IMG/VR virus record: IMGVR_UViG_3300031088_000793
Direction: 5' to 3' (one strand)
Length of the DNA: 64,000 bases
Origin: a virus
Taxonomy: Duplodnaviria; Heunggongvirae; Uroviricota; Caudoviricetes
Below are positions 1-64,000 of this stretch, piece after piece; within the stretch, counting starts at the first letter, position 1, and each line of letters opens with the position of its first letter. The position numbers and the translations under genes are program-made. A model generated the notes under the pieces. That model did no database searches and was not told the origin of the DNA. It saw nothing but the letters and a program-made list of their open reading frames with translations.

Positions 1-101
1 AGGTGCGCTGCCTGAGGGCCCTCGGCAGTCTCCAGCTCGAAGAAGTGGATGAGGAAGCCCCGGTGGATCGACTTTGAGATCGAGGGGTTGGCGGTGTCCA
101 T
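1..101 (-). CDS. 5' part of a leaderless gene running off the window edge (possible 1-nt frameshift in the G4 run at 84-87)
   Basis: ATG at 101 lies 7 nt after TTGACA-N17-TACCGT; MDT start like other leaderless genes here. Confidence 0.45.
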   Translation of the reverse strand, partial: MDTANPSISKSIHRGFLIHFFELETAEGPQAAH

Positions 102-108
102 GGGGCCA

Positions 109-137
109 ACGGTATACTGCCTTCAGTCTCCTGTCAA
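109..137 (-). promoter_or_regulatory. sigmaA-type promoter, leaderless
   Basis: TTGACA-17-TACCGT-7-ATG. Confidence 0.6.
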
Positions 138-362
138 CAGTGCTACGAGCAGCTGAGTCGATGTGCTCTGAGCTTCGGCATCCTTCGCCTCGGATTTCTT
201 AGCTTCGGCTCTCTTCAGCATGGCGTTCTCTACCTCAGTGATCCGAGAGAGGGCACGCAGGGCGGCGTCGGTCTCACTCTTGGCTCCAGCCGTGGAGAAG
301 ATCAGCATGGCGAAGCCCAAGCTGCCGAGGAAGCTAAGGAGGGGAATGAGGAGGGGATCCAT
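123..362 (-). CDS. small membrane protein
   Basis: 79 aa ORF with N-terminal hydrophobic helix. Confidence 0.6.
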   Translation of the reverse strand: MDPLLIPLLSFLGSLGFAMLIFSTAGAKSETDAALRALSRITEVENAMLKRAEAKKSEAKDAEAQSTSTQLLVALLTGD

Positions 363-419
363 TGCTAACTGCTTTCTATGGCTGTTCGAACGATGCGGGC
401 AGTAGTCTAGTTCTGAGGG

Positions 420-1142
420 CTACTGACTGGGGACGAGGCCGTCGAAGGTCTCTGAGACTTCGACATCCTTCGCCTCCTCTGAGCGAGCGAGGTTTCTCAG
501 CCAGCGCTGGATCACGAAGAGCTTCCGGCCCGGAACGAGCTTGAGGAAAGGGCCCATACCAGCGTAGTGGGGCCGGCAGAGCTTGACGGGCTTCTTGCGG
601 CCCATGATGAAGAGGAACTCGACCTCGTTGGTGCAGTAGCTGTCACCGACACCTACGCAGAGGCTGTCTCCAGGAGCTACCTGGAGCACTCGCTGTCCCG
701 TCGAGACGAAGCCCTCCTCGTACTCAGTGACATCTCCGTAGTGGAGGACCTCGAGGATAACCGCGCCGCGAAGGTGGTAGCCCTCGTCCCGACTGTGGCG
801 CTGGAGGAGCTCGATGGACTTGTAGCTGTGGAAGCCCATGGCGCTGTCGGATACCTGGCTGTCGAGCCAGTAGGTCTTACCCCGGGAAAGGCCGATGAAC
901 CTACCGCTTCGGCTCAGATTGGCGTACTTGTAGCCGATGGGCTCCAGGGGCTTCTGAGGCTTCTGAGGGCTCTTGGCGCTGGGCTCCGCGCTGTGGCTAT
1001 CCCCGCTGCGGATGGTCAGCAAGATCATGGCCGTGACGCTCACGGCCACAGCCAACAGGCCGATGGCTACGAGCACGCTGTTGGCTGCGGCCCAGCTGAG
1101 GACGAGCTCTACCGGATCGCTGGCGCTGGCAAGGGGGATCAT
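420..1142 (-). CDS. membrane-anchored hypothetical protein
   Basis: 240 aa, N-terminal TM segment, coding-like codon usage. Confidence 0.7.
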   Translation of the reverse strand: MIPLASASDPVELVLSWAAANSVLVAIGLLAVAVSVTAMILLTIRSGDSHSAEPSAKSPQKPQKPLEPIGYKYANLSRSGRFIGLSRGKTYWLDSQVSDSAMGFHSYKSIELLQRHSRDEGYHLRGAVILEVLHYGDVTEYEEGFVSTGQRVLQVAPGDSLCVGVGDSYCTNEVEFLFIMGRKKPVKLCRPHYAGMGPFLKLVPGRKLFVIQRWLRNLARSEEAKDVEVSETFDGLVPSQ

Positions 1143-1152
1143 CGGATTGAGC

Positions 1153-1506
1153 TCAGCTTTCCTGGGCCCTGGGGCCGTAGGCCTCGTCGAGGATGGAATC
1201 CATGGTCTCGTAGAAGGCGGTCATGTCCACCTTGACTCCGGTGCCCTCGATCCAGCGGTGGCCGTCCTCCGTGGAGTAGACTCGAAGCGGGTGGATGTAG
1301 ACCTCCTCGTAGATCTCCCCGTCGTCATCGATGAAGTTGTCGCTCCTGAAGGGGATCTCCTCTGCGATGAGGTCGTCTTCGAGGTACATCCGCTTACTCT
1401 CGGCCCAGAGCTCCCGGAAGGTCACCTCAGAGATGGACAGCTCTCGGAGCCCCTTGACCGCGAGTGCCACGATCTCGGGGGATGCGTTGATGTAGATGGT
1501 CTTCAT
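1153..1506 (-). CDS. hypothetical protein (MKTIY paralog 1)
   Basis: Shares MKTIY start, DxDGxxYExV and I(E/S)GT motifs with 1584..1919. Confidence 0.75.
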   Translation of the reverse strand: MKTIYINASPEIVALAVKGLRELSISEVTFRELWAESKRMYLEDDLIAEEIPFRSDNFIDDDGEIYEEVYIHPLRVYSTEDGHRWIEGTGVKVDMTAFYETMDSILDEAYGPRAQES

Positions 1507-1545
1507 GGTCAGTTCCGATCTCAGATGTAGAGCTTAGTCGATTCG

Positions 1546-1574
1546 ATGCTACGCGGGAAGCATCTTGCTGTCAA
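1546..1574 (-). promoter_or_regulatory. sigmaA-type promoter
   Basis: TTGACA-17-TAGCAT. Confidence 0.7.
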
Positions 1575-1583
1575 CTGGCGACA

Positions 1584-1919
1584 TCAGCTCCAGCGAAAGG
1601 CCTCATCAGCGAGCTCGAGGAGCTCTCGAGCGTAGTGGCTGTAGTTGAGCCTGAAGTCGGTGCCAGAGATGTAGGTCTCTCCGTCGATCTTGTAGCTGCT
1701 CAGGATCTGGAAGGTCACAGTCTCATAGCTAATGCCATCTTCGTCCGAGAGATACGGCCCTCCGAAGATCCTACCGATGGGATTCTGCTTCAGGAGCTGG
1801 TCAGTGATGAGGGTGATGGATTCGAGGATTTTGTCCCGGTTGGAGCTCAAATTGAGATACCCAGCTCTGAGCTCGTCCATGGCCTGAGCGTTGGCGGTGT
1901 CAAGGTAGATGGTCTTCAT
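1584..1919 (-). CDS. hypothetical protein (MKTIY paralog 2)
   Basis: Paralog of 1153..1506. Confidence 0.75.
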   Translation of the reverse strand: MKTIYLDTANAQAMDELRAGYLNLSSNRDKILESITLITDQLLKQNPIGRIFGGPYLSDEDGISYETVTFQILSSYKIDGETYISGTDFRLNYSHYARELLELADEAFRWS

Positions 1920-1973
1920 GAGATGCTTCTTTCTTTGGGATGTGCTGCTGTGTGGCAGAAGACTACTGAATGC

Positions 1974-2372
1974 TCAGCGCTCGATGCCGTTGATGTTGCA
2001 GGAGATCTGGTCAGCGTTGCCACTCCAGTCCCGGGCGAGACAGACAGTGGTGCCTCCCTCGAGCTCGAGGAAGACCAGAGTCCAGTCATTCCTGAACTCC
2101 TCCTTGAGCTCAAGGTTGACCTTCGGCGCCTGGCTCCAGTCGCAGATCACTGCGGTGGCGTAGGCATCGGCGTCGGACTCGAAGCAGTTCATCTCTTCGC
2201 CGCTCTGGAAGCCGATCACTGTCCGGCTGTCGAAGAGCTCGCCTCCATAGAGCGGCTTCGTCTCTGTTCCAGCGGGCTCACTGGAGCCACTGCAGGCAGC
2301 GAGGGTCAGAGTGAGTGCTCCGACGACGGCCAGAGTTGAGCTTATCCGGCCGAGCCTCCGTAGGCCGCTCAC
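1974..2372 (-). CDS. putative lipoprotein
   Basis: Basic N-terminus, hydrophobic stretch, lipobox LAAC; paired Cys motifs. Confidence 0.7.
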   Translation of the reverse strand: MSGLRRLGRISSTLAVVGALTLTLAACSGSSEPAGTETKPLYGGELFDSRTVIGFQSGEEMNCFESDADAYATAVICDWSQAPKVNLELKEEFRNDWTLVFLELEGGTTVCLARDWSGNADQISCNINGIER

Positions 2373-2755
2373 AGCGCGCCTCCCCGGTGCTCGCGCAGTC
2401 GTTCGATGGCTCGCTGAGCGTTCTCTAGCTGCCAGCTGCTGGGCTCACAGGGACCGTAGAACTCCTCGACGAGGATACGAGCCTCGGCACCGATGTTCTG
2501 GGGACCGAGAACTCGAGTCGCTCCAGCGATGTAGGCCGCCTCGACCTCCTCAACCGCCCGGGGCGAAGGCTGCAGCCCTCTCAGCACCAGGTTCACATAG
2601 CGCCGAGCCTCGACTCGAAGGCCGTCGAGATCCCTGCCGGCAGCTGCTCGATGGGCTCGCCGAGCCTCGGCTTTGGCGATGACGGACTGAGCGTGGGTCA
2701 CTGTGGCATCGGTGTCCCTGCCGAGGTCATCGTTTGAGCGGTGTCTTGAGCTCAT
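2369..2755 (-). CDS. hypothetical protein
   Basis: Start and stop overlap the neighbouring genes. Confidence 0.65.
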   Translation of the reverse strand: MSSRHRSNDDLGRDTDATVTHAQSVIAKAEARRAHRAAAGRDLDGLRVEARRYVNLVLRGLQPSPRAVEEVEAAYIAGATRVLGPQNIGAEARILVEEFYGPCEPSSWQLENAQRAIERLREHRGGAL

Positions 2756-3423
2756 TAGTACAGTTCCTCACTGGTGATCTCTGAGATCTTGTCGGTGGTC
2801 GAGTCGTAGCTGTAGGAGGTGCCGGGATTGTCACCGTCCACGGTGAAGTCGATGGTGTAGTGCGCCACCGTGCCGCTGATCTCATAGCTGTGGCCCTCAG
2901 CGCCGAAGACCGGCTCTTCCTTCAGCGCGTTGCCCGTGGCGGGATCTTCGTAGACAATGACTCGCTCTTGATCCTCTGAAGCTGTACCGTCGAAGGTTGC
3001 CTCCACAACCGTAGAGCTAGGGAGCCCCTCGGCGGCTTCGTCTAAGATCCCTGAGATAACCGTAGTGTAGGTGCGAGAGTCGACGGCAGTGAGGATGTCA
3101 TCCTGCTGAGCCTCCATGAGGCTGCCCATTAGGAAAACGGACCCGATGCCCGCTCCGATTGCTCCGACTATTGCCAAGGCTGTAAACCCGTTCAGCAGGA
3201 GCTCCTTAGAGACTAGGCTTCTGCTCTCGGCCTCCTCGGTGGGATCGCTGAGCTTCTCACGCTCAGCCAGTTCGCTGGACTTCTTCTTCAGCTCTAGATT
3301 ACTGCCTGCAGACTGAGCATCAGCTACATCCTCGTCGAAGCTGTCGACCTCTGGAGCCTCCGTGACCTCGGGCTCAGGCTCCTTGAAGAGAGTGCTGCGC
3401 CTTTCCTCATCGAAGTCGATCAT
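2755..3423 (-). CDS. single-TM surface protein, family A (1/4)
   Basis: TM helix then GLP..T, Y.DP.TG, E(I/V)SGTV..YTI, YDS.T motifs. Confidence 0.8.
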   Translation of the reverse strand: MIDFDEERRSTLFKEPEPEVTEAPEVDSFDEDVADAQSAGSNLELKKKSSELAEREKLSDPTEEAESRSLVSKELLLNGFTALAIVGAIGAGIGSVFLMGSLMEAQQDDILTAVDSRTYTTVISGILDEAAEGLPSSTVVEATFDGTASEDQERVIVYEDPATGNALKEEPVFGAEGHSYEISGTVAHYTIDFTVDGDNPGTSYSYDSTTDKISEITSEELY

Positions 3424-3917
3424 CGGTTCTCCTCCGTGACGCTGTCAGTCTTCGAGTCGTAGACGAAGCGGTGCTCCTTGCCGCCTACCTCCACGGTCGA
3501 GGTGATGGTGTACCCACCGAGGACGCCGCTCACCTCGTGGCGGTAGCTGTGGGGAAGATCTCGCTCCACGGTGCCCAGGCTATCCCCCGTCTTCGGATCG
3601 ATGTAGCTCACGCTCTGGCCGTCCTGGAGGGAACCCGTGACCACGGTGTCTCGAGGGAGATTCCTGCCGCCCTGGTCCACCTGAGTGGCAACGATCTCGA
3701 GCGTGGTCGGCACATGGGCCAGCCTGTTGGCATTGCCGTTGGCCACGCTGATCCCCACCGAGAGGCCGATGAGAATGAAGAGCACCACCAGGGCCAGGGT
3801 CGCCAGCACGATGGTCCTCATGCGCTTCCCCTTGGCCGGAGCTGCGGGGTCGAGCTTAGCGATGATGGAGCGGGCGTGGGCCACTGTCTCCGGGTAGTCA
3901 CGCTCTCGTTCAGCCAT
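3420..3917 (-). CDS. single-TM surface protein, family A (2/4)
   Basis: Same motifs. Confidence 0.8.
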   Translation of the reverse strand: MAERERDYPETVAHARSIIAKLDPAAPAKGKRMRTIVLATLALVVLFILIGLSVGISVANGNANRLAHVPTTLEIVATQVDQGGRNLPRDTVVTGSLQDGQSVSYIDPKTGDSLGTVERDLPHSYRHEVSGVLGGYTITSTVEVGGKEHRFVYDSKTDSVTEENR

Positions 3918-3950
3918 GGTGCTATCTCCTCTGTCTCAGCCAGCCCTAGG

Positions 3951-4607
3951 CTAGTTGAGCTCCTTCTCTGTGGTCTTTCCGGTGGTTGAGTCGTAGGTGA
4001 GCTGATGCGTCTTGGAGTCGCGCTCGAAGCTGAGCTCGATTGAGTAGTCGTCCACCGTGCCACTGACCTCGTAGCTATAGTAGCTGCCCTGAGAATCGAT
4101 GAGCTCAGAGCGCTGGAGCTGAGAGCTTTCGGGATCAGTGAAGGAGATTGTGCCGCTGCCCTGGAAAGATCCGAAGAGCTCAGTGTCTCCGGGAAGGCCT
4201 TGGGCGGACCGATTCAGGGTCTCGGCTACCTGCCCAATAGCGGGCTCGGCTCCGCCAGCGACGGTTCCTTCGGCGACCCCGGGTAGGACAACGATCCCCA
4301 AGAAGAGAGCCAGCCCCGTGACAGGGAGAGCGGTCAGATTGAAGATGGCGATTGGGCTATCGCTCACATCCTTGAGGAAGCGCTTGGCCCTCTCGATGAG
4401 CCCAGGGGATTTCTCAATCTCCGCTTCGGCGGCCTGAAGAGCTGTTGAGCGCTCGACTCTGACGAGCTCGGCATCAGTAGCCTCGGCTGCCTCACTCTTC
4501 GCAGTGCTGACACTGCCCTCTGGCCCGGCGAGCTCGTCCTCAGGCTCGAGGTAGGGCAGAGGGGCGGCCCGTTCAGTGACCAGGGGCTTAGGCTCTATGT
4601 ACCTCAT
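3951..4607 (-). CDS. single-TM surface protein, family A (3/4)
   Basis: Same motifs. Confidence 0.8.
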   Translation of the reverse strand: MRYIEPKPLVTERAAPLPYLEPEDELAGPEGSVSTAKSEAAEATDAELVRVERSTALQAAEAEIEKSPGLIERAKRFLKDVSDSPIAIFNLTALPVTGLALFLGIVVLPGVAEGTVAGGAEPAIGQVAETLNRSAQGLPGDTELFGSFQGSGTISFTDPESSQLQRSELIDSQGSYYSYEVSGTVDDYSIELSFERDSKTHQLTYDSTTGKTTEKELN

Positions 4608-4612
4608 GGCGC

Positions 4613-5071
4613 TCAGCCCTTCTCTTCCTTGACGGTCTCGCCGGTGGTGGAGTCGTAGGTGAACTGGGCATCCGAGTCGGTGTAGGTGATGGTGTAGTCA
4701 CCCACGGTGCCCTTGACCTCGGAGCTGTACCTAGAGGAGGCTTCGATGGACCGGGTAGCCTTGAGCACTCCGGTCTCGGGATCGTTGTAGGAGACATCCA
4801 TCACGCTGTTGTCGTCGAGGACGCCATACCTCGCAGAGTAGACGCTCTTCAGCAGAGTGCCCTCGGGAAGCCCCTTCGCTTCTGCATCGACCTGAGAGGC
4901 GATGTTCTCGAGGATGGCTGGAGCGTTCTCCCTGTTGGCACTGTCCATGATCTTGCCGAAGACAATGCTGCCTCCCATGGCGAGTGCAACCATGGCGGAG
5001 ACCACCATTATGTTCACCATGGCGCCTGTCCGCCCGGTAGCCTGCCCGCTGTTCTCTGTCGGTGTGCTCAT
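4613..5071 (-). CDS. single-TM surface protein, family A (4/4)
   Basis: Same motifs. Confidence 0.8.
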   Translation of the reverse strand: MSTPTENSGQATGRTGAMVNIMVVSAMVALAMGGSIVFGKIMDSANRENAPAILENIASQVDAEAKGLPEGTLLKSVYSARYGVLDDNSVMDVSYNDPETGVLKATRSIEASSRYSSEVKGTVGDYTITYTDSDAQFTYDSTTGETVKEEKG

Positions 5072-5274
5072 GCCCTCTCGTCTCTCTGCTGTTCTGAGCC
5101 CTCGGGGTCAGTCTCGGTGTCGTGCTGTGCGATGACCTCTAGGATGCGCCCCTTGACGCCTCCCTGGCCAGTCCATGTGACCGCGGGCGTCCTGTCGATG
5201 AGCCGGATGAGCTCCCGGAGGGTAGCTAGATCGGGCTTACCCCGGAACTGAGGCTCCTGCTTGCCGGTGGCCAT
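5068..5274 (-). CDS. hypothetical protein
   Basis: 68 aa, ATGA overlap with the downstream gene. Confidence 0.55.
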   Translation of the reverse strand: MATGKQEPQFRGKPDLATLRELIRLIDRTPAVTWTGQGGVKGRILEVIAQHDTETDPEGSEQQRDERA

Positions 5275-5359
5275 AGGATAGGTCCGTTTCTATGCTCGAA
5301 GTCACTAGTCACTTGTCAGTCGATGCTAACACAGCAAGCCGCTAGCCACAACTCTGAGC

Positions 5360-5800
5360 TCAGCGAGCCTCGTCGTCGAGGGGCAGGAGCTCCCGGTCCC
5401 CAGCGCTGACGAGGAGGATCTTCCCGCCGTCCCGGATCAGGGTGATGGTCTCCTCGGAGTAGCCCTTCCCCTCGGGCTCGGTGAGCACGGTGGAGCCGTA
5501 GCGCTCGAAGCCATCCTCGAGCTCACCGACGGGGTAGTCGAGCTCATCGAGCTGCTCCTTGGTGAGCTCGACGCCGTAGGTCTCCTTGACCTCAGCGAGG
5601 ATCTGCTTGTCCCAGAGGGCGAGGGGAGCGATGGCCGAGGCGAAGATCAGCCCGACTCCGACGATGGCGGCCAGGCCCCGGAGGAAGCCGGTGAGCTTCG
5701 AGCTGAAGAGCCAGTCCACGATTGCCGCGACGATCAGCACGAGGCCGATGATCTGCAGGGTGTAGGACAGGGGAGTGTCTGCGATGCGGATGTAGTCCAT
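5360..5800 (-). CDS. two-TM membrane protein, family B (1/9)
   Basis: MDYI start, 2 TM, YG.ELT...L.YP, FE.YG motifs. Confidence 0.8.
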   Translation of the reverse strand: MDYIRIADTPLSYTLQIIGLVLIVAAIVDWLFSSKLTGFLRGLAAIVGVGLIFASAIAPLALWDKQILAEVKETYGVELTKEQLDELDYPVGELEDGFERYGSTVLTEPEGKGYSEETITLIRDGGKILLVSAGDRELLPLDDEAR

Positions 5801-5830
5801 GGTCTGGTCTCTCTATAGCTGTTCTGTGGG

Positions 5831-6328
5831 CTAGCTCGGGGGAGTGAGCAGGGGGAGGGGCTGAGGAGTTCCAGCACTGTCTGGAGCTGTGAGCATCATC
5901 TGAGCACCGTCCCAGTGGAGAGTGACCTTCCGGTCCTCCACGCCGGCCTCCGTGGGGAACTGCAGGGTGGCGGTGCCGTAGTCCAGAGGGGTGAGCTCCT
6001 CAGGCTCCTCCGAGGGGTAGCTCAGTGCGACGAATTGGTCCGGAGTGAGCTGAACGCCGTAGCTCTCGGAGATCGAGGCGGTGAGCGTTTCCTTCCAGGG
6101 CGTGTAGCCAGCTTCGGGATTCTCCTCGCTGATCAGCACCACGCTCCCCACCACGGTGAGGAATCCCAGCGCGGCGCCCGTGCTGAAGATCGCCTTCTTC
6201 CAGGGGCTGTCCTGTCCCTTGGTCAGGGCGAGGAGCGCCATGAGTCCTCCCACCAGCGAGCCGAGGGGGAAGAGCCACATGGCCAGCTGAAGCTGCTCTG
6301 CGCCGCTCTGGATTGGGATGTAGTCCAT
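5831..6328 (-). CDS. two-TM membrane protein, family B (2/9)
   Basis: Start refined to MDYIP; family motifs. Confidence 0.8.
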   Translation of the reverse strand: MDYIPIQSGAEQLQLAMWLFPLGSLVGGLMALLALTKGQDSPWKKAIFSTGAALGFLTVVGSVVLISEENPEAGYTPWKETLTASISESYGVQLTPDQFVALSYPSEEPEELTPLDYGTATLQFPTEAGVEDRKVTLHWDGAQMMLTAPDSAGTPQPLPLLTPPS

Positions 6329-6456
6329 GGATCTCTGGGCCGTTCTGCTTACTCTAGCCACTCGAGGTGGCTCCGGTCTCGACCTGTCTGAACGCAGGCT
6401 CCAGTCAACTGTACACGGGAATCCCCCGGATGGTCAACTTCAACCCAGAGCTGCTG

Positions 6457-6975
6457 TCAGCTGCGACCCGCGAGGGGAAGGATCTCTCCGTCGATCCCGG
6501 CAGCCGAGAGCGCCATGCTGTCGCCTGTCCAGATGAGGAAGAGCTCCCGGCGGACGATCTTTCCATCTCCATCCTGCACTGCGCTCAGAGTCGAGCCGTA
6601 GCTCTCGAAGTCGCCGCTGGGCCGATCCTCGGGATAGTTGAGCTCGGCGAGCTGGTCAGTGGTGAGCTCGAAGCCGTAGCTCTTCTGAATCGCCTGGCCC
6701 AGAGACTCGCTCCGAGCGTCGGCCGAGAGCTGTGAGCTCACAGCGAAGGCCACTACGGCGGCGAGGGGACCCAGGATAGCGAGCCAGAAGCCGAAGGCTC
6801 CAGCAGCACTGATACCTCGACTCCCCTCGAAGTTCTCCAGGGGCACGCCGGCTCTCTTAGCATCCCGGGAGGCTAGGGAGAAGGAGATCACGACGAGGAT
6901 AACGCCGATCAGGAGCAGGGCTGCAGCTCCAATGCCGTAGGCTGTGCCGTCTGTGCTGGCTTCGATGTAGTCCAT
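6457..6975 (-). CDS. two-TM membrane protein, family B (3/9)
   Basis: Family motifs. Confidence 0.8.
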   Translation of the reverse strand: MDYIEASTDGTAYGIGAAALLLIGVILVVISFSLASRDAKRAGVPLENFEGSRGISAAGAFGFWLAILGPLAAVVAFAVSSQLSADARSESLGQAIQKSYGFELTTDQLAELNYPEDRPSGDFESYGSTLSAVQDGDGKIVRRELFLIWTGDSMALSAAGIDGEILPLAGRS

Positions 6976-7198
6976 GGTCGTTCCTATTCTGCGCCGGGCC
7001 GAGGCTAGGCTATGTGGGGATGTCCGCTGATCGACACCATGCTACATAATCCCGATGCAAAAGCGACGGCTGAGTATGTATTGATCTCGTTATGCATTCT
7101 TTATACCAGCACAACTGATTTCATATGTAGCGTTATGACCAATCAGGCTCTTCGGAGCTCTCGAGTCAGCGATTGCTACTCCATCCAAACAGAGGGAG

Positions 7199-7228
7199 AG
7201 CCCGGAGATCAGCGTAGATCTCCGGGCC
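7199..7228. terminator. hairpin, probable terminator
   Basis: GCCCGGAGATC...GATCTCCGGGC inverted repeat downstream of 7248..7739. Confidence 0.5.
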
Positions 7229-7247
7229 CTCGGGTGTTGCTAAGGGA

Positions 7248-7739
7248 TCAGTTCTGAAGCTCCAGAGGCTCGAAATCCTCCCCGTTCTTGGACTGAGCAA
7301 GGATCATCTTGCCATCCTTCCAGACCAGGGAGATCTCTCGCTTCAGGATGCTGTCATCATCTGCGAGCGTGGTCTTGTCGATGGAGCCGAAGGACTCGAA
7401 GTCGCTGGTGGGCCTCTCGCTGGGGTACTCCAGCGCCTCGACCTCATCGGTGCTGAGCTTGAGATCGTAGCTCTCCTCGATGGCGGTCTGAGCCGCCACT
7501 ATCCTGTTGTGGATGGGCTCAACGAACCAGAAGTTGATCGCACTGACGAAGGAAATGACCCCCATGGCGAAGCTAAGCGACATTCCCAGGAAAAGGTAGT
7601 TCCTCTTGGCCGATGGCTCTGCGCCGAGCTTGTCTAGGCCGTTAGCGCAGAATAGCAGAACGGCCACAGAGACCACGATGCCCGCGAGAGATAGCAGCGT
7701 GAGCCCGACGGTCGATGATGAGGTGTCGATGAAGTCCAT
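7248..7739 (-). CDS. two-TM membrane protein, family B (4/9)
   Basis: MDFI start; family motifs. Confidence 0.8.
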   Translation of the reverse strand: MDFIDTSSSTVGLTLLSLAGIVVSVAVLLFCANGLDKLGAEPSAKRNYLFLGMSLSFAMGVISFVSAINFWFVEPIHNRIVAAQTAIEESYDLKLSTDEVEALEYPSERPTSDFESFGSIDKTTLADDDSILKREISLVWKDGKMILAQSKNGEDFEPLELQN

Positions 7740-7826
7740 GATGGTGCTGTTCCTGCTCTGTGCTGTTGAGACGATGATGAGCGCTGTGCTCTTTGAGAAG
7801 TAAAAGGATGAGGCTGCGGAGAGACC

Positions 7827-8090
7827 CTATCGAGCTTCGCTGGACTCGTAGGACCGGGTGCCTTCTTCGCCCATGATGCCCTGGCCGATGAGGGTAGTGA
7901 TGCCCACAGTGCCGATGAAGAGTCCGAGGATGAAGATTCCCGTGCCGAACTCCTGCTTCAGCCGACCCTTGGCCTCGGGGCGCCATCTACTGTCGAGCCT
8001 GTAGCCGAAGACAGCGATGGCCGAGCCGAGCACTATGACGATCACGGGGAGGAGCCATCTGGCCTCTGAGAGGCTACTGAGGATGTCCAT
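7827..8090 (-). CDS. small two-TM membrane protein
   Basis: Two hydrophobic helices; lacks the family B soluble domain. Confidence 0.65.
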   Translation of the reverse strand: MDILSSLSEARWLLPVIVIVLGSAIAVFGYRLDSRWRPEAKGRLKQEFGTGIFILGLFIGTVGITTLIGQGIMGEEGTRSYESSEAR

Positions 8091-8156
8091 TTTCTGCGCT
8101 TTCTTTGAGTTTGATCCTGGTTCATACTCCAGGTCTAAGGCCGTTGGAGGCTGAGC

Positions 8157-8630
8157 TCAGTCCTGCCGAGTCAGAGGCTTGAAGGCCTCGCCGTCGGAGG
8201 ACGAGGCCAGGACCATGCGGTCCCTGTCCCAGAGGAGCTGCACATCGACCCTGGAGTAGCTCTCGCCATCTCGGATTGTGACACCCTCGGCTGTGCCGTA
8301 GGAGACGATGCCACTGGTGGGCTCATCGCTGGGGTAGTCGAGGTAGTAGATGTCATTGCTGTCGAGACTGACGCCGTAGACCCTGGCAGCCTCTGCTTTG
8401 ATGGCCTCTGACCTCTGGCTGTCTGCTGCAAATCCAGCGGCCATGCCTAAAACGACTCCCGCAATGATGAAGACTATAGACCCGACGACGATGGAAGTCT
8501 CCACCCCTGTGTCTCGCTTCCTTCGCGGCAGGAAGAAGTGAGAAAGTATCAGCGCTACGATTCCCAGAAGGACGAGGCTGATGGGCCAGGTCAGTAGGGT
8601 GAAGTGGAAGGGGTTTTCGATGAAGTCCAT
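8157..8630 (-). CDS. two-TM membrane protein, family B (5/9)
   Basis: Start refined to MDFIEN (GAAAGG RBS); family motifs. Confidence 0.8.
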   Translation of the reverse strand: MDFIENPFHFTLLTWPISLVLLGIVALILSHFFLPRRKRDTGVETSIVVGSIVFIIAGVVLGMAAGFAADSQRSEAIKAEAARVYGVSLDSNDIYYLDYPSDEPTSGIVSYGTAEGVTIRDGESYSRVDVQLLWDRDRMVLASSSDGEAFKPLTRQD

Positions 8631-8780
8631 GGGGGACCTTTCGGAGCTGTGGATTGGGAAAGCTGTGGGAGGATGTGGGAGGCTGACTGAGACCTTAGCT
8701 CGATGGGTCGTGGAGTTCATCCGGAGCCCACAGCTACAGCCCTAGGGACAGTGCTGCGGGCTCCCAGAGGGAACTGAGCG

Positions 8781-9329
8781 TCAGCCCTGGGGCGCGGTCT
8801 CGTAGAGAGGCTCGTCGCTGAGCTCAGCGGGCTTCTCGCTGGGCTCTTCGCGGTTCAGAGGCTTCAGAGGTACGAAGCTCTTGCCATCCTCGGACTGAGC
8901 GAGCTCGAAGCGCTCGCCGTTCCAGATCAGCGAGACCTCCTGGCGCTCGAAGCCGTCACCATCGGTTCGCACATTGCGGATAGCGGAGCCGTAGACCTCG
9001 AAGTCCTTCTCGGGCTCGGCCGAGGGGTAGTTGAGCCTCTCGACCTCACGGTCAGTGAGCTTGAGTCCGTAGCGATCCTCGATCTGTTCCTGGATCTTAC
9101 CGTCACGCGCGGCCATTTGGTTCAGGCTCGGGCCTGGACCCTCGACGGTGAGCGCAACGATGCCGCAGGCGAGGGCTGCGGCTGCGACGATGGCGGGAAC
9201 GGGCAAGAACTCACCCTCCCTGAGCATCAGTCCAACGAAAATGATGACGACAGCTGCGCAGAATCCTGCGAAGATGTAGACCGTTAGGTCGGTTGCTGCT
9301 GCGACATCAGCGAAGTCAATGTATCTCAC
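8781..9329 (-). CDS. two-TM membrane protein, family B (6/9)
   Basis: Family motifs; closest to 9423..10043. Confidence 0.8.
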   Translation of the reverse strand: MRYIDFADVAAATDLTVYIFAGFCAAVVIIFVGLMLREGEFLPVPAIVAAAALACGIVALTVEGPGPSLNQMAARDGKIQEQIEDRYGLKLTDREVERLNYPSAEPEKDFEVYGSAIRNVRTDGDGFERQEVSLIWNGERFELAQSEDGKSFVPLKPLNREEPSEKPAELSDEPLYETAPQG

Positions 9330-9422
9330 GGTGATTCCTGTCTGTGGTTGGAGTATTGGAGCATTGCTACTAAATCGTAGGGTGGTGCTAGGTGCTAAAG
9401 TGCCGCTATTCAGCTCAAGGCG

Positions 9423-10043
9423 CTATTCCGCCTCGGGAGCAACTGTGGGGGCAGGGCTCCGACCGCCTAGCTGGAGCTGAGGACCCTCTTCGAGCTTCGG
9501 AGCGTAGAAGGGCTTGTCGCTTACCTCAACGGGCTTCTCGACAGGCTTGGCGGGTTCCTTCACAGGCAGAGGCTCCAGGGAGGTGAAAGCTTCTCCATCT
9601 GAGGACCGGGCGAGCTCGAAGTCCTTGCCGTTCCAGATCAGCGAGACCTCCTGGCGCTCAAAGCTGGTTCCCTCGGTTCGGAGGTTGCGCTCAGCAGTGC
9701 CGTAGACCTTGAAGTCATCCTCGGGCTCAGCGGCCGGGTACTTCAGCTCCTTGACTTCGCCCTCAGTGAGCTCGATCCCATAGTAGTCTTCGATCTGTTC
9801 CTGTACCTGACTGTTCCGCTCGCTGAGTTTCTTCTCAGCATCACCCTCAACGGGTGAAGTGCTGAAGAAGAACACTCCTGACATCACGAATGCGCCCAGC
9901 GCAAAGACAGTGTTGAGTAGGTTGCCGCCTCCGTCAAAGGCCGCACCGACGCATAGGATACCTGCAAGCAAGAGGACGGCAGCGACGATGTAGTGCTCTG
10001 TGCTCACGCTTTCAGCTGTTTCTGCGAGCCTGATGAAGTTCAT
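9423..10043 (-). CDS. two-TM membrane protein, family B (7/9)
   Basis: Family motifs. Confidence 0.8.
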   Translation of the reverse strand: MNFIRLAETAESVSTEHYIVAAVLLLAGILCVGAAFDGGGNLLNTVFALGAFVMSGVFFFSTSPVEGDAEKKLSERNSQVQEQIEDYYGIELTEGEVKELKYPAAEPEDDFKVYGTAERNLRTEGTSFERQEVSLIWNGKDFELARSSDGEAFTSLEPLPVKEPAKPVEKPVEVSDKPFYAPKLEEGPQLQLGGRSPAPTVAPEAE

Positions 10044-10101
10044 GGTATTCCTACTCTACAAATAAGATGATCGGCCGGCGGAAGTCGATAGGCGGGCTGG
10101 G

Positions 10102-10590
10102 TCAGTTCTGAGCTTCGAGGGGGACAAAGTCCTCGCCGTTCTCGGACTGGAAGATGCCGAAGCTGTCCTCATCCCAGACGAGATAGAGCTTCCTCTCGAG
10201 GAGCTTCTCGTCTCCAGCCTTGGTGATCTTGTCGATGGAGCCGAAGGCCTCGAAGTTTGACTCGGGCTCAGCTTTGGGGTAGTTGAGCTTTGCAAGCTCA
10301 CTCTCAGTGAGCTCGAGTTCGTAGATCTCCTCGATGGCGGCAATCACTCTGCTGTCTCGCTCCTGAAGTGCGTTTCGCTTCGCATGATCTGAGAGCCCAT
10401 CTCCCATCAAAGCGAGGACCATACCTCCTACCATGGACAGTGCCACTACGACAGCCAGCCATTTGGACACTCTCTTTTGGGTCATCAGAACGAAGAAGCC
10501 AAAAGCAAAGACACCCAGGAGTATGATCCCTCCCACGCCCATGAGGGTGAAGATTGTGCTGTCGATGGGTTCTGGGGCAATGAAGTCCAT
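10102..10590 (-). CDS. two-TM membrane protein, family B (8/9)
   Basis: Family motifs. Confidence 0.8.
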   Translation of the reverse strand: MDFIAPEPIDSTIFTLMGVGGIILLGVFAFGFFVLMTQKRVSKWLAVVVALSMVGGMVLALMGDGLSDHAKRNALQERDSRVIAAIEEIYELELTESELAKLNYPKAEPESNFEAFGSIDKITKAGDEKLLERKLYLVWDEDSFGIFQSENGEDFVPLEAQN

Positions 10591-10655
10591 GGGAGTGTTC
10601 CTGTTCTAGATTCGGTCGAAGTCAGTCAGCTGGAGAAAGCCGGAGTCAGTTGGAC

Positions 10656-11174
10656 TCAGTCCTGGCGGTCGAGCTGCTGGAAGCTCTCCCCGTCAGCCGA
10701 CTGGGAGAGCTGGAGCTCATCGTTGGCCCAGACGAGGTAGATGGTCTGCTTGGAGAAGTCAGCATCCTGGAGCTGCTCGTTGCGGACGATGGAGCCGAAG
10801 ACCTCGAAGTCCCTCTCGGGAGCCGCAGTGGGGTACTCCAGATCATTGACCTCAACCTCGGTGAGCTGAAGCCCGTAGGCTGCATCGATCTGGGTGCTGA
10901 TGAGCTCGTTCCGGTCATCGATGGCCTCAGCCTGCGCCTTGTAGTCAGGCCGGTCGCCACTAGAAAGCATGGCGCCGCCGAAGAGGAAGCCGACGAAGCC
11001 AGGTATGAAGAGGACAAGTCCTCCGATAGCGGACAGGATATTCTCCTTTTCCGCACCCTGGGTAAAGAGGAAAAGTCCCCCTACGAAGGCCAGAGCACCC
11101 AAGATGAGCACTGGCAGCGCGAATCCTGGGACTACAGTTACAAGGCTGTCGAGATCTAGAGAAATGGGCTGCAT
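10656..11174 (-). CDS. two-TM membrane protein, family B (9/9)
   Basis: Family motifs. Confidence 0.8.
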   Translation of the reverse strand: MQPISLDLDSLVTVVPGFALPVLILGALAFVGGLFLFTQGAEKENILSAIGGLVLFIPGFVGFLFGGAMLSSGDRPDYKAQAEAIDDRNELISTQIDAAYGLQLTEVEVNDLEYPTAAPERDFEVFGSIVRNEQLQDADFSKQTIYLVWANDELQLSQSADGESFQQLDRQD

Positions 11175-11176
11175 GG

Positions 11177-11785
11177 TCAGTCTTTCTTCTGAGATTGAGA
11201 AATCAGTAGGTCTTCGACGGCCTGAACGATGAGCTCGCGCTCCTCGGCCAGAGTAGGCTCAGAGCCATCGCGGTCTTCGATGGCCACAGCGAAGTCTTCG
11301 GGGCCATCGCCAGTGGACTGGATCGAGAAGTGCTTGATCCGGCCATTGCTGTAGCCGTAGGCTGCCATGTCATCGATGATGTCATCTGGGACCAGTCTGC
11401 CACCCACAGCAGCCCGGGCCTCGTTGCGCCGTCGGCAGTCATCGATGGTGAAGTCGAGATGGCCATGGACTACGCGAGCATCGAAGCGTCGAGCGAGTTC
11501 CACGAGGGGACGGATCCTGTACTCATTGAGGTTGGTGTCTGAGACAACCACGACCCGACCCTGGCTCAGAGCGTCCTCGATGAGCTCATGCTGAGCGGCT
11601 GTGACCAGTGCCTCGCTGGCATCGTCGTGGCCCTTCTTGTGGTAATCCGCAGGGAGGAGAAGAACTCGAAGCTCATCTCGCTCGGCCACCGTGACGAGAT
11701 CGGGATAGAGCCTGAGCAGCCAGCGCGCCAGATAGGACTTTCCGGCTCCAGGAAGGCCGTGAGTGAGCACGAGCAGGCCGCCCAT
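11177..11785 (-). CDS. P-loop kinase, polynucleotide-kinase (AAA_33-like) domain only
   Basis: Walker A GLPGAGKS, RDELR, VVVSDTNL, lid C..RN..R...R.VP; no phosphatase domain. Confidence 0.8.
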   Translation of the reverse strand: MGGLLVLTHGLPGAGKSYLARWLLRLYPDLVTVAERDELRVLLLPADYHKKGHDDASEALVTAAQHELIEDALSQGRVVVVSDTNLNEYRIRPLVELARRFDARVVHGHLDFTIDDCRRRNEARAAVGGRLVPDDIIDDMAAYGYSNGRIKHFSIQSTGDGPEDFAVAIEDRDGSEPTLAEERELIVQAVEDLLISQSQKKD

Positions 11786-11992
11786 CGAACTCCCTTTGCT
11801 GTTAGCTGCTGGACTGAGTATCCAGACATTCGAAGCTCACGATACACCATGAGCAGCCCGAAGAACAACCGGAAGTCCCGATGGGCTGGACTTTTTCGCT
11901 CAGAGTCCACAGCTTTCGCTCCAAAGCTGCACAGATGGCCGTCTCTATGCAATGAATGCGTAATGTCGTATGCTAAATATCTAAGTCCAATG

Positions 11993-12039
11993 AGCGAAGA
12001 GAGCCCCGGAGCATGACTTGCTCCGGGGCTCTCTTCGCT
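11993..12039. terminator. 21-bp perfect hairpin
   Basis: AGCGAAGAGAGCCCCGGAGCA-tgact-TGCTCCGGGGCTCTCTTCGCT. Confidence 0.7.
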
Positions 12040-12055
12040 GGCGCTAAGTGATCGG

Positions 12056-12454
12056 CTATCGAGCTCTACTTCCAGCGAGCTCAGCCCGGGCGGCTCGATC
12101 CAGCTCATCGGGTCCGAAGCCGTAGTGGAATCCTCGGCTGCGCCATTCTTCGTAGCGGTCCCGGGGATCATGGCCGTGCTCGATGTCCCGGACCACGATC
12201 TCAGCGAGGATCTCGAAGATCGATCTGCTCACTGCTGGCTCCACGGTCTCAGCGAGGCTGTAGGCAGCTGGAGTCGGTGTGGAATCCCGGGGACTGTCCT
12301 CTGCCGCTGCGTCCTCTGCTGCGGCGCTATAGCTCTCTAGGCTGGGCCGGAAGGACTCGAAGGCGTCGAGGAGATTGCTGAGCACTGAGAGCGGCGTTTG
12401 CTCGTAGGCCCTGCACTGCACTACCTCGTCGATCTCGTCATCGGTGATGAACAT
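12056..12454 (-). CDS. hypothetical protein
   Basis: Start refined to MFITDD with GAGGAG RBS. Confidence 0.65.
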   Translation of the reverse strand: MFITDDEIDEVVQCRAYEQTPLSVLSNLLDAFESFRPSLESYSAAAEDAAAEDSPRDSTPTPAAYSLAETVEPAVSRSIFEILAEIVVRDIEHGHDPRDRYEEWRSRGFHYGFGPDELDRAARAELAGSRAR

Positions 12455-12660
12455 GGGAGTCTCCTCTGCTGATTGGCGCCGCAGCAGAACAGCTGCGGCC
12501 TCAGAGTGACTATCGGCGGACGGCTTCAGGACAGTCAACAGCCGTTGCCAGGAGATGCCCTAGATCTCAACCATCGAGCGATTGCGCGGGGGACGCTATC
12601 CAGGGCGCTCAGAACAGGAGCTACGGCCTCTGAGCGGTGCTCTGAGCGCCCTGGAGCAGC

Positions 12661-13722
12661 TCACCTTTCAGGTGCGGTTCGGAGCTCCCGGAAGGACTCG
12701 AGCGCCACATAGGAGGCTCCCAGCTGAGGCTGAAGCTCCGTTGCCTCGCCGAAGAGAGCTAGCCTCACAGCGTCCCAGATCAGGTTGACTCCAGTGAGCT
12801 CAGTTGCGTAGAGACCCCCAGCCGGTCGAGTGTTGGTTTCGAGGAGAGCTAGCTCCCCACGCCACCAGCGAAGCTGAGTGTTGGTGATGTAGCGAAGGCC
12901 CCGGCCAGCGTAGAGGCGCTCCACGAGCTCAAGCGCTTCGGGATAGGCCTCGGTGAAGACTCGGGATCGGCTGAGCTTAGCCCGGGGAATGAGCTTCAGC
13001 AGCTCTCCCTCGGTGCTGCTGAGACAGTCCACGCTGAGCTCCGGATCCTCGAGGAAGGGTAGGAGCATGAGCTCGGGCAGATGCTCACCAGCAGCTTCGC
13101 TACCCCGATAGGCCTCGATGAGCTTTGCCGAGCTCACGGTGGGATTCCTGCTCAGGAGATCATCGATGGATCGCCGGCCGTCATCGATGATCCGGAAGCC
13201 CTGAGCCCCCACACCCACTGTGGGCTTGATGACCACTCGATCCTCGGGAGAGAGCTCACTGCGGAGCGATTCGAGCGCCAGTTCGATGCCAGCGGCCGTG
13301 GAGGCGACTCTCCAGGGCGGCACGGCTACCCCGGCTCGCTGAGCCGCTGCGTAGGTCAAGTTCTTGTCCTCGAAGAGCCGAAGCGCTGAGGCTGAAGAGG
13401 CCAGCACCTTGACCCCCAGAGCGGCGAAGCGCTCCTCAGCCTCAGCGATGACTTCGATCCGGTGGCGAGGAAGGAAGATCTCGATGCCGTGGCGTTCGCA
13501 GAAGTCTAGCGCCCACTCCACATAGGCCCTGTCGTCGAGCTTCGGCTCTAGCTCAGTGAGGTCAGCACCCTGGAGCACCGGGGAGTTCGGATCACTGTGG
13601 GTGGCGTAGATCTTGACCTCAACTCCATCCGGATTGGCCCGGAGCATGGGCATGAGCCAGAAGTTGGTGGCAAAGGTTCTGTTGAACCAGATCCGGACTG
13701 GAGTGGATGGAGCGAGCGTCAT
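12661..13722 (-). CDS. ATP-grasp protein (ATPgrasp_Ter-like)
   Basis: RIWFNRTF N-terminus, DK..TY, IKPT.G.G..GF, E.SVDCL, LLETNTRPAGG. Confidence 0.8.
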   Translation of the reverse strand: MTLAPSTPVRIWFNRTFATNFWLMPMLRANPDGVEVKIYATHSDPNSPVLQGADLTELEPKLDDRAYVEWALDFCERHGIEIFLPRHRIEVIAEAEERFAALGVKVLASSASALRLFEDKNLTYAAAQRAGVAVPPWRVASTAAGIELALESLRSELSPEDRVVIKPTVGVGAQGFRIIDDGRRSIDDLLSRNPTVSSAKLIEAYRGSEAAGEHLPELMLLPFLEDPELSVDCLSSTEGELLKLIPRAKLSRSRVFTEAYPEALELVERLYAGRGLRYITNTQLRWWRGELALLETNTRPAGGLYATELTGVNLIWDAVRLALFGEATELQPQLGASYVALESFRELRTAPER

Positions 13723-13804
13723 GGACTACCTTCGAGGAGAGCGGGATGGGCAAGTAAGCACTATCTCTCCGTGGCTCTGGAGCGTGGGATGTGGAGGCTA
13801 AAGC

Positions 13805-14245
13805 CTACTCCGTGAGCCGATCCCTGAGCCCCTCGAGCCTTCGCAGCGCAGCCTCAGTGAAGGGAGTGACGGACCTCTCGAGGTAGCTGTCGAAGGCCGA
13901 CTCCAGGCCCGTTCGAGTCAGAGTGGCAGTCACTCCGTCATCATTTGCCCTACCGCTACTGAGCATGAAGCTCCGCAGGTGATCGTACTCAATCTCCACG
14001 ATGTCCTGGGAGTAGCTGTTCCCCAGGGCCTTGGCTAGCTCACTACGAAGTTCTTCGAGAGTGATCGTGAGCGGTGCCGCAGCTCCGGGCGACTCCCAGA
14101 GATCCTCGATGAGATTCTCGTAGAGGGCTGCGATGTAATTCTTGATCTCCCGATGCGCCTCAGAACCTACCTCGTAGTGAGAGTCCACCGACTCAAAGAT
14201 CTCACCGAGCCTTGCTCGACTGAATGTGGGAGTGGGATTGGCCAT
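13805..14245 (-). CDS. hypothetical protein
   Basis: 146 aa with GAAGGA RBS. Confidence 0.65.
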   Translation of the reverse strand: MANPTPTFSRARLGEIFESVDSHYEVGSEAHREIKNYIAALYENLIEDLWESPGAAAPLTITLEELRSELAKALGNSYSQDIVEIEYDHLRSFMLSSGRANDDGVTATLTRTGLESAFDSYLERSVTPFTEAALRRLEGLRDRLTE

Positions 14246-14278
14246 GGTGCTTCCTTCTGTTCTTAGCGAGGCTTAACC

Positions 14279-14518
14279 TCAGCGGCGGGGATCTTCCCTG
14301 AGCATGGACTCGAGGATCGCTCTGTCCTGGGAGCTCAGGGGAGGTCGAGCAACGGAAGTACCCTGAGACCGGGCCGCCTCGAGCTTGCCCTGGATCACGC
14401 CAGCACGGTAGCTGAGCTGAAGCTCTCCGACCTTCTTGCCGAGGATCTTAGCCCCGCGCTGAGCGACACTGAGAGCGGGCCGAGCTGCATTGATCGCTGA
14501 TTCGATTTCCTTTGCCAT
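14279..14518 (-). CDS. hypothetical protein
   Basis: 79 aa with GAAGGA RBS. Confidence 0.6.
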   Translation of the reverse strand: MAKEIESAINAARPALSVAQRGAKILGKKVGELQLSYRAGVIQGKLEAARSQGTSVARPPLSSQDRAILESMLREDPRR

Positions 14519-14562
14519 GGTATTTCCTTCTGTCTGGGTGGAGCAGTCGATCTGAATTGAGC

Positions 14563-15195
14563 CTAGAGCTCGATGCGGTCACCCACGAGGGGGATCTTCT
14601 TAGCAGCGAGGTAGTGCTCAGTGAGCTCCCGAGTGAGGGGCGCCTTACCCATCACGGTGATCTGAGAGGGAGTGAGGCTCCGGCGCTTGCCGTCACCGGC
14701 CAGGGGCTTAGCTCGGATCTTGCAGCTCTGCAGCGTGAGGAGTGCGAAGTCCTTGGGGAGCTTCTTGAAGCGTCTGTGGGTTTCGGGGAGAAGGAGCAGT
14801 GCGAGATGAGTGCCGATCCACTCCGGATCAACGAGCTGGATGAACTCTCGGTTGTCCCTCGCAGCGTAGTCGTAGTCCCAGCTGATCCAGTAGACCCTCT
14901 GAGTGCTCTGCTCGAGATAGAGGCGGAACTCGTACTCCTCGTAGGGCTTACCCTTGCCGTCATCGAGGGTGATCTCCTCGACCTCGAAGAAGCTGTTGTC
15001 GCTGCCTCCAGTGCCGAGGATGAGATCGCCCTTGGCGAAGGACTGACCGAGCCAGTCCTTGCCGAAAGGCGCCTTGCGCTGAGCCGAGCCAGCCGCTGGC
15101 TGAAGCTGCTGGATCTGCTTGACCTGCTGCTCCAGGGGAGGGAAGTTGAAGGGGTTGGGGATCTGATCCCAGGGCTTTTGGTTTGCTGCGCTCAT
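14563..15195 (-). CDS. hypothetical protein
   Basis: 210 aa, coding-like codon usage. Confidence 0.65.
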   Translation of the reverse strand: MSAANQKPWDQIPNPFNFPPLEQQVKQIQQLQPAAGSAQRKAPFGKDWLGQSFAKGDLILGTGGSDNSFFEVEEITLDDGKGKPYEEYEFRLYLEQSTQRVYWISWDYDYAARDNREFIQLVDPEWIGTHLALLLLPETHRRFKKLPKDFALLTLQSCKIRAKPLAGDGKRRSLTPSQITVMGKAPLTRELTEHYLAAKKIPLVGDRIEL

Positions 15196-15287
15196 CGTCT
15201 AATCCTTGCTTGAGGCCGTCAGGCTCTTCTCTGGTCTTACTGATCCTATCATACCGAAGTGCCCTGCCCAGACCAGCCCCTACGCCG

Positions 15288-15316
15288 TTGCGCTGAGCAG
15301 TGCCATAGCATAGGAT
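15288..15316 (+). promoter_or_regulatory. promoter with TTGCGC -35 variant
   Basis: TTGCGC-17-TAGGAT at a strand switch. Confidence 0.6.
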
Positions 15317-15369
15317 AGCACGGCCACAGCCATGCCGAGCTGTGCTCTAACTCCGAAGGACTCTCACCG

Positions 15370-15543
15370 ATGGCTTTCTCTCAGCTCCCCCAGGGCTTCG
15401 TTCCCCGGGACTCTCCTCCGCTTCGCTACAGCACTACCCTGGAGCCCGTGGACTCTCGCTGGCTCGTCGTCGAGGCAATCGGCACGCTGGAGACTCCGAT
15501 CTCCGGAGATGATCTCACTCGGCTCAGGGCTGCTGGGCAGTAG
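15370..15543 (+). CDS. small hypothetical protein (57 aa, MAFSQLPQG...)
   Basis: GAAGGA RBS downstream of promoter; below ORF-track cutoff. Confidence 0.5.
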   Translation: MAFSQLPQGFVPRDSPPLRYSTTLEPVDSRWLVVEAIGTLETPISGDDLTRLRAAGQ

Positions 15544-15619
15544 TTTCTCCACGGCCATTGCGGCCTGGCTAGCTGTGGCATAGAGTAAGCCGTACCACAT
15601 CCCCGAACTAGGAGTCCCC

Positions 15620-15943
15620 ATGGGCTACGCATTCAACAGCGCCAAGAGCCAGCTGGACAAGCGCACGCTGGGCGGATTCTTCCCCGCCCCCATCGGCATC
15701 CCCATGACCGAGGACACCGCCGCGATCCTCGAAGACAGCATCCTGGAGCTCGGGCTCCCCGTCTACGAGGGCGACCGCACCACGGCCTATGCCCTGGAGG
15801 TCGATGGCAAGGAGGTCGGCACGGTCCGGGGCAGTGGGCACTCCTGGTACTTCATCGACCTCGCTGGCAAGCGAAGCGAGAAGACCTACCGCTCGCGGAA
15901 GCTCAGCTCCAACGCCCTCGCGCTCCAGAGCTTCGCCGAGTAG
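15620..15943 (+). CDS. hypothetical protein
   Basis: AGGAG RBS, promoter TTGCGG-17-TAGAGT at 15558-15586. Confidence 0.75.
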   Translation: MGYAFNSAKSQLDKRTLGGFFPAPIGIPMTEDTAAILEDSILELGLPVYEGDRTTAYALEVDGKEVGTVRGSGHSWYFIDLAGKRSEKTYRSRKLSSNALALQSFAE

Positions 15944-16059
15944 ATCCTTTACCCTACGGCGCTCCCGGCAGCATCCATTGCGCGGCTGCGCTCCGTAGTA
16001 TAAGGTGCAACTAGGGAGCCAGCAAGGCTCCCCCCGACCGACAGGAAAGGTTCGATCCC

Positions 16060-16371
16060 ATGGCTTCGATCCCCAAGCTCCTCATGGATGAGTTCTACGC
16101 CATGGAGCGAGCAGCTCTGGACGCGGAGGACTACGATCGGTCCACCGCGTTCTCCTCCTGTGAGAGCATGGTCAACAACTTCATGCACGGCCGGGAGCCC
16201 CGGATCACGCTGAGCTTCTGCCGGAAGATCTTCCTCGAGAACTCGCTCAACGAGGACTTCGAGGCCGGCAGCCGGGAGGCCTACGCTGAGGCCGTCATCG
16301 TCGTGGACATCTTCGCTGACCAGTACGGCCTGAAGCTCATCTCCGAACCCTACTCCTCCGAGACGCTCTAG
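16060..16371 (+). CDS. hypothetical protein
   Basis: RBS and strong GC3 bias. Confidence 0.75.
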   Translation: MASIPKLLMDEFYAMERAALDAEDYDRSTAFSSCESMVNNFMHGREPRITLSFCRKIFLENSLNEDFEAGSREAYAEAVIVVDIFADQYGLKLISEPYSSETL

Positions 16372-16418
16372 TCTCAGCCCACCAGAAACATCCTACGATT
16401 CAGCAGAAAGGCCCACCC

Positions 16419-17036
16419 GTGGCTATCGAATCCACCACGCAGCACATCCTCGACAAGCTCTCCGAGACCCACAATCTCTCCATGCGGAGGGCGAAGTTCG
16501 GCGAGGCAGACGGCCTCAACAAGGCCATGACCATCCTGATCTGCAGGGTCGCCGAGGAGGGACCCGGGTTCACTCCGGATTCACTCCGGGCCGTGACGAG
16601 GCACCTCCGAGAGAAGGCTCGAAGCTCCGGCTTCTACGAGTCCGTCCAGGGAGGCCTGACCACGGCCGCTGACCTCATCGATCAGATCGCCGAGACCTAC
16701 GGGGTCTACGAAGCGACGGATGAGGAAGAAGCGCCTTCGGTCCTCCCGGAGCCCGTGATCCCCGCCCCCATCGGCGAGATCGTCAGCCTCGACACCGACC
16801 CCCGGGCTGAGCGCGAGCGGATCCAGGGCTTCCTCCAGGCCGCAGAGCTCGAGCTCCTCGCCTGGGCCAGCGGCAATCGCTCCAGCAACAACGAGCAGCT
16901 CAACGCCGAGGCGAGCCCCGAGGATCGCGGTGAGACCCTGGTCCGCATCGCTCAGCAGGACGCCGCAGAGCTGGAGCTCGCCATCCGGAAGGTCGAGGCG
17001 CTCCGGCTCCTCCTCGCCGGTCTGCCCACCAGCTGA
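16419..17036 (+). CDS. hypothetical protein
   Basis: C-terminal helix pair similar to 17086..17580. Confidence 0.75.
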   Translation: MAIESTTQHILDKLSETHNLSMRRAKFGEADGLNKAMTILICRVAEEGPGFTPDSLRAVTRHLREKARSSGFYESVQGGLTTAADLIDQIAETYGVYEATDEEEAPSVLPEPVIPAPIGEIVSLDTDPRAERERIQGFLQAAELELLAWASGNRSSNNEQLNAEASPEDRGETLVRIAQQDAAELELAIRKVEALRLLLAGLPTS

Positions 17037-17085
17037 CTCCAGCTTCCGGCAAGATCCTAGACAGCACAGAAGAAGGGGCCGCCCT

Positions 17086-17580
17086 ATGGCCATGATCCAT
17101 CAGGAATTGAAGCGAGACATCCTCGAGCTCAACGCCGATGCCGCTCGAGTCGAGCAGTGGGACAGTACCGCCGTCTATCTCAAGGCTGTGCGGTACCTCG
17201 CCACCCTCCAGGGCTCCGGCACCGAGGACGGACTCACTCTCCGACAGTTCTACGCGCACTACGCGGGGAACGCTGGCTATCAGGGCTACACGGACGGCGA
17301 GCGAACGGCTATCCGCAACCTCATGGGGCTCGCTGAGGCCGCAGGTGCCCGGATCGGCGTGAAGGCCACCGTCGCTCCCCTGAAGCCCCGGACCGCGATC
17401 CAGAAGCTCCAGGACCAGATCAGCGATGCTGAGTGCGAGCTTGAGCTCTGGGTCAACGGCACTGCCGGCAGCGAGGGCTTCGAGCACTCGAAGAGCCTGC
17501 GGGAAGCCCTGGAGCGAGTCCAGGCGCTGCAGATCCTCCTGAGCTCCACTCTGAGGAGGCGCTCTGATGGCTGGGGATAG
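17086..17580 (+). CDS. hypothetical protein
   Basis: Start refined to MAMIHQ; partial paralog of 16419..17036. Confidence 0.7.
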   Translation: MAMIHQELKRDILELNADAARVEQWDSTAVYLKAVRYLATLQGSGTEDGLTLRQFYAHYAGNAGYQGYTDGERTAIRNLMGLAEAAGARIGVKATVAPLKPRTAIQKLQDQISDAECELELWVNGTAGSEGFEHSKSLREALERVQALQILLSSTLRRRSDGWG

Positions 17581-17743
17581 CGGCGAGCAGAAAGACTACA
17601 CCGAGGCTGAGGTGCAGGAGCTCCTCTTCTCCAACATCCGGAGCCTCGGCATCGACAAGACCCTGGAGGAGATCCTCCAGCGCAGAGAGAACGAGACCCG
17701 AGCAGCTGCTCAGGAGAACGGAGCCACCGATGGCCAAGGCTGA
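17567..17743 (+). CDS. small hypothetical protein (58 aa, MAGDSGEQ...)
   Basis: GAGGAGG RBS; fills the operon gap. Confidence 0.6.
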   Translation: MAGDSGEQKDYTEAEVQELLFSNIRSLGIDKTLEEILQRRENETRAAAQENGATDGQG

Positions 17744-18029
17744 AGACAAAGAGCAGGAAGGCTCCGGACTGGGGTTCCTGGCAACGCTCAATGAGGATCT
17801 GCTCACGGCGGCCCTCGACGGCATCGAGAGCGCTCAGGGGAAGCTCCGGCCCAACACGCTCCTTCCCTTCGGCGAGGACGAGTCGCTGCTCACCGACGGA
17901 GAGCGGGAGGACACCGAGGCTGGTCAGCGCGCTGTGCTCAACGGCATGACCCTGGCTGAGTACCTCGACGACCAGGGCGAGGAAGCCTGGGAGCACTTCG
18001 CTCGAGACGCAGAGCGGACGGCTGGCTGA
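17730..18029 (+). CDS. acidic hypothetical protein
   Basis: GGAG RBS, operon context. Confidence 0.7.
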   Translation: MAKAEDKEQEGSGLGFLATLNEDLLTAALDGIESAQGKLRPNTLLPFGEDESLLTDGEREDTEAGQRAVLNGMTLAEYLDDQGEEAWEHFARDAERTAG

Positions 18030-18031
18030 CC

Positions 18032-18133
18032 ATGGCCATCGAGGAGAGCACAGCACAGCAGGAGACCGGAGCCTACGGTCTCGACGAGTATCTCGAGGAC
18101 ATGCTGGACTATCCCGAGGACTGGGCTGACTGA
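18032..18133 (+). CDS. very small acidic peptide (33 aa)
   Basis: MAIEESTAQQETGAYGLDEYLEDMLDYPEDWAD, starting 2 nt after the previous stop. Confidence 0.45.
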   Translation: MAIEESTAQQETGAYGLDEYLEDMLDYPEDWAD

Positions 18134-18297
18134 GCAGAGGCTCGAATCCGCCCGAAGCTTGGATGGGGCAGCGGAGGGTCTTTCCACCCCGCTGCCCCGC
18201 TGTATTGCCTTCGAGGAAACACTATGCCGACAGCTGACGGAAGTCAACCGTCCCCCACCGATTTTGAAACAGATCCACCGATCCTAGAGGAAGCGCC

Positions 18298-18636
18298 ATG
18301 AGCACAGTTGAGAATCCCACAGTCGATCAGGAGAAGCTGAAGGAGATCGTTCGGATCACCGGCGACCTCGGCCTCATGGGTAGCGGGAGAGCCGCAGTGC
18401 TCCCCAGCCTCATCGAGGACCCTCGCTTCTACATCCCTCGGCCCTACCCGGGTGGCGCTCCCGTCCCCGCTCAGATCATCGACGATCCGGAGCTCGATGT
18501 GGCTCTGGTCCTCGTGCTCGAGCCCTCCACTGGGCTCCTTCGAGACGCTCGGATCATCAGTGGCGACGACAGCACCCTGAGCGAGGAGCTCATCGACGCG
18601 GCCAACATCCAGCTCTCGGCTGTGCTCCAGGGCTGA
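18298..18636 (+). CDS. hypothetical protein
   Basis: GAGGA RBS. Confidence 0.7.
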   Translation: MSTVENPTVDQEKLKEIVRITGDLGLMGSGRAAVLPSLIEDPRFYIPRPYPGGAPVPAQIIDDPELDVALVLVLEPSTGLLRDARIISGDDSTLSEELIDAANIQLSAVLQG

Positions 18637-18685
18637 GAGCAGCCTGCCGGTTGCGCTCGCCGGGAGCGAGTGTTAGGTTGACCCC

Positions 18686-18874
18686 ATGAGCTCCTCCACC
18701 TTGAAGAAGTACCTGGGTCAGAACCCGGTCAACCTGACGGCCATCCTCGCTGCGGTGATCGTGAACCTGGCCGTCGATGACTTCCAGATCGACATCCTCT
18801 GCGCTGCGGCAATCGGCAGCTGCGGCTCTAACCTCTTCCGCAGCGCTCTCAAGATGGGCCGAGAGCCCCGCTGA
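18686..18874 (+). CDS. small two-TM protein, leaderless
   Basis: TTGCGC-17-TAGGTT-6-ATG (18651-18679). Confidence 0.7.
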   Translation: MSSSTLKKYLGQNPVNLTAILAAVIVNLAVDDFQIDILCAAAIGSCGSNLFRSALKMGREPR

Positions 18875-18959
18875 CCCACTGCGGGCTGAGCGTCACCATC
18901 CGCTCCCTCGGAAACTCTCCGAGTTGCGCCGGAGCTCCAGGGGATGTTAGCATAGCTCC

Positions 18960-19145
18960 ATGAACCTCAACCTCGACGCTGTGAAGCGCTACATCCGTGC
19001 CAACCCCCTCGCCTTCGTCCTCATCGCCGTGGGTCTCCTCAACGGACTCATGGGCTCGACCCTGTTCTCGATCCTCTTCATCGGTGCCGGCATCTTCGTG
19101 CTGGTCCGTCAGGCCCGCAACGGAGGCGGCCGGGATCGGATCTGA
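18960..19145 (+). CDS. small two-TM protein, leaderless; paralog of 18686..18874
   Basis: TTGCGC-18-TAGCAT-6-ATG; K.Y...NP motif shared. Confidence 0.7.
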   Translation: MNLNLDAVKRYIRANPLAFVLIAVGLLNGLMGSTLFSILFIGAGIFVLVRQARNGGGRDRI

Positions 19146-19174
19146 TCGCTGACTGATGCTCTCCTCGTAGAGCT

Positions 19175-19208
19175 GTAGCCCCGCACTTGACTTTCGGTGC
19201 GGGGCTAC
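19175..19208. terminator. hairpin between convergent genes
   Basis: GTAGCCCCGCAC...GTGCGGGGCTAC. Confidence 0.7.
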
Positions 19209-19229
19209 CTCTCTGTGGATCTGCTCTAG

Positions 19230-20060
19230 CTACACACCGGTGAGTCCGTCGATGGTCTGCTGGAGCCGAGGGAGCGCTACGCCCGTGCCGTAGATCCAGG
19301 AGTGGCCGGGGATCCTGCGAACTCCATAGGATCCGAGCTCCACTCCAGTCTCAGCGTCCACGATGTCCCAGGACAGCTCTCCCTGCTGCTCGATCCGGAC
19401 TTCCCGGTAGCGAGAGAGGAAGAGGAAGGCATCCTCGAGCACCGAGAGCACTCCCTCCACAGTTGGAGGCAGGATGCTGTCGAAGAGCTCAGTCTTTAGG
19501 AAGTAGGGGCTGTGGAGCTCATCGTGGGCCTCGTCCCGGAAGCAGGGCGTCGTGGCCTGAACCCGGCCCAGCTCGTCACCCGAGAGGAGCATGTCGATGA
19601 AGGACTGCTCAGCGCTTCCTACGAGGTAGCCTCCGAAGGTGGCGTAGGGATCCTTGCCCGCTGGGAGCGTCGAATCCATAGCCTCCCGGGAGATCACCCA
19701 GGGCACCGCGATGTCCTCGTAGCCGAGCTCTTCGTAGTGATCCTGAGCGTCCGCGATGATCCTGAAGTTGAAGCGAAGCCGGCGCCTGTAGTCCCTGGTG
19801 CCCACCACCTCTGGGGAGACAGTGGGTACCACCGAGGGCTCTGGGATCTGCTCCGAAGCCCCTCCTGAGACTGAAGGCGGTGAGATCGTGCTTCCAGCCG
19901 GCCGAGCGATGGGGTGGAAGTGGAGCTGAGCATAGACGATGCCGTGCTCCAGCCCGTGATTGTCGGAGCACCAGCGGCCTGCCTGGGGATCATCGGAAGC
20001 TGCTAGCCGAGCCCGGCTCTGGGCTTCGGATTCCGGTTCGAGTACTCCTCCGGGGGCCAT
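19230..20060 (-). CDS. class II aminoacyl-tRNA synthetase-like catalytic core (Ser/Pro/Thr-type, no tRNA-binding domain)
   Basis: LVGSAEQ, motif 2 TTPCFRDE...FLKTEL, ELGSYG, motif 3 GTGVALPRL. Confidence 0.75.
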   Translation of the reverse strand: MAPGGVLEPESEAQSRARLAASDDPQAGRWCSDNHGLEHGIVYAQLHFHPIARPAGSTISPPSVSGGASEQIPEPSVVPTVSPEVVGTRDYRRRLRFNFRIIADAQDHYEELGYEDIAVPWVISREAMDSTLPAGKDPYATFGGYLVGSAEQSFIDMLLSGDELGRVQATTPCFRDEAHDELHSPYFLKTELFDSILPPTVEGVLSVLEDAFLFLSRYREVRIEQQGELSWDIVDAETGVELGSYGVRRIPGHSWIYGTGVALPRLQQTIDGLTGV

Positions 20061-20347
20061 CAGCTCCTCCGTCCTGAGACGAAGGCCCGGGCAGTGATCG
20101 AGGAGAAGGTCTCCAGCTCATCGATGCCGATGGTGGGATGATGCTTCGCCAGGTAGGCCTTCAGGGCGCCGAAGAGGTCAGCGAGCTCTACGAGGGCCAT
20201 GAGCGACGAGCCCTGAGCCTCCGCATCCAGAGCCTCGAGCACTTCTTCGTAGATCTTGGAGAGCTCACCCAGCTCTCCCTTGGGGATGTGCCGGAGGTGG
20301 TATCCGGGATTCTCAACTACGGACAGGTGGGCAAGCGTTTCAGCCAT
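20060..20347 (-). CDS. MazG-like all-alpha NTP pyrophosphohydrolase-family protein
   Basis: KIYEEVLE...ELADL acidic motif; TGATG coupling to the aaRS-like gene. Confidence 0.6.
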   Translation of the reverse strand: MAETLAHLSVVENPGYHLRHIPKGELGELSKIYEEVLEALDAEAQGSSLMALVELADLFGALKAYLAKHHPTIGIDELETFSSITARAFVSGRRS

Positions 20348-20517
20348 GCTCTTTTCCTTTTCGTTGGGACACTATTCTATCGCAGCGCCGGGAAGCATGC
20401 TCTCAGCCTGGGGTCAGATTCCTGCCTCTGAGCCCAGAATTCCCCGGCGCGGTGTCGTTGCTGCGCCTCTGTCGCCGGGGCGCTCAGCGGGGCTCCTAGG
20501 GCCTTCTAGTGCGCCTT

Positions 20518-21597
20518 CTACGCCGACTGACGGAAGTCCAGGGAGTAGCCCGTGCTCACAGTGCGCTCGCCTCGACCCTGGTAGACACTGTTGCTGACCT
20601 TGACGGGGAAGCGCAAGTCAGCAGCCATCCGCTTCCAGCTCTTCTTAGCCTCGGGAGTCTGCAGCCCAGAGGCTCGGAGCGAAAGGCCCTGCTCAGCTTG
20701 CTTTCGAGCCATGAAGACATAGAGGGACGCTCCGAGCCCCTGCCCGCGGAGCTCATCCCGGTCGAGATTGATGTAGTCGATGAAGGGCTCAGCGAAGCCC
20801 GCTCCGTGGGCGTCGAGCCTGTCGGAGGCTTCCTTCTGGAGCCGGGAGAGCTCAGTGCGGAGCTCAGCCTCATCCATCGACATCGGCAGCCTGTCTGTGT
20901 AGGACCGGAGGTGGCTTTGGGCCTTACCCACGAACTCGACGAGCTTCTCCTTCGTGTCGAGCTCAGGGATGTCCACCCTAGCCCTGTCGAGCCCCACTGC
21001 GCTCTGCTCGGGGCTGTAGTTACCCTCAGGGTAGTGCAGATCCATGGCGTAGAAGGAATCCCGGTGGCGAGAGTAGCGGAGGCCTCTCCACTCGTCGGAG
21101 CCGTAGCTATCATTGAGCGCAGCTGGGCTGATGTGGGCAGCCTTCGCATAGGCTACGATCTCGCCTTTCCTCAGAGTACGGTAGGTGATCCGAGCTATCC
21201 GGTAGCCCTGCTCGATCTCTGAGGAGATGTCGTTAGCCTCCACAGAAGCCGCCTCCCAGACCACAGCGAGGGGTCCCAGGGGACTGTCTATGACGGCGAT
21301 GGCCTGGGGAGTGACTCCGAAGAACTCCTGCTGAAGCCGGGAGCTGATCTTCTTGATCCAGCGGGGCTGCTTGGAAAGGGGCTCCAGGGAGGCAGTGAGA
21401 GCGAGCTCTGTGGCTGGGCTCAGAGCAGGACCGTCTCCTACTCCGATGTCGGCGAGGAGCTCCTGCTGCCGCTCGTAGATCTTGCGAGCTTCCATGGGGT
21501 CAGCGTAGTGGTCACTCTCGCCGCCGAAGGGACAGGGCTTAGTCCGAGCCTTGCAGACTCCGGGATTGCCCGCCTCATTGATGTGGTACTTCGCCAT
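20518..21597 (-). CDS. N-terminal Cys/His module plus C-terminal GNAT-like domain
   Basis: KYHIN..GNPG.C...CPFGG..DHY; acetyl-CoA motif LRGQGLGASLY. Confidence 0.65.
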   Translation of the reverse strand: MAKYHINEAGNPGVCKARTKPCPFGGESDHYADPMEARKIYERQQELLADIGVGDGPALSPATELALTASLEPLSKQPRWIKKISSRLQQEFFGVTPQAIAVIDSPLGPLAVVWEAASVEANDISSEIEQGYRIARITYRTLRKGEIVAYAKAAHISPAALNDSYGSDEWRGLRYSRHRDSFYAMDLHYPEGNYSPEQSAVGLDRARVDIPELDTKEKLVEFVGKAQSHLRSYTDRLPMSMDEAELRTELSRLQKEASDRLDAHGAGFAEPFIDYINLDRDELRGQGLGASLYVFMARKQAEQGLSLRASGLQTPEAKKSWKRMAADLRFPVKVSNSVYQGRGERTVSTGYSLDFRQSA

Positions 21598-21630
21598 GGA
21601 CACCCCTTCTGGCAACTAGTAGAGCTGAAT

Positions 21631-22122
21631 TCAGCTGGCGTCGCGGAGAATGTCTCGGACTACGAAGTGGCTTAGGAGGAGCTTGTCCGTGGATGGCCTA
21701 TTGGGGGAGATCACTTCCTTGAGCTCATCCTTGGCTCCCTGGAAGGCGTCGAGGAGCTTCGGGTCCTGAGTGCTCTCCAGGAGAGCGCCGAAAGTATCGT
21801 TGAGGGCCTCGGCGTAGTTGGCGAGCTGGTAGCCGGTGAAGTCATCCGGGCGGCGCTTGATCTCCTCAAGCCTGTCGGCCATAGAGTTGAGGAAGTAATC
21901 TACACTAGACTGGGGAAGCTTAGGGCTCCAGGCAGGGGTTGCAGCTGCGGCTGTAGCCCCATCAGCAAATGTCTCCATCTGCCTCTCGTAGGCCTCCCGG
22001 GCTTCGGGCACGCTGGCATAGTGGTCGCTCTCGCCGCCGAAGGGGCAGGGCCTGCCGTTTACGGAACGGCCTGCGGAACAGACTCCGGGATTGCCTTCGC
22101 CGTTGATGTGGTACTTCTGCAT
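21631..22122 (-). CDS. protein with N-terminal Cys/His module
   Basis: Start refined to MQKYHIN (GAGGAG RBS). Confidence 0.75.
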   Translation of the reverse strand: MQKYHINGEGNPGVCSAGRSVNGRPCPFGGESDHYASVPEAREAYERQMETFADGATAAAATPAWSPKLPQSSVDYFLNSMADRLEEIKRRPDDFTGYQLANYAEALNDTFGALLESTQDPKLLDAFQGAKDELKEVISPNRPSTDKLLLSHFVVRDILRDAS

Positions 22123-22196
22123 GGTGTGCTCCTCTTCCTGCAGTTTTCTAACAAAGTAGGCAGCTGCAGGACCCAGGAGCGATTCTGCGCTAGACT

Positions 22197-22260
22197 GCGA
22201 TCTAAGCCCTGAGAGCCCCGGCACCGTGTCATCGTCGGACGACAGGCGCCGGGGCGCTCA
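22197..22260. repeat. dispersed intergenic hairpin element, copy 1
   Basis: Near-identical to 29360-29423. Confidence 0.7.
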
Positions 22261-22366
22261 GGGAGGTTCCTCGGGTCAGCTAGGCGGTTGCTAGCTCGGC
22301 CCTACTGCCGTAAGACATTAGAACCGATGCGGAACGCATTTCCCAATATCTAAAGAGGACGCTCCC

Positions 22367-22840
22367 ATGCCTAAGTTCCACATCACCGACGGCGGCGACC
22401 CCGCTATCTGCGAAGCCAAGCCCGGAAACTGCCCCAAGGGCGAAGACGCTCCCCACGGAGAGTTCGAGTCCCAGGAGGCAGCTCGCTCCTGGGCTGAGGA
22501 ATCCAACGCGAAGAAGTACGCTACCGTGCCCGAAGTTGAGAAGCCCAAGAGGACCAAGAAGAACAGGTTCGTCGAGAAGCTCAGCCCAGAGCAGGTCAAG
22601 GGCCTCGCCAAGGGCTTCGAGGAGCTCTACGAGAACTCGAAGTATGACGACATCAGCCCCGCTCGACTCGATAGGCTCTGGGAGGCCTCCGAGGACGCCA
22701 AGCTGTTCGACAAGATGGACGCTGAGGATAGGCTCAACTGGGCTCATAGGGCGGCGAATCTAACTGAAACGGTGTCCAATCACCACGACTCAATCGCCGT
22801 TGCGAAGATCTACGATGAGCTAGTCGACATGGGGAGCTAG
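22367..22840 (+). CDS. protein with N-terminal Cys/His module
   Basis: MPKFHITDGGDPAICEAKPGNCPKG...H. Confidence 0.75.
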   Translation: MPKFHITDGGDPAICEAKPGNCPKGEDAPHGEFESQEAARSWAEESNAKKYATVPEVEKPKRTKKNRFVEKLSPEQVKGLAKGFEELYENSKYDDISPARLDRLWEASEDAKLFDKMDAEDRLNWAHRAANLTETVSNHHDSIAVAKIYDELVDMGS

Positions 22841-22864
22841 CAGCTAGCGAAGCTCACAGACCGA

Positions 22865-22892
22865 AGCCGGGCACATTCTCTGTGCCCGGCTT
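22865..22892. terminator. hairpin between convergent genes
   Basis: AAGCCGGGCACA...TGTGCCCGGCTT. Confidence 0.7.
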
Positions 22893-22955
22893 TAGCTCTG
22901 TCAGGAGCAGGTCCCTGCGATTACTCTGTCACTCCAGAGAGACCCTCGGAGGAGG

Positions 22956-23249
22956 CTACTCGACGAAGCTGTAGTCCTTGACGACCACAGTGCGCTCAGT
23001 CTGCTCGACCTCCTTGAGGGGCTGGGGGTACTTGTAGACCTCGCCCTCGCCCATGTGGACAGCGAGCTCACCTCCGAAGAGCGTCCCCTCCTCGTCCTGA
23101 ACCACGAGGAGGTAGATCAGTCCGCCGTGGCTGTCGTGCTCCTGGGTGTCGTGGAGCGCTACGAAGCTCACGCCCACGATGTCAGCGTGCTCCTCCTGCT
23201 CGTAGAGCTCCCGCACAGTGCTCTCGTCGAGATTCAGTGTCTTAGCCAT
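22956..23249 (-). CDS. hypothetical protein
   Basis: Start refined to MAKTLNL. Confidence 0.7.
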   Translation of the reverse strand: MAKTLNLDESTVRELYEQEEHADIVGVSFVALHDTQEHDSHGGLIYLLVVQDEEGTLFGGELAVHMGEGEVYKYPQPLKEVEQTERTVVVKDYSFVE

Positions 23250-23304
23250 GGTGTTGCCCTTCTGTCTGTTGCCCTGTGGATGGAGTGGGATCGGAGCTCG
23301 AGGC

Positions 23305-24144
23305 TCAGACCTTCCACCAGCTGTCGGTGGGTGCAACGGGAGGCTGACGCTTGTGCTCAGTGGCTGCGTAGCGGCGCTCCAGGATCTCGGTCGAGTAGGG
23401 ATCGATCTCCTCGCCGCGGAGGAAGCCGTCGATCTGTGCGTAGCTCACGCCGAGGCTGTCCTCGTCGGGCTGGGCGGGGATGCCGTCGAGGAGGTCAGCA
23501 GTGGGAGCCTTCTCGTAGAGCCGAGCGGGAGCGTCGAGCTCCTTCAGCATGGCGGCACCCTGGGACTTCGTGAGACCCGAGAGGGGGAGCACATCGGCAG
23601 CGCCGTCGCCGAACTTGGTGAAGAAGCCAGTCACGGCCTCCGCAGCGTGGTCCGTGCCGATGACCAGGAGCTTGAGCTCTCCGGCGATGGCATACTGAGC
23701 CACCATCCGCATCCGGGCCTTGATGTTGCCCCGATGGAAGTCGGCCACATCGAAGCCCAGACCCTCGCTCACCGAGCTGGCGATGGCATCGACTCCGGGT
23801 GCCACATCGACCACGACGGTCGAGACGGGCTGGATGAAGGAGAGCGCGAGCTGAGCGTCCTCCTCATCCTTCTGCACACCGTAGGGGAGCCGAACGGCCA
23901 CGAAGTCGTAGGACTTGCTCTTGTCGCTCTCGTCGGCCTGGAGCCGCTCCACGGCGAGCTGTGCGAGCCTGCCAGCGAGGCTGGAGTCCTGGCCGCCGGA
24001 GATGCCGAGGACGAAGCCTCGAACTCCAGGGACCGAGCGAGCGTAGTCCACGAGGAAGGAGACCCGGCGCTCGATCTCCTCTCGGGGATCGATCTCGGGC
24101 TTCGAGCCCAGGGCTTCGATGATCTGATGCTGCAGTTCGCTCAT
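23305..24144 (-). CDS. nadE: ammonia-dependent NAD+ synthetase
   Basis: LGISGGQDS, RLPYGVQ.DE, GNIKARMRM, GTDHAAE..TGFFTKFGDG, KAPTADL, TEHKR. Confidence 0.95.
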   Translation of the reverse strand: MSELQHQIIEALGSKPEIDPREEIERRVSFLVDYARSVPGVRGFVLGISGGQDSSLAGRLAQLAVERLQADESDKSKSYDFVAVRLPYGVQKDEEDAQLALSFIQPVSTVVVDVAPGVDAIASSVSEGLGFDVADFHRGNIKARMRMVAQYAIAGELKLLVIGTDHAAEAVTGFFTKFGDGAADVLPLSGLTKSQGAAMLKELDAPARLYEKAPTADLLDGIPAQPDEDSLGVSYAQIDGFLRGEEIDPYSTEILERRYAATEHKRQPPVAPTDSWWKV

Positions 24145-24208
24145 TGCTGTGCTTCCTCTAGGGGACTCGGGTCAAGCTGTGGGCTATCGTAGTGAGAGCT
24201 TCGTTTCC

Positions 24209-24238
24209 ATGCTACACCGTTTCGCGCAGCGCTGTCAA
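24209..24238 (-). promoter_or_regulatory. nadE promoter
   Basis: TTGACA-18-TAGCAT. Confidence 0.6.
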
Positions 24239-24254
24239 CAGCTCCCCCGGCGGG

Positions 24255-24449
24255 CTACCTCGAAGTGAGCTCAGCATCAGCCTCGACGCCCCGGCACCTG
24301 TAGGTTGCGTCGTGACCACCTTCCGGAGTGGTCTCCATGTAGGTCCCGGGTGGGAACCAGCCCAGGGGCTCCTCCGCGCGCTTGGGCCAGTGGTGGACAA
24401 AGACATGGGTCCCGTGGACAGCTGTTTCGGGGCATTCCTTGACGAACAT
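24255..24449 (-). CDS. small Cys/His protein
   Basis: AAGGAG RBS; C...H..H...C pattern. Confidence 0.55.
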   Translation of the reverse strand: MFVKECPETAVHGTHVFVHHWPKRAEEPLGWFPPGTYMETTPEGGHDATYRCRGVEADAELTSR

Positions 24450-24493
24450 CGGTTCTCCTTAGTGGTCGTGGTGAGGTGGTTGGATGGATCGGC

Positions 24494-25429
24494 CTAGAGC
24501 TCTAGGACTCCGTAGGAACTCCGAGAGTAGGGGTATCCAGGACGCCCCTCTTCCTCCAGGGTGATGATGTCCCCGTCGAGGGTGAAGGTGAAGACCACTC
24601 CAGTGACATCGCGGAGCACGAAGTCCTTGCTCCGGAGCCCGAGGCCGTCGAAGAATCCCTGCAGATCATCCGGATACTGGCTAAGGAAGATCCGAAGGCT
24701 ATTGAGCTGGGATCTATCTGTGGCCCTGCCGTAGAGCGGATCCACTGAGGTAGCCAGGAGGCTGTAGGAGCTAGACCACTTCTCGAAGAAGCTGCCGCCA
24801 TCGCCGTTGGTGTGGTAGCGAGGGAGATTGAGCTCTCCGGCAGGTCTGCCTTCGATGAGCGCAGAGAGCTGGTCTTCGGTGATGGGGAGCAGCGTGAAGC
24901 GGTCCTGGATGTCAGTGTGACGAGCTATGCTCACTCCGAAGATCCCCAGCCGATCACCCTCGAGGAAGATCGTGTCCATGCCGGCGCCGATCCGTGCCCC
25001 GTAGTGATGGAGGAAGGGCTCCAGAGCTGGAGCGTCAGCACCGAGCAGTCCCCCGCGCTGCAGCACTCGATACTCCCAGATGTTCTCAGCTCCGGCATCT
25101 TCGAGGAGCTGTAGCCGTCTCCCGATCTCTCTGAGGAGGTCCCGGGTTCCGTCGAAGTGAGAGAGCCCCGCGGCCTTGATGGTGCTGAGATAGGCAGGGT
25201 TGCCGAAGTCGTAGCTGAGCTCAGGGTAGGCTGAGGAGTAGATGCTCTCCTCACCGATGAGCCGAAAGTGAGGGTAGAGCGCGGTGTACCTCTGAGCTGG
25301 AAATGCTGAGAAGGTCCGGAGCTCGTGGAGTGGCTCATCGACGGCCTTGAGCGCTGAGAGGTAGGAGAGACCGTGGGTCTCTGCGAAGTCCTTGGCTCGC
25401 TTCTTCAGTGCCTTGTTCGCTGTTGCCAT
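24494..25429 (-). CDS. RNA-leader-associated paralog A (basic helical N-terminus plus degenerate FtsK-like core)
   Basis: LK.RA..F...H..SY..AL.AVDEPLHELR and EPF.HHY motifs shared by four genes. Confidence 0.85.
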   Translation of the reverse strand: MATANKALKKRAKDFAETHGLSYLSALKAVDEPLHELRTFSAFPAQRYTALYPHFRLIGEESIYSSAYPELSYDFGNPAYLSTIKAAGLSHFDGTRDLLREIGRRLQLLEDAGAENIWEYRVLQRGGLLGADAPALEPFLHHYGARIGAGMDTIFLEGDRLGIFGVSIARHTDIQDRFTLLPITEDQLSALIEGRPAGELNLPRYHTNGDGGSFFEKWSSSYSLLATSVDPLYGRATDRSQLNSLRIFLSQYPDDLQGFFDGLGLRSKDFVLRDVTGVVFTFTLDGDIITLEEEGRPGYPYSRSSYGVLEL

Positions 25430-25602
25430 GGGGTTAGCCGATTCCGTGGTTCACTACCCTGCGCCTACCGAACCACTGTCTGCTGAGCTTGGCGGCATCT
25501 GTCTGTTGAAGTGGAGCAAGAGCGGCCGCCATCGAATAGCTGTCTGGAATGTGATCGACCCGCGCAGGGAGTCGAAACCAGGAGCCCGATCCGCAGGGCT
25601 CA
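25430..25602 (-). ncRNA. conserved structured RNA leader, copy A
   Basis: P1 GAGCCC/GGGCUC, CCUGCGC-GCGCAGG kissing loops, covarying stems; promoter TTGGAG-17-TAGCGT at 25609-25637. Confidence 0.75.
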
Positions 25603-25661
25603 CTGGCTACGCTATCACACTTCCAGCAGAGCTCCAAACAGCTGACGGACGATCTGAGTGC

Positions 25662-26558
25662 TCAGTCCCAGAGGAACATGTGCTCAGTGCTGCCGAACTC
25701 AAAGAGAGACTCTTCGTCCAGCGTGGCCGTAATGTGACTGCTGAAGTGCCTGAACTCGATCGTTCCGTCCGACAGATCGCGGAAGGTGAAGCCGAAGGGG
25801 TCGAGCCCTCTGGCTCTCATTTCTCCGTGGAGCTCATCGAGGTCTCTCCTGAAGAGGATGGCCATCTGTGGGAGATCGAAGCGGTTGTTCTTAGCCTTTG
25901 AGATAGCGAGCACGCTATAGCGATCAGTCCAGCAGTCAGGGCTGCTAGGATCATCGCTCTCCGCGCGTCTAAACCCCTCGATGGGACCTACGGGGGTGCC
26001 AGAGCTCAGCGCCGTGAGCTGCTCAGGAGTGACGGGGATGAAGCTGTGGCTATCCTGAATCTCTAGGAATCCGGACAGGTTGACGGGAATGAGCCCCAAT
26101 CTGCGGCCCATGGCATACATGGGAGCATAGGGCGACCTTAGCTCTTCGAAGTAGTGATGGAAGAACGGCTCGAGCTCCGGCTCATCTGGGCCCAGGATGC
26201 CGGAGCGCTGCAGCTCTCGATACTCCCAGTATGTCTCCAGACCCCTGTCCTTGAGGATCTGGTGGCGTCTAGCTGACTCCCCGATGAACTCCCAGAGACC
26301 CTTGAACTGACTCAGCTCATCGCCAGCCATGTAGGGCATTTCTAGCCCTCGAGCGCTGTAGACTGAGCCATAGCTACCCTGTTTGTCCACGACGCGGAAC
26401 ATCGTAGCGAAGTTGAAGTCCTGAGTCTGGGGAAGCTCCATGAGGTCGCGGAGCTCGTGGAGTGGCTCATCCACTGCCTTCAGCGCGACGGTGTAGGAGA
26501 CATCGTGCTTCGCTGCGAAGGCCTGTGCTCGACGCTTGAGCTTGTTGTTCTGTGCCAT
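25662..26558 (-). CDS. RNA-leader-associated paralog B
   Basis: Same motifs. Confidence 0.85.
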   Translation of the reverse strand: MAQNNKLKRRAQAFAAKHDVSYTVALKAVDEPLHELRDLMELPQTQDFNFATMFRVVDKQGSYGSVYSARGLEMPYMAGDELSQFKGLWEFIGESARRHQILKDRGLETYWEYRELQRSGILGPDEPELEPFFHHYFEELRSPYAPMYAMGRRLGLIPVNLSGFLEIQDSHSFIPVTPEQLTALSSGTPVGPIEGFRRAESDDPSSPDCWTDRYSVLAISKAKNNRFDLPQMAILFRRDLDELHGEMRARGLDPFGFTFRDLSDGTIEFRHFSSHITATLDEESLFEFGSTEHMFLWD

Positions 26559-26728
26559 GGGCTATGCCGTTCCATGGATCTCACCCTGCGCCTGCTGATC
26601 CACTTGACTGCTTGCCGGTAGGGCTACTGAACAATGGAGGTGGAGAGCGGCCGTCTACCGGGTAGCTGTCTGGATTGCTCCGAGCCCGCGCAGGGGGATC
26701 GAAACCAGGAGCCCGGACCGCGGACTCA
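26559..26728 (-). ncRNA. conserved structured RNA leader, copy B
   Basis: Same fold; -10 TAGCAT at 26734-26739. Confidence 0.75.
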
Positions 26729-26781
26729 CTCCCATGCTAACACACTGGAGTCAGTTCCGCGATCCGGGCTAGCTAGGTCGA

Positions 26782-27981
26782 TCAGCGACCGGCCTCGCTG
26801 GCTGCCGAGGGCCTAGTAGGCCTTTCGTCCCAGATATGAGGATTGTCCCACTCAAGCTGCAACCTCTCGGGTCCACCGTTGCGGCCACAGCCGTAGCAGG
26901 AGAAAAAGCCGCGAGGCTCACGCTCCGGGTAGATGACGAATCTGTCCCCGTTCTCCTCATGGAAGGGGCAGGCAGTAGAGATCTTGTTCTCATCATCCCT
27001 AGTAAGCGTGCCGTCGGACTCTCGCTCAAACTTCGCTCCGATGCTCTCGGCCACCTCCAGGATGGTGGGCCTCACGGGGAGCTCCTTTCCCCAGATGAGC
27101 ACACGCATGAGGCTATTGCTCAGAGAAGCGTCCAATTCGACCTCACGGCCTCTATGCTTGACTCGGAGGTGTGACTCTATGGCGCGAAGCTCCAGCTCTA
27201 GCTCAGAGATGTTCCTGAAATCAAAGTCGAGCGGATCAAGATCCCTGCTGCGAAGCTCTTCCTGGAGCGATGGTAGATCACCCTTAAAGAGCACAGAGAG
27301 CAATGACTGATGGCCATAAATGTCCTTGGCCCTGGAGGTAGCGAGTATGCTGAACCTATCCTCCCAATCAGCCCAGCCCTCGAGCTCAGCACCTACGATC
27401 TGAGTGAAGCGCTCGATGGCTCCCACGGGTTCGCCGTTACCGAGCGCCTGGAGCTGATCCTGGGTCACAGGTATGAACTTCTCACTCTCATCCCGGATAC
27501 CCATGAACTCTGTAGTGTTGACGGGATAGATCCCTGAGATACTCCCAAGGATGTGCTGTAGCGATCTGTAGGGACCATTGAGCCCCTCATCGTAGTGATG
27601 GAAGAAGGGCTCTAGAGCCTCAGCGTCGGCGTCTAGTAGTCCAGCTCTCCAAAGTTCCCTGTAGGCCCAGATGTTCTCTGTACCTGAGGCTTCGAGGAGG
27701 CCTTCCCTCCGTACGATCTCTTTGAGACACGCGATGGGGTTCTCAAAGGACGAAAGCCCTAGGTTCTTAGTTAGATCGTAGGAATCTACTCCAGGAAAAC
27801 CAGAGCCGTAGCTCCCTTGCCGGGGGACGATTCGAAAGCTGTGCGCTCCGTAGTAGCTGCGGCCGATGTCCCGGAGCTCGTGGAGGGGCTCATCCACCGC
27901 GCGGAGGGCCGTGCTGTAGCCCACAGCGTGCTTCTCCATGAAGGATCGAGCGGCTCGCTTGAGATTGGCGTTGTTGGTCAT
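26782..27981 (-). CDS. RNA-leader-associated paralog C with C-terminal CHC2-type zinc finger
   Basis: Family motifs plus CPFHEE...F.CYGCGRNG. Confidence 0.85.
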   Translation of the reverse strand: MTNNANLKRAARSFMEKHAVGYSTALRAVDEPLHELRDIGRSYYGAHSFRIVPRQGSYGSGFPGVDSYDLTKNLGLSSFENPIACLKEIVRREGLLEASGTENIWAYRELWRAGLLDADAEALEPFFHHYDEGLNGPYRSLQHILGSISGIYPVNTTEFMGIRDESEKFIPVTQDQLQALGNGEPVGAIERFTQIVGAELEGWADWEDRFSILATSRAKDIYGHQSLLSVLFKGDLPSLQEELRSRDLDPLDFDFRNISELELELRAIESHLRVKHRGREVELDASLSNSLMRVLIWGKELPVRPTILEVAESIGAKFERESDGTLTRDDENKISTACPFHEENGDRFVIYPEREPRGFFSCYGCGRNGGPERLQLEWDNPHIWDERPTRPSAASEAGR

Positions 27982-28153
27982 AGCTTAGCTCTTCCGTGGA
28001 TCCTCATCCTGCGCCTGCTGACCCACTCGTTGCTTAGCCTATGAGAAGGTGCCAAGGAACTGCTAGGGAAAGCGGTCGCCTATCCAATAGCTTCCCGGAC
28101 TCATCCGATCCCGCGCAGGGGGATCGAAAACCAGTAGCCCGACCGTGGGCTCA
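27982..28153 (-). ncRNA. conserved structured RNA leader, copy C
   Basis: Same fold; -10 TAGTGT at 28160-28165. Confidence 0.75.
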
Positions 28154-28220
28154 GAGTCCACACTATCATACTGGAGTCAATCTGCAAAGAGACCAGCGAC
28201 CGCTTTCCTCAGCTCAGCAC

Positions 28221-29120
28221 TCAATCCCAGAGGAGGATCTTGTCCGTACCGCCCCGGACGATCCTTTTGCTTCCCTGTCCTACCCTGAGAGAGGTGCCCC
28301 AGAGCTCGAAGTTGAGCTCGACCTCGACCCCATCATCGGCTAGATCCTCTACTGCACAGCGCCAGGAGGGAATGCCTCTACGCTCGAGATCGTCGATCAG
28401 CTCACCGGACGGCTTCTTAGAGAAAACAGTCACGCTGGGCCGATTGTGACTGTCCTTGCGCGTGGAGACCGCCATCGAGCGGTAGCTGTCTGTCCAGCGC
28501 TCAGCGTCATCCCTCTCTGCGAGGGAGTAGCGGAAGCCCTCGACGGGGCCTGCGGGACTACCTTCGGCCAGGGACTTGAGCTGCTGGTCAGTAACGGGGA
28601 TGAGTGGGAAATGCTCAGAGATGAAAGCAAACTGATCCATGTTCACTCCGAAGATTCCGAGCATTCCTCCGTGGACAGCGATGGGACTGAAGGATGATCC
28701 AAGCTCACCCATGTAGTGATGGAAGATCGGCTCGATTTCAGGGGAGTCGGGAGCAGTAAGTCCCGCCCGGCGAAGCTCTCTGTAGTACCAGATATCCAGC
28801 ACCTTGTGATCCCGGAGGAGCTGGTACCTTCGAACTGACTCCTCCATGTACTTCAGGCTATTCCTATAGCTGAAACGGTCGTCGTGTCCTGTGCCGCTAG
28901 GGCTGAGCAGATTCTTGCTGAAGTAGGGCTCGCCGTAGATGCTATCCTCAGTTACGAGCCTGAAGCCCTGTGCGAAGGAGAACTCTCTAGCACGGGGATT
29001 TCTAAGGAGTGATCTCAGCTCGTGGAGGGGCTCATCCACCGCGCGGAGGGCAGTAGAGTAGGAGACGCTGTGGCGCTCCATGAAGCTGCGAGCCTGCTGC
29101 TTGAGAGTGTTCTGGACCAT
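28221..29120 (-). CDS. RNA-leader-associated paralog D
   Basis: Same motifs. Confidence 0.85.
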   Translation of the reverse strand: MVQNTLKQQARSFMERHSVSYSTALRAVDEPLHELRSLLRNPRAREFSFAQGFRLVTEDSIYGEPYFSKNLLSPSGTGHDDRFSYRNSLKYMEESVRRYQLLRDHKVLDIWYYRELRRAGLTAPDSPEIEPIFHHYMGELGSSFSPIAVHGGMLGIFGVNMDQFAFISEHFPLIPVTDQQLKSLAEGSPAGPVEGFRYSLAERDDAERWTDSYRSMAVSTRKDSHNRPSVTVFSKKPSGELIDDLERRGIPSWRCAVEDLADDGVEVELNFELWGTSLRVGQGSKRIVRGGTDKILLWD

Positions 29121-29293
29121 GGGCTGAGCCGTTCCGTGGATCTGCTGAACCTGCGCTTGGCCGATCCACTGAGTGCTGAGCCTGGAAGGCAGAATGAGCA
29201 GTGCTAGTGGATGACGGCCGCCTACCTAGTAGGTCTCTGGATCGATCAGCCTCGCGCAGGGAGTCTGAACCAGGAGCCTAGACCGCAGGCTCA
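29121..29293 (-). ncRNA. conserved structured RNA leader, copy D
   Basis: Same fold; -10 TAGGAT at 29299-29304. Confidence 0.75.
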
Positions 29294-29359
29294 AGGTGAT
29301 CCTATCACAGATTCCCCGTGTTCGCACTGAGCGCAGCCCCAAGGCCATAGCGCTGAGCG

Positions 29360-29423
29360 GCGATCTAAGCGTCGAGCGCCCCGGCACCGTGTCATCGCTG
29401 CGGAGACAGTGCCGGGGCGCTCA
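29360..29423. repeat. dispersed intergenic hairpin element, copy 2
   Basis: GCGATCTAAGC..CCCCGGCACCGTGTCATCG..CCGGGGCGCTCA shared with 22197-22260. Confidence 0.7.
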
Positions 29424-29460
29424 GCACAGGAGCTAGAGGCTCTCCGGTGCGAATCTCAGC

Positions 29461-30888
29461 CTACCTACCGTAGCTGAAGTGCCGAGCGATCTCCGTGGCC
29501 GAGAGCGCGGTGGGGTAGAGAGTGGTGTTGTCTAGGCTGCCAGCGAAGTAGTTCGAGGTCGGCGAGCCTGCCCAGCTGTTGCCGATGCTGTCGTAGCCCA
29601 CTCGCCAGTAGCCGTTGGAGGAGTTCTGCCCCGTGGTCATGGAGCCGTTGGCCGCCACAGCAACGCCGTCCACATAGAGCGTAGTGCCTCCCGTGGAGGA
29701 CATGGAGACCGTAGCGAGGTGCCACTGACCATCGTTGTAGCTCTGAGGGGAGCTCAGAGTCACGGGAGTGTTGAAGAGCCCTAGGAAGCCGGGCTGCATC
29801 AGTCCGAAGGTCAGGGTGCCAGCATCTGTCATGTAGAGATGGCGGTCGTAGGTCGTGGATGCTCCCGACTGCGAGTTGCCGTAGCCGATGAGCTTACCGC
29901 CTCGAGTGGTGGTGGTCTTGAACCAGGTCTCCACCGAGAAGGTGTTGGGAGCAGCACCCGAGAACCGGCCACCGGAGATCTGTCCTGAGCTTCCGTTGAG
30001 GGTCACGAAGGGATTGTCAGCCTCGGTGGAGCGAGTGACTCCCGAGCTCAGCGTGCCGTTCTGAGCGGTGCCCACATCGTCGAGCGCGAGGGTGCCGCTC
30101 TCCGAGTAGCCCCAGTGGAAGGTAGCGAAGTCCCAGGGCTTGGGGAAGCTCGTCGAAGCACCGAAGGCAGAGCTGCTAGCCGTGGTGCTTGAGAAAGCAG
30201 CACTTGCAGAGCCACCGATGAGGTAGACAGCTGTCACAGCTGTGATCAGCACTGCTGTGAGGGGCATGAGCGAGCCAGTGAGCTTAGGATTCCGCGCTCG
30301 GAAGTTCATGCCGTTGCTGTGGCGAGGGCCCCTAGCATCCCGATCCCTCCGCCTGAGGTCTCCATCGAGACCGGCGAGGTAGGAGGCGGCTGCGAGGGCT
30401 CCGAGGAAGATGCCCAGGGGAACCCAGTTGCCCCGGTGGAGCCAGTTGATGGGAACCCCCACGGAGGGCACCCGGACGAAGCCCACGCCCACCACAGCGC
30501 TGGGCTCTACGAGCATGGGGTCGGGCTCAGGGTTAGCATCGCCCTGGGTCTGAAGCCCATCCTCGCTCTGGTCGATGATCCGGTGGAGCTTCAGCCTGTC
30601 GGCCACAGCGGGGTCATCGAAGAGCACGACCTGCCCAGTCCTGAGCTCGCTCTCGGCCACGGGGAGGCTTGCCACCACATCGCCCGTGCGGATCCCCGGC
30701 TCCATGGAACCCGAAGCAACGGTGGTCACGGGGAGCCCGAAGAGTAGGGGTACCAGGGACCAGAGCACGAGGCTTCCAGTGGCGAAGAGCACGATCTTGC
30801 CGATGCTCGCCAGGACGAGCAACAGCCAGTCCCTTCGAGTGGAGGCATCCTGCTGGAGGGCCTGCGAGGACTTCGCGGTGGCTTCCAT
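29461..30888 (-). CDS. SipW-type (S26) signal peptidase fused to a LamG/ConA-like domain
   Basis: SGSMEP..GD, HRI, TQGDAN..D; internal ASAAFSST motif; FSVETWFKT, YNDGQWH, LYVDG. Confidence 0.85.
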   Translation of the reverse strand: MEATAKSSQALQQDASTRRDWLLLVLASIGKIVLFATGSLVLWSLVPLLFGLPVTTVASGSMEPGIRTGDVVASLPVAESELRTGQVVLFDDPAVADRLKLHRIIDQSEDGLQTQGDANPEPDPMLVEPSAVVGVGFVRVPSVGVPINWLHRGNWVPLGIFLGALAAASYLAGLDGDLRRRDRDARGPRHSNGMNFRARNPKLTGSLMPLTAVLITAVTAVYLIGGSASAAFSSTTASSSAFGASTSFPKPWDFATFHWGYSESGTLALDDVGTAQNGTLSSGVTRSTEADNPFVTLNGSSGQISGGRFSGAAPNTFSVETWFKTTTTRGGKLIGYGNSQSGASTTYDRHLYMTDAGTLTFGLMQPGFLGLFNTPVTLSSPQSYNDGQWHLATVSMSSTGGTTLYVDGVAVAANGSMTTGQNSSNGYWRVGYDSIGNSWAGSPTSNYFAGSLDNTTLYPTALSATEIARHFSYGR

Positions 30889-30959
30889 GGGATGACTCCT
30901 TTCGAGGGAACTGGCTGCTACTTACTGTGGATTTTTCGGAGGGCGGTGGAGCTCAGCGC

Positions 30960-31580
30960 CTAGGGGGCGGTGGTGCCGGACTGCAGCTCCCAGTTGAAGT
31001 TGATGTTCGAGGTGCCGCCCTGGACGGTGTTGGGGGCGGAGTCCTTGACCTTGTAGGAGATCTGGTAGGTCCGGCTGTCGGTCTTCACGCTGTTCCAGCT
31101 GCCGGCCGAGGAGTTGGCGTAGTTGGTGCGGCCGGTGGCGAAGGCGGCCAGGGTGCCCGAGTAGACATCGGTGGCCTTGACGAAGCCGGTGCAGTCGCCG
31201 AAGGATCCGCCGTTGCCCAGAGCGACCGTGAGGTCGATGTTGTCGGAGAGTGCCTTGGTGGTGGTGTGGGCGGCGCTATACATGCGGACCTGGCCGTCGA
31301 GGTCGGCGGTCGAGGTCACCTTGATGCACTTGCTGCCGGTGTCGCCGGGCTTGAGGCCGGTCGCGCTGAAGGCGGCGAGGTTGGTGTCGTCGTCCGTGAG
31401 GGTCACGGCGCCGGCCTTCCAGTTGTTGCCAGCGTTCTCCGTGGTGGAGGAGAAGGCAGCGTAGGAGGACTGGCCGATGGCCGCTCCGGAGCCGGCGAGG
31501 ACGGCGAGGCCCAGAGCCCAGGGAGCGAGGCGAGCTGCTCGAGTGGCCTTCGTACGGCGTGAGTTGACGGATCTTGACAT
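30960..31580 (-). CDS. SipW-dependent TasA-like secreted protein
   Basis: Signal peptide ending SYAAFSSTT.N.GN.W.AG.V.L, then LKPGDT; adjacent to SipW. Confidence 0.75.
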   Translation of the reverse strand: MSRSVNSRRTKATRAARLAPWALGLAVLAGSGAAIGQSSYAAFSSTTENAGNNWKAGAVTLTDDDTNLAAFSATGLKPGDTGSKCIKVTSTADLDGQVRMYSAAHTTTKALSDNIDLTVALGNGGSFGDCTGFVKATDVYSGTLAAFATGRTNYANSSAGSWNSVKTDSRTYQISYKVKDSAPNTVQGGTSNINFNWELQSGTTAP

Positions 31581-31914
31581 AGCTGTAGCCCTCCAGGCTG
31601 GATTGGTGATTGCTTCCGCCCGGCTAACCGTCAACCCCGAAGGAGACAGTGCTGTGGCACAGAAGGGAGTGGTTCGTTCCACTCAGAGATAGGCACAGGA
31701 CTTTCCTGGTTGAGCGGAAAGGTGCCTACTCATACAGTACACTCAAAGCTACTTCGATGCAACTGTATGGATCAAAAAGTTGAGAAAAGTTCTAACATTG
31801 CGCGCTGTGCAGATCTTCAGAGCTACTAGGATCGAGAAATAGTGCCGCCCATAGGGAAAGCCGCTCCGAGGTCAATGACCCAGAGCGGCTCTCTGTGCTG
31901 AAGCGCGGGTGGAG

Positions 31915-32283
31915 CTACTGCTTCGTAGCGCCGTCCCAGTTGCAGTCGGGCTGGACGGCGCTACCCGTGTAGCGAGAGGCCACGCAGATGACCTCGCGGC
32001 CATCCTCCATGGCGACCCGGTAGCTCTTGAGCGTGCTGTCGGCCTGGCTGCTGCCGGCATCTGCCTCCCGGATGGAGGCCCAGTCGCAGTCGGGGTCCAC
32101 GACGCTGCCGCTGTAGGTGGAGCCGACGCAGTCCACGACCTTGTTCCCGGGGAGGTCGACCGGATAGACCACCAGGGTCTCCGACTCGATGCCAGGACCA
32201 GCGTCGGGAGCCTGACCGACACAGCCCGAGAGCGTGGCGACGGCTGCCAGGGCGAGGGCCAGGGCGGGGAGGGTCTTCTTCAC
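31915..32283 (-). CDS. lipoprotein with tandem CV...PDC(D/N)W repeats
   Basis: Lipobox LSGC; two internal repeats. Confidence 0.8.
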   Translation of the reverse strand: MKKTLPALALALAAVATLSGCVGQAPDAGPGIESETLVVYPVDLPGNKVVDCVGSTYSGSVVDPDCDWASIREADAGSSQADSTLKSYRVAMEDGREVICVASRYTGSAVQPDCNWDGATKQ

Positions 32284-32512
32284 GGTGGAATCCAGTTCTG
32301 TGGGAGGGTTACTGCTCCAATGCTACATGGATTCGGGCTGTGCCACAACTGACCCAATCGCGCCAAATCTGACCCACTCGAGTTGGACTAACTTCGGGCC
32401 TGTGGCCTAGAGGTCGCAGCGCTCAGGCTGCGGCTAAGCACCGGAGTACCGGAGCGTGAGGTGTTGCTGCGCATCCTTGGAAGAGCGCAGCCTCGGGCCA
32501 GTAGGAGGGTTC

Positions 32513-33115
32513 CTACTGGCTAGGGACGGGCTCATCTGCAGCTGGAGTCATTGCCGGAGCCGGAGCTTCGCCGAACTCCTGGCTCACCGTGCCAGCTGGC
32601 ACATGGAGCTCGACCCGGTAGTCGGCCTCTCGACCGTCCGAGGTCACGCAGGGGTAATAGCTCAGGCCCAAGAGATCCCAGGAGCTCGCATCCTCATCGG
32701 CGGCCGGTTCGTCTTCCCACCCGTTCGAGACCTTAGGCTGCTGGCACTCAAGCACAACGAGCCGAGCATCATCCTTAGCGGCGTCATCGTAGATGTCCAC
32801 CACATAGGGTGAGCCGTAGGGAGCTTTGGTCCTATCTTCCGTAAGGCGGTTCAAGGCGCTGCTAACCAGATCCTCTCTGAGAGCCCCCTCATCGGTACGC
32901 TCAGCATAGCGGTAGTCCACCAGGGAGCCTCCCTCGATGTTGAGCCTGCTGCCCTGCAGATAGATACTCTGAGTACCGTCGAGGCCGACGATGCTCAGTG
33001 ACTCGAGCTCTACCCACCTGATCTTCGAGGGTTCCGGAGCCTTCGCGCAACCTCCGAGGAGGATTGCGACGGCGCCGAGTGCTGCTGTCAGTGCGAGCAT
33101 TCTGCGCTGAACCAT
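32513..33115 (-). CDS. putative lipoprotein
   Basis: Lipobox LGGC. Confidence 0.7.
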   Translation of the reverse strand: MVQRRMLALTAALGAVAILLGGCAKAPEPSKIRWVELESLSIVGLDGTQSIYLQGSRLNIEGGSLVDYRYAERTDEGALREDLVSSALNRLTEDRTKAPYGSPYVVDIYDDAAKDDARLVVLECQQPKVSNGWEDEPAADEDASSWDLLGLSYYPCVTSDGREADYRVELHVPAGTVSQEFGEAPAPAMTPAADEPVPSQ

Positions 33116-33152
33116 GGTCTATCCGCTCTCCGGGAGCTCTCTGCTCCCAGTC

Positions 33153-33350
33153 TCAGCTCTCGCTACTGTCGCCGTCGAGATCCTCTAGGGCTTCCCTTCG
33201 CCAGGACCGATCCTCCCGGGTCTTGACCTGCTTCTTAGCGGCCCTGCTGAGCTCGCTTCCAGCAGCAGTATGGCCGGCAAGGACCACATCGTGGTAGGGC
33301 TCGCGCTTCACGGCCATGCTTCTCATCATCTTGCGCTGATTGTTAGCCAT
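33153..33350 (-). CDS. small basic protein
   Basis: Operon context. Confidence 0.6.
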   Translation of the reverse strand: MANNQRKMMRSMAVKREPYHDVVLAGHTAAGSELSRAAKKQVKTREDRSWRREALEDLDGDSSES

Positions 33351-33352
33351 GG

Positions 33353-33745
33353 TCAGTCCCTGCCCCAGGGTCCATCATCTTGGCTCCAGTACCGCTCCTC
33401 AGCAGCCGCTTCCTCTTCTGCCTGGATCGCAGCGCTGAAGAGCCTGTGCTGCTCGATGAGGGCCTTCTTCTCGTCGAAGTCGAAGAGCTTAGCTCCGGCA
33501 GGGTACTCCTTCTCGACCACTACGAGACCGTTGCTGAGCCGGACCAGCCAGTCCCGGGGCTCCACGCTGATGTCGCCCTGATCCTGGTAGAAGATCACCG
33601 ACCAGCCGGGACCCCAGCCGTAGCCCTTGGTCTTGCCATCGAGCCCAGCAAGGAAGTAGATCGGCTCCGCGATGACTCCCTCGAGGCCGTTGCCCGAGGG
33701 GGCCCACTGCAGTGCTTCCACTGCCTTCAGTTCTTCTACGGCCAT
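33353..33745 (-). CDS. hypothetical protein
   Basis: Operon context. Confidence 0.7.
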   Translation of the reverse strand: MAVEELKAVEALQWAPSGNGLEGVIAEPIYFLAGLDGKTKGYGWGPGWSVIFYQDQGDISVEPRDWLVRLSNGLVVVEKEYPAGAKLFDFDEKKALIEQHRLFSAAIQAEEEAAAEERYWSQDDGPWGRD

Positions 33746-33749
33746 GATT

Positions 33750-34103
33750 TCAGCTCCAGGTAGCTAGGAGAGTGATCTCGTTGGAGTCACCCTCGATCTG
33801 TGAACGCCTGCCGTCCCGGTCGATGATAAACTGCTCGACTCGGAACTCTACATTCTTCGGCGTAGCTCGGAGGAGTTCCTCCAGAGCGTTCTTCGCGACC
33901 ACTGCGAGATTGACGCTCGCAGTGTGGGAGATGGTGGCCATCCAGCTAGACTCAAGCACAACCTCAAGTCCCCGAGCATCTGCCGGGACAGAGCCGAAGA
34001 TTTCGGCCTCGAGCAGAGCGTGATCGGGAATGGACTCGAGGAGCTCCTCGATGGTCCTACGGCTGATGATCCGGTTCAGGGGGAGCTTGAGCTGTGTTTC
34101 CAT
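33750..34103 (-). CDS. hypothetical protein, internal duplication; paralog of 42754..43128
   Basis: Shared L...P..A..EA.I, ASV.L, VE...DR and terminal A(T/S)W. Confidence 0.7.
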   Translation of the reverse strand: METQLKLPLNRIISRRTIEELLESIPDHALLEAEIFGSVPADARGLEVVLESSWMATISHTASVNLAVVAKNALEELLRATPKNVEFRVEQFIIDRDGRRSQIEGDSNEITLLATWS

Positions 34104-34179
34104 GGTCTCTTCCAATCCTCTTCGGTCCGCTGACGGCTGGCGAACCTCGATCTCATCTTTCCAACTTCTCGACAGCTTG

Positions 34180-35313
34180 TCAGTGATTGAGGTCCTGGAG
34201 CCGCCAGGTGGATTCGCTCAGAGCCTTGAGGAGCTCAGCCCGACGGCTCAACTCCTCCCTCTTCTCCTCAGAGTCGGTAGAGGTGAGCTCGGAGGACAGC
34301 TCTTCGATCCAGCCATCCACCTCGGCCATCCAGCCATCCTCTTCCTCGAGGTCGATGGCGGGCACGGTGAAGCCGAAGCTGCTCCCATCGCTATCCCCAT
34401 GCTCAGGGCTCTCGCCGGGTTCCGAGGGGACTACGCTCCAGCCTCCGGGCCTGGCTGCCTGACGAGCCACGAGGAGGTCCCCGTACTCGGGCTGAAGCCG
34501 AGCCTCGGCCCAGCGCTTAGTGGAGAGCCGACCGCCCTCGCTCTGGTCAGAGATGATGTCACCGAGATCACCGTAGCTGGCTACTCCGTACTCGAGCTCC
34601 ACGGCGATGTCCTCCATGGTGGCGCTTGCGGGAGCCACCGGGGCGTCGCAGCACGACTCGATGGTCTCTGCGATCTCCCCCATGCGCTCCTGGCTCAGAG
34701 CCTCCCAGGAGTCCTGGCTACCCTCGGGTCGAGCCACGAGGAGATCTCCCTGATCCTCTCGGAGCGCGGACTTGATCCAGGCGCCGCTGAGGACCTCTGA
34801 GCTCTCCAGGGGAAGGATGTGCTCGAGGTTACCCTCGCTGGCGAGGCCGTACTCTAGAGAGCCGGTGGAGATCGATTCCTCTCCGGGGCTCTGGGAGTCG
34901 ATGGTCTCGCCGATGAGCCGAAGGATGGTCTCCCGGCGCTTCTGCTCCCGGGCGCTGCGCTCCTCGGGGGACTCTGTGCTTGTTCTGCGAGCCTCGTCGC
35001 TGACTCCCTCGTCTGCGAGCTCGAGGATGGCCACTTCGGTGAGGATCCGAACGATTCGGATGAGGTCTGCCGACTTGAGCAGCTCTCTCCGGAGCACGGG
35101 GTCAGAGGCACTGATCATGCGCTCCTCGATGTCGCGGATCCAGCCGTCTCCCTCGTCGAGGATGCGGAACTCATCCCGGGAGTCCTTGAGGCTTTCGACC
35201 ATCGCCCTGAGAGTGCCTTCGATGGAGACATCTGCGAGATCCCCATCCAGAGTCAGAGTCTCTCTGAGCTCCTCATCGCTCAAGCTGAACTTGCTTCTCA
35301 GTACGGTGGCCAT
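34180..35313 (-). CDS. acidic protein with A-B-B-A internal repeats
   Basis: LEYG.AS.G.L...GDLLVAR twice; DGWI helix twice. Confidence 0.75.
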   Translation of the reverse strand: MATVLRSKFSLSDEELRETLTLDGDLADVSIEGTLRAMVESLKDSRDEFRILDEGDGWIRDIEERMISASDPVLRRELLKSADLIRIVRILTEVAILELADEGVSDEARRTSTESPEERSAREQKRRETILRLIGETIDSQSPGEESISTGSLEYGLASEGNLEHILPLESSEVLSGAWIKSALREDQGDLLVARPEGSQDSWEALSQERMGEIAETIESCCDAPVAPASATMEDIAVELEYGVASYGDLGDIISDQSEGGRLSTKRWAEARLQPEYGDLLVARQAARPGGWSVVPSEPGESPEHGDSDGSSFGFTVPAIDLEEEDGWMAEVDGWIEELSSELTSTDSEEKREELSRRAELLKALSESTWRLQDLNH

Positions 35314-35317
35314 GGTG

Positions 35318-35521
35318 CTACCTCGCTCTCTCTGCGAGCTCTAGGAGGTCCTTGAGGATCCGGGCCTTTTCCTGAGCCGCTCTACGGATGTCGGGAGTCC
35401 GAGCCCAGTGGGCATCTGACTCCAGGTTGTCGATCCACTCTCGGGCGTCTGCGTAGAGCGCAGTAATCCTTCGAGAGTCTCCGGATCGGTTCGATGCTGG
35501 CCAATCGTTGTCACAGGACAT
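35318..35521 (-). CDS. small hypothetical protein
   Basis: Start refined to MSCDND (AAGGAG RBS). Confidence 0.55.
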   Translation of the reverse strand: MSCDNDWPASNRSGDSRRITALYADAREWIDNLESDAHWARTPDIRRAAQEKARILKDLLELAERAR

Positions 35522-35634
35522 CGGTGGCTCCTTCTCCATGCTTTGGGGTCTGCTTCCACCTCTCGGCGAAGCTCTGGACAGAGCCATCCTAACGAGGATA
35601 GACTTCGGCTAAAGCTTTCCGCAGACCATAGAGA

Positions 35635-35670
35635 GACAGGCTCCGAGCCAAGGAGAGCTCGGAGCCTGTC
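35635..35670. terminator. hairpin downstream of the lipoprotein gene
   Basis: GACAGGCTCCGAGC...GCTCGGAGCCTGTC. Confidence 0.65.
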
Positions 35671-35732
35671 GGCCCATAGGACCGCTGTCTAGGTGGTGCT
35701 ATTGCTGAGCCGCCTAGATCCTACTGAGAGGA

Positions 35733-36440
35733 TTACTGAGCGGGAGCAGCGGTGATCTTGGCGATGCCGACCTTGAGGTCACCGGTGACTGCATCCGTGC
35801 CGAAGGTGTCGTTGAGCAGAGCTGCAGCGTCCTCCGAGATGTAGACGGTGGTACCCTCGAGCACTGCGTTGCCGTCAGCGTCGGTGGCGAGGGGGTTCAG
35901 GGTGGTGCCGTCGAGCCTGAAGAGCTCGATGTCCTGGCCGACTTCCTCACCGTTGACGGTCACGGTGCCGGTGAGCTTGGAGTTGCTACCGGGATCGATG
36001 ACGAAGTCGGTGAGCTCCACCACGGTGTCGCCGGCAGTGAGCGAGAGGCCGGAGCCGTCGTGCTCGATGCTACCCTGGACATAGGGGCGGTAGTCGAGGG
36101 CGGGGTCCCAGTACTTCACATCTCCACCGGTGATGGGGAAGGCGAGGGTGGTACCCTCGAGGGTTGCGCCGCCGATGACGCCGGGGGTAAGTCCGAGGCC
36201 GGTGATGGCGTCGAGGAAGCCCTGGTCGAGGGCGACCTGAGTGTCGACTCCGCCGAGGGCGTCGATGGTTGCGGTGGCCTCGGGGACGGCGTTGCTCGAT
36301 GCCGATGCGCTTGAGCTGCTCGAAGGAGACGAGCTGTTGCTGTCGGTGGTCTCACCGGCGGAGCATGCCGCCAGGGTGAAGACGAGTGCTCCGGTTGCTG
36401 CTGCACTGAGAGCGATCTTTCCGAATCTGCTGCTGTTCAT
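35733..36440 (-). CDS. actinobacterial-type lipoprotein (beta-rich, possibly HtaA-related)
   Basis: Lipobox LAAC, Ser-rich linker, FPITGG, H.GSGLSL, A.LLN.TF. Confidence 0.75.
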   Translation of the reverse strand: MNSSRFGKIALSAAATGALVFTLAACSAGETTDSNSSSPSSSSSASASSNAVPEATATIDALGGVDTQVALDQGFLDAITGLGLTPGVIGGATLEGTTLAFPITGGDVKYWDPALDYRPYVQGSIEHDGSGLSLTAGDTVVELTDFVIDPGSNSKLTGTVTVNGEEVGQDIELFRLDGTTLNPLATDADGNAVLEGTTVYISEDAAALLNDTFGTDAVTGDLKVGIAKITAAPAQ

Positions 36441-36742
36441 GGCGAATCTCCTGTTTCAATCGTGGTCTGTGGAGCGACGGTATCTTCATCGTCGCGTAAC
36501 AGTGGTTCGCCACGGTCGTGCTCAGCGTTTGCCCTTCACATGATGCTCACAAGAGGCATACATGGATCCGTTACATCAGCCCAGAGCACAGCGAAGAGTA
36601 CTCCGGACGCTCAGTGCAGCTCTAAGGCGCCGAAGGCCCGAGATCCGACGATGACACGGGAAAGCCCCCGAGGGCTGTCTAGGGGCGCCTCGAGGGCTTA
36701 GGCACGGCCTCTGAGCCGAAGCTGGTGCTCGGCTTGCGAGGA

Positions 36743-37153
36743 TCAGCCTACGGCCACCAGTCTCTTCTGGAGATCGTCTCGCTCACTGTTGAGCGCACGG
36801 AAGAGCTTGGAGCTGTGGGCGTCATGCCGGGATCTGCCGGCCTTGCTGTAGCTGACCACGAGCTGGTCCATGGCCAGCTCGATGCGGCGGATCTCATCGA
36901 CCATCTCCAGCGCGCTTCTCACTGTCTCGCCAGTCAGTGGGGTACTGTCGGCTGAGCCCACGAGCTCGAAGTACGCCCAGAAGGACTTCTCGGGGAAGCG
37001 TGAGCCGCTGGACCAGCCCTGGATGGTCACCCAGCCATTGGACACAGACTGCACGGTCCAGACGGCTGGGCCACCTGCTCTGTAGCGCACCGAAAGCCCC
37101 GCATAGACGGCCGGAGCTTCGACGGCCTGTGGCTCGGCGCTAATTTCGATCAT
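36743..37153 (-). CDS. family C protein (small beta-barrel plus C-terminal coiled helix) 1/3
   Basis: G..VR...TV.SV...FW.YFE and SS..F.AL...R..L...LVA.G. Confidence 0.75.
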   Translation of the reverse strand: MIEISAEPQAVEAPAVYAGLSVRYRAGGPAVWTVQSVSNGWVTIQGWSSGSRFPEKSFWAYFELVGSADSTPLTGETVRSALEMVDEIRRIELAMDQLVVSYSKAGRSRHDAHSSKLFRALNSERDDLQKRLVAVG

Positions 37154-37198
37154 GGGGCATGCCTTTCGGACTGTGAACAGATAAAATTAGTCTGTGGC

Positions 37199-37804
37199 TC
37201 AGCCCAGGGCGACGAGCTCTCGATGGAGCTCGGCCCTTCGAGCGACCAGGGTCTGGAAGGCCCTAGAGCTGTGGGGATCAAGCTTCTCCTCAGAGAGGCT
37301 GTGGGCGGTGGAGAGCTCACTGATGAGCCTGTCGATCAGGGCGAGCTGTGAGCCGATCTCCAGGAGCACGCTGAGCTCAACCGGCTCCGCTGGGGGCTTC
37401 GGAGGCTCCGGCTCAGGCATGAGCTCGAAGATCGTCCAGAACAGGTCGACAACGATGGGTGGCTCACCCAGAACGGTGACTGCGTTGCCCTCGACCGCTA
37501 CGATGGGATTCTCTGAGATTCTCCCCTGGCGCCGAGCGATGAGCCCGGGATAGAGCGTGGGCCTGTGCTCGGAGCTCAGCGCCGCTCTCAGCTCGAGGGG
37601 CTCGTAGCACTCCCAGAAGCGCTTCAGGGTCACAGTGTAGTCGGCGCTCCACTTAGTGCTGAGCCGAACCTTCTTGGAATCCACCGAGAGCACGGTGAAG
37701 ACCGCATCCCTGTCGTCGCTTCGAGGGGCGACTCTGAGCCCAGTCTGAATTGCTGGCAGAGCTGGCTCCAGCTCGGGAGTGGGGGATTCAGCAAAGTCGA
37801 TCAC
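37199..37804 (-). CDS. family C protein 2/3 (two barrel repeats)
   Basis: Same motifs. Confidence 0.75.
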   Translation of the reverse strand: MIDFAESPTPELEPALPAIQTGLRVAPRSDDRDAVFTVLSVDSKKVRLSTKWSADYTVTLKRFWECYEPLELRAALSSEHRPTLYPGLIARRQGRISENPIVAVEGNAVTVLGEPPIVVDLFWTIFELMPEPEPPKPPAEPVELSVLLEIGSQLALIDRLISELSTAHSLSEEKLDPHSSRAFQTLVARRAELHRELVALG

Positions 37805-37850
37805 GGGGAGTGCCTTTCAGACTGTGGACAGATGGAGCTAGAGACTGGGC

Positions 37851-38399
37851 TCAGCCCAGGGCTACGAGCTCCCGGCGCAGCTCTCCGCGGCGAGCACTCA
37901 GTGCAGCGAAGAGCTTCGAGCTCCAGGCTTCCTCAGATCCCTGGACGGTGTTGCCGTAGCCCACGAGGAGCTCGTCGATGATCTTAGAGATGCGAGTGAG
38001 CTCGTCGGCGAGCTCCAGGGAGCTCTTCACGAGCCCCTCCGAGGGATCCACGACATCGAAGTAGTCCCAGAATTGCGACCGACTGAAGCGACTAACCCAG
38101 CCCTCATCCGGGATACCGGCAGAGACAGAGCCGCGCTCCAGAGCCGTGACCGTGTGGATTCGGCCGTTCTGCTTGAGCCGAACACGCATTCCCACGGCGA
38201 TGAGCTGATCGGCAGGAGTCGCAGCAGCCCCGGGCTGAACATCCTTCGGCTCGATGGCCCCGGTGCTGAAGTTGCCGCTGAGCTTCCTGTAGATAGCCCG
38301 CTGAGCCTCGACGAAGCCCTCCCGGTAGAGCTCGTGGCTGCTGCCCTCCGGCTGAAGCTGCAGGATGGCCTGGAGCTGGTCGTGGGTGAAGTCGTACAT
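37851..38399 (-). CDS. family C protein 3/3
   Basis: Same motifs. Confidence 0.75.
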   Translation of the reverse strand: MYDFTHDQLQAILQLQPEGSSHELYREGFVEAQRAIYRKLSGNFSTGAIEPKDVQPGAAATPADQLIAVGMRVRLKQNGRIHTVTALERGSVSAGIPDEGWVSRFSRSQFWDYFDVVDPSEGLVKSSLELADELTRISKIIDELLVGYGNTVQGSEEAWSSKLFAALSARRGELRRELVALG

Positions 38400-38401
38400 G
38401 C

Positions 38402-38548
38402 TCAGCGAGCCCTTCGAGCGATCCAGCGCTCAGCTCGGCGAAGCGCATGGCCCTTGGTGAAGCCCCAGACGAGCCGCATGACCTCGGAGCCCTTCTGCAC
38501 TCGAGCCGTGGGGTAGATCGTCTGGCTTCGGTATGCCTTCAGCTTCAT
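38402..38548 (-). CDS. small basic protein (48 aa, MKLKAYRSQ...)
   Basis: GGGAG RBS; fills the operon gap. Confidence 0.5.
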   Translation of the reverse strand: MKLKAYRSQTIYPTARVQKGSEVMRLVWGFTKGHALRRAERWIARRAR

Positions 38549-38563
38549 CTGAGATCTCCCTTC

Positions 38564-38725
38564 CTAGCGGTGGTACTGGCAGCTGTCAGCGGGTCGCTGG
38601 CAGAAGCGGAGCTTGCTCGCAGCGTCCTTCAGGGAGCGGATCCCCATGGACTTGTTGCACTTGCTGGGATCCGAGGATCGCAGGATGGACTTAGTGGAGA
38701 CCTTGGTCTTGGTCGAAGCAGTCAT
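38564..38725 (-). CDS. small Cys/His protein (53 aa), leaderless
   Basis: TTGCGC-17-TAGCAT-6-ATG (38732-38760); C...C-x5-C-x2-H. Confidence 0.6.
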   Translation of the reverse strand: MTASTKTKVSTKSILRSSDPSKCNKSMGIRSLKDAASKLRFCQRPADSCQYHR

Positions 38726-38808
38726 GGTTCAATGCTACACGAAGGAGCCCGGCAGCGCAACGGCTACCGGGCTCCTAGGGGTCAGTGGGCTTCGGGAAGC
38801 TCCGAGGC

Positions 38809-39105
38809 TCAGGCGACCTTGCTGAAGTCGCACCAGCCGAAGCCCCGGTAGACCTCGCCGCTCTTCAGCGCCTGAGCCAGGGCGGCCCGGTGGGTCGCTC
38901 GCGTCTCGTAGAACCGGTCGGCGCTGTCGAAGAGGCCCGAGCTGTAGGAGGACTGCGCGGCGGCGTTCATGGCGGCGGCGATGTCGCTGGTGCCGTTGCC
39001 GTAGAAGGTCTCCCTGTACTCGCCGTGGCAGACGAAGAGCTTCACGACGCTCATGGTCCGGGGCGCCTCGGCCGTGGGAACGGTGGTCTCAGTGGTGGTG
39101 TCCAT
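38809..39105 (-). CDS. hypothetical protein, leaderless
   Basis: TTGCAC-17-TAGGAT-6-ATG (39112-39140). Confidence 0.75.
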   Translation of the reverse strand: MDTTTETTVPTAEAPRTMSVVKLFVCHGEYRETFYGNGTSDIAAAMNAAAQSSYSSGLFDSADRFYETRATHRAALAQALKSGEVYRGFGWCDFSKVA

Positions 39106-39164
39106 GGGATGATCCTACGCCCGGAGACTCGGAAGTGCAACCCTCAGTTGAGGGATGCTTCGAG

Positions 39165-39428
39165 CTAGTCGGTGAAGTCGATGGGCTGGCCGGGGATGAC
39201 CTCGTGGATCCGACCCCAGGCGAAGCCTCCGTACTCGGGGTTGCCCTCGGGGTAGTAGATCAGCCCTGCCCACTCGAAGTCACCGAGCTCCTCGTCACTG
39301 TTGAGGCTGCTGACCTCCTGCTCGACGGCGAGCTTGAGGCCGTCGAGGTTGGAGTCCACGATGAGCTTTCCCTGGATGCCCTCAGCGAGGGGAGGGTTGA
39401 AGATCAGTGCTGCATAGAGGTCCGCCAT
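39165..39428 (-). CDS. hypothetical protein
   Basis: Operon context. Confidence 0.7.
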   Translation of the reverse strand: MADLYAALIFNPPLAEGIQGKLIVDSNLDGLKLAVEQEVSSLNSDEELGDFEWAGLIYYPEGNPEYGGFAWGRIHEVIPGQPIDFTD

Positions 39429-39432
39429 GGTC

Positions 39433-39810
39433 CTACTTCTTTCTCTTGGATGATGAGCTGGTGGAAGCTGTGGATGCTCTCCGAGGAGCGATGCGGCTCA
39501 GTTTGCTCCGGAGCCAGGAACCCCGGTCGAGCCGGGCCTGAGCCTGGGCGATGGTCCTGCGCTGCTGCGACTTCAGCGCCTCGTGACCCTCGAACCAGCG
39601 AGCGCTCTCAGCCGCCTCGATGCTGGCTGAGAGCTCCTCGATGGCCGCGATGACTCGGAGATCCCGGTTGCTGCCCCGGTCGAGGTAGAAGACCGATTCG
39701 AGGAGGCCTCGAGTCTCCCGGATGGGAGCCCCGTAGTAGCGGTGGTAGCTACGGACAGTTCGCCTGTAGAGAGCGCCTACCTGGTAGCCCCGGGGATCAC
39801 TGAGTGTCAT
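39433..39810 (-). CDS. hypothetical protein (HRYYG.PIRETRG paralog 1)
   Basis: Paralog of 39851..40210. Confidence 0.75.
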   Translation of the reverse strand: MTLSDPRGYQVGALYRRTVRSYHRYYGAPIRETRGLLESVFYLDRGSNRDLRVIAAIEELSASIEAAESARWFEGHEALKSQQRRTIAQAQARLDRGSWLRSKLSRIAPRRASTASTSSSSKRKK

Positions 39811-39850
39811 GGGTCGTCCTATGCTGTATGGATGCTGAGCTCAGCTGCTC

Positions 39851-40210
39851 TCAGCGACCGATCTCTCGGCTGGACTTCCCCCGAGAGAGCTCCGCGGTGC
39901 TGATCAGGGGCTTCCTGAGGGTCATCCGGCGCCAGCTGTTCCTGCGCCGGAGCTTGCGGTCGAGGGTTGCCTGGAGCTCAGCCCGCTCTCTGCGTTCGAT
40001 CTCAGCCTTGTGGGCCAGGACCTTCTCGCGGAGGAGCTCAATGGCGATGACAACATAGTGAGCCTCGGGACTGTTGTCGGTGATGTAGAAGGTTGACTGA
40101 CGGAAGCCCCTGGTCTCCCGGATAGGTACCCCGTAGTAGCGGTGGCGATCCCTGACCGCTTCGGTGTAGAGATCACCGATGAGGTAGACTTTGGGTTCGA
40201 TGAAGGTCAT
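39851..40210 (-). CDS. hypothetical protein (HRYYG.PIRETRG paralog 2), leaderless
   Basis: TTGCGC-17-TAGGAT-6-ATG (40217-40245). Confidence 0.75.
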   Translation of the reverse strand: MTFIEPKVYLIGDLYTEAVRDRHRYYGVPIRETRGFRQSTFYITDNSPEAHYVVIAIELLREKVLAHKAEIERRERAELQATLDRKLRRRNSWRRMTLRKPLISTAELSRGKSSREIGR

Positions 40211-40259
40211 AGCGCCATCCTATGTCATTGAAGCCTTCAGCGCAACCGTCCTGCTGAAC

Positions 40260-40643
40260 TCAGACTCCGTCCCACTGGCTGAGTCGATTGGCCACGATGC
40301 CATCGAGCTCCGCCGAGCTCAGTCCCGGAGTGAGAGCGACGGAGCGAGCCGAAGAGCCCCCGTTCTCGACGACATCCCAGTCCCGAGCATCGAGCTCTGC
40401 CTGAGTGGGTGCTGGAAGCCTGGCGGCGAGCTCGTCCACTCGCACATCGAACTCCTGGGGAAAGGGACTGTAGGGAGTAGCGGCGCTGTAGACTCTGGGG
40501 AGGCTTCGGGCCCAGGCGCCGTTGTCGGTGTAGAGAGTGAGCCAGGGCTCTTCAGCCTTCTCAAAGCCCTCGTTCCACATGGTGGTGTCTAGCCTGAGCT
40601 CGACTCGAAGAAGCTCTGCGGCTGTGCTGTCAGTGTGATCCAT
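40260..40643 (-). CDS. hypothetical protein
   Basis: Start refined to MDHTDS. Confidence 0.65.
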   Translation of the reverse strand: MDHTDSTAAELLRVELRLDTTMWNEGFEKAEEPWLTLYTDNGAWARSLPRVYSAATPYSPFPQEFDVRVDELAARLPAPTQAELDARDWDVVENGGSSARSVALTPGLSSAELDGIVANRLSQWDGV

Positions 40644-40705
40644 GGCTGTTGTCCTAAGGGCGTCTGTCGATGGCTGTCTGGCCTGGTTTGGGCTGCGCTG
40701 CGAGC

Positions 40706-41035
40706 CTAGAAGCGGTTCTCCCACTCCATCCAAGCGTGCTCGTCTTCCAGGGAGTACTCCTCAGCGAACTTCTGGAGCTGCGCGAGCGCTTCGGGGCTCG
40801 GATTCCTTCCGGCGCCCCGGGCCACGAGGTGGACCAGCCCCTCTATGGTGGAGTCTCCGCCGAGCTTGGCCTCCAGGAGGTCGTAGTCCTTCTGGATGAG
40901 CGCTTCGAAGTCCTCGAAGAGGGAGGAGTAGTCCCTCAGCGTAGTGCTCCAGACGGGGCCCTGGCCGTAGCCGTAGGTGTAGATGTCCCCTAGATCAAAG
41001 CCGTAGCCTTCGTCTCTTTCGATGTCGTAGCCCAT
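40706..41035 (-). CDS. acidic hypothetical protein
   Basis: AAGGAG RBS. Confidence 0.7.
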   Translation of the reverse strand: MGYDIERDEGYGFDLGDIYTYGYGQGPVWSTTLRDYSSLFEDFEALIQKDYDLLEAKLGGDSTIEGLVHLVARGAGRNPSPEALAQLQKFAEEYSLEDEHAWMEWENRF

Positions 41036-41106
41036 GGGGTCTCCTTCGTGGTTGGACAGCCAGACTGCCGTTCGGTGTTCGCCGGTCTAGTGGCCGACTG
41101 AATTGT

Positions 41107-41496
41107 TCAGTACTTGCCCGAGAGTAGCCGCTTGAGCCTCTGGGCGTCGATGAGATTGCCCCGATCTGTCTGAGCATAGTGGATGCAGCGCTCGAGGAGA
41201 TCCCGGGGAACCTCCACAGTGTCAGCACTGCTCTCACTGGGCTTAGTCCGAGTCTCTCCAGGGAGTCTCAGGGTCACGGGATACCAGTTCTCGTTGCCGA
41301 AGGCGTACTCGAGGCTCCCCGTTCCAGCAGTGGCCTGAGTGAGCGCGTAGCGAGCCTGCTGAAGCTCGATCTTCTCCTGCCGGACGAGGAGAGTGAGCGC
41401 CTTGTCCTTCCAGATCACTCCACCCTCCTTGCGAACGAGCTCGACCAGCTTCCGGGCCAGCTCATCCACGGAGGGAGAAGGCGGTAGAACGCTCAT
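41107..41496 (-). CDS. possible winged-helix protein, paralog 1
   Basis: VR.EGGV.W.DKA...VRQE...GNE.WYP.TLRL shared with the next gene. Confidence 0.7.
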   Translation of the reverse strand: MSVLPPSPSVDELARKLVELVRKEGGVIWKDKALTLLVRQEKIELQQARYALTQATAGTGSLEYAFGNENWYPVTLRLPGETRTKPSESSADTVEVPRDLLERCIHYAQTDRGNLIDAQRLKRLLSGKY

Positions 41497-41804
41497 CGTT
41501 GCTCATCCCCTTCGGCGCCTCGAGGCTCTTCGGGCTTCCTTCGAGTCTCTCCAGTCAGCCTCAGAGTGCTCGGATACCAGCTCTCATTGCCCAGGACTCG
41601 CTCAAGGCCGCTTTGCTCAGGCCTCAACAGGGCGGAGCTGATGGCGGCCCGGGTCCTCAGAGCGCCGACTCCTTCCTGACGGACGACGAAGACGATTGCC
41701 TTGTCCAGCCACATCACTCCACCCTCCCGGCGGACTACCTCGATGGCTGCTGCGATGATCTCATCGGCTGTGAGCGGATTCTCGGGGGATCTGACGAACT
41801 TCAT
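41493..41804 (-). CDS. possible winged-helix protein, paralog 2
   Basis: Start refined to MKFVRS (ATGA overlap). Confidence 0.7.
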   Translation of the reverse strand: MKFVRSPENPLTADEIIAAAIEVVRREGGVMWLDKAIVFVVRQEGVGALRTRAAISSALLRPEQSGLERVLGNESWYPSTLRLTGETRRKPEEPRGAEGDEQR

Positions 41805-42475
41805 CGAGCTGTCCTCTCGCTTCCAGGAGCCCAGTACTTCGGAGTGACGCCTCGAGCCATGGAGATCCTGCGGTTCAGGTTCCAATCCTTCAGGGGCTGG
41901 ACGAAGAGCTTCCGGCGCTCTAGCCGCAGCGAGTAGAGCACACTGTTGACCTTCTGACCCCAGCTGTAGTTCCGGAGCTTCCGGCGCAGCTTGCCTCGCA
42001 GCTTCGCGCGACGAGAGACGGGCTTGTTGTGCTCAGCTACGCTGTAGGGGCCGGAGTACTCGATGGCCCGGCTGTGCTCGTAGTCCTTGCGCTCGAGGAA
42101 GATCTCAGGCACGGTGTAGCTGCCGTCGGGGTTGGCCCAGGCACCCTTCTTTGAGCGGAGGTATCCCTCTTCGGTAGAGGGCTTCCAGCCTTGGAGCCAG
42201 GCTGAGGGAGCATGGGTCTTGGTCCGATCGTGCCAGGAGAGCTCGAGTTCCTGAGCGCCCTTGCTGTAGTAGCGGAGGAGGTCCCAGATCTTAACCTGGT
42301 TCTCAGCGACATCGGGATAGGGTAGCTCAGCGTAGCCGGGGACAGCGACTTCGAGCTGGTACTGGTACTCGTCGCCCCGCTTCCTCCAGTAGTCACCCTC
42401 CATGTGGCCGTAGTAGTGATACTCGACCTCCCAGCCATCCTCGGCCATCTCCTCGACCCAGTTCCTTTCAGCCAT
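41801..42475 (-). CDS. Trp/Tyr-rich hypothetical protein
   Basis: Start refined to MAERNW. Confidence 0.7.
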   Translation of the reverse strand: MAERNWVEEMAEDGWEVEYHYYGHMEGDYWRKRGDEYQYQLEVAVPGYAELPYPDVAENQVKIWDLLRYYSKGAQELELSWHDRTKTHAPSAWLQGWKPSTEEGYLRSKKGAWANPDGSYTVPEIFLERKDYEHSRAIEYSGPYSVAEHNKPVSRRAKLRGKLRRKLRNYSWGQKVNSVLYSLRLERRKLFVQPLKDWNLNRRISMARGVTPKYWAPGSERTAR

Positions 42476-42770
42476 CGTTGTTCTCCCCTGCTGTCGAAGG
42501 AGTGGGCTCACCCAGAGTGAGACTCATGTCCGGCTTGAGCTCGATCTCACCCCGGTCGAGGAGAATCCACATGGCCTCCCGGACGATGGACTCAGAGTAG
42601 CCCGGCACCATGCTGAGGTAGGGGTGGAGCATCCGGGGAGTGGTGTCCCCCTGGGTTCGAAGCACCCAGAGCACATCCTCAGTGAACTTCTGAGCGAGCT
42701 CCTTCTCCCTGCGGTACGCTGCCTGCCCCTGGGGCGTAACGAATCCTCCGGTATCAGTCATCGGCTGCAC
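42468..42770 (-). CDS. possible winged-helix protein
   Basis: S...VREAMW.LLDRGEI.L motif. Confidence 0.6.
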   Translation of the reverse strand: MQPMTDTGGFVTPQGQAAYRREKELAQKFTEDVLWVLRTQGDTTPRMLHPYLSMVPGYSESIVREAMWILLDRGEIELKPDMSLTLGEPTPSTAGENNDG

Positions 42771-43128
42771 TCTCCCTTTCCCAGCTAGCTACGAACACTG
42801 CCGAGACTGGATCCACAGTCAGCGGCCTTCCGATGGTCCTATCGACCACCATGAGCTCGACGAAGAAAGTAGCACCATCCTCTGAGACGGCGAGGAACTC
42901 CTCAAACTGCTCCCTGGTGATCCCATCGAGATCGACGCTCGCACTGAGGAACACGCCGTTGGTTCCCCAGAGCGACTTGAGCTCAACTACCTCGATCCTC
43001 CAGTGATCCCGCCAGCGATCCAGTTCGATCCTAGCTTCGAAGCGCGCATCGGCAGGAGTTCCGTCGAGGAGCGTCTGCAGCTCATCTCGAGTCACCTCTT
43101 CGAGATCGAGTTTGGTCTGAATGAGCAT
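42754..43128 (-). CDS. hypothetical protein; paralog of 33750..34103
   Basis: See 33750..34103. Confidence 0.7.
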   Translation of the reverse strand: MLIQTKLDLEEVTRDELQTLLDGTPADARFEARIELDRWRDHWRIEVVELKSLWGTNGVFLSASVDLDGITREQFEEFLAVSEDGATFFVELMVVDRTIGRPLTVDPVSAVFVASWERESAADD

Positions 43129-43182
43129 GGGATCCTTCTCTCTGGAGCTTCCTTTGGCGCTACCTTACCGTGAGCGCTCGGA

Positions 43183-44205
43183 CTACTTCTCTTCGCTGGG
43201 ATCCACAGCGATCCAGGGGCCGGGGTTGCCCTTGGCTCGCTTCCAGAGGCTGTAGGTGAGCCTGGAGTCGAAGCGGCGAGTCTCAGTCTCGGGATCGTAG
43301 CCGTTGCCCTCGTCCTCCTCGGCCTGGTACCTCCTGATGAGTCCCTCGGCCTCAGCCCGGTCATAGCAGGCGAGCCACTCGTACTCCTCGCCGCTGTCGA
43401 AGAAGGAGCGCCAGCCGTACTCGAAGTCGGGCTCACTCTCGGTCATCTTCTTGGCGGCCATCTTGATCTCGATGATGGCCCGGGCAGCGAAGAACCCTCG
43501 CTTGAACTCGTAGGAGGTGTCGTCACCGGGCTCAACGGCGAGGACCTCTCGATCCAGCGAAGCGTAGAGCTCTGCGTAGCCATCGCTGTACTTCTCGGGA
43601 ACCTCGGCTGAGGCCACGGTGCTATCGTAGGCCGCGGCGAGGTCCTTGATCCACTGAGCGGTGGCAAGGCCCCGCTCGGCATCGTCCTTGACCTGCTCAG
43701 CTGCCGCAGCGATCTGCTCTTCCCGGCTGGTCCGCTTCGGCTCGACCTTCGAAGCTGCAGCGATCCGCGGCTCGAGCTCTGCGTCCCTGCCCGGAAGCTC
43801 AGAGGCGTCGAGCTCTAGCACATGGGTGAGGTCATTTGCCACCAGCTGGGGATCCCAGGGTGAGTCTCCCGACTCCCGGAGCATGTCCCGGTACTGCTCG
43901 AGGAAGTCCAGCCGAGCCTCAGCATCGCTGGTCCGCTCGATCTGAGCCTCGAGGAGGGGAGCGAAGAGATCCCAGGCCTCGTCGAAGCCGATGTGGCGGC
44001 CCAGGAGCCGGGCTTCGGTACCTCCGAGGTTGGCTGTGGCCTCCTCGTAGGCATCCCAGGCGCGCTGTCGGCCGAGGCTCAGCACTGTGGCTGCGATCTT
44101 GTCGGGTTCGCCGTAGTACTCAGCGATGCCCTTCTCTCCGAGCTCCCGGTCGAGGAACCTCTGGGCCCGGTCGATGCCATCCTCGGGTGCGTTCACTGTG
44201 GCCAT
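43183..44205 (-). CDS. hypothetical protein
   Basis: Start refined to MATVNAP (GAGG RBS). Confidence 0.75.
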   Translation of the reverse strand: MATVNAPEDGIDRAQRFLDRELGEKGIAEYYGEPDKIAATVLSLGRQRAWDAYEEATANLGGTEARLLGRHIGFDEAWDLFAPLLEAQIERTSDAEARLDFLEQYRDMLRESGDSPWDPQLVANDLTHVLELDASELPGRDAELEPRIAAASKVEPKRTSREEQIAAAAEQVKDDAERGLATAQWIKDLAAAYDSTVASAEVPEKYSDGYAELYASLDREVLAVEPGDDTSYEFKRGFFAARAIIEIKMAAKKMTESEPDFEYGWRSFFDSGEEYEWLACYDRAEAEGLIRRYQAEEDEGNGYDPETETRRFDSRLTYSLWKRAKGNPGPWIAVDPSEEK

Positions 44206-44209
44206 GGTG

Positions 44210-44665
44210 CTACCTCTTCCTGGTTTTCTTAGTCTTCTCGGTCTGCTTAGAGCCGAACCTCTGCTCGTAGAGGTCGCGGATGTTCTGTGCGAGCTCGCGC
44301 TCCCGGTCACTGATGGGATCCGCGATTCCCTCAGCGATGCGCCCAGCAAGCGCGCTCTTCCCTGAGATGGAGCTCCTGGATGAAGCTGGCCAGCGGCGTT
44401 GGGACTCATCCTGACCGTAGAGCTCGGGACTCACCGGAGATCCCCTCCGCACCTGCATCACTCGGAGGCAGCCCCGGCAGCAATCCGACTCCTGGATGAG
44501 GTCCGTGCGAGGCTCCAGGTCGTAGAAGCGCTCACTGGGAGCGGCGCTGTAGCCTCCACAGAGCGAGACCCCTCTGGGAGCTGGGAAGTAGTGGAGCCAA
44601 CCCGGGTACTCCTCAGGCTGAATCCAGCCGGGAAAGGTCTCAGCTCGGCTTCCGAAGTCGATCAC
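44210..44665 (-). CDS. hypothetical protein with putative Zn ribbon
   Basis: H-x8-LCG...CRGC. Confidence 0.65.
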   Translation of the reverse strand: MIDFGSRAETFPGWIQPEEYPGWLHYFPAPRGVSLCGGYSAAPSERFYDLEPRTDLIQESDCCRGCLRVMQVRRGSPVSPELYGQDESQRRWPASSRSSISGKSALAGRIAEGIADPISDRERELAQNIRDLYEQRFGSKQTEKTKKTRKR

Positions 44666-45033
44666 GGGCTGCTCTCGGTGCTCACAGGTCTGAAGTCACC
44701 GTCGAAGATGATCTCCTTCACGCCGAGCATCTCGTGCTCGAAGATCGTGTCCTCGATGGATGCTCGCCAGTGCTGCCGGGTCCAGCGAAGCCCGAGATCC
44801 CGGGACTTGAGCTGCTCTCGCTCCTGGTAGACTGTGTAGATCCTCGAGTCCTCGGGCGTCGGGATGTGGGGAGCTGAGATCAGGGGTGCTGGCCAGTGGC
44901 CACCCTCCCCGTCGGCATGCCAGAGGCTGTCGGGCTCACAGTCGGCAGAACCGGGCTCTACTACCCCGTGTTCGTCGGGAAGGAGCGTGCAGCCGTAGAC
45001 GGGGCACTCCTCCTGCTCAGTGAGCTCAGCCAT
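44662..45033 (-). CDS. Cys/His protein, paralog 1
   Basis: CP..GCTL..DEH...WH shared with 45026..45271. Confidence 0.7.
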   Translation of the reverse strand: MAELTEQEECPVYGCTLLPDEHGVVEPGSADCEPDSLWHADGEGGHWPAPLISAPHIPTPEDSRIYTVYQEREQLKSRDLGLRWTRQHWRASIEDTIFEHEMLGVKEIIFDGDFRPVSTESSP

Positions 45034-45271
45034 GGCTGCGTTCCCTTCCGTGCTGCGAGATCTGCGGGGGACCTTCGAGGTCCTCGATGAGGCTGCTGAG
45101 GCTTCGGCTGTCGGGACCGGGCCAGCTCACCAGCGCGAGCTCATCCCAGTGCCAGACTCTATGCTCCGGCCGATCAGCGGGAAGGCTGTCCACTCCCTGG
45201 TGCTCGTCGAGGAAGAGAGTGCAGCCGATGCTGGGGCAGAGCTCGGCTTCAGTGCGATCAGATTCTGCCAT
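45026..45271 (-). CDS. Cys/His protein, paralog 2, leaderless
   Basis: TTGCGC-17-TAGGAT-7-ATG (45279-45307). Confidence 0.7.
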   Translation of the reverse strand: MAESDRTEAELCPSIGCTLFLDEHQGVDSLPADRPEHRVWHWDELALVSWPGPDSRSLSSLIEDLEGPPQISQHGRERSHG

Positions 45272-45313
45272 GGGGACTATCCTATACCATAGGGAGCAAA
45301 GGCGCAACGCAGC

Positions 45314-45913
45314 CTATGTGTTGAGCTCTTCGAACTTCCGGGGAGGGCCTGAAAGGAGAGCCTCCTGAGGAACTGTGGCCTTGCTCTGGAGCTGAGCTAG
45401 AGCTCCAATCTCCTGCGCTGCGAGCTCGCTCTGGAGCTGGCTCAAGAGCTCATCGTTGACCTCAGTACCATAGTGGGCCGAGGCCCAGCTCCGGAGCCTC
45501 TCTCTGCGAGCCTGGGTGATCTGAGCTGCTAGCTTCTTGACGACTTTCGGCATTGGGGTCAAATCCCTGATGAGAATTCCAAGCGGCACCATCGTCATCG
45601 CACCGGTTACCCCGCTAATGTAGATGCCCTTGTCGACGGTGACGAGCCCTACGAATACGACCACGACGGATCCGATGCCCAGACCGAGGGCACTGAAAGT
45701 CGCGCCTCTGAATACCGTCTCGACGGGGCTGAAGCGAGGATTGACTAGGCCCCGCTCAGCAAGATAGGCTCGAGCGATAGCCCGATCTCCTCGCACTTCC
45801 TCAGTCCGATTAGCCACATCCCGGGGAAGGCCCTGAGCATCGAACTGTAGCTCGGGCTCGAGCTCTGCCGGAAGTGCCGTCAGCTGCTGGAGTTCTTTGG
45901 ACCTCTTGGCCAT
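45314..45913 (-). CDS. two-TM membrane protein
   Basis: Two central hydrophobic helices. Confidence 0.7.
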   Translation of the reverse strand: MAKRSKELQQLTALPAELEPELQFDAQGLPRDVANRTEEVRGDRAIARAYLAERGLVNPRFSPVETVFRGATFSALGLGIGSVVVVFVGLVTVDKGIYISGVTGAMTMVPLGILIRDLTPMPKVVKKLAAQITQARRERLRSWASAHYGTEVNDELLSQLQSELAAQEIGALAQLQSKATVPQEALLSGPPRKFEELNT

Positions 45914-45956
45914 GGTCTATTCCTATCTGTGGATTGCTCGAGGCTACGGTGCCGAA

Positions 45957-46451
45957 TCAGAAAACAGGGAGCTGAACGGGAGCCTCTTCGGTCCAGAGGA
46001 GCTTGCCCTGAGCCCAGCTCATGAGCACCGAGGGCGACTTCCTCGACCAGTCATCGAAGCGGATGTCCACCGCGGGATAGATCCCGGCCCGTGCCTCGAG
46101 CTCCGCGAAGAATCCGGGGAGCTCCACGAAGAGCTGCCGGATGTTGGCGGGGGAGAAGCCGAAGCCGTCGATGAGGAGCTCCTCGAAGTCCTGGCGTCCC
46201 CGAGGGGAATCATCGGGAGACCCCTCGAAGAACAGCACCGTGCTGAGGAAGTCGAACTCCTGAAGCAGATCCTCTGCCTCCGCTCGAAGCGCCGGCCGCA
46301 GGATGCTCCGCTTCAGCGTGTAGCCGAGCTTCTCAGCTAGAGCCTCTAGAGCTTCCTGCTCACCGAGGCCGGGCTCAGGGTAGCGGTAGGGCTCTCGGCT
46401 CAGGGAGATCGAGCCTGAGAAGTCGTAGTGGGACTGGAGGCTGGTAGCCAT
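45957..46451 (-). CDS. hypothetical protein
   Basis: 164 aa, coding-like codon usage. Confidence 0.7.
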   Translation of the reverse strand: MATSLQSHYDFSGSISLSREPYRYPEPGLGEQEALEALAEKLGYTLKRSILRPALRAEAEDLLQEFDFLSTVLFFEGSPDDSPRGRQDFEELLIDGFGFSPANIRQLFVELPGFFAELEARAGIYPAVDIRFDDWSRKSPSVLMSWAQGKLLWTEEAPVQLPVF

Positions 46452-46596
46452 GGTATCTCTCGAATTTCGCTGGAAGTTGGAATAGCTGAATGCAGAGCTG
46501 TTGGAGCTGGAGAAACTGTAGCTAAGGCGCCGGGGAGCGAGCTTCGCACGACCCGCCCGCCCGGCGCGCTTCGGCGCTCAGAGCGCAGGCTCCGGG

Positions 46597-47475
46597 CTAC
46601 CTGGGCCGATGGGGATTCACGGGCTCAGGGCCCCGGTGGATTCTGCCCTGGATGTCAACCGAGCCGGTGGTCAGGTGGACTCGAGTGGCCTGAGCTCCTT
46701 GGTCCCAGCCCTCGGCTCGGAGCTCAGCCTCCCGGGCGGCGACGAGCTCAGCCGCAGCCTGGAGCTCAGCCCGGTCCTCAGCGATGCGCTGATCCTCGGC
46801 CGCGATGCGCTCCTGCTCCTCAGCCTGGTGGGCGCTGGCCTCCTCGATCCGGGCTTCCCTCTCCTCGAGCTCGGCTCGCTGCTCACTGATGAGCCCATGG
46901 ATCTCGGCGGGGGTGGACTGAAGGAGCTGGCGGACATCGAAGACCAGCCCGCTCGGCGAACCGTGAGCGGAGAGATCCGCGTAGGCCTGGGCGACGAGGA
47001 AGCGCAGCGATTCGAGCTCAGCCCTGGAGTCAGTGGGGTAGTCCTCGGCCTCCAGGGAGTGACCAGCCGCAGGGTACTCCTCCACGGAGAGGTGGTCAGT
47101 GGGGGAGAGGGGCTCGCCGAGCTGAGCCGCTGCCTCGAGGAACTCGTCGACGGTCTGAAGTCCGCTGACGATCTCGCTGGACTTGGTCAGATCGATCTTC
47201 TTCTCTCGGGGATCGAGGATCTGGACGCTGGAGACCCAGTCCCAGTGCAGCGCTCTGCGCTCAGATGCCTGAACCGTCCAGCCCAGCTGGTAGCTGTAGC
47301 ACTCATCCACTCGATCACCGTTGGAGGGAGTGTAGCTCTTGGGATCCCTGCCCTGAGGCACATAGATCGGGTAGTTCTCCCCGTCGAAGCTGTCGTAGGC
47401 CACGAGCATGTGGGAGTACTTGCCGGTGTTGCCCTCCTCGAAGGCAGTGCGGATGTCGGTTGTGTTCCAGGTCAC
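46597..47475 (-). CDS. hypothetical protein with C-terminal coiled coil
   Basis: GAGGAG RBS; SHMLVAYDSFD..NYPIYV N-terminal domain. Confidence 0.75.
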   Translation of the reverse strand: MTWNTTDIRTAFEEGNTGKYSHMLVAYDSFDGENYPIYVPQGRDPKSYTPSNGDRVDECYSYQLGWTVQASERRALHWDWVSSVQILDPREKKIDLTKSSEIVSGLQTVDEFLEAAAQLGEPLSPTDHLSVEEYPAAGHSLEAEDYPTDSRAELESLRFLVAQAYADLSAHGSPSGLVFDVRQLLQSTPAEIHGLISEQRAELEEREARIEEASAHQAEEQERIAAEDQRIAEDRAELQAAAELVAAREAELRAEGWDQGAQATRVHLTTGSVDIQGRIHRGPEPVNPHRPR

Positions 47476-47531
47476 TGGATTCTCCTCTGTGCTGTGTTCA
47501 TGGGCGGGTGGAGCTAAGCTCTGTGCGGATG

Positions 47532-47921
47532 CTACCTGTGAATGGCCAGACTCTGACGGATCGAGTCCGTGATGGTGCCGAGGTGCTTCAGCATGTCGCG
47601 GTTGCCCCTCGGTTCGAGCTTCTCCTGGAGCTTGCTGAGCACATCCAGAGTGGCCTCGAGCTTCCCGTCGAAGTCCAGTCCGTAGCCCTGCTGCTCATCC
47701 TGAAAGACGAGGCGCCGGTAGGGGCCGTAGCGCTCCGGCTCGCTGAGGATCCGGGAGAGGCCGTAGAACTTGCCGTCAGCCTTGAGCTCACAGAGGAAGG
47801 CGCCGCCCGGAGTCTGAGGATCGGCGAGGTAGTAGCCCGGAATCCGAGGGAGGTCCTGGAGGAGCTTCTCCTGAGCTCGCTCCACTTCAGCCAGCTTGCT
47901 CGCATCTGTGAACTCGATCAT
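47532..47921 (-). CDS. hypothetical protein (ELKADGKF paralog 1)
   Basis: G.Y...PQT...ELKADGKF...ERY.PY.RL shared with the next gene. Confidence 0.75.
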   Translation of the reverse strand: MIEFTDASKLAEVERAQEKLLQDLPRIPGYYLADPQTPGGAFLCELKADGKFYGLSRILSEPERYGPYRRLVFQDEQQGYGLDFDGKLEATLDVLSKLQEKLEPRGNRDMLKHLGTITDSIRQSLAIHR

Positions 47922-48289
47922 TCTGTCTCCAGGATCACGGCCGTGAAGAGCTCGAGGAAGAAACGAGCGCTGTCCAGCTGAGGACGAGTGAGCTCTCCGC
48001 TGTCGATGAGCACATTGATGATCTCATCTGCTGCCCTGATCTTCGTCAGAGGCGCCAGCATATCGATGTCCTGCTCGCTCCTGCGAAGAAGACGCTCGTA
48101 GGGCGCGTAGCGCTCCACATTGTTCAGAGTCCCCGGTCCGGTGTGGAACTTCCCATCGGCCTTGAGCTCGACGAGCACGGGGGTGCCGGTCTGAGGATTG
48201 GTGCCCGCGTAGAAGCCGAGCTCGGTGGGGAGCGCTACTGTCTTGGGGAGAGTGCCCTCGGGAAGGCTCTCGGGCTCGAACTGAATCAC
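47918..48289 (-). CDS. hypothetical protein (ELKADGKF paralog 2)
   Basis: As above. Confidence 0.75.
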   Translation of the reverse strand: MIQFEPESLPEGTLPKTVALPTELGFYAGTNPQTGTPVLVELKADGKFHTGPGTLNNVERYAPYERLLRRSEQDIDMLAPLTKIRAADEIINVLIDSGELTRPQLDSARFFLELFTAVILETE

Positions 48290-48291
48290 GG

Positions 48292-48993
48292 TCAGCTCCC
48301 TTCGGCTTCGGCTGAGCTGGAGCTTCGCCGGCTGTGGCTCCGCGGGTCCGGTCGGTTCTTCTCGAAGAGCTCCCGGATGTACTGTCCGTCGAGGTAGCGG
48401 CCGTAGGCCTGGACGGGGTGGGTGAACCTCAGGCTACCCGTGCGGTCGAAGAGCTGGATCTGCTGGATGGGCTTGGAGTAGCCCGTGACCTTCACCGTGA
48501 GAGGCCCCGCGGAGGTCATCACGACCTCCTCGTAGAAGTCGTTCGGTCGCTCCTCCTCGAACAGCCCTGACCCTCCAGGGAGCGCAGCCACCGTGGCCGG
48601 AGTCTTGACCTTGACGCTCCGGAGCTCATCGGCGAAGGCTCGAGCCTCAGCGACGCCGGGAGCGTCTCGAGTGAGGAAGCCGGAGTCCTTCTGAAGCCTC
48701 GCAGCGTGGGTCTCCAGGGCGATGGCGCCGATCTCTTCCCGGGTCTCGAAGGGCTTGTGGTCGTGGTTCTGAGTGGTGAAGTCTCGAGCCTCGAGGATCA
48801 GCAGCGCGGTCTGGAGCGCAGTGCGCTGAGTCTCGTTGCCGGGGTTGTAGCGGTAGAGGAGCGCGGTGAGCACCTCGGCGAGGTCGGAGGTCGAGAGCCC
48901 CGTGCGACCCGGAGAGTCCAGAGTGATGGACTCGACGGGCTTGGGCTCGCCGCCGGTCTGCTCGGGGGAAGCTGAAGTCAAATCTGCTGTCAT
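48292..48993 (-). CDS. hypothetical protein, leaderless
   Basis: TTGCGA-17-TAGGAT-6-ATG (49000-49028). Confidence 0.75.
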   Translation of the reverse strand: MTADLTSASPEQTGGEPKPVESITLDSPGRTGLSTSDLAEVLTALLYRYNPGNETQRTALQTALLILEARDFTTQNHDHKPFETREEIGAIALETHAARLQKDSGFLTRDAPGVAEARAFADELRSVKVKTPATVAALPGGSGLFEEERPNDFYEEVVMTSAGPLTVKVTGYSKPIQQIQLFDRTGSLRFTHPVQAYGRYLDGQYIRELFEKNRPDPRSHSRRSSSSAEAEGS

Positions 48994-49049
48994 AGTGTCA
49001 TCCTATACCTCTGGAGCTGCCTTCGCAACCGGACCCGATCCTCCGGGGC

Positions 49050-49331
49050 TCAGTAGCGCTTGAGCTGCCCCTTGTAGACCAGCTCCTTGCCCATGCAGTA
49101 GCTGATGAGCGCTCCGGTCTGAACGAGGCTGAAGCTCACTATTGCGGGAACGGTGACGCCTGCGAGGAAGGTACCCAGGGCTGTGCCGCCGATGAGGAGC
49201 ACTGCTCCCGTGATGGCGTAGCCGACGAAGCTCAGCACGCCGGTGATGGTCACCGCCATGGCGATGATGTGGGCCCTCATGAGCCCAGTGCCCCGGCGGA
49301 AGATGGAGAGGAGGTACTTGAGCGTTGCCAT
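49050..49331 (-). CDS. membrane protein
   Basis: Start refined to MATLKY; hydrophobic. Confidence 0.65.
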   Translation of the reverse strand: MATLKYLLSIFRRGTGLMRAHIIAMAVTITGVLSFVGYAITGAVLLIGGTALGTFLAGVTVPAIVSFSLVQTGALISYCMGKELVYKGQLKRY

Positions 49332-49360
49332 GGTCAGATTTCTCTCTGTGGATGGAGCGC

Positions 49361-49657
49361 TCAGCGAGCGACGGGAAGGGTGGTGGAGCCGGAGGTGCGA
49401 GTGGCCGATGCCTGAGCCCGGTAGCTCTCGATCTCCCGGGGAGTGGGCTTCCGGAGCATGGAGCGAGCGACAGCGAAGCACAGCACTGCGAGGATCAGGA
49501 GGAAGATCGCGGTGAGCAGGGCGGGGACGAGGGCCATCGGGCCGAGGCCGCCGCTGATCCAGAGGGGCGCCGCGAGGAGATTGAGGATCCCCACGGCCAG
49601 AGCAAAGTAGCCGATCCGCGTGGTGGAGCGGGGCCGGGTCGAAGTTGAGCGAGCCAT
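49361..49657 (-). CDS. two-TM membrane protein
   Basis: Start refined to MARSTS (GAAGGA RBS). Confidence 0.65.
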   Translation of the reverse strand: MARSTSTRPRSTTRIGYFALAVGILNLLAAPLWISGGLGPMALVPALLTAIFLLILAVLCFAVARSMLRKPTPREIESYRAQASATRTSGSTTLPVAR

Positions 49658-49709
49658 GGGATCCTTCTCTCTATCTGTGTTCAAGATGTAGCTGAAGCTT
49701 CGGAGCTGG

Positions 49710-49943
49710 TCAGTCCCGGAAGAATGTTGTGCCGACGACCCAGAACCCACCGGCAATGAAGCTGGCGAAGAACAGCTCGGCGAGGATGCCCCAGAACAGG
49801 CTGTAGATCTCGGTGAAGTAGAAGAGGCTGAATACGAACATGAAGACAGCAGCGAGCGCGCTGAGAGCGCAGAAGCCGGCGATGAAGTAGTCACCCCCGT
49901 CGAGGCGGCGAAGGCGGCGACGGAAGTTGCTGTTGGCGTTCAT
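49710..49943 (-). CDS. two-TM membrane protein, leaderless
   Basis: TTGACA-17-TAGCAT-6-ATG (49950-49978). Confidence 0.75.
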   Translation of the reverse strand: MNANSNFRRRLRRLDGGDYFIAGFCALSALAAVFMFVFSLFYFTEIYSLFWGILAELFFASFIAGGFWVVGTTFFRD

Positions 49944-50006
49944 GGGACAATGCTATGTCCTGAGCAGTGAGCTGTCAACGGGCTGTATGGATCTGCCCGG
50001 AGAGGC

Positions 50007-50480
50007 TCAGTTGCTGTTGGAGTTCGTGGGGAAGACCAATCCCATGATCCCGAGGTAGGTCAGCACCGTCGCCAGCCAGCCGCCCTCGGCCATGAAGCTG
50101 TTGAGCTCGGGATGCTCCGCGAAGTAGCCCATCACCAGGGAGGTGAGCCCCACGCTTGCGCAGATCCAGAAGAGCCAGACCAGTCGGTAGCCGACCACGA
50201 GGCTTCCGAGAGAGACCTCCCTGCGGCCGATGGAGAAGAGGGATCCGAGGGCCAAGATGGCCAGGGCATCGAGCCACCTGAAGAGGAAGCTGACCAGACC
50301 CGCGACGATGGCCAGGAGGATGAAGGCCACGATCCAGGCGAGGAAGTTCCCCGTAGAGAAGAAGCCTGAGCCATCGCCGATGAAGTTGATGGCCGCCTCG
50401 GTGAGCTGGACGAGCCAGAAGATCTCGATGATGATGAGCACCACCATGATGAGAAGCATGAGCAAGCCGACGATGGCCAC
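50007..50480 (-). CDS. multi-TM membrane protein
   Basis: 4-5 hydrophobic helices; promoter TTGACA-17-TAGGAT at 50523-50551. Confidence 0.75.
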   Translation of the reverse strand: MAIVGLLMLLIMVVLIIIEIFWLVQLTEAAINFIGDGSGFFSTGNFLAWIVAFILLAIVAGLVSFLFRWLDALAILALGSLFSIGRREVSLGSLVVGYRLVWLFWICASVGLTSLVMGYFAEHPELNSFMAEGGWLATVLTYLGIMGLVFPTNSNSN

Positions 50481-50572
50481 GGGGATTCCTTAGGGGTAGC
50501 TGAAGCGGGGTGGTGTAGCGCTATCCTATGTCCCAGCCAGACTGCTGTCAACTGTGGATGATGGCCGGACGC

Positions 50573-50884
50573 TCAGGCCGCCTTGAGCTCCGGGCTGATG
50601 AGCTCACCGGTGGGGCGGATGCGAGCCTTGAACCTCATGCAGTTGGGTCGAGGATCGGTCTCGAGATAGAGCTCACAGGCAGCCTCGGTGCCGGTGAAGA
50701 GGACCCTGGAGTGCCCGGTGGCGGGCTCCCAGAGGTCGGCGAGGTAGACCTCGTACTCAGCCTCGGAGGGCGACTTGGGCTCGAAGCGCGCACGAGCGGC
50801 CTCAGCGTCGAAGCTCCGGTGGGCTGGCTGCAGCTCACCCTGGAGGGGATTGAGCCGGTCGAAGATCTCTCTGAGCGATGCCAT
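50573..50884 (-). CDS. hypothetical protein, leaderless
   Basis: TTGACT-18-TAGGAT-6-ATG (50891-50920). Confidence 0.75.
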   Translation of the reverse strand: MASLREIFDRLNPLQGELQPAHRSFDAEAARARFEPKSPSEAEYEVYLADLWEPATGHSRVLFTGTEAACELYLETDPRPNCMRFKARIRPTGELISPELKAA

Positions 50885-50921
50885 GGTGCTATCCTATGCC
50901 GTAAGCTGCGAAAAAGTCAAT

Positions 50922-50957
50922 GCTCCGGGGTTGATCCACAAAGATCAACCCCGGAGC
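50922..50957. terminator. 15-bp hairpin
   Basis: GCTCCGGGGTTGATC-cacaaa-GATCAACCCCGGAGC. Confidence 0.7.
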
Positions 50958-50978
50958 GTTGCCGGAGAGGCTGGAGGT

Positions 50979-51218
50979 TCAGGCGGTCAGGGCGACGAGC
51001 TTCGAGAGGACGCGCTCGGCATGGGCCTTCTCGGCCGAGGTGAAGAAGTCCCGGTCACCCTTGAGGATGAGCCGGCGCTCCATGCTGGCGAAGAAGTGGG
51101 TGGCTTCCTTGTCGCCGCCCAGGGTGACTCGGAAGTTTCCGAGGATGCGGTTCTTGGGGGCCTTGGCATCGACCTTGGCGTCGGTGCTCGTGAAGATGGA
51201 GGTGATGGGAGTGGTCAT
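50979..51218 (-). CDS. small basic protein, leaderless
   Basis: TTGCCC-17-TAGGTT-7-ATG (51226-51254). Confidence 0.75.
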   Translation of the reverse strand: MTTPITSIFTSTDAKVDAKAPKNRILGNFRVTLGGDKEATHFFASMERRLILKGDRDFFTSAEKAHAERVLSKLVALTA

Positions 51219-51423
51219 GGAGCTGAACCTATCACAGCCAAAGGCTCTGGGCAATAGTCAGATTCGCACCCTATGTCTTCTACGCGGCCGCGGTTGCGCG
51301 CGGGAGGAGATGGGTGTATTGTTCTACTCGTGGGCAACACCACAACCCACCGGGTCCAACTGGATCCGATGCAACAGCAGCGTTACTGAACGGCTGCCCA
51401 AAACAACAGGAAGAAGCAAGACC

Positions 51424-51774
51424 ATGAACACCACAGACACCACTCTCGTCGGAGCAGGAACCCTCACAGCTGCTGACATCGCTGCGCTCCAGATTCCGAA
51501 GCCGGGCACCGTGACCTTCAACCGGGCTCGCCGGGAGATCACCAAGGCTACGCCGGCCGCTGAGAAGGCGCTGATCCTCCGGGCTCGCGCTCGGGCCAAG
51601 GAGTACTACATCGCCGCCATCCTCAAGACCATGGGCACCGACCGCCTCTATGTGTGGATGCACATCTTCGGCTTCGAGCCCACCGAGGAGACGCTCCTCT
51701 TCCGCCGGACCTGGGACGACAACCGTCTCTGGGAGGACACCACCTTCCAGAAGCGCGACCTCGAAGCGCTCTGA
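51424..51774 (+). CDS. hypothetical protein (AK.YYIAA paralog 1)
   Basis: Start refined to MNTTDT; paralog of 52410..52724. Confidence 0.75.
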   Translation: MNTTDTTLVGAGTLTAADIAALQIPKPGTVTFNRARREITKATPAAEKALILRARARAKEYYIAAILKTMGTDRLYVWMHIFGFEPTEETLLFRRTWDDNRLWEDTTFQKRDLEAL

Positions 51775-51923
51775 GCTCAGCCCCCACTGAACCCCGTCGA
51801 AGCCCAGGAAGACCGTCTTCGAGTTTTTCAGCATTCCTCGCTTTTCAGTGCGCACAGCCAGGCCTGAAATAGCCCTCCGAGCCGCAGTTGTGTTCTCCCT
51901 CGCCGTGGGTGTATGGTTGACCT

Positions 51924-52361
51924 ATGACCATCACCGCCCACCGCAGCAACGCTGAGCCCATCAGGGTTCTCCGCAAGCGCCACAGATACTTCGTGAGCAT
52001 GCCCGGCGAAAAGCGACTTGTCCTGACTCGCAGCCAGGCCGTCGCCCTCCACGGAGAGCTTCAGCTCATCGAGGATGTCCACTTCGAGTGGATCGGAAAG
52101 GCCTTCGACCTTGCGATCAGCGACGGTGAGGGTCCCGTCGAGCAGGATCCCCTCTACGCCACCTCGATCTTCGAGCGCGGGCACAGCGGCGACGACCTTC
52201 AGATGCTCCAGGCCTGGCTCGCTGACAGGCTCTACGGCACGATGTTCCAGGACGACAACCCCTACTACGGCCATGTGGCCTTCCTCAAGCGAATCCGAAG
52301 GGACTCCCTGAGCTGGATGGGCGAGTCCGACGCTGAGTCCGAAGCCCAGGGCTCCAACTAG
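51924..52361 (+). CDS. hypothetical protein, leaderless
   Basis: TTGTGT-18-TATGGT-6-ATG. Confidence 0.7.
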   Translation: MTITAHRSNAEPIRVLRKRHRYFVSMPGEKRLVLTRSQAVALHGELQLIEDVHFEWIGKAFDLAISDGEGPVEQDPLYATSIFERGHSGDDLQMLQAWLADRLYGTMFQDDNPYYGHVAFLKRIRRDSLSWMGESDAESEAQGSN

Positions 52362-52409
52362 ATCCACTGACAGCTGTCCCCAGTTCGAGCAAGAGGAAGA
52401 CACGGAACC

Positions 52410-52724
52410 ATGGCCAACACCTCCGAAGACAGTCCCATCCTGAAGCCCAGCCCGCTGACCTTCCACTACTCCAGGCTGGAGCTCAACTCCCAGACTCCGG
52501 AGGAGCTCCGAGAGCTGATCCTCCGAGCGCGCTCACAGGCCAAGGACTACTACATCGCCGCCGTGCTCAGGATCATGGGGCTCAAGGAGCTCAACATCTC
52601 CCTGGCGATCTGGGGCTTCGAGCCCCACTGGGACACGCTCACTCTCCGGCAGACTCCGTTCTACGGCCAGCCCTTCCCGATGTCTGAGACCACCTTCATC
52701 AAGAGCGAACTCGAAGCGCTCTGA
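52410..52724 (+). CDS. hypothetical protein (AK.YYIAA paralog 2)
   Basis: LILRAR..AK.YYIAA.L..MG, GFEP, TTF.K..LEAL. Confidence 0.75.
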   Translation: MANTSEDSPILKPSPLTFHYSRLELNSQTPEELRELILRARSQAKDYYIAAVLRIMGLKELNISLAIWGFEPHWDTLTLRQTPFYGQPFPMSETTFIKSELEAL

Positions 52725-52752
52725 GCTCAGCTCTGCCCGTGGCCGCACACGG

Positions 52753-52793
52753 AGGGCGCCGAAGCTACTGAAACTGCAGCTTCGGCGCCCTTT
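52753..52793. terminator. hairpin between convergent genes
   Basis: AGGGCGCCGAAGCT...AGCTTCGGCGCCCT followed by TT. Confidence 0.7.
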
Positions 52794-52817
52794 CGCGCAG
52801 TCGGAGGAGTTCCTTGC

Positions 52818-53156
52818 TCAGAAGCTTGCTGAGAGGACCTTCACATAGCCCGTGGGTGTGGGCTCATCGAGCGCAGCGTCGAGGATTCCCTCGGAGGGCC
52901 AGCGCTCGAGACCTACGATCTCCTCGGGAACGAGCTCGGCTGCGACTCCGAGCTCAGTGAGCCTCAGCTCCAGTGCTGCTACGAGCTCATCTCCCTCGGG
53001 TACTGCTTCGGGATCTTCCTCGAGATCGAGGATAGCCTCGACCAGAGGCCGATCAGTGTCGGGGCCAGCGATGGCCTCGGCGAACTCCCGGACGCTGTTG
53101 ACGCCCGTTCCTGCTACAGCTCCGCCTTCGACGGGTTCCCATACCTCTGTTGCCAT
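52818..53156 (-). CDS. acidic hypothetical protein
   Basis: Start refined to MATEVW. Confidence 0.65.
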   Translation of the reverse strand: MATEVWEPVEGGAVAGTGVNSVREFAEAIAGPDTDRPLVEAILDLEEDPEAVPEGDELVAALELRLTELGVAAELVPEEIVGLERWPSEGILDAALDEPTPTGYVKVLSASF

Positions 53157-53212
53157 GGTGCTCTCCACTTCCTGTTGCTGACTGGACCTCCGGTCTCCGA
53201 TTGGAGCCGGAT

Positions 53213-53470
53213 TCATTTCTGCTTAGCCGATTGCTTCCTAGCATTGAGCTTTCGCTCTAGGATGCTCGAGGCGATGGCGCTAAGCGCCCAGATCCCCATG
53301 GCTACGAACCATCCGCGATTGAGCCCAGACTCCATGTCTGACCAGCCCAGAAGGAGGAAGATCAGCGCTGTGAGCGGAGCGAGCACTGAGATGAACTTCA
53401 AGATGACCACAGCTCTGTTGAGCCCAGAGCCATCGCCCTTGAGCCTGGTTGGAAGTCCGTCCTTGCTCAT
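53213..53470 (-). CDS. two-TM membrane protein
   Basis: Two hydrophobic helices; RBS. Confidence 0.65.
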   Translation of the reverse strand: MSKDGLPTRLKGDGSGLNRAVVILKFISVLAPLTALIFLLLGWSDMESGLNRGWFVAMGIWALSAIASSILERKLNARKQSAKQK

Positions 53471-53533
53471 TCCTTCTCCTCTGATCCTAGACTACTGTCA
53501 AGGTACACTATCGAGGCTTCGGGAAAGCTCCCG

Positions 53534-53562
53534 TTGACAGGCCCCAGTTCGATGGATAGGAT
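53534..53562 (+). promoter_or_regulatory. sigmaA-type leaderless promoter
   Basis: TTGACA-17-TAGGAT-6-ATG. Confidence 0.85.
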
Positions 53563-53568
53563 GGCCCC

Positions 53569-54036
53569 ATGACCAAGACCATCACTCCCAGCGCCGAAGA
53601 GCGCAAGAACATCGTCAACGGCGAGCACTACGACCAGTTCAGGGTCGTCGAGGAGTACGGGGAGGAGAGCTTCTACCCGGTCCGTCCGGGGATCGTCTCC
53701 ACCTACACCACCAACGAGTTCGGCTACCTCATCCAGAAGGCGGAGGAGGGCTTCCGCTGGATCGCCGTTGAGGCTGGCGAGACCGACGACTTCGGTCCCT
53801 ACTTCGCCACCCGCAAGGCTGCCATCCAGGATGCTCGCAGCAGCTGGCATGGCTACGGCGGCAAGGACAGCGCCTGGCCCTGGGCCATGGAGCTCGCCAA
53901 GGACTCCACCGCTCCGGAGCGCGTCGAGGCCGACGCCCTGATCGAGCTCATCAGCTCCGAGGTCGGCACCGAACTCTCCGCCGAGAAGACCGCCGCGCTG
54001 GCTGCCAAGATCGCCGAGCTGGTCAACGCTTCGTAG
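53569..54036 (+). CDS. family D protein (GYLI repeat domain) 1/7
   Basis: Y....GYLI....G.R.I...F.T...A...A...W. Confidence 0.8.
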   Translation: MTKTITPSAEERKNIVNGEHYDQFRVVEEYGEESFYPVRPGIVSTYTTNEFGYLIQKAEEGFRWIAVEAGETDDFGPYFATRKAAIQDARSSWHGYGGKDSAWPWAMELAKDSTAPERVEADALIELISSEVGTELSAEKTAALAAKIAELVNAS

Positions 54037-54064
54037 TTCCAGGCTCCACCAGCAGCTGAGCTCA

Positions 54065-54100
54065 GGCTCCGGCGCCCCCACTCTCGGGGCGCCGGAGCCT
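54065..54100 (+). terminator. hairpin terminator
   Basis: AGGCTCCGGCGCCCC...GGGGCGCCGGAGCCT followed by CTTT. Confidence 0.7.
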
Positions 54101-54135
54101 CTTTGATTGGGCTAGCTGGCAGAGAGGAACATCGG

Positions 54136-54164
54136 TTGACAGGCTGGCCCGGGCTGCATAGGAT
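54136..54164 (+). promoter_or_regulatory. sigmaA-type leaderless promoter
   Basis: TTGACA-17-TAGGAT-6-ATG. Confidence 0.85.
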
Positions 54165-54170
54165 GAACCC

Positions 54171-54881
54171 ATGCTATTCGTCTCCGAGGTAACCGGGTCC
54201 TCTGTCGAGCTTGCGAGGAAGCAGCCTCTCCCCGTTCAGTCCCCCTGGAACCGCCGGGCTGAGGTTAGCCTAACAGATCTTAGCGGCATCGCAGCAAGGG
54301 TCCATGGGAGTCGCATGAACATCTTCGCTGTCTACGGGGATAGGGACTTCGGCTACTTCCTTCAGAAGACACTCACGGGGAAGTACCGCTACCTCTACTA
54401 CGCTAACCCCAAGAGGGTTCTGAAGGGGCCTGTCCGAGACTCGGAGATCGGTGCGATGGCCACTGCGCTCACGGACTGCAAGAGCCGGGGCAGTAGCCAC
54501 TGGGACACTCACTGGGCTGACAGGCTCAGTCGCCAGTTCAAGAGGGCGGTTATCAGGAAGGAGGGAGGTCCTGCCGCTGAGGATCTCGAGAGCGCTTACG
54601 ACCAGGCACTGCGCTCCCCAAAGCTAACCGGAGCTGTCGTCACTAGCTACGGTGATGACGACCGGGGTATCCTCATCGAGAGCACCCCCGAGGGCTACGG
54701 AGCTGTGTTCTACCGGGAAGGCCATCGTCTCATCCTCAGCAGCCTGCGCTTCGCCACCAGGGAGTCCGCAGCTCTCGGCGCGCTGACCACCACTGGGATT
54801 GTCTACGGGGATTGGCTCAAGGCTAACCGAAAGACTGATTGGGCGAAGCGCCTCAGGGCAGACGCTAAGGGTAGACGCTAA
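54171..54881 (+). CDS. family D protein 2/7 (two repeats)
   Basis: YGDRDFGY... and YGDDDRGILI... Confidence 0.8.
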   Translation: MLFVSEVTGSSVELARKQPLPVQSPWNRRAEVSLTDLSGIAARVHGSRMNIFAVYGDRDFGYFLQKTLTGKYRYLYYANPKRVLKGPVRDSEIGAMATALTDCKSRGSSHWDTHWADRLSRQFKRAVIRKEGGPAAEDLESAYDQALRSPKLTGAVVTSYGDDDRGILIESTPEGYGAVFYREGHRLILSSLRFATRESAALGALTTTGIVYGDWLKANRKTDWAKRLRADAKGRR

Positions 54882-54956
54882 GGCGCACTGGAGCAAGCCT
54901 TCCGGCTCTGAGCTATTCAGTCCGGCGGCTCTCTTAGATCTGTTTCCTCCAGAGTG

Positions 54957-54985
54957 TTGACAGGCTGAGCGCCGAGTCGTAGTGT
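54957..54985 (+). promoter_or_regulatory. sigmaA-type leaderless promoter
   Basis: TTGACA-17-TAGTGT-6-ATG. Confidence 0.8.
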
Positions 54986-54991
54986 TTACCC

Positions 54992-55372
54992 ATGGACACC
55001 ACCACGAACGCTCCCGCCACCGTCGAGTCCGCTCAGACCACCTGGGCCGCCTTCACCCCCGTCTACCCCGTGCTCCCCGAGGCTCGCTACGAGGAGTTCT
55101 TCGAGACCGCGCCCCAGGGTACGCTGGTCGAGGTCTACGGCGACCTCTTCCTCCGCGGCTACGGCGTCGAGTGGCAGGAGCTGGAGCACATCCGCGAGGG
55201 CAACGAGTACTACGGCGCCGACCACAACGAGCAGACGCCGGCTCAGCTGATCTCCTGGGCATCCCTGCCCCGGGCTGAGGTCCGCATCCTGCGGGTCGGC
55301 CCGGCCGCTCGCACAGAGGTCCGCATCCTGCAGGTGAGCCGAGCTCCTCGCGCCGAGATCTCGGCTGGCTAA
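54992..55372 (+). CDS. family E protein 1/3
   Basis: W.A..P..P.L..A.Y.EFF.TA..GT...V..D.F.R. Confidence 0.8.
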   Translation: MDTTTNAPATVESAQTTWAAFTPVYPVLPEARYEEFFETAPQGTLVEVYGDLFLRGYGVEWQELEHIREGNEYYGADHNEQTPAQLISWASLPRAEVRILRVGPAARTEVRILQVSRAPRAEISAG

Positions 55373-55479
55373 GAGCTAGCCGATCACTCTGAAGGGCTCC
55401 GGCTCTCCCCACCCGGGAGTTTTCGGAGCCCTTCCCGTTGGCGCAGGAGGCTCAGAGGGGCACTCGGTACCATGGATCC

Positions 55480-55788
55480 ATGGCTACCTCTAAGAACTTC
55501 ACTACCCACGACCGCTCGCAGCGCTGGCGCGCTCTAGCGCCGACTAACCCCACGCTACCTCCAGCTGACTACGAGGATTTCTTCGCCACAGCTGGAGCAG
55601 GTACTCTAGTCAAGGTCTGGGACTTCCTCTACAGCCGCAACTACGACGGCAGCTGGAGCAATCTCAACTCGATCATCCAGAGCTACGGCGAGGACGACTA
55701 CGCCTCCTACGAGAGACAGTCGTTCGAGTCCATGGCGAAGTGGGCTCTCCAGGACTTCCGAGGCGTCACGGTGCTCCTGCTCAAATGA
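55480..55788 (+). CDS. family E protein 2/3, leaderless
   Basis: Start refined to MATSKN (TACCAT-6-ATG). Confidence 0.8.
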   Translation: MATSKNFTTHDRSQRWRALAPTNPTLPPADYEDFFATAGAGTLVKVWDFLYSRNYDGSWSNLNSIIQSYGEDDYASYERQSFESMAKWALQDFRGVTVLLLK

Positions 55789-55800
55789 GCTGCTGATTCG

Positions 55801-55841
55801 AAGCTCAGGCTCCGACTTTCCCGGAAGGTTCGGAGCCTGAG
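55801..55841 (+). repeat. repeated terminator-like hairpin, copy 1
   Basis: AAGCTCAGGCTCCGACTT.CC..G.AGGTTCGGAGCCTGAG. Confidence 0.8.
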
Positions 55842-55857
55842 TTCTTTTCCCGCACCG

Positions 55858-55886
55858 TTGACAGCTGAAGGCTCCGGGCGTACTAT
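55858..55886 (+). promoter_or_regulatory. sigmaA-type leaderless promoter
   Basis: TTGACA-17-TACTAT-6-ATG. Confidence 0.85.
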
Positions 55887-55892
55887 GGATCC

Positions 55893-56201
55893 ATGGACGC
55901 CACCACGAACCCCACCACCGTCTCCACCTCGCAGCGCTGGAGCGCACTGGCCCCCACGACCCCGAAGCTCTCCACCGCCGACTACGCGGAGTTCTTCGCC
56001 ACGGCCGGCACCGGCACCGTGATCCAGGTCTGGGACGACCTCTTCAGCCGCGTTCCCGACGGCGACTGGATCAACCTCAACGAGATCGTCCAGGGCGACG
56101 GCGAGTACACCTCTTCCACCAACGAGAGCTCGACTCCCGAGGCCATGGCGAGCTGGGCAATCCGGGACGCTCGAGGCGTCACGGTGCTCCGGCTCCGCTG
56201 A
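55893..56201 (+). CDS. family E protein 3/3
   Basis: Close paralog of 55480..55788. Confidence 0.8.
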   Translation: MDATTNPTTVSTSQRWSALAPTTPKLSTADYAEFFATAGTGTVIQVWDDLFSRVPDGDWINLNEIVQGDGEYTSSTNESSTPEAMASWAIRDARGVTVLRLR

Positions 56202-56252
56202 GCTCTCAGCTCAAAGCTCAGGCTCCGACTTCCTCCGGGAGGTTCGGAGCCT
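56201..56252 (+). repeat. 52-bp direct repeat containing the hairpin, copy 2
   Basis: Identical to 56637-56688. Confidence 0.9.
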
Positions 56253-56271
56253 GAGCTCGTTTCGGTGGCCA

Positions 56272-56300
56272 TTGACAGCAGCTCATCAGTATCATAGGAT
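56272..56300 (+). promoter_or_regulatory. sigmaA-type leaderless promoter
   Basis: TTGACA-17-TAGGAT-6-ATG. Confidence 0.85.
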
Positions 56301-56306
56301 GATCCC

Positions 56307-56618
56307 ATGACTGACATCAACAGCAACCACGACCGCCTCGTCGCCAACGCTCAGGAAGGTCTCGCTGAGCTCACCGAGACCCTGAGCAAGAAGGTCGACC
56401 TCCTGAACGGGCTCAAGTGGGGCCGTGGTGCTGAGGAGGAAGCTCGGCTCACCGCCAAGGTCCGAGGCGTCGAGACCGGGCTTCGAATCGCTCAGGACGC
56501 TGAGTCGCCGAACCTCGCCTACTGGGCCATGAGCGAAGCGCTCCCCACCACCCTGGAGAGCGAGCGTCCCGGCCTGGAGATCGCCATCCAGGACGCCATG
56601 CTGATCTCGCGGCTCTAG
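56307..56618 (+). CDS. helical hypothetical protein
   Basis: Leaderless, flanked by the 52-bp repeats. Confidence 0.8.
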   Translation: MTDINSNHDRLVANAQEGLAELTETLSKKVDLLNGLKWGRGAEEEARLTAKVRGVETGLRIAQDAESPNLAYWAMSEALPTTLESERPGLEIAIQDAMLISRL

Positions 56619-56636
56619 CCCTAGGGCTCACAGAGT

Positions 56637-56688
56637 AGCTCTCAGCTCAAAGCTCAGGCTCCGACTTCCTCCGGGAGGTTCGGAGCCT
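56637..56688 (+). repeat. 52-bp direct repeat, copy 3
   Basis: Identical to 56201-56252. Confidence 0.9.
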
Positions 56689-56706
56689 TAGCTCTTTCGG
56701 GGAGCA

Positions 56707-56735
56707 TTGACAGGGCTGCTGGCATCGGATAGCAT
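56707..56735 (+). promoter_or_regulatory. sigmaA-type leaderless promoter
   Basis: TTGACA-17-TAGCAT-6-ATG. Confidence 0.85.
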
Positions 56736-56741
56736 GGCCCC

Positions 56742-57488
56742 ATGACGACTAAGATCACCGAAGAGAAGCGCATCCGGGACCTCGGCGGAGCAACCGATGA
56801 GGTCGACTTCGGCTACGCTGGACAGGACTTCAAGGTCCCCGCCTACCCCGGCACCGTCGGTCTCTACATCGACTCGGAGATCCGGGAAGGCTACATCATC
56901 CAGGAAGTCCCCGGTGGCTACCGCTACATCTCCATCGACCACCCGGACTTCGAGATGGGGGAAGATGGCATCGAGCGTCGGCTCCCGGTCGCTGACGAGT
57001 ACGGCTCCGTGGTGGAGAGCATCCGCGCCGCAGTCCAGAGCGCTCGCGACCACCTCCACGGCCTGATGGGGGACAGGGCCGACGGCTACCGGGAGTGGAG
57101 CAAGCGCCTCGCCGAGGACGCTGCCAAGATTCCCCTGGAGAACATCGTCGAGAGCTACACTGCCGACGGCACCGGCTACCTCATCCAGCAGACAGAGGAG
57201 GGACTCTTCCGCTGGATCTATGTGGAGCCCCTCATGGGTGACGAGGTCTGCGATGTGCTCTACTACACTCCCCTCGGCCCAGCTCGCAGTGCCTACAGCG
57301 ACTGGCTCTCCTCGGGTGGCCACCAGAGCGACAATGAGTGGAGCTTCCGTCTCTGCGCCGACGCCTACCGGGAGGACAGCTCCGGGAAGGACGCTGTGGC
57401 GGAGTACCTCGCTGCAGAGCTCCCCGACCTGACTCCGGAGCGCATCGAGGAGCTCAGTCGCCACATCCGCAGCCTTAGCGCCAAGTGA
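56742..57488 (+). CDS. family D protein 3/7 (two repeats)
   Basis: GYIIQE..GGYRYI and GYLIQQ...LFRWI. Confidence 0.8.
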   Translation: MTTKITEEKRIRDLGGATDEVDFGYAGQDFKVPAYPGTVGLYIDSEIREGYIIQEVPGGYRYISIDHPDFEMGEDGIERRLPVADEYGSVVESIRAAVQSARDHLHGLMGDRADGYREWSKRLAEDAAKIPLENIVESYTADGTGYLIQQTEEGLFRWIYVEPLMGDEVCDVLYYTPLGPARSAYSDWLSSGGHQSDNEWSFRLCADAYREDSSGKDAVAEYLAAELPDLTPERIEELSRHIRSLSAK

Positions 57489-57580
57489 CCCATCGCCCCT
57501 GGGCGCAAACCATTAGGCCGCCCCTGGAGCACTGTCCTCAGACCGTTGACAGCGCTCCGGGGGCAGCGTACTATGGTCCC

Positions 57581-57883
57581 ATGGACATCACTCCCACCGC
57601 CGCTCCCGTCGAGCGCCCCGAGCTCATGCCGCAGCCCGGCAACCGGCCTCCCTCGGCCTGCCCCGGGGAGCACAGGAGTCCCTCGGCCTGCCCCTGGTGC
57701 CACTTCGATCCCCTCTTCCAGTTCGTTCCCGTGCGCTCGGTCCGCGTCCACCTCACCCTGGGCCGGGACCGGGATCTCGCCTACTGCGGCGTCCGGGGTG
57801 AGCAGACCACCATGGTGGAGGAGATCACCTGCGCTGCCTGCAACGCTCGGGCCGACGAGATCTTCGAGGCCACCGGCATCTGA
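57581..57883 (+). CDS. Cys-rich putative zinc-binding protein, leaderless
   Basis: TTGACA-17-TACTAT-6-ATG (57546-57574); C..H...CPWC and H...CG...CAAC. Confidence 0.75.
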   Translation: MDITPTAAPVERPELMPQPGNRPPSACPGEHRSPSACPWCHFDPLFQFVPVRSVRVHLTLGRDRDLAYCGVRGEQTTMVEEITCAACNARADEIFEATGI

Positions 57884-57910
57884 CTAAAAATCAACAGATA
57901 GGAAACAGCT

Positions 57911-58204
57911 ATGAACAGCATTCTTCTCAAGCTCGGCATCGATCTGAAGGCCATCGCAGCCGACCGCAAGGTCGCACCGAAGGACTACAGGCAAATGAAG
58001 CTCAAGCTCGTAGCCTTCGCGCTGGCGCTGACTCCCGCCACGGTGTTCTTCGCGTTTTCCATCCCGAGCGGCATCATGCCCCTGGCTGCGGTCTTGGCCG
58101 TCGCAGCGATGCCGCTGTTCTGTGCGGCCTCCTTCTTGCCCCTCTCGGACCACATGACCCACACGGTTCGCAAGGAAGGCGGACTGCTCGAGCTCCAGGC
58201 CTAA
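57911..58204 (+). CDS. two-TM membrane protein
   Basis: AGGA RBS; hydrophobic helices. Confidence 0.7.
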   Translation: MNSILLKLGIDLKAIAADRKVAPKDYRQMKLKLVAFALALTPATVFFAFSIPSGIMPLAAVLAVAAMPLFCAASFLPLSDHMTHTVRKEGGLLELQA

Positions 58205-58493
58205 GGTTTAGAGCCTCTCAGTTCCCCGGTAGCAGAATCGCGGACTCAGGACCTCGGAACGGCGCTTTTCTGACGCCGCTCTCAGCACGATTTTCGCAGT
58301 CTGAGCGCGCAGCCTAGAGCATCGGTCTCATCGACGCTCTAGGCTGCCCTCCTGCGACCGTAGGTCGAAGTCGGTGCGGTACTGTCCAGATCGAATAACG
58401 ACGCACGAGGACAGCTTTCCTGGCTGAAGTACCACCGCTCAGCCCGCGCGAACTCCGGTTGACAGACCCAGCCCAGCTGCGTAGGATGGATCC

Positions 58494-59135
58494 ATGTTGT
58501 TCGTCTTCGAGGATGCTCCGGCCATCGCCGTCGAGCCAGCGAGCGAGCAACCGACTTCAGCTGATCTCAGCTGGCACCGGGAGCCTGCGCTCAGCCTCTA
58601 CAGCCTCAGTGGCGCCGCAGCGAGGGCCACTGAGCACCGCCTGGGCATCTGTGAGATCTACGGGGAGAGGGACTTCGGCTACCTCATCCAGAGGACGCTC
58701 ACGGGGAAGTACCGCTACCTCTACTACTACACTAGCTCCAAGAGGGTCCTCAAGGGACCGCTCCTGGAGTCAGAATTCGGTGCTGTGGAATCTGCGCTGG
58801 CAGACTGCCGCAGCAGGGGCAGGACCCACCGGGACACCCACTGGGCTGACCAGCTACGGCTCATCTGCGATGAACCGATCGAGGAGGTCACAGGTGAAGC
58901 CGAGGTAGAGCTCCCTTCGAATCTCAGCGCCTCCGAAGCCTACGATGGCTCCCTCTTCTACGACACCATCCTCGAGATCTTCGAGGAGCCCCTTGCTGCA
59001 GAGGAAGTCGCCGAGGAGTGGCTGTTCTCGGACGAGGATGAGATCCTGGACTCTGAGAGCATGGAGGCCGCCGAAGAGCGCCGGCGCCACTACCGCTACG
59101 ACCCCGAGCCCATCGTCCTCTACGAGGATTTCTGA
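58494..59135 (+). CDS. family D protein 4/7 with acidic tail, leaderless
   Basis: TTGACA-17-TAGGAT-6-ATG (58459-58487); very close to 54171 repeat 1. Confidence 0.8.
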   Translation: MLFVFEDAPAIAVEPASEQPTSADLSWHREPALSLYSLSGAAARATEHRLGICEIYGERDFGYLIQRTLTGKYRYLYYYTSSKRVLKGPLLESEFGAVESALADCRSRGRTHRDTHWADQLRLICDEPIEEVTGEAEVELPSNLSASEAYDGSLFYDTILEIFEEPLAAEEVAEEWLFSDEDEILDSESMEAAEERRRHYRYDPEPIVLYEDF

Positions 59136-59232
59136 GCGCTACAGCCTGGAGCTCAGCGAAGGTCAGGTAGGGAGACCCTAGGGAGCTGGCGGGTAGTTGA
59201 CAGCTGTGGCCAGAGTGGCATAGGATGGACCC

Positions 59233-60021
59233 ATGTACTATCTCTTTGATCGAGCGCCGACGGGTGAGCTCAATTCGAGCCCCTCCTCCCCGAGCCCCAG
59301 GCCCCAGAGCGCCTTCGCTGCTGCGCTCACCCATCAGGGGATCGTAGCCACCTACGGCGAGGACGACTTCGGCTACATCATCAGGCAGTCCTCCACCGGC
59401 GAGTACCACTTCGTCTATTTCTGCGCGGGCAAGTACGACTCAGTGAGCATCGGCTACTCCAGCCAGGCCATCGCCACTCGGAACGCCTACCTCGACAGCA
59501 AGTCCCGAGGGATCTCCAAGCGCGATCTCCACTGGCTCAGAGAGCTCCGGCTCCAGAGCGAGGGCCTGGCCCTGGAGGAAAATCGACGCGCGAAGAGCGG
59601 CGGTGAAGCCGACCAGATCCTCAGGCAGAGAGCCGAGGCGCTCGAAGCTGAGAACAGAGCGCTCAGAGCTGAGACTGAGGCATCCCTGGCTCGACTGGAG
59701 GATCTCAAGCTCCAGGCCGATCTATCCATCGAGCGCTCTCCGCGGGATGTCGCTGAGGCTCGCTATGCCAGTCTCCTCGTAGCATCCTTCGGGGACAGCA
59801 AGCGGGGCTATCTCATCCTGAGATCCGTCACAGGGCTCTACCGCTTCCTTCGCTACACCGGCGTGACCCACAAGATGGGCTCGGGCTACGGCACACAGCG
59901 AGGTGCGATCCAGGGAGCCTACGAGGACTGCCAGCGGCAGCTCTCCTACGAGGCTCACTGGGACTGGGTCGTCGATCTCAAGGAGTCAGCTCAGTCCCTG
60001 AGCCCCAGGCCGCTCCGATGA
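59233..60021 (+). CDS. family D protein 5/7 (two repeats plus coiled coil), leaderless
   Basis: TTGACA-18-TAGGAT-6-ATG (59197-59226). Confidence 0.8.
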   Translation: MYYLFDRAPTGELNSSPSSPSPRPQSAFAAALTHQGIVATYGEDDFGYIIRQSSTGEYHFVYFCAGKYDSVSIGYSSQAIATRNAYLDSKSRGISKRDLHWLRELRLQSEGLALEENRRAKSGGEADQILRQRAEALEAENRALRAETEASLARLEDLKLQADLSIERSPRDVAEARYASLLVASFGDSKRGYLILRSVTGLYRFLRYTGVTHKMGSGYGTQRGAIQGAYEDCQRQLSYEAHWDWVVDLKESAQSLSPRPLR

Positions 60022-60695
60022 TCTACTTCGGCCAGAGATCGACAGCTCAGTCCGAAGCCATCGACCGGAGCAGGACCCCCCACCCGGATGCCGAGGCGCG
60101 ATCCATCGTCGCCAGGTATGAGAACAACGGCCGGGGCTATCTGCTGAAGTCCATGGGTGGACTCTCGGGCTCGGCCTCCTACAAGTTCATCCGGATCGAG
60201 CCTGGGGTCGAGGACTTCCACAGCACGATCTACGGATCCAAGCTCAAGGCCCTGGACGGAATCTTCTACGACAGGCTATCCCAGCCCTGGGGTGTCTGGG
60301 GAGAGAGATGGATCGAGGATCTCGTCCTCGCCATCGCTGCGCTACAGCCCCTCACTGAGAGCTGCGCCCACGGCCGAGCCACAGCCCGCTTTGCCAAGAG
60401 ACAGCTCGCCGTCTACGGGGACTCAGAGCTCGGCTACCTCATCGGCCAGAACCTCCGGGGCCGCTATCGCTTCGTCTACTACTGCGGCAGCGGAGAGGAA
60501 GTCAGCTCTTCCTTCCGCAGCGAAGCTGAGGCTCTGAGGGCTGCCGCCGATGACTGTGCCCGTCGAGACCGGCGCCACTGGGGGATGCCCTGGGCAGCTA
60601 AGCTCATCGAGGTGACCGAAGCTGCTGAGCGCGAGGAGGAAGACGATCTCCCTCTCTGTGACGATGAGCTCCACAGCTACGACGGGCTCTGGTGA
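60018..60695 (+). CDS. family D protein 6/7 (two repeats)
   Basis: ATGA overlap; YENNGRGYLL and YGDSELGYLI. Confidence 0.8.
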   Translation: MIYFGQRSTAQSEAIDRSRTPHPDAEARSIVARYENNGRGYLLKSMGGLSGSASYKFIRIEPGVEDFHSTIYGSKLKALDGIFYDRLSQPWGVWGERWIEDLVLAIAALQPLTESCAHGRATARFAKRQLAVYGDSELGYLIGQNLRGRYRFVYYCGSGEEVSSSFRSEAEALRAAADDCARRDRRHWGMPWAAKLIEVTEAAEREEEDDLPLCDDELHSYDGLW

Positions 60696-60799
60696 GCCAT
60701 GAGAAAATCACCATGGAGCGTTCAGGGTCCGAGAGCAATGGACAGATAGAGCAGTACTCCCTCCGGGGAGCATGAGACAGAGACACGGAGGCCACCACG

Positions 60800-61150
60800 A
60801 TGATCTTCTTCAAGGAGCTCGAGCGCAGCCATGCTACTGAGTCTAGAAATGCCATCGGCCGGCCATCGGCTCAGCACAAGGCCATGGCTGGACTCAAGGG
60901 ACTCGTGGGGGTCTATGGGGATAGTGACCGGGGCTACCTCCTCAAGAAGTCCTCGAATGCCTACCACTTCCTCCACTATGAGAAGGGCTACTACGACGAG
61001 CTCAGCGAGGGCTTCGTCACCATGGAGGAAGCTCTGGGCCGAGCCTACTTCGATGCTGAGGCTCGAGGCCGCACTCACCTCGGCACTCACTGGGCGCTGG
61101 TGCTCCAGGACTACGGCGACAGACTCTGGAGCAGTGAGCTCAACGGCTGA
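60800..61150 (+). CDS. family D protein 7/7
   Basis: YGDSDRGYLL...THWA; GGAGG RBS. Confidence 0.8.
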   Translation: MIFFKELERSHATESRNAIGRPSAQHKAMAGLKGLVGVYGDSDRGYLLKKSSNAYHFLHYEKGYYDELSEGFVTMEEALGRAYFDAEARGRTHLGTHWALVLQDYGDRLWSSELNG

Positions 61151-61203
61151 ACACCTGCCGATTGGCCGTTGACAGCTCTCAGCTCAGGGCATAGCATAGC
61201 CCC

Positions 61204-61419
61204 ATGGACACCATCGACACGGCCGCCGCTCCGCAGATCTCCGAGGCCCGTCAGGCCGCAATCCGAATCGGCGAGTTCCTCATTGCCTTCGCCAGCGACC
61301 GGGCTTCCCTCCCGGACTCCATCGCTGAGACTCACATCGGCGCCGGTCAGTCCGCTGACACCGCGCTCCTCACCGATGACCTCCTCACGCTGATCGCGGC
61401 GGCCCGGGAGCTCGGCTAG
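61204..61419 (+). CDS. small hypothetical protein, leaderless
   Basis: TTGACA-17-TAGCAT-6-ATG (61169-61197). Confidence 0.75.
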   Translation: MDTIDTAAAPQISEARQAAIRIGEFLIAFASDRASLPDSIAETHIGAGQSADTALLTDDLLTLIAAARELG

Positions 61420-61463
61420 GCTCAGCGGTTGACTTCCTCTGAGTCAGCGCATAGATTGATCCC

Positions 61464-61904
61464 GTGATCGACTACGGCTACTACTCCGGCATGCTCTCCA
61501 TCGGGAGCGAGCTCGACGAGGACACCCGGGAGACCTACACCGAGGGTGACTGCTACCTCCTGGCCTGGGAGCTCGCTGAGCTCGGCCTCGGAGAGCTCGT
61601 CGCCGTCGTGGATCCCCTCCAGCCCGTGGCTCGCCGCCGGGCCTGGACCCACATGGCCGTCCGCACTCCCGAGGGCTACATCCTCGACGCCGACGGTCTC
61701 AACGAGCCCGGCCTCACCCTGAGCAACTACGGCTGGGAGCTTCCCCAGGGAGGCGCCATCGAGGCCATCTCCCTGGAGGAGTACGGAGTGCTCATCGACA
61801 GCCAGCCGGGGAGCATCCACAGCACACCCACCGTCCGGCTCGTCGCCCTGGAGCTCAAGGCCTGGCTCAAGACCATGCCGCCCCTCGCTCCCCTGGCTCA
61901 GTGA
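61464..61904 (+). CDS. putative Cys-His-Asp (papain/transglutaminase-like) enzyme, leaderless
   Basis: YT.GDC..LA..L, WTH..V, LD.DG; TTGACT-17-TAGATT-6-GTG. Confidence 0.6.
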   Translation: MIDYGYYSGMLSIGSELDEDTRETYTEGDCYLLAWELAELGLGELVAVVDPLQPVARRRAWTHMAVRTPEGYILDADGLNEPGLTLSNYGWELPQGGAIEAISLEEYGVLIDSQPGSIHSTPTVRLVALELKAWLKTMPPLAPLAQ

Positions 61905-61949
61905 GCCTCCACCGATCCCCTTCAGCAACTTTCAACAGAGGACAGCACC

Positions 61950-62303
61950 GTGACGACCGAGACCCCCACCGCTACGCTCACCATCGACGGCTTCGAGCCC
62001 AACGCTGAGGAGCGCTGGGTGATCCACTCCGCTCTCCTCGCACAGATCGATGACATGCACGCGGGAGGTGTCTACAGCTGGACGAAGGCTCAGGTAGCTG
62101 CAGCCTGGCGGATCCTCGCCGCGCTCACGGGCACCGAGCTGGGTGAGACTCCCGAGGGCTATGGAGAGAGCGTCGGCTCCAAGGTCATCGTGAGCTCCCT
62201 GCTGGTTCCGCTCTACGACCTTGACCACCCGGAGCTCCAGGACGCCGAGTGGGCCGAGGGTGAGCGGCTGATCTCGCTGCTCACTCCCGAGTTCGGCCGC
62301 TGA
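61950..62303 (+). CDS. hypothetical protein
   Basis: GAGGA RBS. Confidence 0.7.
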   Translation: MTTETPTATLTIDGFEPNAEERWVIHSALLAQIDDMHAGGVYSWTKAQVAAAWRILAALTGTELGETPEGYGESVGSKVIVSSLLVPLYDLDHPELQDAEWAEGERLISLLTPEFGR

Positions 62304-62362
62304 GCCTAGCGCCTATAGGCTAGTCGGTTGACAGCAGTCTGTGGGAGGCATAGCATTGACCC

Positions 62363-62746
62363 ATGGACACCACCGAGACCACCACCCCCACCGTCAGCGC
62401 GGGATCCTCGCTGAACCCCAGCTCGACCTACGGCTACATCCGCAGCTTCCTCGTCGGTCGGACCGGCAAGGAATTCCTGCAGGAGTGCTACGGCCTGCAG
62501 GAGGCCTACGAGGAGCACACCGACACTGAGATCGCGGATCAGGCTCACCGACTCCTGGCCAAGCTCATCGGCCTGGCCACGGCCCAGGGCTTCCAGTTCA
62601 GCATGGCCTCCCGGGTCATCGCCCACGGCTACCCGGGCGTCGTCGTCGAGACCCACGAGCACGACGAGTACCTCGCCGGCATGGTCACCGTCCGCCTCGA
62701 GAGCGGCGAGATCATCGTTCCCCGCAGCGAGCTGATCCCCGCGTGA
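62363..62746 (+). CDS. hypothetical protein with C-terminal SH3-like barrel, leaderless
   Basis: TTGACA-17-TAGCAT-6-ATG (62328-62356). Confidence 0.75.
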   Translation: MDTTETTTPTVSAGSSLNPSSTYGYIRSFLVGRTGKEFLQECYGLQEAYEEHTDTEIADQAHRLLAKLIGLATAQGFQFSMASRVIAHGYPGVVVETHEHDEYLAGMVTVRLESGEIIVPRSELIPA

Positions 62747-63069
62747 CTCGGAGCAAGAAGTCCACCACCGTCCCCGGGACTCCCCTGGAGATCGCCATCC
62801 GGGAGAAGACTCGGACCAACGGCCACATGCGGACGGCCCAGCGAACGCTCTCGGCCGCCCAGACCGCGCTGAAGGAGGCTCAGGAGGCAGTCGCAGCTGC
62901 TCAGGCTGTGGTCACCGAGAAGCAGTTCAAGTTCCTCGCCGCCAGCGCCAGCCTCTCGGAGCTCAAGGCAGCCGAGGAAGCTCGTACTGCTGAGCCCGAC
63001 TTCTGGACGGTGCCCTCGGTGATGAACGGCCGGCCCGTGACGCTGAAGTGCCGAGCTCGACTGAGCTAA
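62743..63069 (+). CDS. coiled-coil protein
   Basis: GTGA overlap; Ala-rich heptads. Confidence 0.7.
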   Translation: MTRSKKSTTVPGTPLEIAIREKTRTNGHMRTAQRTLSAAQTALKEAQEAVAAAQAVVTEKQFKFLAASASLSELKAAEEARTAEPDFWTVPSVMNGRPVTLKCRARLS

Positions 63070-63090
63070 GAGCTCACTGAGAGGAGTTCC

Positions 63091-63453
63091 ATGGCTGTCT
63101 ATGTGGACAACATGTTCAAGGCTGCGAAGGTCAAGAACGGCAACCGCTCGGTGAGAGCTGAGTGGTGCCACATGCAGGCCGACACTCCCGAGGAGCTCGA
63201 CGCCATGGCAGACGCCATCGGACTCCGTCGCTCCTGGATTCAGTTTCCAGAGGATCCCGTCAAGCGCCACTACGATGTGACTCGGCCCCGGCGTGCGGCT
63301 GCGGTAGCGCTGGGAGCCATCGAGATCGGCATGCTTGATCTCGCTCGAATGCGGAACCAGTGGCGCCGAGCTCTCGATGCCCAGAGGATCGAAGCCGCTC
63401 AGCAGGACGGCACAGAGTCTCAGCCCACTGGGCCCGAACAGAGAGAAGACTGA
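63091..63453 (+). CDS. DUF4031-family protein
   Basis: MAVYVD...WCHM.AD..EEL..MA..IGL.R.W.Q...HYD.....R..AV.LGA. Confidence 0.85.
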   Translation: MAVYVDNMFKAAKVKNGNRSVRAEWCHMQADTPEELDAMADAIGLRRSWIQFPEDPVKRHYDVTRPRRAAAVALGAIEIGMLDLARMRNQWRRALDAQRIEAAQQDGTESQPTGPEQRED

Positions 63454-63454
63454 G

Positions 63455-63595
63455 ATGCTTGACCGGGACGAGATCCTCTCGCTGATCAGATCAGCAGAGA
63501 CAGAGGAAGAGGCGGCCGATGCCATCCACCAGGAGCTCCAGAACGGTGCTGATGCTGATGCGCTGGAGGCCTACTGGCGGGACCAGCTCGGCTGA
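63455..63595 (+). CDS. small acidic protein (46 aa)
   Basis: MLDRDEIL start 1 nt after the previous stop. Confidence 0.55.
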   Translation: MLDRDEILSLIRSAETEEEAADAIHQELQNGADADALEAYWRDQLG

Positions 63596-63712
63596 GACTC
63601 TAGTCGGCCTGGTAAAGTTACCACTGGAGCCTAGAGATGGTTGCGCTGAGCCGGAGCGCGGTGTAGGTTGAAACTACACCACATCACCGCCATAGCTTCG
63701 GAGGAACTCCCC

Positions 63713-64000
63713 ATGGCCACTCAGCTCTTCGCCACCTACACGCTCATCGCCGACATCGCCAAGAGCCTGAAGCTCTCGCTCGGCGGGATGGCCAAGGACG
63801 AGGGCTATGACCCGACCGCCACGCTGAAGCGCCTCCACCCCGAGCTCGCAGATGTCGAGGGTCTCAAGGGCCGGATCGAGGAGCTGCGCGGGGAGTTCTT
63901 CGAGAACTTCTACGACGGCATCTCGCGGCTCGAGGCCTCCGAGTACATCGCCGTCAAGCTCATCGAGGCACTCCCCGCCGAGACCGTCGCAGCCGCCTGA
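63713..64000 (+). CDS. hypothetical protein
   Basis: Start refined to MATQLF (GGAGG RBS); promoter TTGCGC-17-TAGGTT at 63641-63669. Confidence 0.7.
   Translation: MATQLFATYTLIADIAKSLKLSLGGMAKDEGYDPTATLKRLHPELADVEGLKGRIEELRGEFFENFYDGISRLEASEYIAVKLIEALPAETVAAA

Follow-up and report, generated by a model that had tools for sequence, protein, structure and literature searches.

A new structured leader RNA with two candidate pseudoknots precedes the members of a multi-copy gene family in uncultivated high-GC replicons

Four paralogous genes in the window (the whole stretch of 64,000 nucleotides that was analysed) are each preceded by a conserved leader of about 170-175 nt, and this leader is a new structured RNA family to which no described family in Rfam 15 could be matched. 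Our preferred explanation, to which we assign a probability of roughly one half, is that the leader acts in cis as a translational control element common to the whole gene family. A preliminary description of the same DNA had reported four minus-strand leaders ahead of paralogous genes, and all four are present where it had placed them (Table 1). The leaders show 77% mean column identity in a DNA alignment, far above the conservation of the coding regions, where the four proteins share only 34-35% of their amino acids. The pattern CCCTGCGCG-N90-120-GCGCAGG has four matches in the window, one at each leader and each on the minus strand, as compared to 0.01 in shuffled sequences.

Table 1. Coordinates of promoters, leader RNAs, leader landmarks and genes in the four cassettes. 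Bit scores are from cmsearch (models R1 and R2).
Feature	Position	Strand	Remarks
Extended -10 promoter, cassette D (TGATAGGAT)	29299..29307	-	fixed 7-nt distance to P1
Leader RNA D	29121..29292	-	P1 through base preceding ATG; R1 178.4 bits, R2 153.4 bits
Landmarks, leader D	L3 CCUGCGC 29254-29260; L5 GCGCAGG 29150-29156; PK2 3' strand 29214-29219; SD-like GGAA 29132-29135
Gene D	28221..29120	-	299 aa; N-module + conserved body
Extended -10 promoter, cassette C (TGATAGTGT)	28160..28168	-
Leader RNA C	27982..28152	-	R1 179.1 bits, R2 161.3 bits
Landmarks, leader C	L3 28113-28119; L5 28008-28014; PK2 3' strand GACCGC 28072-28077; GGAA 27992-27995
Gene C	26782..27981	-	399 aa; N-module + conserved body + C-terminal CHC2 (DnaG-type) zinc ribbon
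Extended -10 promoter, cassette B (TGTTAGCAT)	26734..26742	-
Leader RNA B	26559..26727	-	R1 181.9 bits, R2 165.5 bits
Landmarks, leader B	L3 26688-26694; L5 26585-26591; PK2 3' strand 26647-26652; GGAA 26570-26573
Gene B	25662..26558	-	298 aa
Extended -10 promoter, cassette A (TGATAGCGT)	25609..25617	-
Leader RNA A	25430..25601	-	R1 171.5 bits, R2 161.5 bits
Landmarks, leader A	L3 25562-25568; L5 25458-25464; PK2 3' strand 25522-25527; GGAA 25442-25445
Gene A	24494..25429	-	311 aa

A covariance-model search of the window and 19 fetched stretches of metagenome contigs recovered 49 full leader copies (47 distinct; 120-176 bits), with four to six copies per locus ahead of paralogs. Each of the 49 is oriented like the gene that follows, always a member of this protein family, and extends up to the ATG of that gene. 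Helices P1 to P5 are well supported by comparison of the 47 distinct copies, and each helix listed in the preliminary description was recovered, i.e. P1, the CUGG/CCRG stem (P2), the hairpin with the CCUGCGC loop (P3), the small hairpin (P4) and the 3' hairpin with the GCGCAGG loop (P5). Pairing holds in 97.2% of 1903 helix cells and drops to 33-44% if partners are slid by 1-3 columns. A covariation check had been proposed together with the preliminary description; the homologous leaders show compensatory double changes in 11 pairs (five in P3, two each in P4 and P5, one each in P1 and P2), and the observed covariation score was reached by none of 500 shuffles, although part of this signal is relatedness, since the copies are paralogs and orthologs descending from one unit. 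G-U pairs make up about 9% of the paired cells (tallied from the per-pair table). Because these become C-A mismatches on the opposite strand, the structure is strand-specific, and together with the covariation they bear out the proposal of an RNA-level structure on the gene strand. The folding energy of the single sequence is unexceptional (z -1.68 sense, -1.01 antisense), and support for the structure is therefore comparative and not thermodynamic. In the minimum-energy fold the two 7-mers pair as a nested long-range helix, at the expense of P2, P3 and P5.

The loops of P3 (L3, CCUGCGC) and P5 (L5, GCGCAGG) are invariant across all leader copies and can pair at seven of seven positions in all 47 sequences. 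A 7-bp kissing contact between them (PK1) is plausible from this complementarity. With both loops invariant the contact lies beyond the reach of covariation testing, and sequence-specific recognition of the two 7-mers would account for the invariance equally well. Constancy of this kind, where a pure pairing constraint would permit covariation, could also point to a DNA-level element: as DNA the 7-mers form an inverted repeat and might serve as operator half-sites some 100 bp apart for a DNA-looping regulator, or the region as a whole might act as a recombination site or single-strand DNA promoter. We regard such a scenario as very improbable, because both 7-mers are placed precisely in the loops of covarying hairpins, the G-U pairs tie the structure to one strand, and the leader follows the promoter and reaches only as far as the ATG. 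In the candidate second pseudoknot (PK2) the P1 loop would pair with a GGCCGC segment 3' of P4. The pairing is found in 89% of cells and varies by one-sided changes only (alternation of U-G, C-G and U-A), with no double changes, which fits PK2 as a putative interaction.

The -10 box that had been noted upstream of each leader can be sharpened to an extended -10 element (TGnTAnnnT), the last T of which lies exactly 7 nt before P1 in 47 of 47 distinct copies. The TAGGAT box is also found 7 nt upstream of the ATG in apparently leaderless genes of the window; because these genes share the box, TAGGAT is probably the -10 element of this genome, and the likely start site is thereby fixed. Transcription would begin about 1-2 nt ahead of P1 and yield a 5' UTR of those same ~170-175 nt, every cassette forming a separate transcription unit. 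No stem plus U-tract terminator was seen at the leader 3' end of any copy, the sole terminator-like site within the leaders coincides in part with P1 in copy C, and a scan of the gaps between each gene stop and the next cassette promoter found no terminator-like site. Tandem, co-directional units without detected terminator-like sites between them would suit a self-cleaving ribozyme that releases single-gene mRNAs by cutting transcripts that read through the array, or a 5' stabiliser or processing element that shields the 5' ends, and compact double-pseudoknot folds are typical of small ribozymes. We nevertheless hold this explanation to be quite improbable: each unit retains its own strictly conserved promoter, no Rfam ribozyme model matched, and some 170 nt is far above the size of known small self-cleavers.

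The preferred translational reading draws on the 3' end of the leader. A weak Shine-Dalgarno sequence, GGAA, adjoins P5 in the leader genes and lies 11-12 nt from the ATG in copies A, B and D; in other genes the site is GGAGG-like, and its end is 5-9 nt away from the ATG. A further putative helix, P6, flanks P5 and places its 3' strand between GGAA and AUG. Constrained folding recovered it in the majority of classes, its strands differing from class to class (AGC/GCU, ACCGAUC/GAUUGGU, AGCUA/UAGCU, GUAGGC/GCUUAC), and its flanks pair better with each other than with foreign ones (-7.4 vs -5.6 kcal/mol). Support for P6 is moderate (median shuffle p 0.14; p <= 0.05 in 7 of 23 classes). Overall, the start codon pairs with the linker no better than expected by chance (median p 0.22). 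We propose that the UTR folds as two domains. The 5' domain would comprise P1, then P2 around P3, then P4, with PK2 tying the P1 loop back; the 3' domain would consist of P5 closed by P6; and a variable linker, rich in C and U and containing a hairpin that is specific to each class, would join the two. As the P3 and P5 loops are exact complements, PK1 probably docks the domains onto each other. With GGAA immediately after P5, and P6 contributing its 3' strand ahead of the AUG, the folded leader would enclose the ribosome-binding region.

Such a layout recalls riboswitches, in which case the 5' domain (P1-P4 with PK2) would bind a small molecule or ion, and the ligand would set the L3-L5 contact, stabilise P5/P6 and mask the ribosome-binding region. 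Cobalamin riboswitches work in a comparable way, a ligand-dependent kissing loop governing their expression platform, and share with the architecture proposed here two domains, a variable linker and a loop-loop contact with a hairpin beside the ribosome-binding site. The complex fold with its candidate pseudoknots, covarying stems and invariant nucleotides at the proposed tertiary contact, the position as a 5' UTR ending at the ribosome-binding site and the multiple copies per genome agree with this, and a conserved, covarying, aptamer-like fold within a 5' UTR is indeed what we find. However, most invariant nucleotides fall within predicted pairings and not in unpaired junctions, no ligand is indicated, and the downstream genes (48 of 48) form one protein family annotated with no function instead of metabolic or transport genes of one pathway. 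Neither did Rfam detect an aptamer. Rfam 15 at gathering thresholds returned no match in the whole window, and at E <= 10 the region 24000-30000 gave only lncRNA, miRNA and snoRNA noise, far below threshold and off the leaders, in line with the preliminary view that this is not a named Rfam family. A riboswitch thus appears unlikely.

Linkage between leader and gene is strict. In the fetched loci every full N-terminal module has a leader (48/48) and a module follows all leaders but one (48/49), the exception being cut by a contig end; matches thus precede the same N-terminal domain one to one, a point the preliminary description had left to be checked. Its suggestion that the unit was duplicated and diversified as a whole is likewise in accord with our data, since the paralog classes of leader and N-terminus agree across contigs. 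The shared N-terminal peptide is real (16 of 40 positions invariant) and under protein-level selection. Divergence of the proteins toward their C-termini applies mainly to the C-terminal extensions; all four have in common a conserved body of ~250 aa. To speak of cognate proteins with different cargo was an overstatement, as every reachable leader-bearing gene belongs to one family, whose only Pfam domain is an occasional zinc ribbon. Among A-D this DnaG-type CHC2 ribbon occurs in copy C only (PF01807, residues 327-369, 27.5 bits against a cut-off of 24.9), and it recurs in the relatives P0052 and P0053 (28.2 and 54.4 bits).

For the body, an AF2 model of the gene B product (pLDDT 86.6) gave EccC/FtsK/TcpA ATPase domains as the top five VIA rows for residues ~30-180, with weak Z of 4.3-5.1, and the ESM Atlas gave FtsK families in 3 of the 10 rows shown (TM by query 0.35-0.41), scores that in both cases are below the level of a reliable fold match. 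Foldseek found nothing at E <= 0.001. Pfam yielded no FtsK_SpoIIIE or AAA match for proteins A-D, and reading of their translations no Walker A motif (GxxxxGK[ST]), which sets them apart from FtsK/SpoIIIE-EccC-TcpA. The body thus weakly resembles an FtsK/EccC fold without P-loop, as judged from the models. The controlled genes would accordingly encode a two-helix N-module and an FtsK/EccC-like body that lacks a P-loop, to which some members add a CHC2 zinc ribbon. As a first and tentative guess at the effector of translational control, we suggest the family's own invariant N-module (ALxAVDEPLHxLR), acting by feedback. For the N-module itself, no solved nucleic-acid-binding fold came out as significantly similar.

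Feedback of this kind would align the present RNA with autoregulated leaders such as those of ribosomal proteins (S15, the S4/alpha operon pseudoknots) and the pseudoknot of phage T4 gene 32, which are also structured, pseudoknotted 5' UTRs ending at the ribosome-binding site. There, the gene product binds its own leader; here, it is only the suspected ligand. The present RNA has no sequence or model similarity to these leaders and is larger, with five to six helices, two candidate pseudoknots and its repeated occurrence at each locus before paralogs.

A leader that exceeds most protein-binding operators in size and complexity, is strictly paired with an invariant N-module and diverges class by class with it might alternatively be a working partner of the protein, a stable RNA derived from the 5' UTR that assembles with the product of the same transcript as RNP scaffold, RNA antitoxin or guide-like cofactor. 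The omega RNA of IscB is encoded just upstream of the IscB gene, and omega RNA (HEARO) of IscB/IsrB and ToxI are, like the leaders, structured pseudoknotted RNAs upstream of and co-transcribed with a protein gene. The nucleic-acid-related parts of the proteins (CHC2 zinc ribbon, weak FtsK-like fold) also speak for a partner RNA. Duplication of the whole unit, however, would by itself yield the one-to-one linkage. No variable guide-like segment stands out, the class-specific linker being conserved among orthologs; neither HEARO nor any other Rfam model gave a hit on the leaders, and the proteins have no RuvC, HNH or nuclease domain in Pfam. In contrast to type III toxin-antitoxin systems, the leaders lack tandem 36-nt repeats (no short tandem repeats were found in them) and the proteins a ToxN-like match; PADLOC assigned proteins A-D to no toxin or defence family, and beyond the zinc ribbon they match none. 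A partner RNA is therefore doubtful, and for the antitoxin, guide and ribozyme roles considered in the preliminary description we found no positive support. More speculative, and in our opinion improbable, is the idea that leader and protein together make up a new ribonucleoprotein machine that acts on DNA. While still nascent, the invariant N-module would bind the mRNA that encodes it at the 5' end, and the RNP, its protein part being the P-loop-less FtsK-like body with a primase-type zinc ribbon in some paralogs, would serve e.g. the priming of replication, partition or transfer, all within a high-GC replicon of very large size and almost no annotation.

Pattern scans of species genomes and IMG/VR and blastn of phage and plasmid records revealed no true leader copy; we find the leader only in a rare, uncultivated high-GC genome type. 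The contigs of this lineage are large (up to ~0.7 Mb) and hold almost nothing that matches Pfam or PHROGs. Since the leader is tied to a gene family of this near-unannotated lineage, it offers an entry point into genomic dark matter. To our knowledge, few bacterial RNAs of complex fold have two long-range tertiary pairings, and the majority of them have opened up new biochemistry, e.g. riboswitches, ribozymes and RNP cofactors. The family is well defined, with its 47 distinct sequences, a clear promoter and a clear 3' end at the ATG, and its small size makes it directly accessible to structural and biochemical study. Should the protein's N-terminal peptide itself prove to be the effector, leader and peptide would constitute a new and compact pair for RNA-peptide recognition that recurs from paralog to paralog.

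Our analysis indicates, with a probability of about 0.9, that the leader preceding each of the four minus-strand genes A to D is a functional, previously undescribed structured RNA. The leader coordinates and helix sequences of the preliminary description proved correct when re-read in the window, and a covariance-model search with filters off found exactly four leader copies there and none further. The proteins of the four genes show 34-35% identity; all four have a conserved body, and their N-terminus hardly varies. The ~185 nt 5' of each start codon have a mean column identity of 77%, far above that of the coding regions, and the two loop 7-mers CCUGCGC and GCGCAGG stand at leader spacing four times in the window, with 0.01 occurrences expected.

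Table. Positions of the leader genes, their neighbours and related features in the window and in fetched metagenome contig stretches (L numbers)
Feature	Sequence	Position	Strand	Remark
Gene A	window	24494-25429	-	co-directional paralog
Gene B	window	25662-26558	-	co-directional paralog
Gene C	window	26782-27981	-	co-directional paralog
Gene D	window	28221-29120	-	co-directional paralog
Synteny block	window	19230-21615	-	
Synteny block	L001	12628-16597		
Synteny block	L002	12007-16013		
Synteny block	L007	10958-14959		
His/Cys-rich N-terminus	window	21631-22224	-	divergent neighbour
His/Cys-rich N-terminus	window	22367-22840	+	divergent neighbour
Signal-peptidase/LamG fusion	window	29461-30888	-	adjoins array
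TAGGAT-box gene	window	48993	-	start codon
TAGGAT-box gene	window	54171	+	start codon
TAGGAT-box gene	window	59233	+	start codon
Close relative of the window	L140	1678-5705		
IS605 OrfB/TnpB-like gene	L003	10112-11319		just downstream of array
P0002	L001	8001		early-called start
P0003	L008	5682		early-called start
P0016	L007	8001		early-called start

The earlier impression that the leader belongs to no named Rfam family holds: Rfam 15 gave no match at gathering thresholds across the whole window, and nothing meaningful in the locus at E <= 10. The protein family is tiny, with 31 clusters among 5.8 billion sequences, in metagenomes only and often with several members per contig, and the contigs found via these proteins carry tandem arrays like that of the window. 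A first covariance model, trained on the window's four leaders, recovered 24 additional copies in related contigs, all on the gene strand and all ending at the start codon. Searches with a loose 23-base pattern gave more than 120 hits among the matches listed for GTDB species genomes, many of them from Streptomyces and of a single fixed length; the covariance model accepted none of these as a true copy and also rejected all three IMG/VR matches. A stricter pattern, retaining every copy of the fetched loci and dropping every chance match, was applied to the metagenome collection and returned 17 stretches from six JGI samples. The rebuilt covariance model found 49 full-length copies (47 distinct) scoring 120-176 bits. 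No relative was found in a protein-based scan of the GTDB species genomes, phage and plasmid records gave neither a DNA nor a protein match, and literature searches by sample identifiers and keywords returned nothing relevant.

In the 47 distinct sequences, standard pairs fill 97.2% of 1903 pair cells, compared with 33-44% in a control in which the 3' partners were slid by 1-3 columns. Eleven pairs show changes on both sides, and none of 500 shuffles reached the observed covariation score or the observed number of double-changed cells. In the 5' domain, double changes occur in one of the six P1 pairs (three others vary on one side only), one of four in P2, five of seven in P3, which P2 encloses, and two of four in P4; in the 3' domain they affect two of the seven P5 pairs, with one-sided variation only in four more. 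A DNA-level element in the leader region is an unlikely rival. G-U makes up ~9% of the paired cells (tally of the per-pair table), by which the fold exists on the sense strand only, and this points to RNA. The folding energy of a single sequence is not unusual (z = -1.68 sense, -1.01 antisense), and in the minimum-energy fold the two 7-mers form a nested helix at the expense of P2, P3 and P5, all of which covary. The proposed structure rests on comparative evidence.

No copy departs from CCUGCGC in the P3 loop or from GCGCAGG in the P5 loop. A 7-bp kissing contact between the two (candidate pseudoknot PK1) is possible throughout, and the loops hold no variation that could covary. In the second candidate (PK2), between the P1 loop and a GGCCGC segment 3' of P4, 89% of cells are paired, with U-G, C-G and U-A alternating and double changes nowhere. 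The minimum-energy fold of copy B extends the loop-loop helix past 7 bp, but the base 3' of GCGCAGG varies among copies, so this extension is not conserved. The two domains are joined by a variable linker, ~35-55 nt long and rich in C and U, whose hairpin differs from class to class. Constrained folds also recovered P6, a helix flanking P5 whose strands are class-specific and whose flanks reach -7.4 kcal/mol with their own partners versus -5.6 kcal/mol with foreign ones; shuffles were beaten at 0.05 in no more than 7 of the 23 classes, which makes P6 probable but not demonstrated. Two further pairings of the linker were rejected. Sequestration of the start codon ('P7') looked attractive in constrained folds, but the median p against shuffled linkers was 0.22, own start regions paired no better than foreign ones, and 'P7' holds in two classes only. 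A switch in which the linker UCCAC would pair with the P5 5' arm as an alternative was likewise unsupported (median p 0.54).

Every copy carries TGnTA(G/A/C)nnT at a fixed place 5' of P1, the final T exactly 7 nt from the helix, and a simple sigma-70 scan found no -35/-10 pair, which fits an extended -10 promoter. At three other window genes a TAGGAT box ends 7 nt 5' of the ATG with no Shine-Dalgarno sequence between; to judge from this arrangement, they probably give leaderless mRNAs and share the -10 element with the leader cassettes. The box at these leaderless-looking genes supports TAGGAT as a -10 element and puts the likely leader 5' end at P1. In other genes a GGAGG-like site ends 5-9 nt before the ATG. 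Leader genes offer only a GGAA, directly 3' of the P5 3' arm; in copies A, B and D its distance to the ATG is 11-12 nt, and the P6 3' strand lies in this interval. No stem with U-tract was found at the leader 3' end, and the single terminator-like site within a leader overlaps with P1 in copy C; for these reasons translational control is more likely than attenuation. In our preferred mechanism a two-domain fold, locked by the loop-loop contact, would enclose the ribosome-binding region and so control translation in cis; we give it about an even chance. A ribozyme or processing element is a much less likely rival. Public calls for some family members (P0002, P0003 and P0016) start 8-9 codons early (MVVHRLAYP...) and translate the P5 3' arm and spacer; these genes really begin at the conserved ATG.

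The link between leader and N-module, the conserved N-terminus of about 40 residues, is close. Within the fetched loci a leader lies directly 5' of all 48 full modules, and a module follows 48 of 49 leaders, the exception being cut by a contig end. Sixteen of the 40 N-terminal positions are invariant. Conservation of this coding region at the RNA level was rejected: invariant residues use 2-5 codons each (six of eleven use 3-5) and identity is lowest at third positions (0.62, versus 0.77 at first and 0.81 at second positions), so the module is selected as protein and not as part of the RNA. Run against 1.84 billion representatives, its profile matched 73 proteins. In 37 of them, at E <= 1e-10, almost the entire module is matched and sits at the N-terminus or close to it; the weaker matches share only a generic two-helix N-terminus of actinobacterial appearance, which lacks the DEPLHELR part and extends beyond the leader system. 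One such protein, the MinD/DnaB-like P0075, proved to lie on an unrelated low-GC contig without a leader. In the PDB the sequence profile returned chance myoglobin rows only, and Foldseek with the isolated module gave no significant match (E > 2, HU-like helices on top). Feedback by the family's own N-module is a possible, though on balance doubtful, effector of the control in cis. Rivals of the preferred mechanism as a whole, each unlikely, are a small-molecule riboswitch and a role of the leader as partner RNA in a ribonucleoprotein.

The window has 58-64% G+C, contains no tRNA or tmRNA, and its longest ORF within 64 kb encodes 475 aa. Pfam and PHROG gave no match for nearly all ORFs tested, PHROGs found nothing phage-diagnostic among neighbour genes on related contigs, and the largest contigs with family members measure 673,773 and 697,753 bp. 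The replicon may belong to a huge phage or a reduced actinobacterium, or be an extrachromosomal element of another kind. Arrays on related contigs often lie near NAD synthase and Laminin_G_3 genes, which also flank the window array. The signal-peptidase/LamG fusion protein adjoining it finds its best match among annotated records in an unannotated phage contig from the human gut (46.6% identity over the C-terminal third), with weak matches in archaeal lipothrixviruses too. On several contigs two genes, neither with a leader RNA, accompany the array in conserved synteny. One product, of unknown family, has 361-365 aa; the other is a short class II aminoacyl-tRNA-synthetase-like protein of 245-276 aa (weak PF00152; phrog_4806 at E 1.7e-31). 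Two divergent neighbours have similar His/Cys-rich N-termini (M.K[YF]HI..G.P..C....), a second case of an N-terminal module shared within this genome. The TnpB-like gene beside the L003 array is of the Cas12f1-like_TNB type. Close relatives of the window (L140, L134 and L149) vary in array content: L140 has a D-like copy, B, A and an extra fifth copy, with no C between D and B, so paralogs have been gained and lost between strains.

Among proteins A-D, Pfam recognises a domain in that of gene C alone, a CHC2 DnaG-type zinc ribbon at its C-terminus; NCBIfam added nothing, and, the ribbon apart, no defence family matched. The confident AF2 model of protein B (pLDDT 86.6, pTM 0.83) had no significant Foldseek match. 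With an exhaustive aligner its best five rows were all FtsK/EccC/TcpA ATPase domains (Z 4.3-5.1), aligned over residues ~1/30-180, and Atlas rows include FtsK families (TM by query 0.35-0.41). No Walker A motif is visible in the proteins, and a P-loop-less FtsK-like fold of the body, as suggested by the model, is no more than a weak lead. Longer forms of 467-474 aa (with zinc ribbon) and 675 aa belong to the same family by profile comparison (E 5e-37 and 2e-45). The leader is accordingly the 5' UTR of a single diversifying gene family and, at least in the DNA reached, not a module moving among unrelated cargo.
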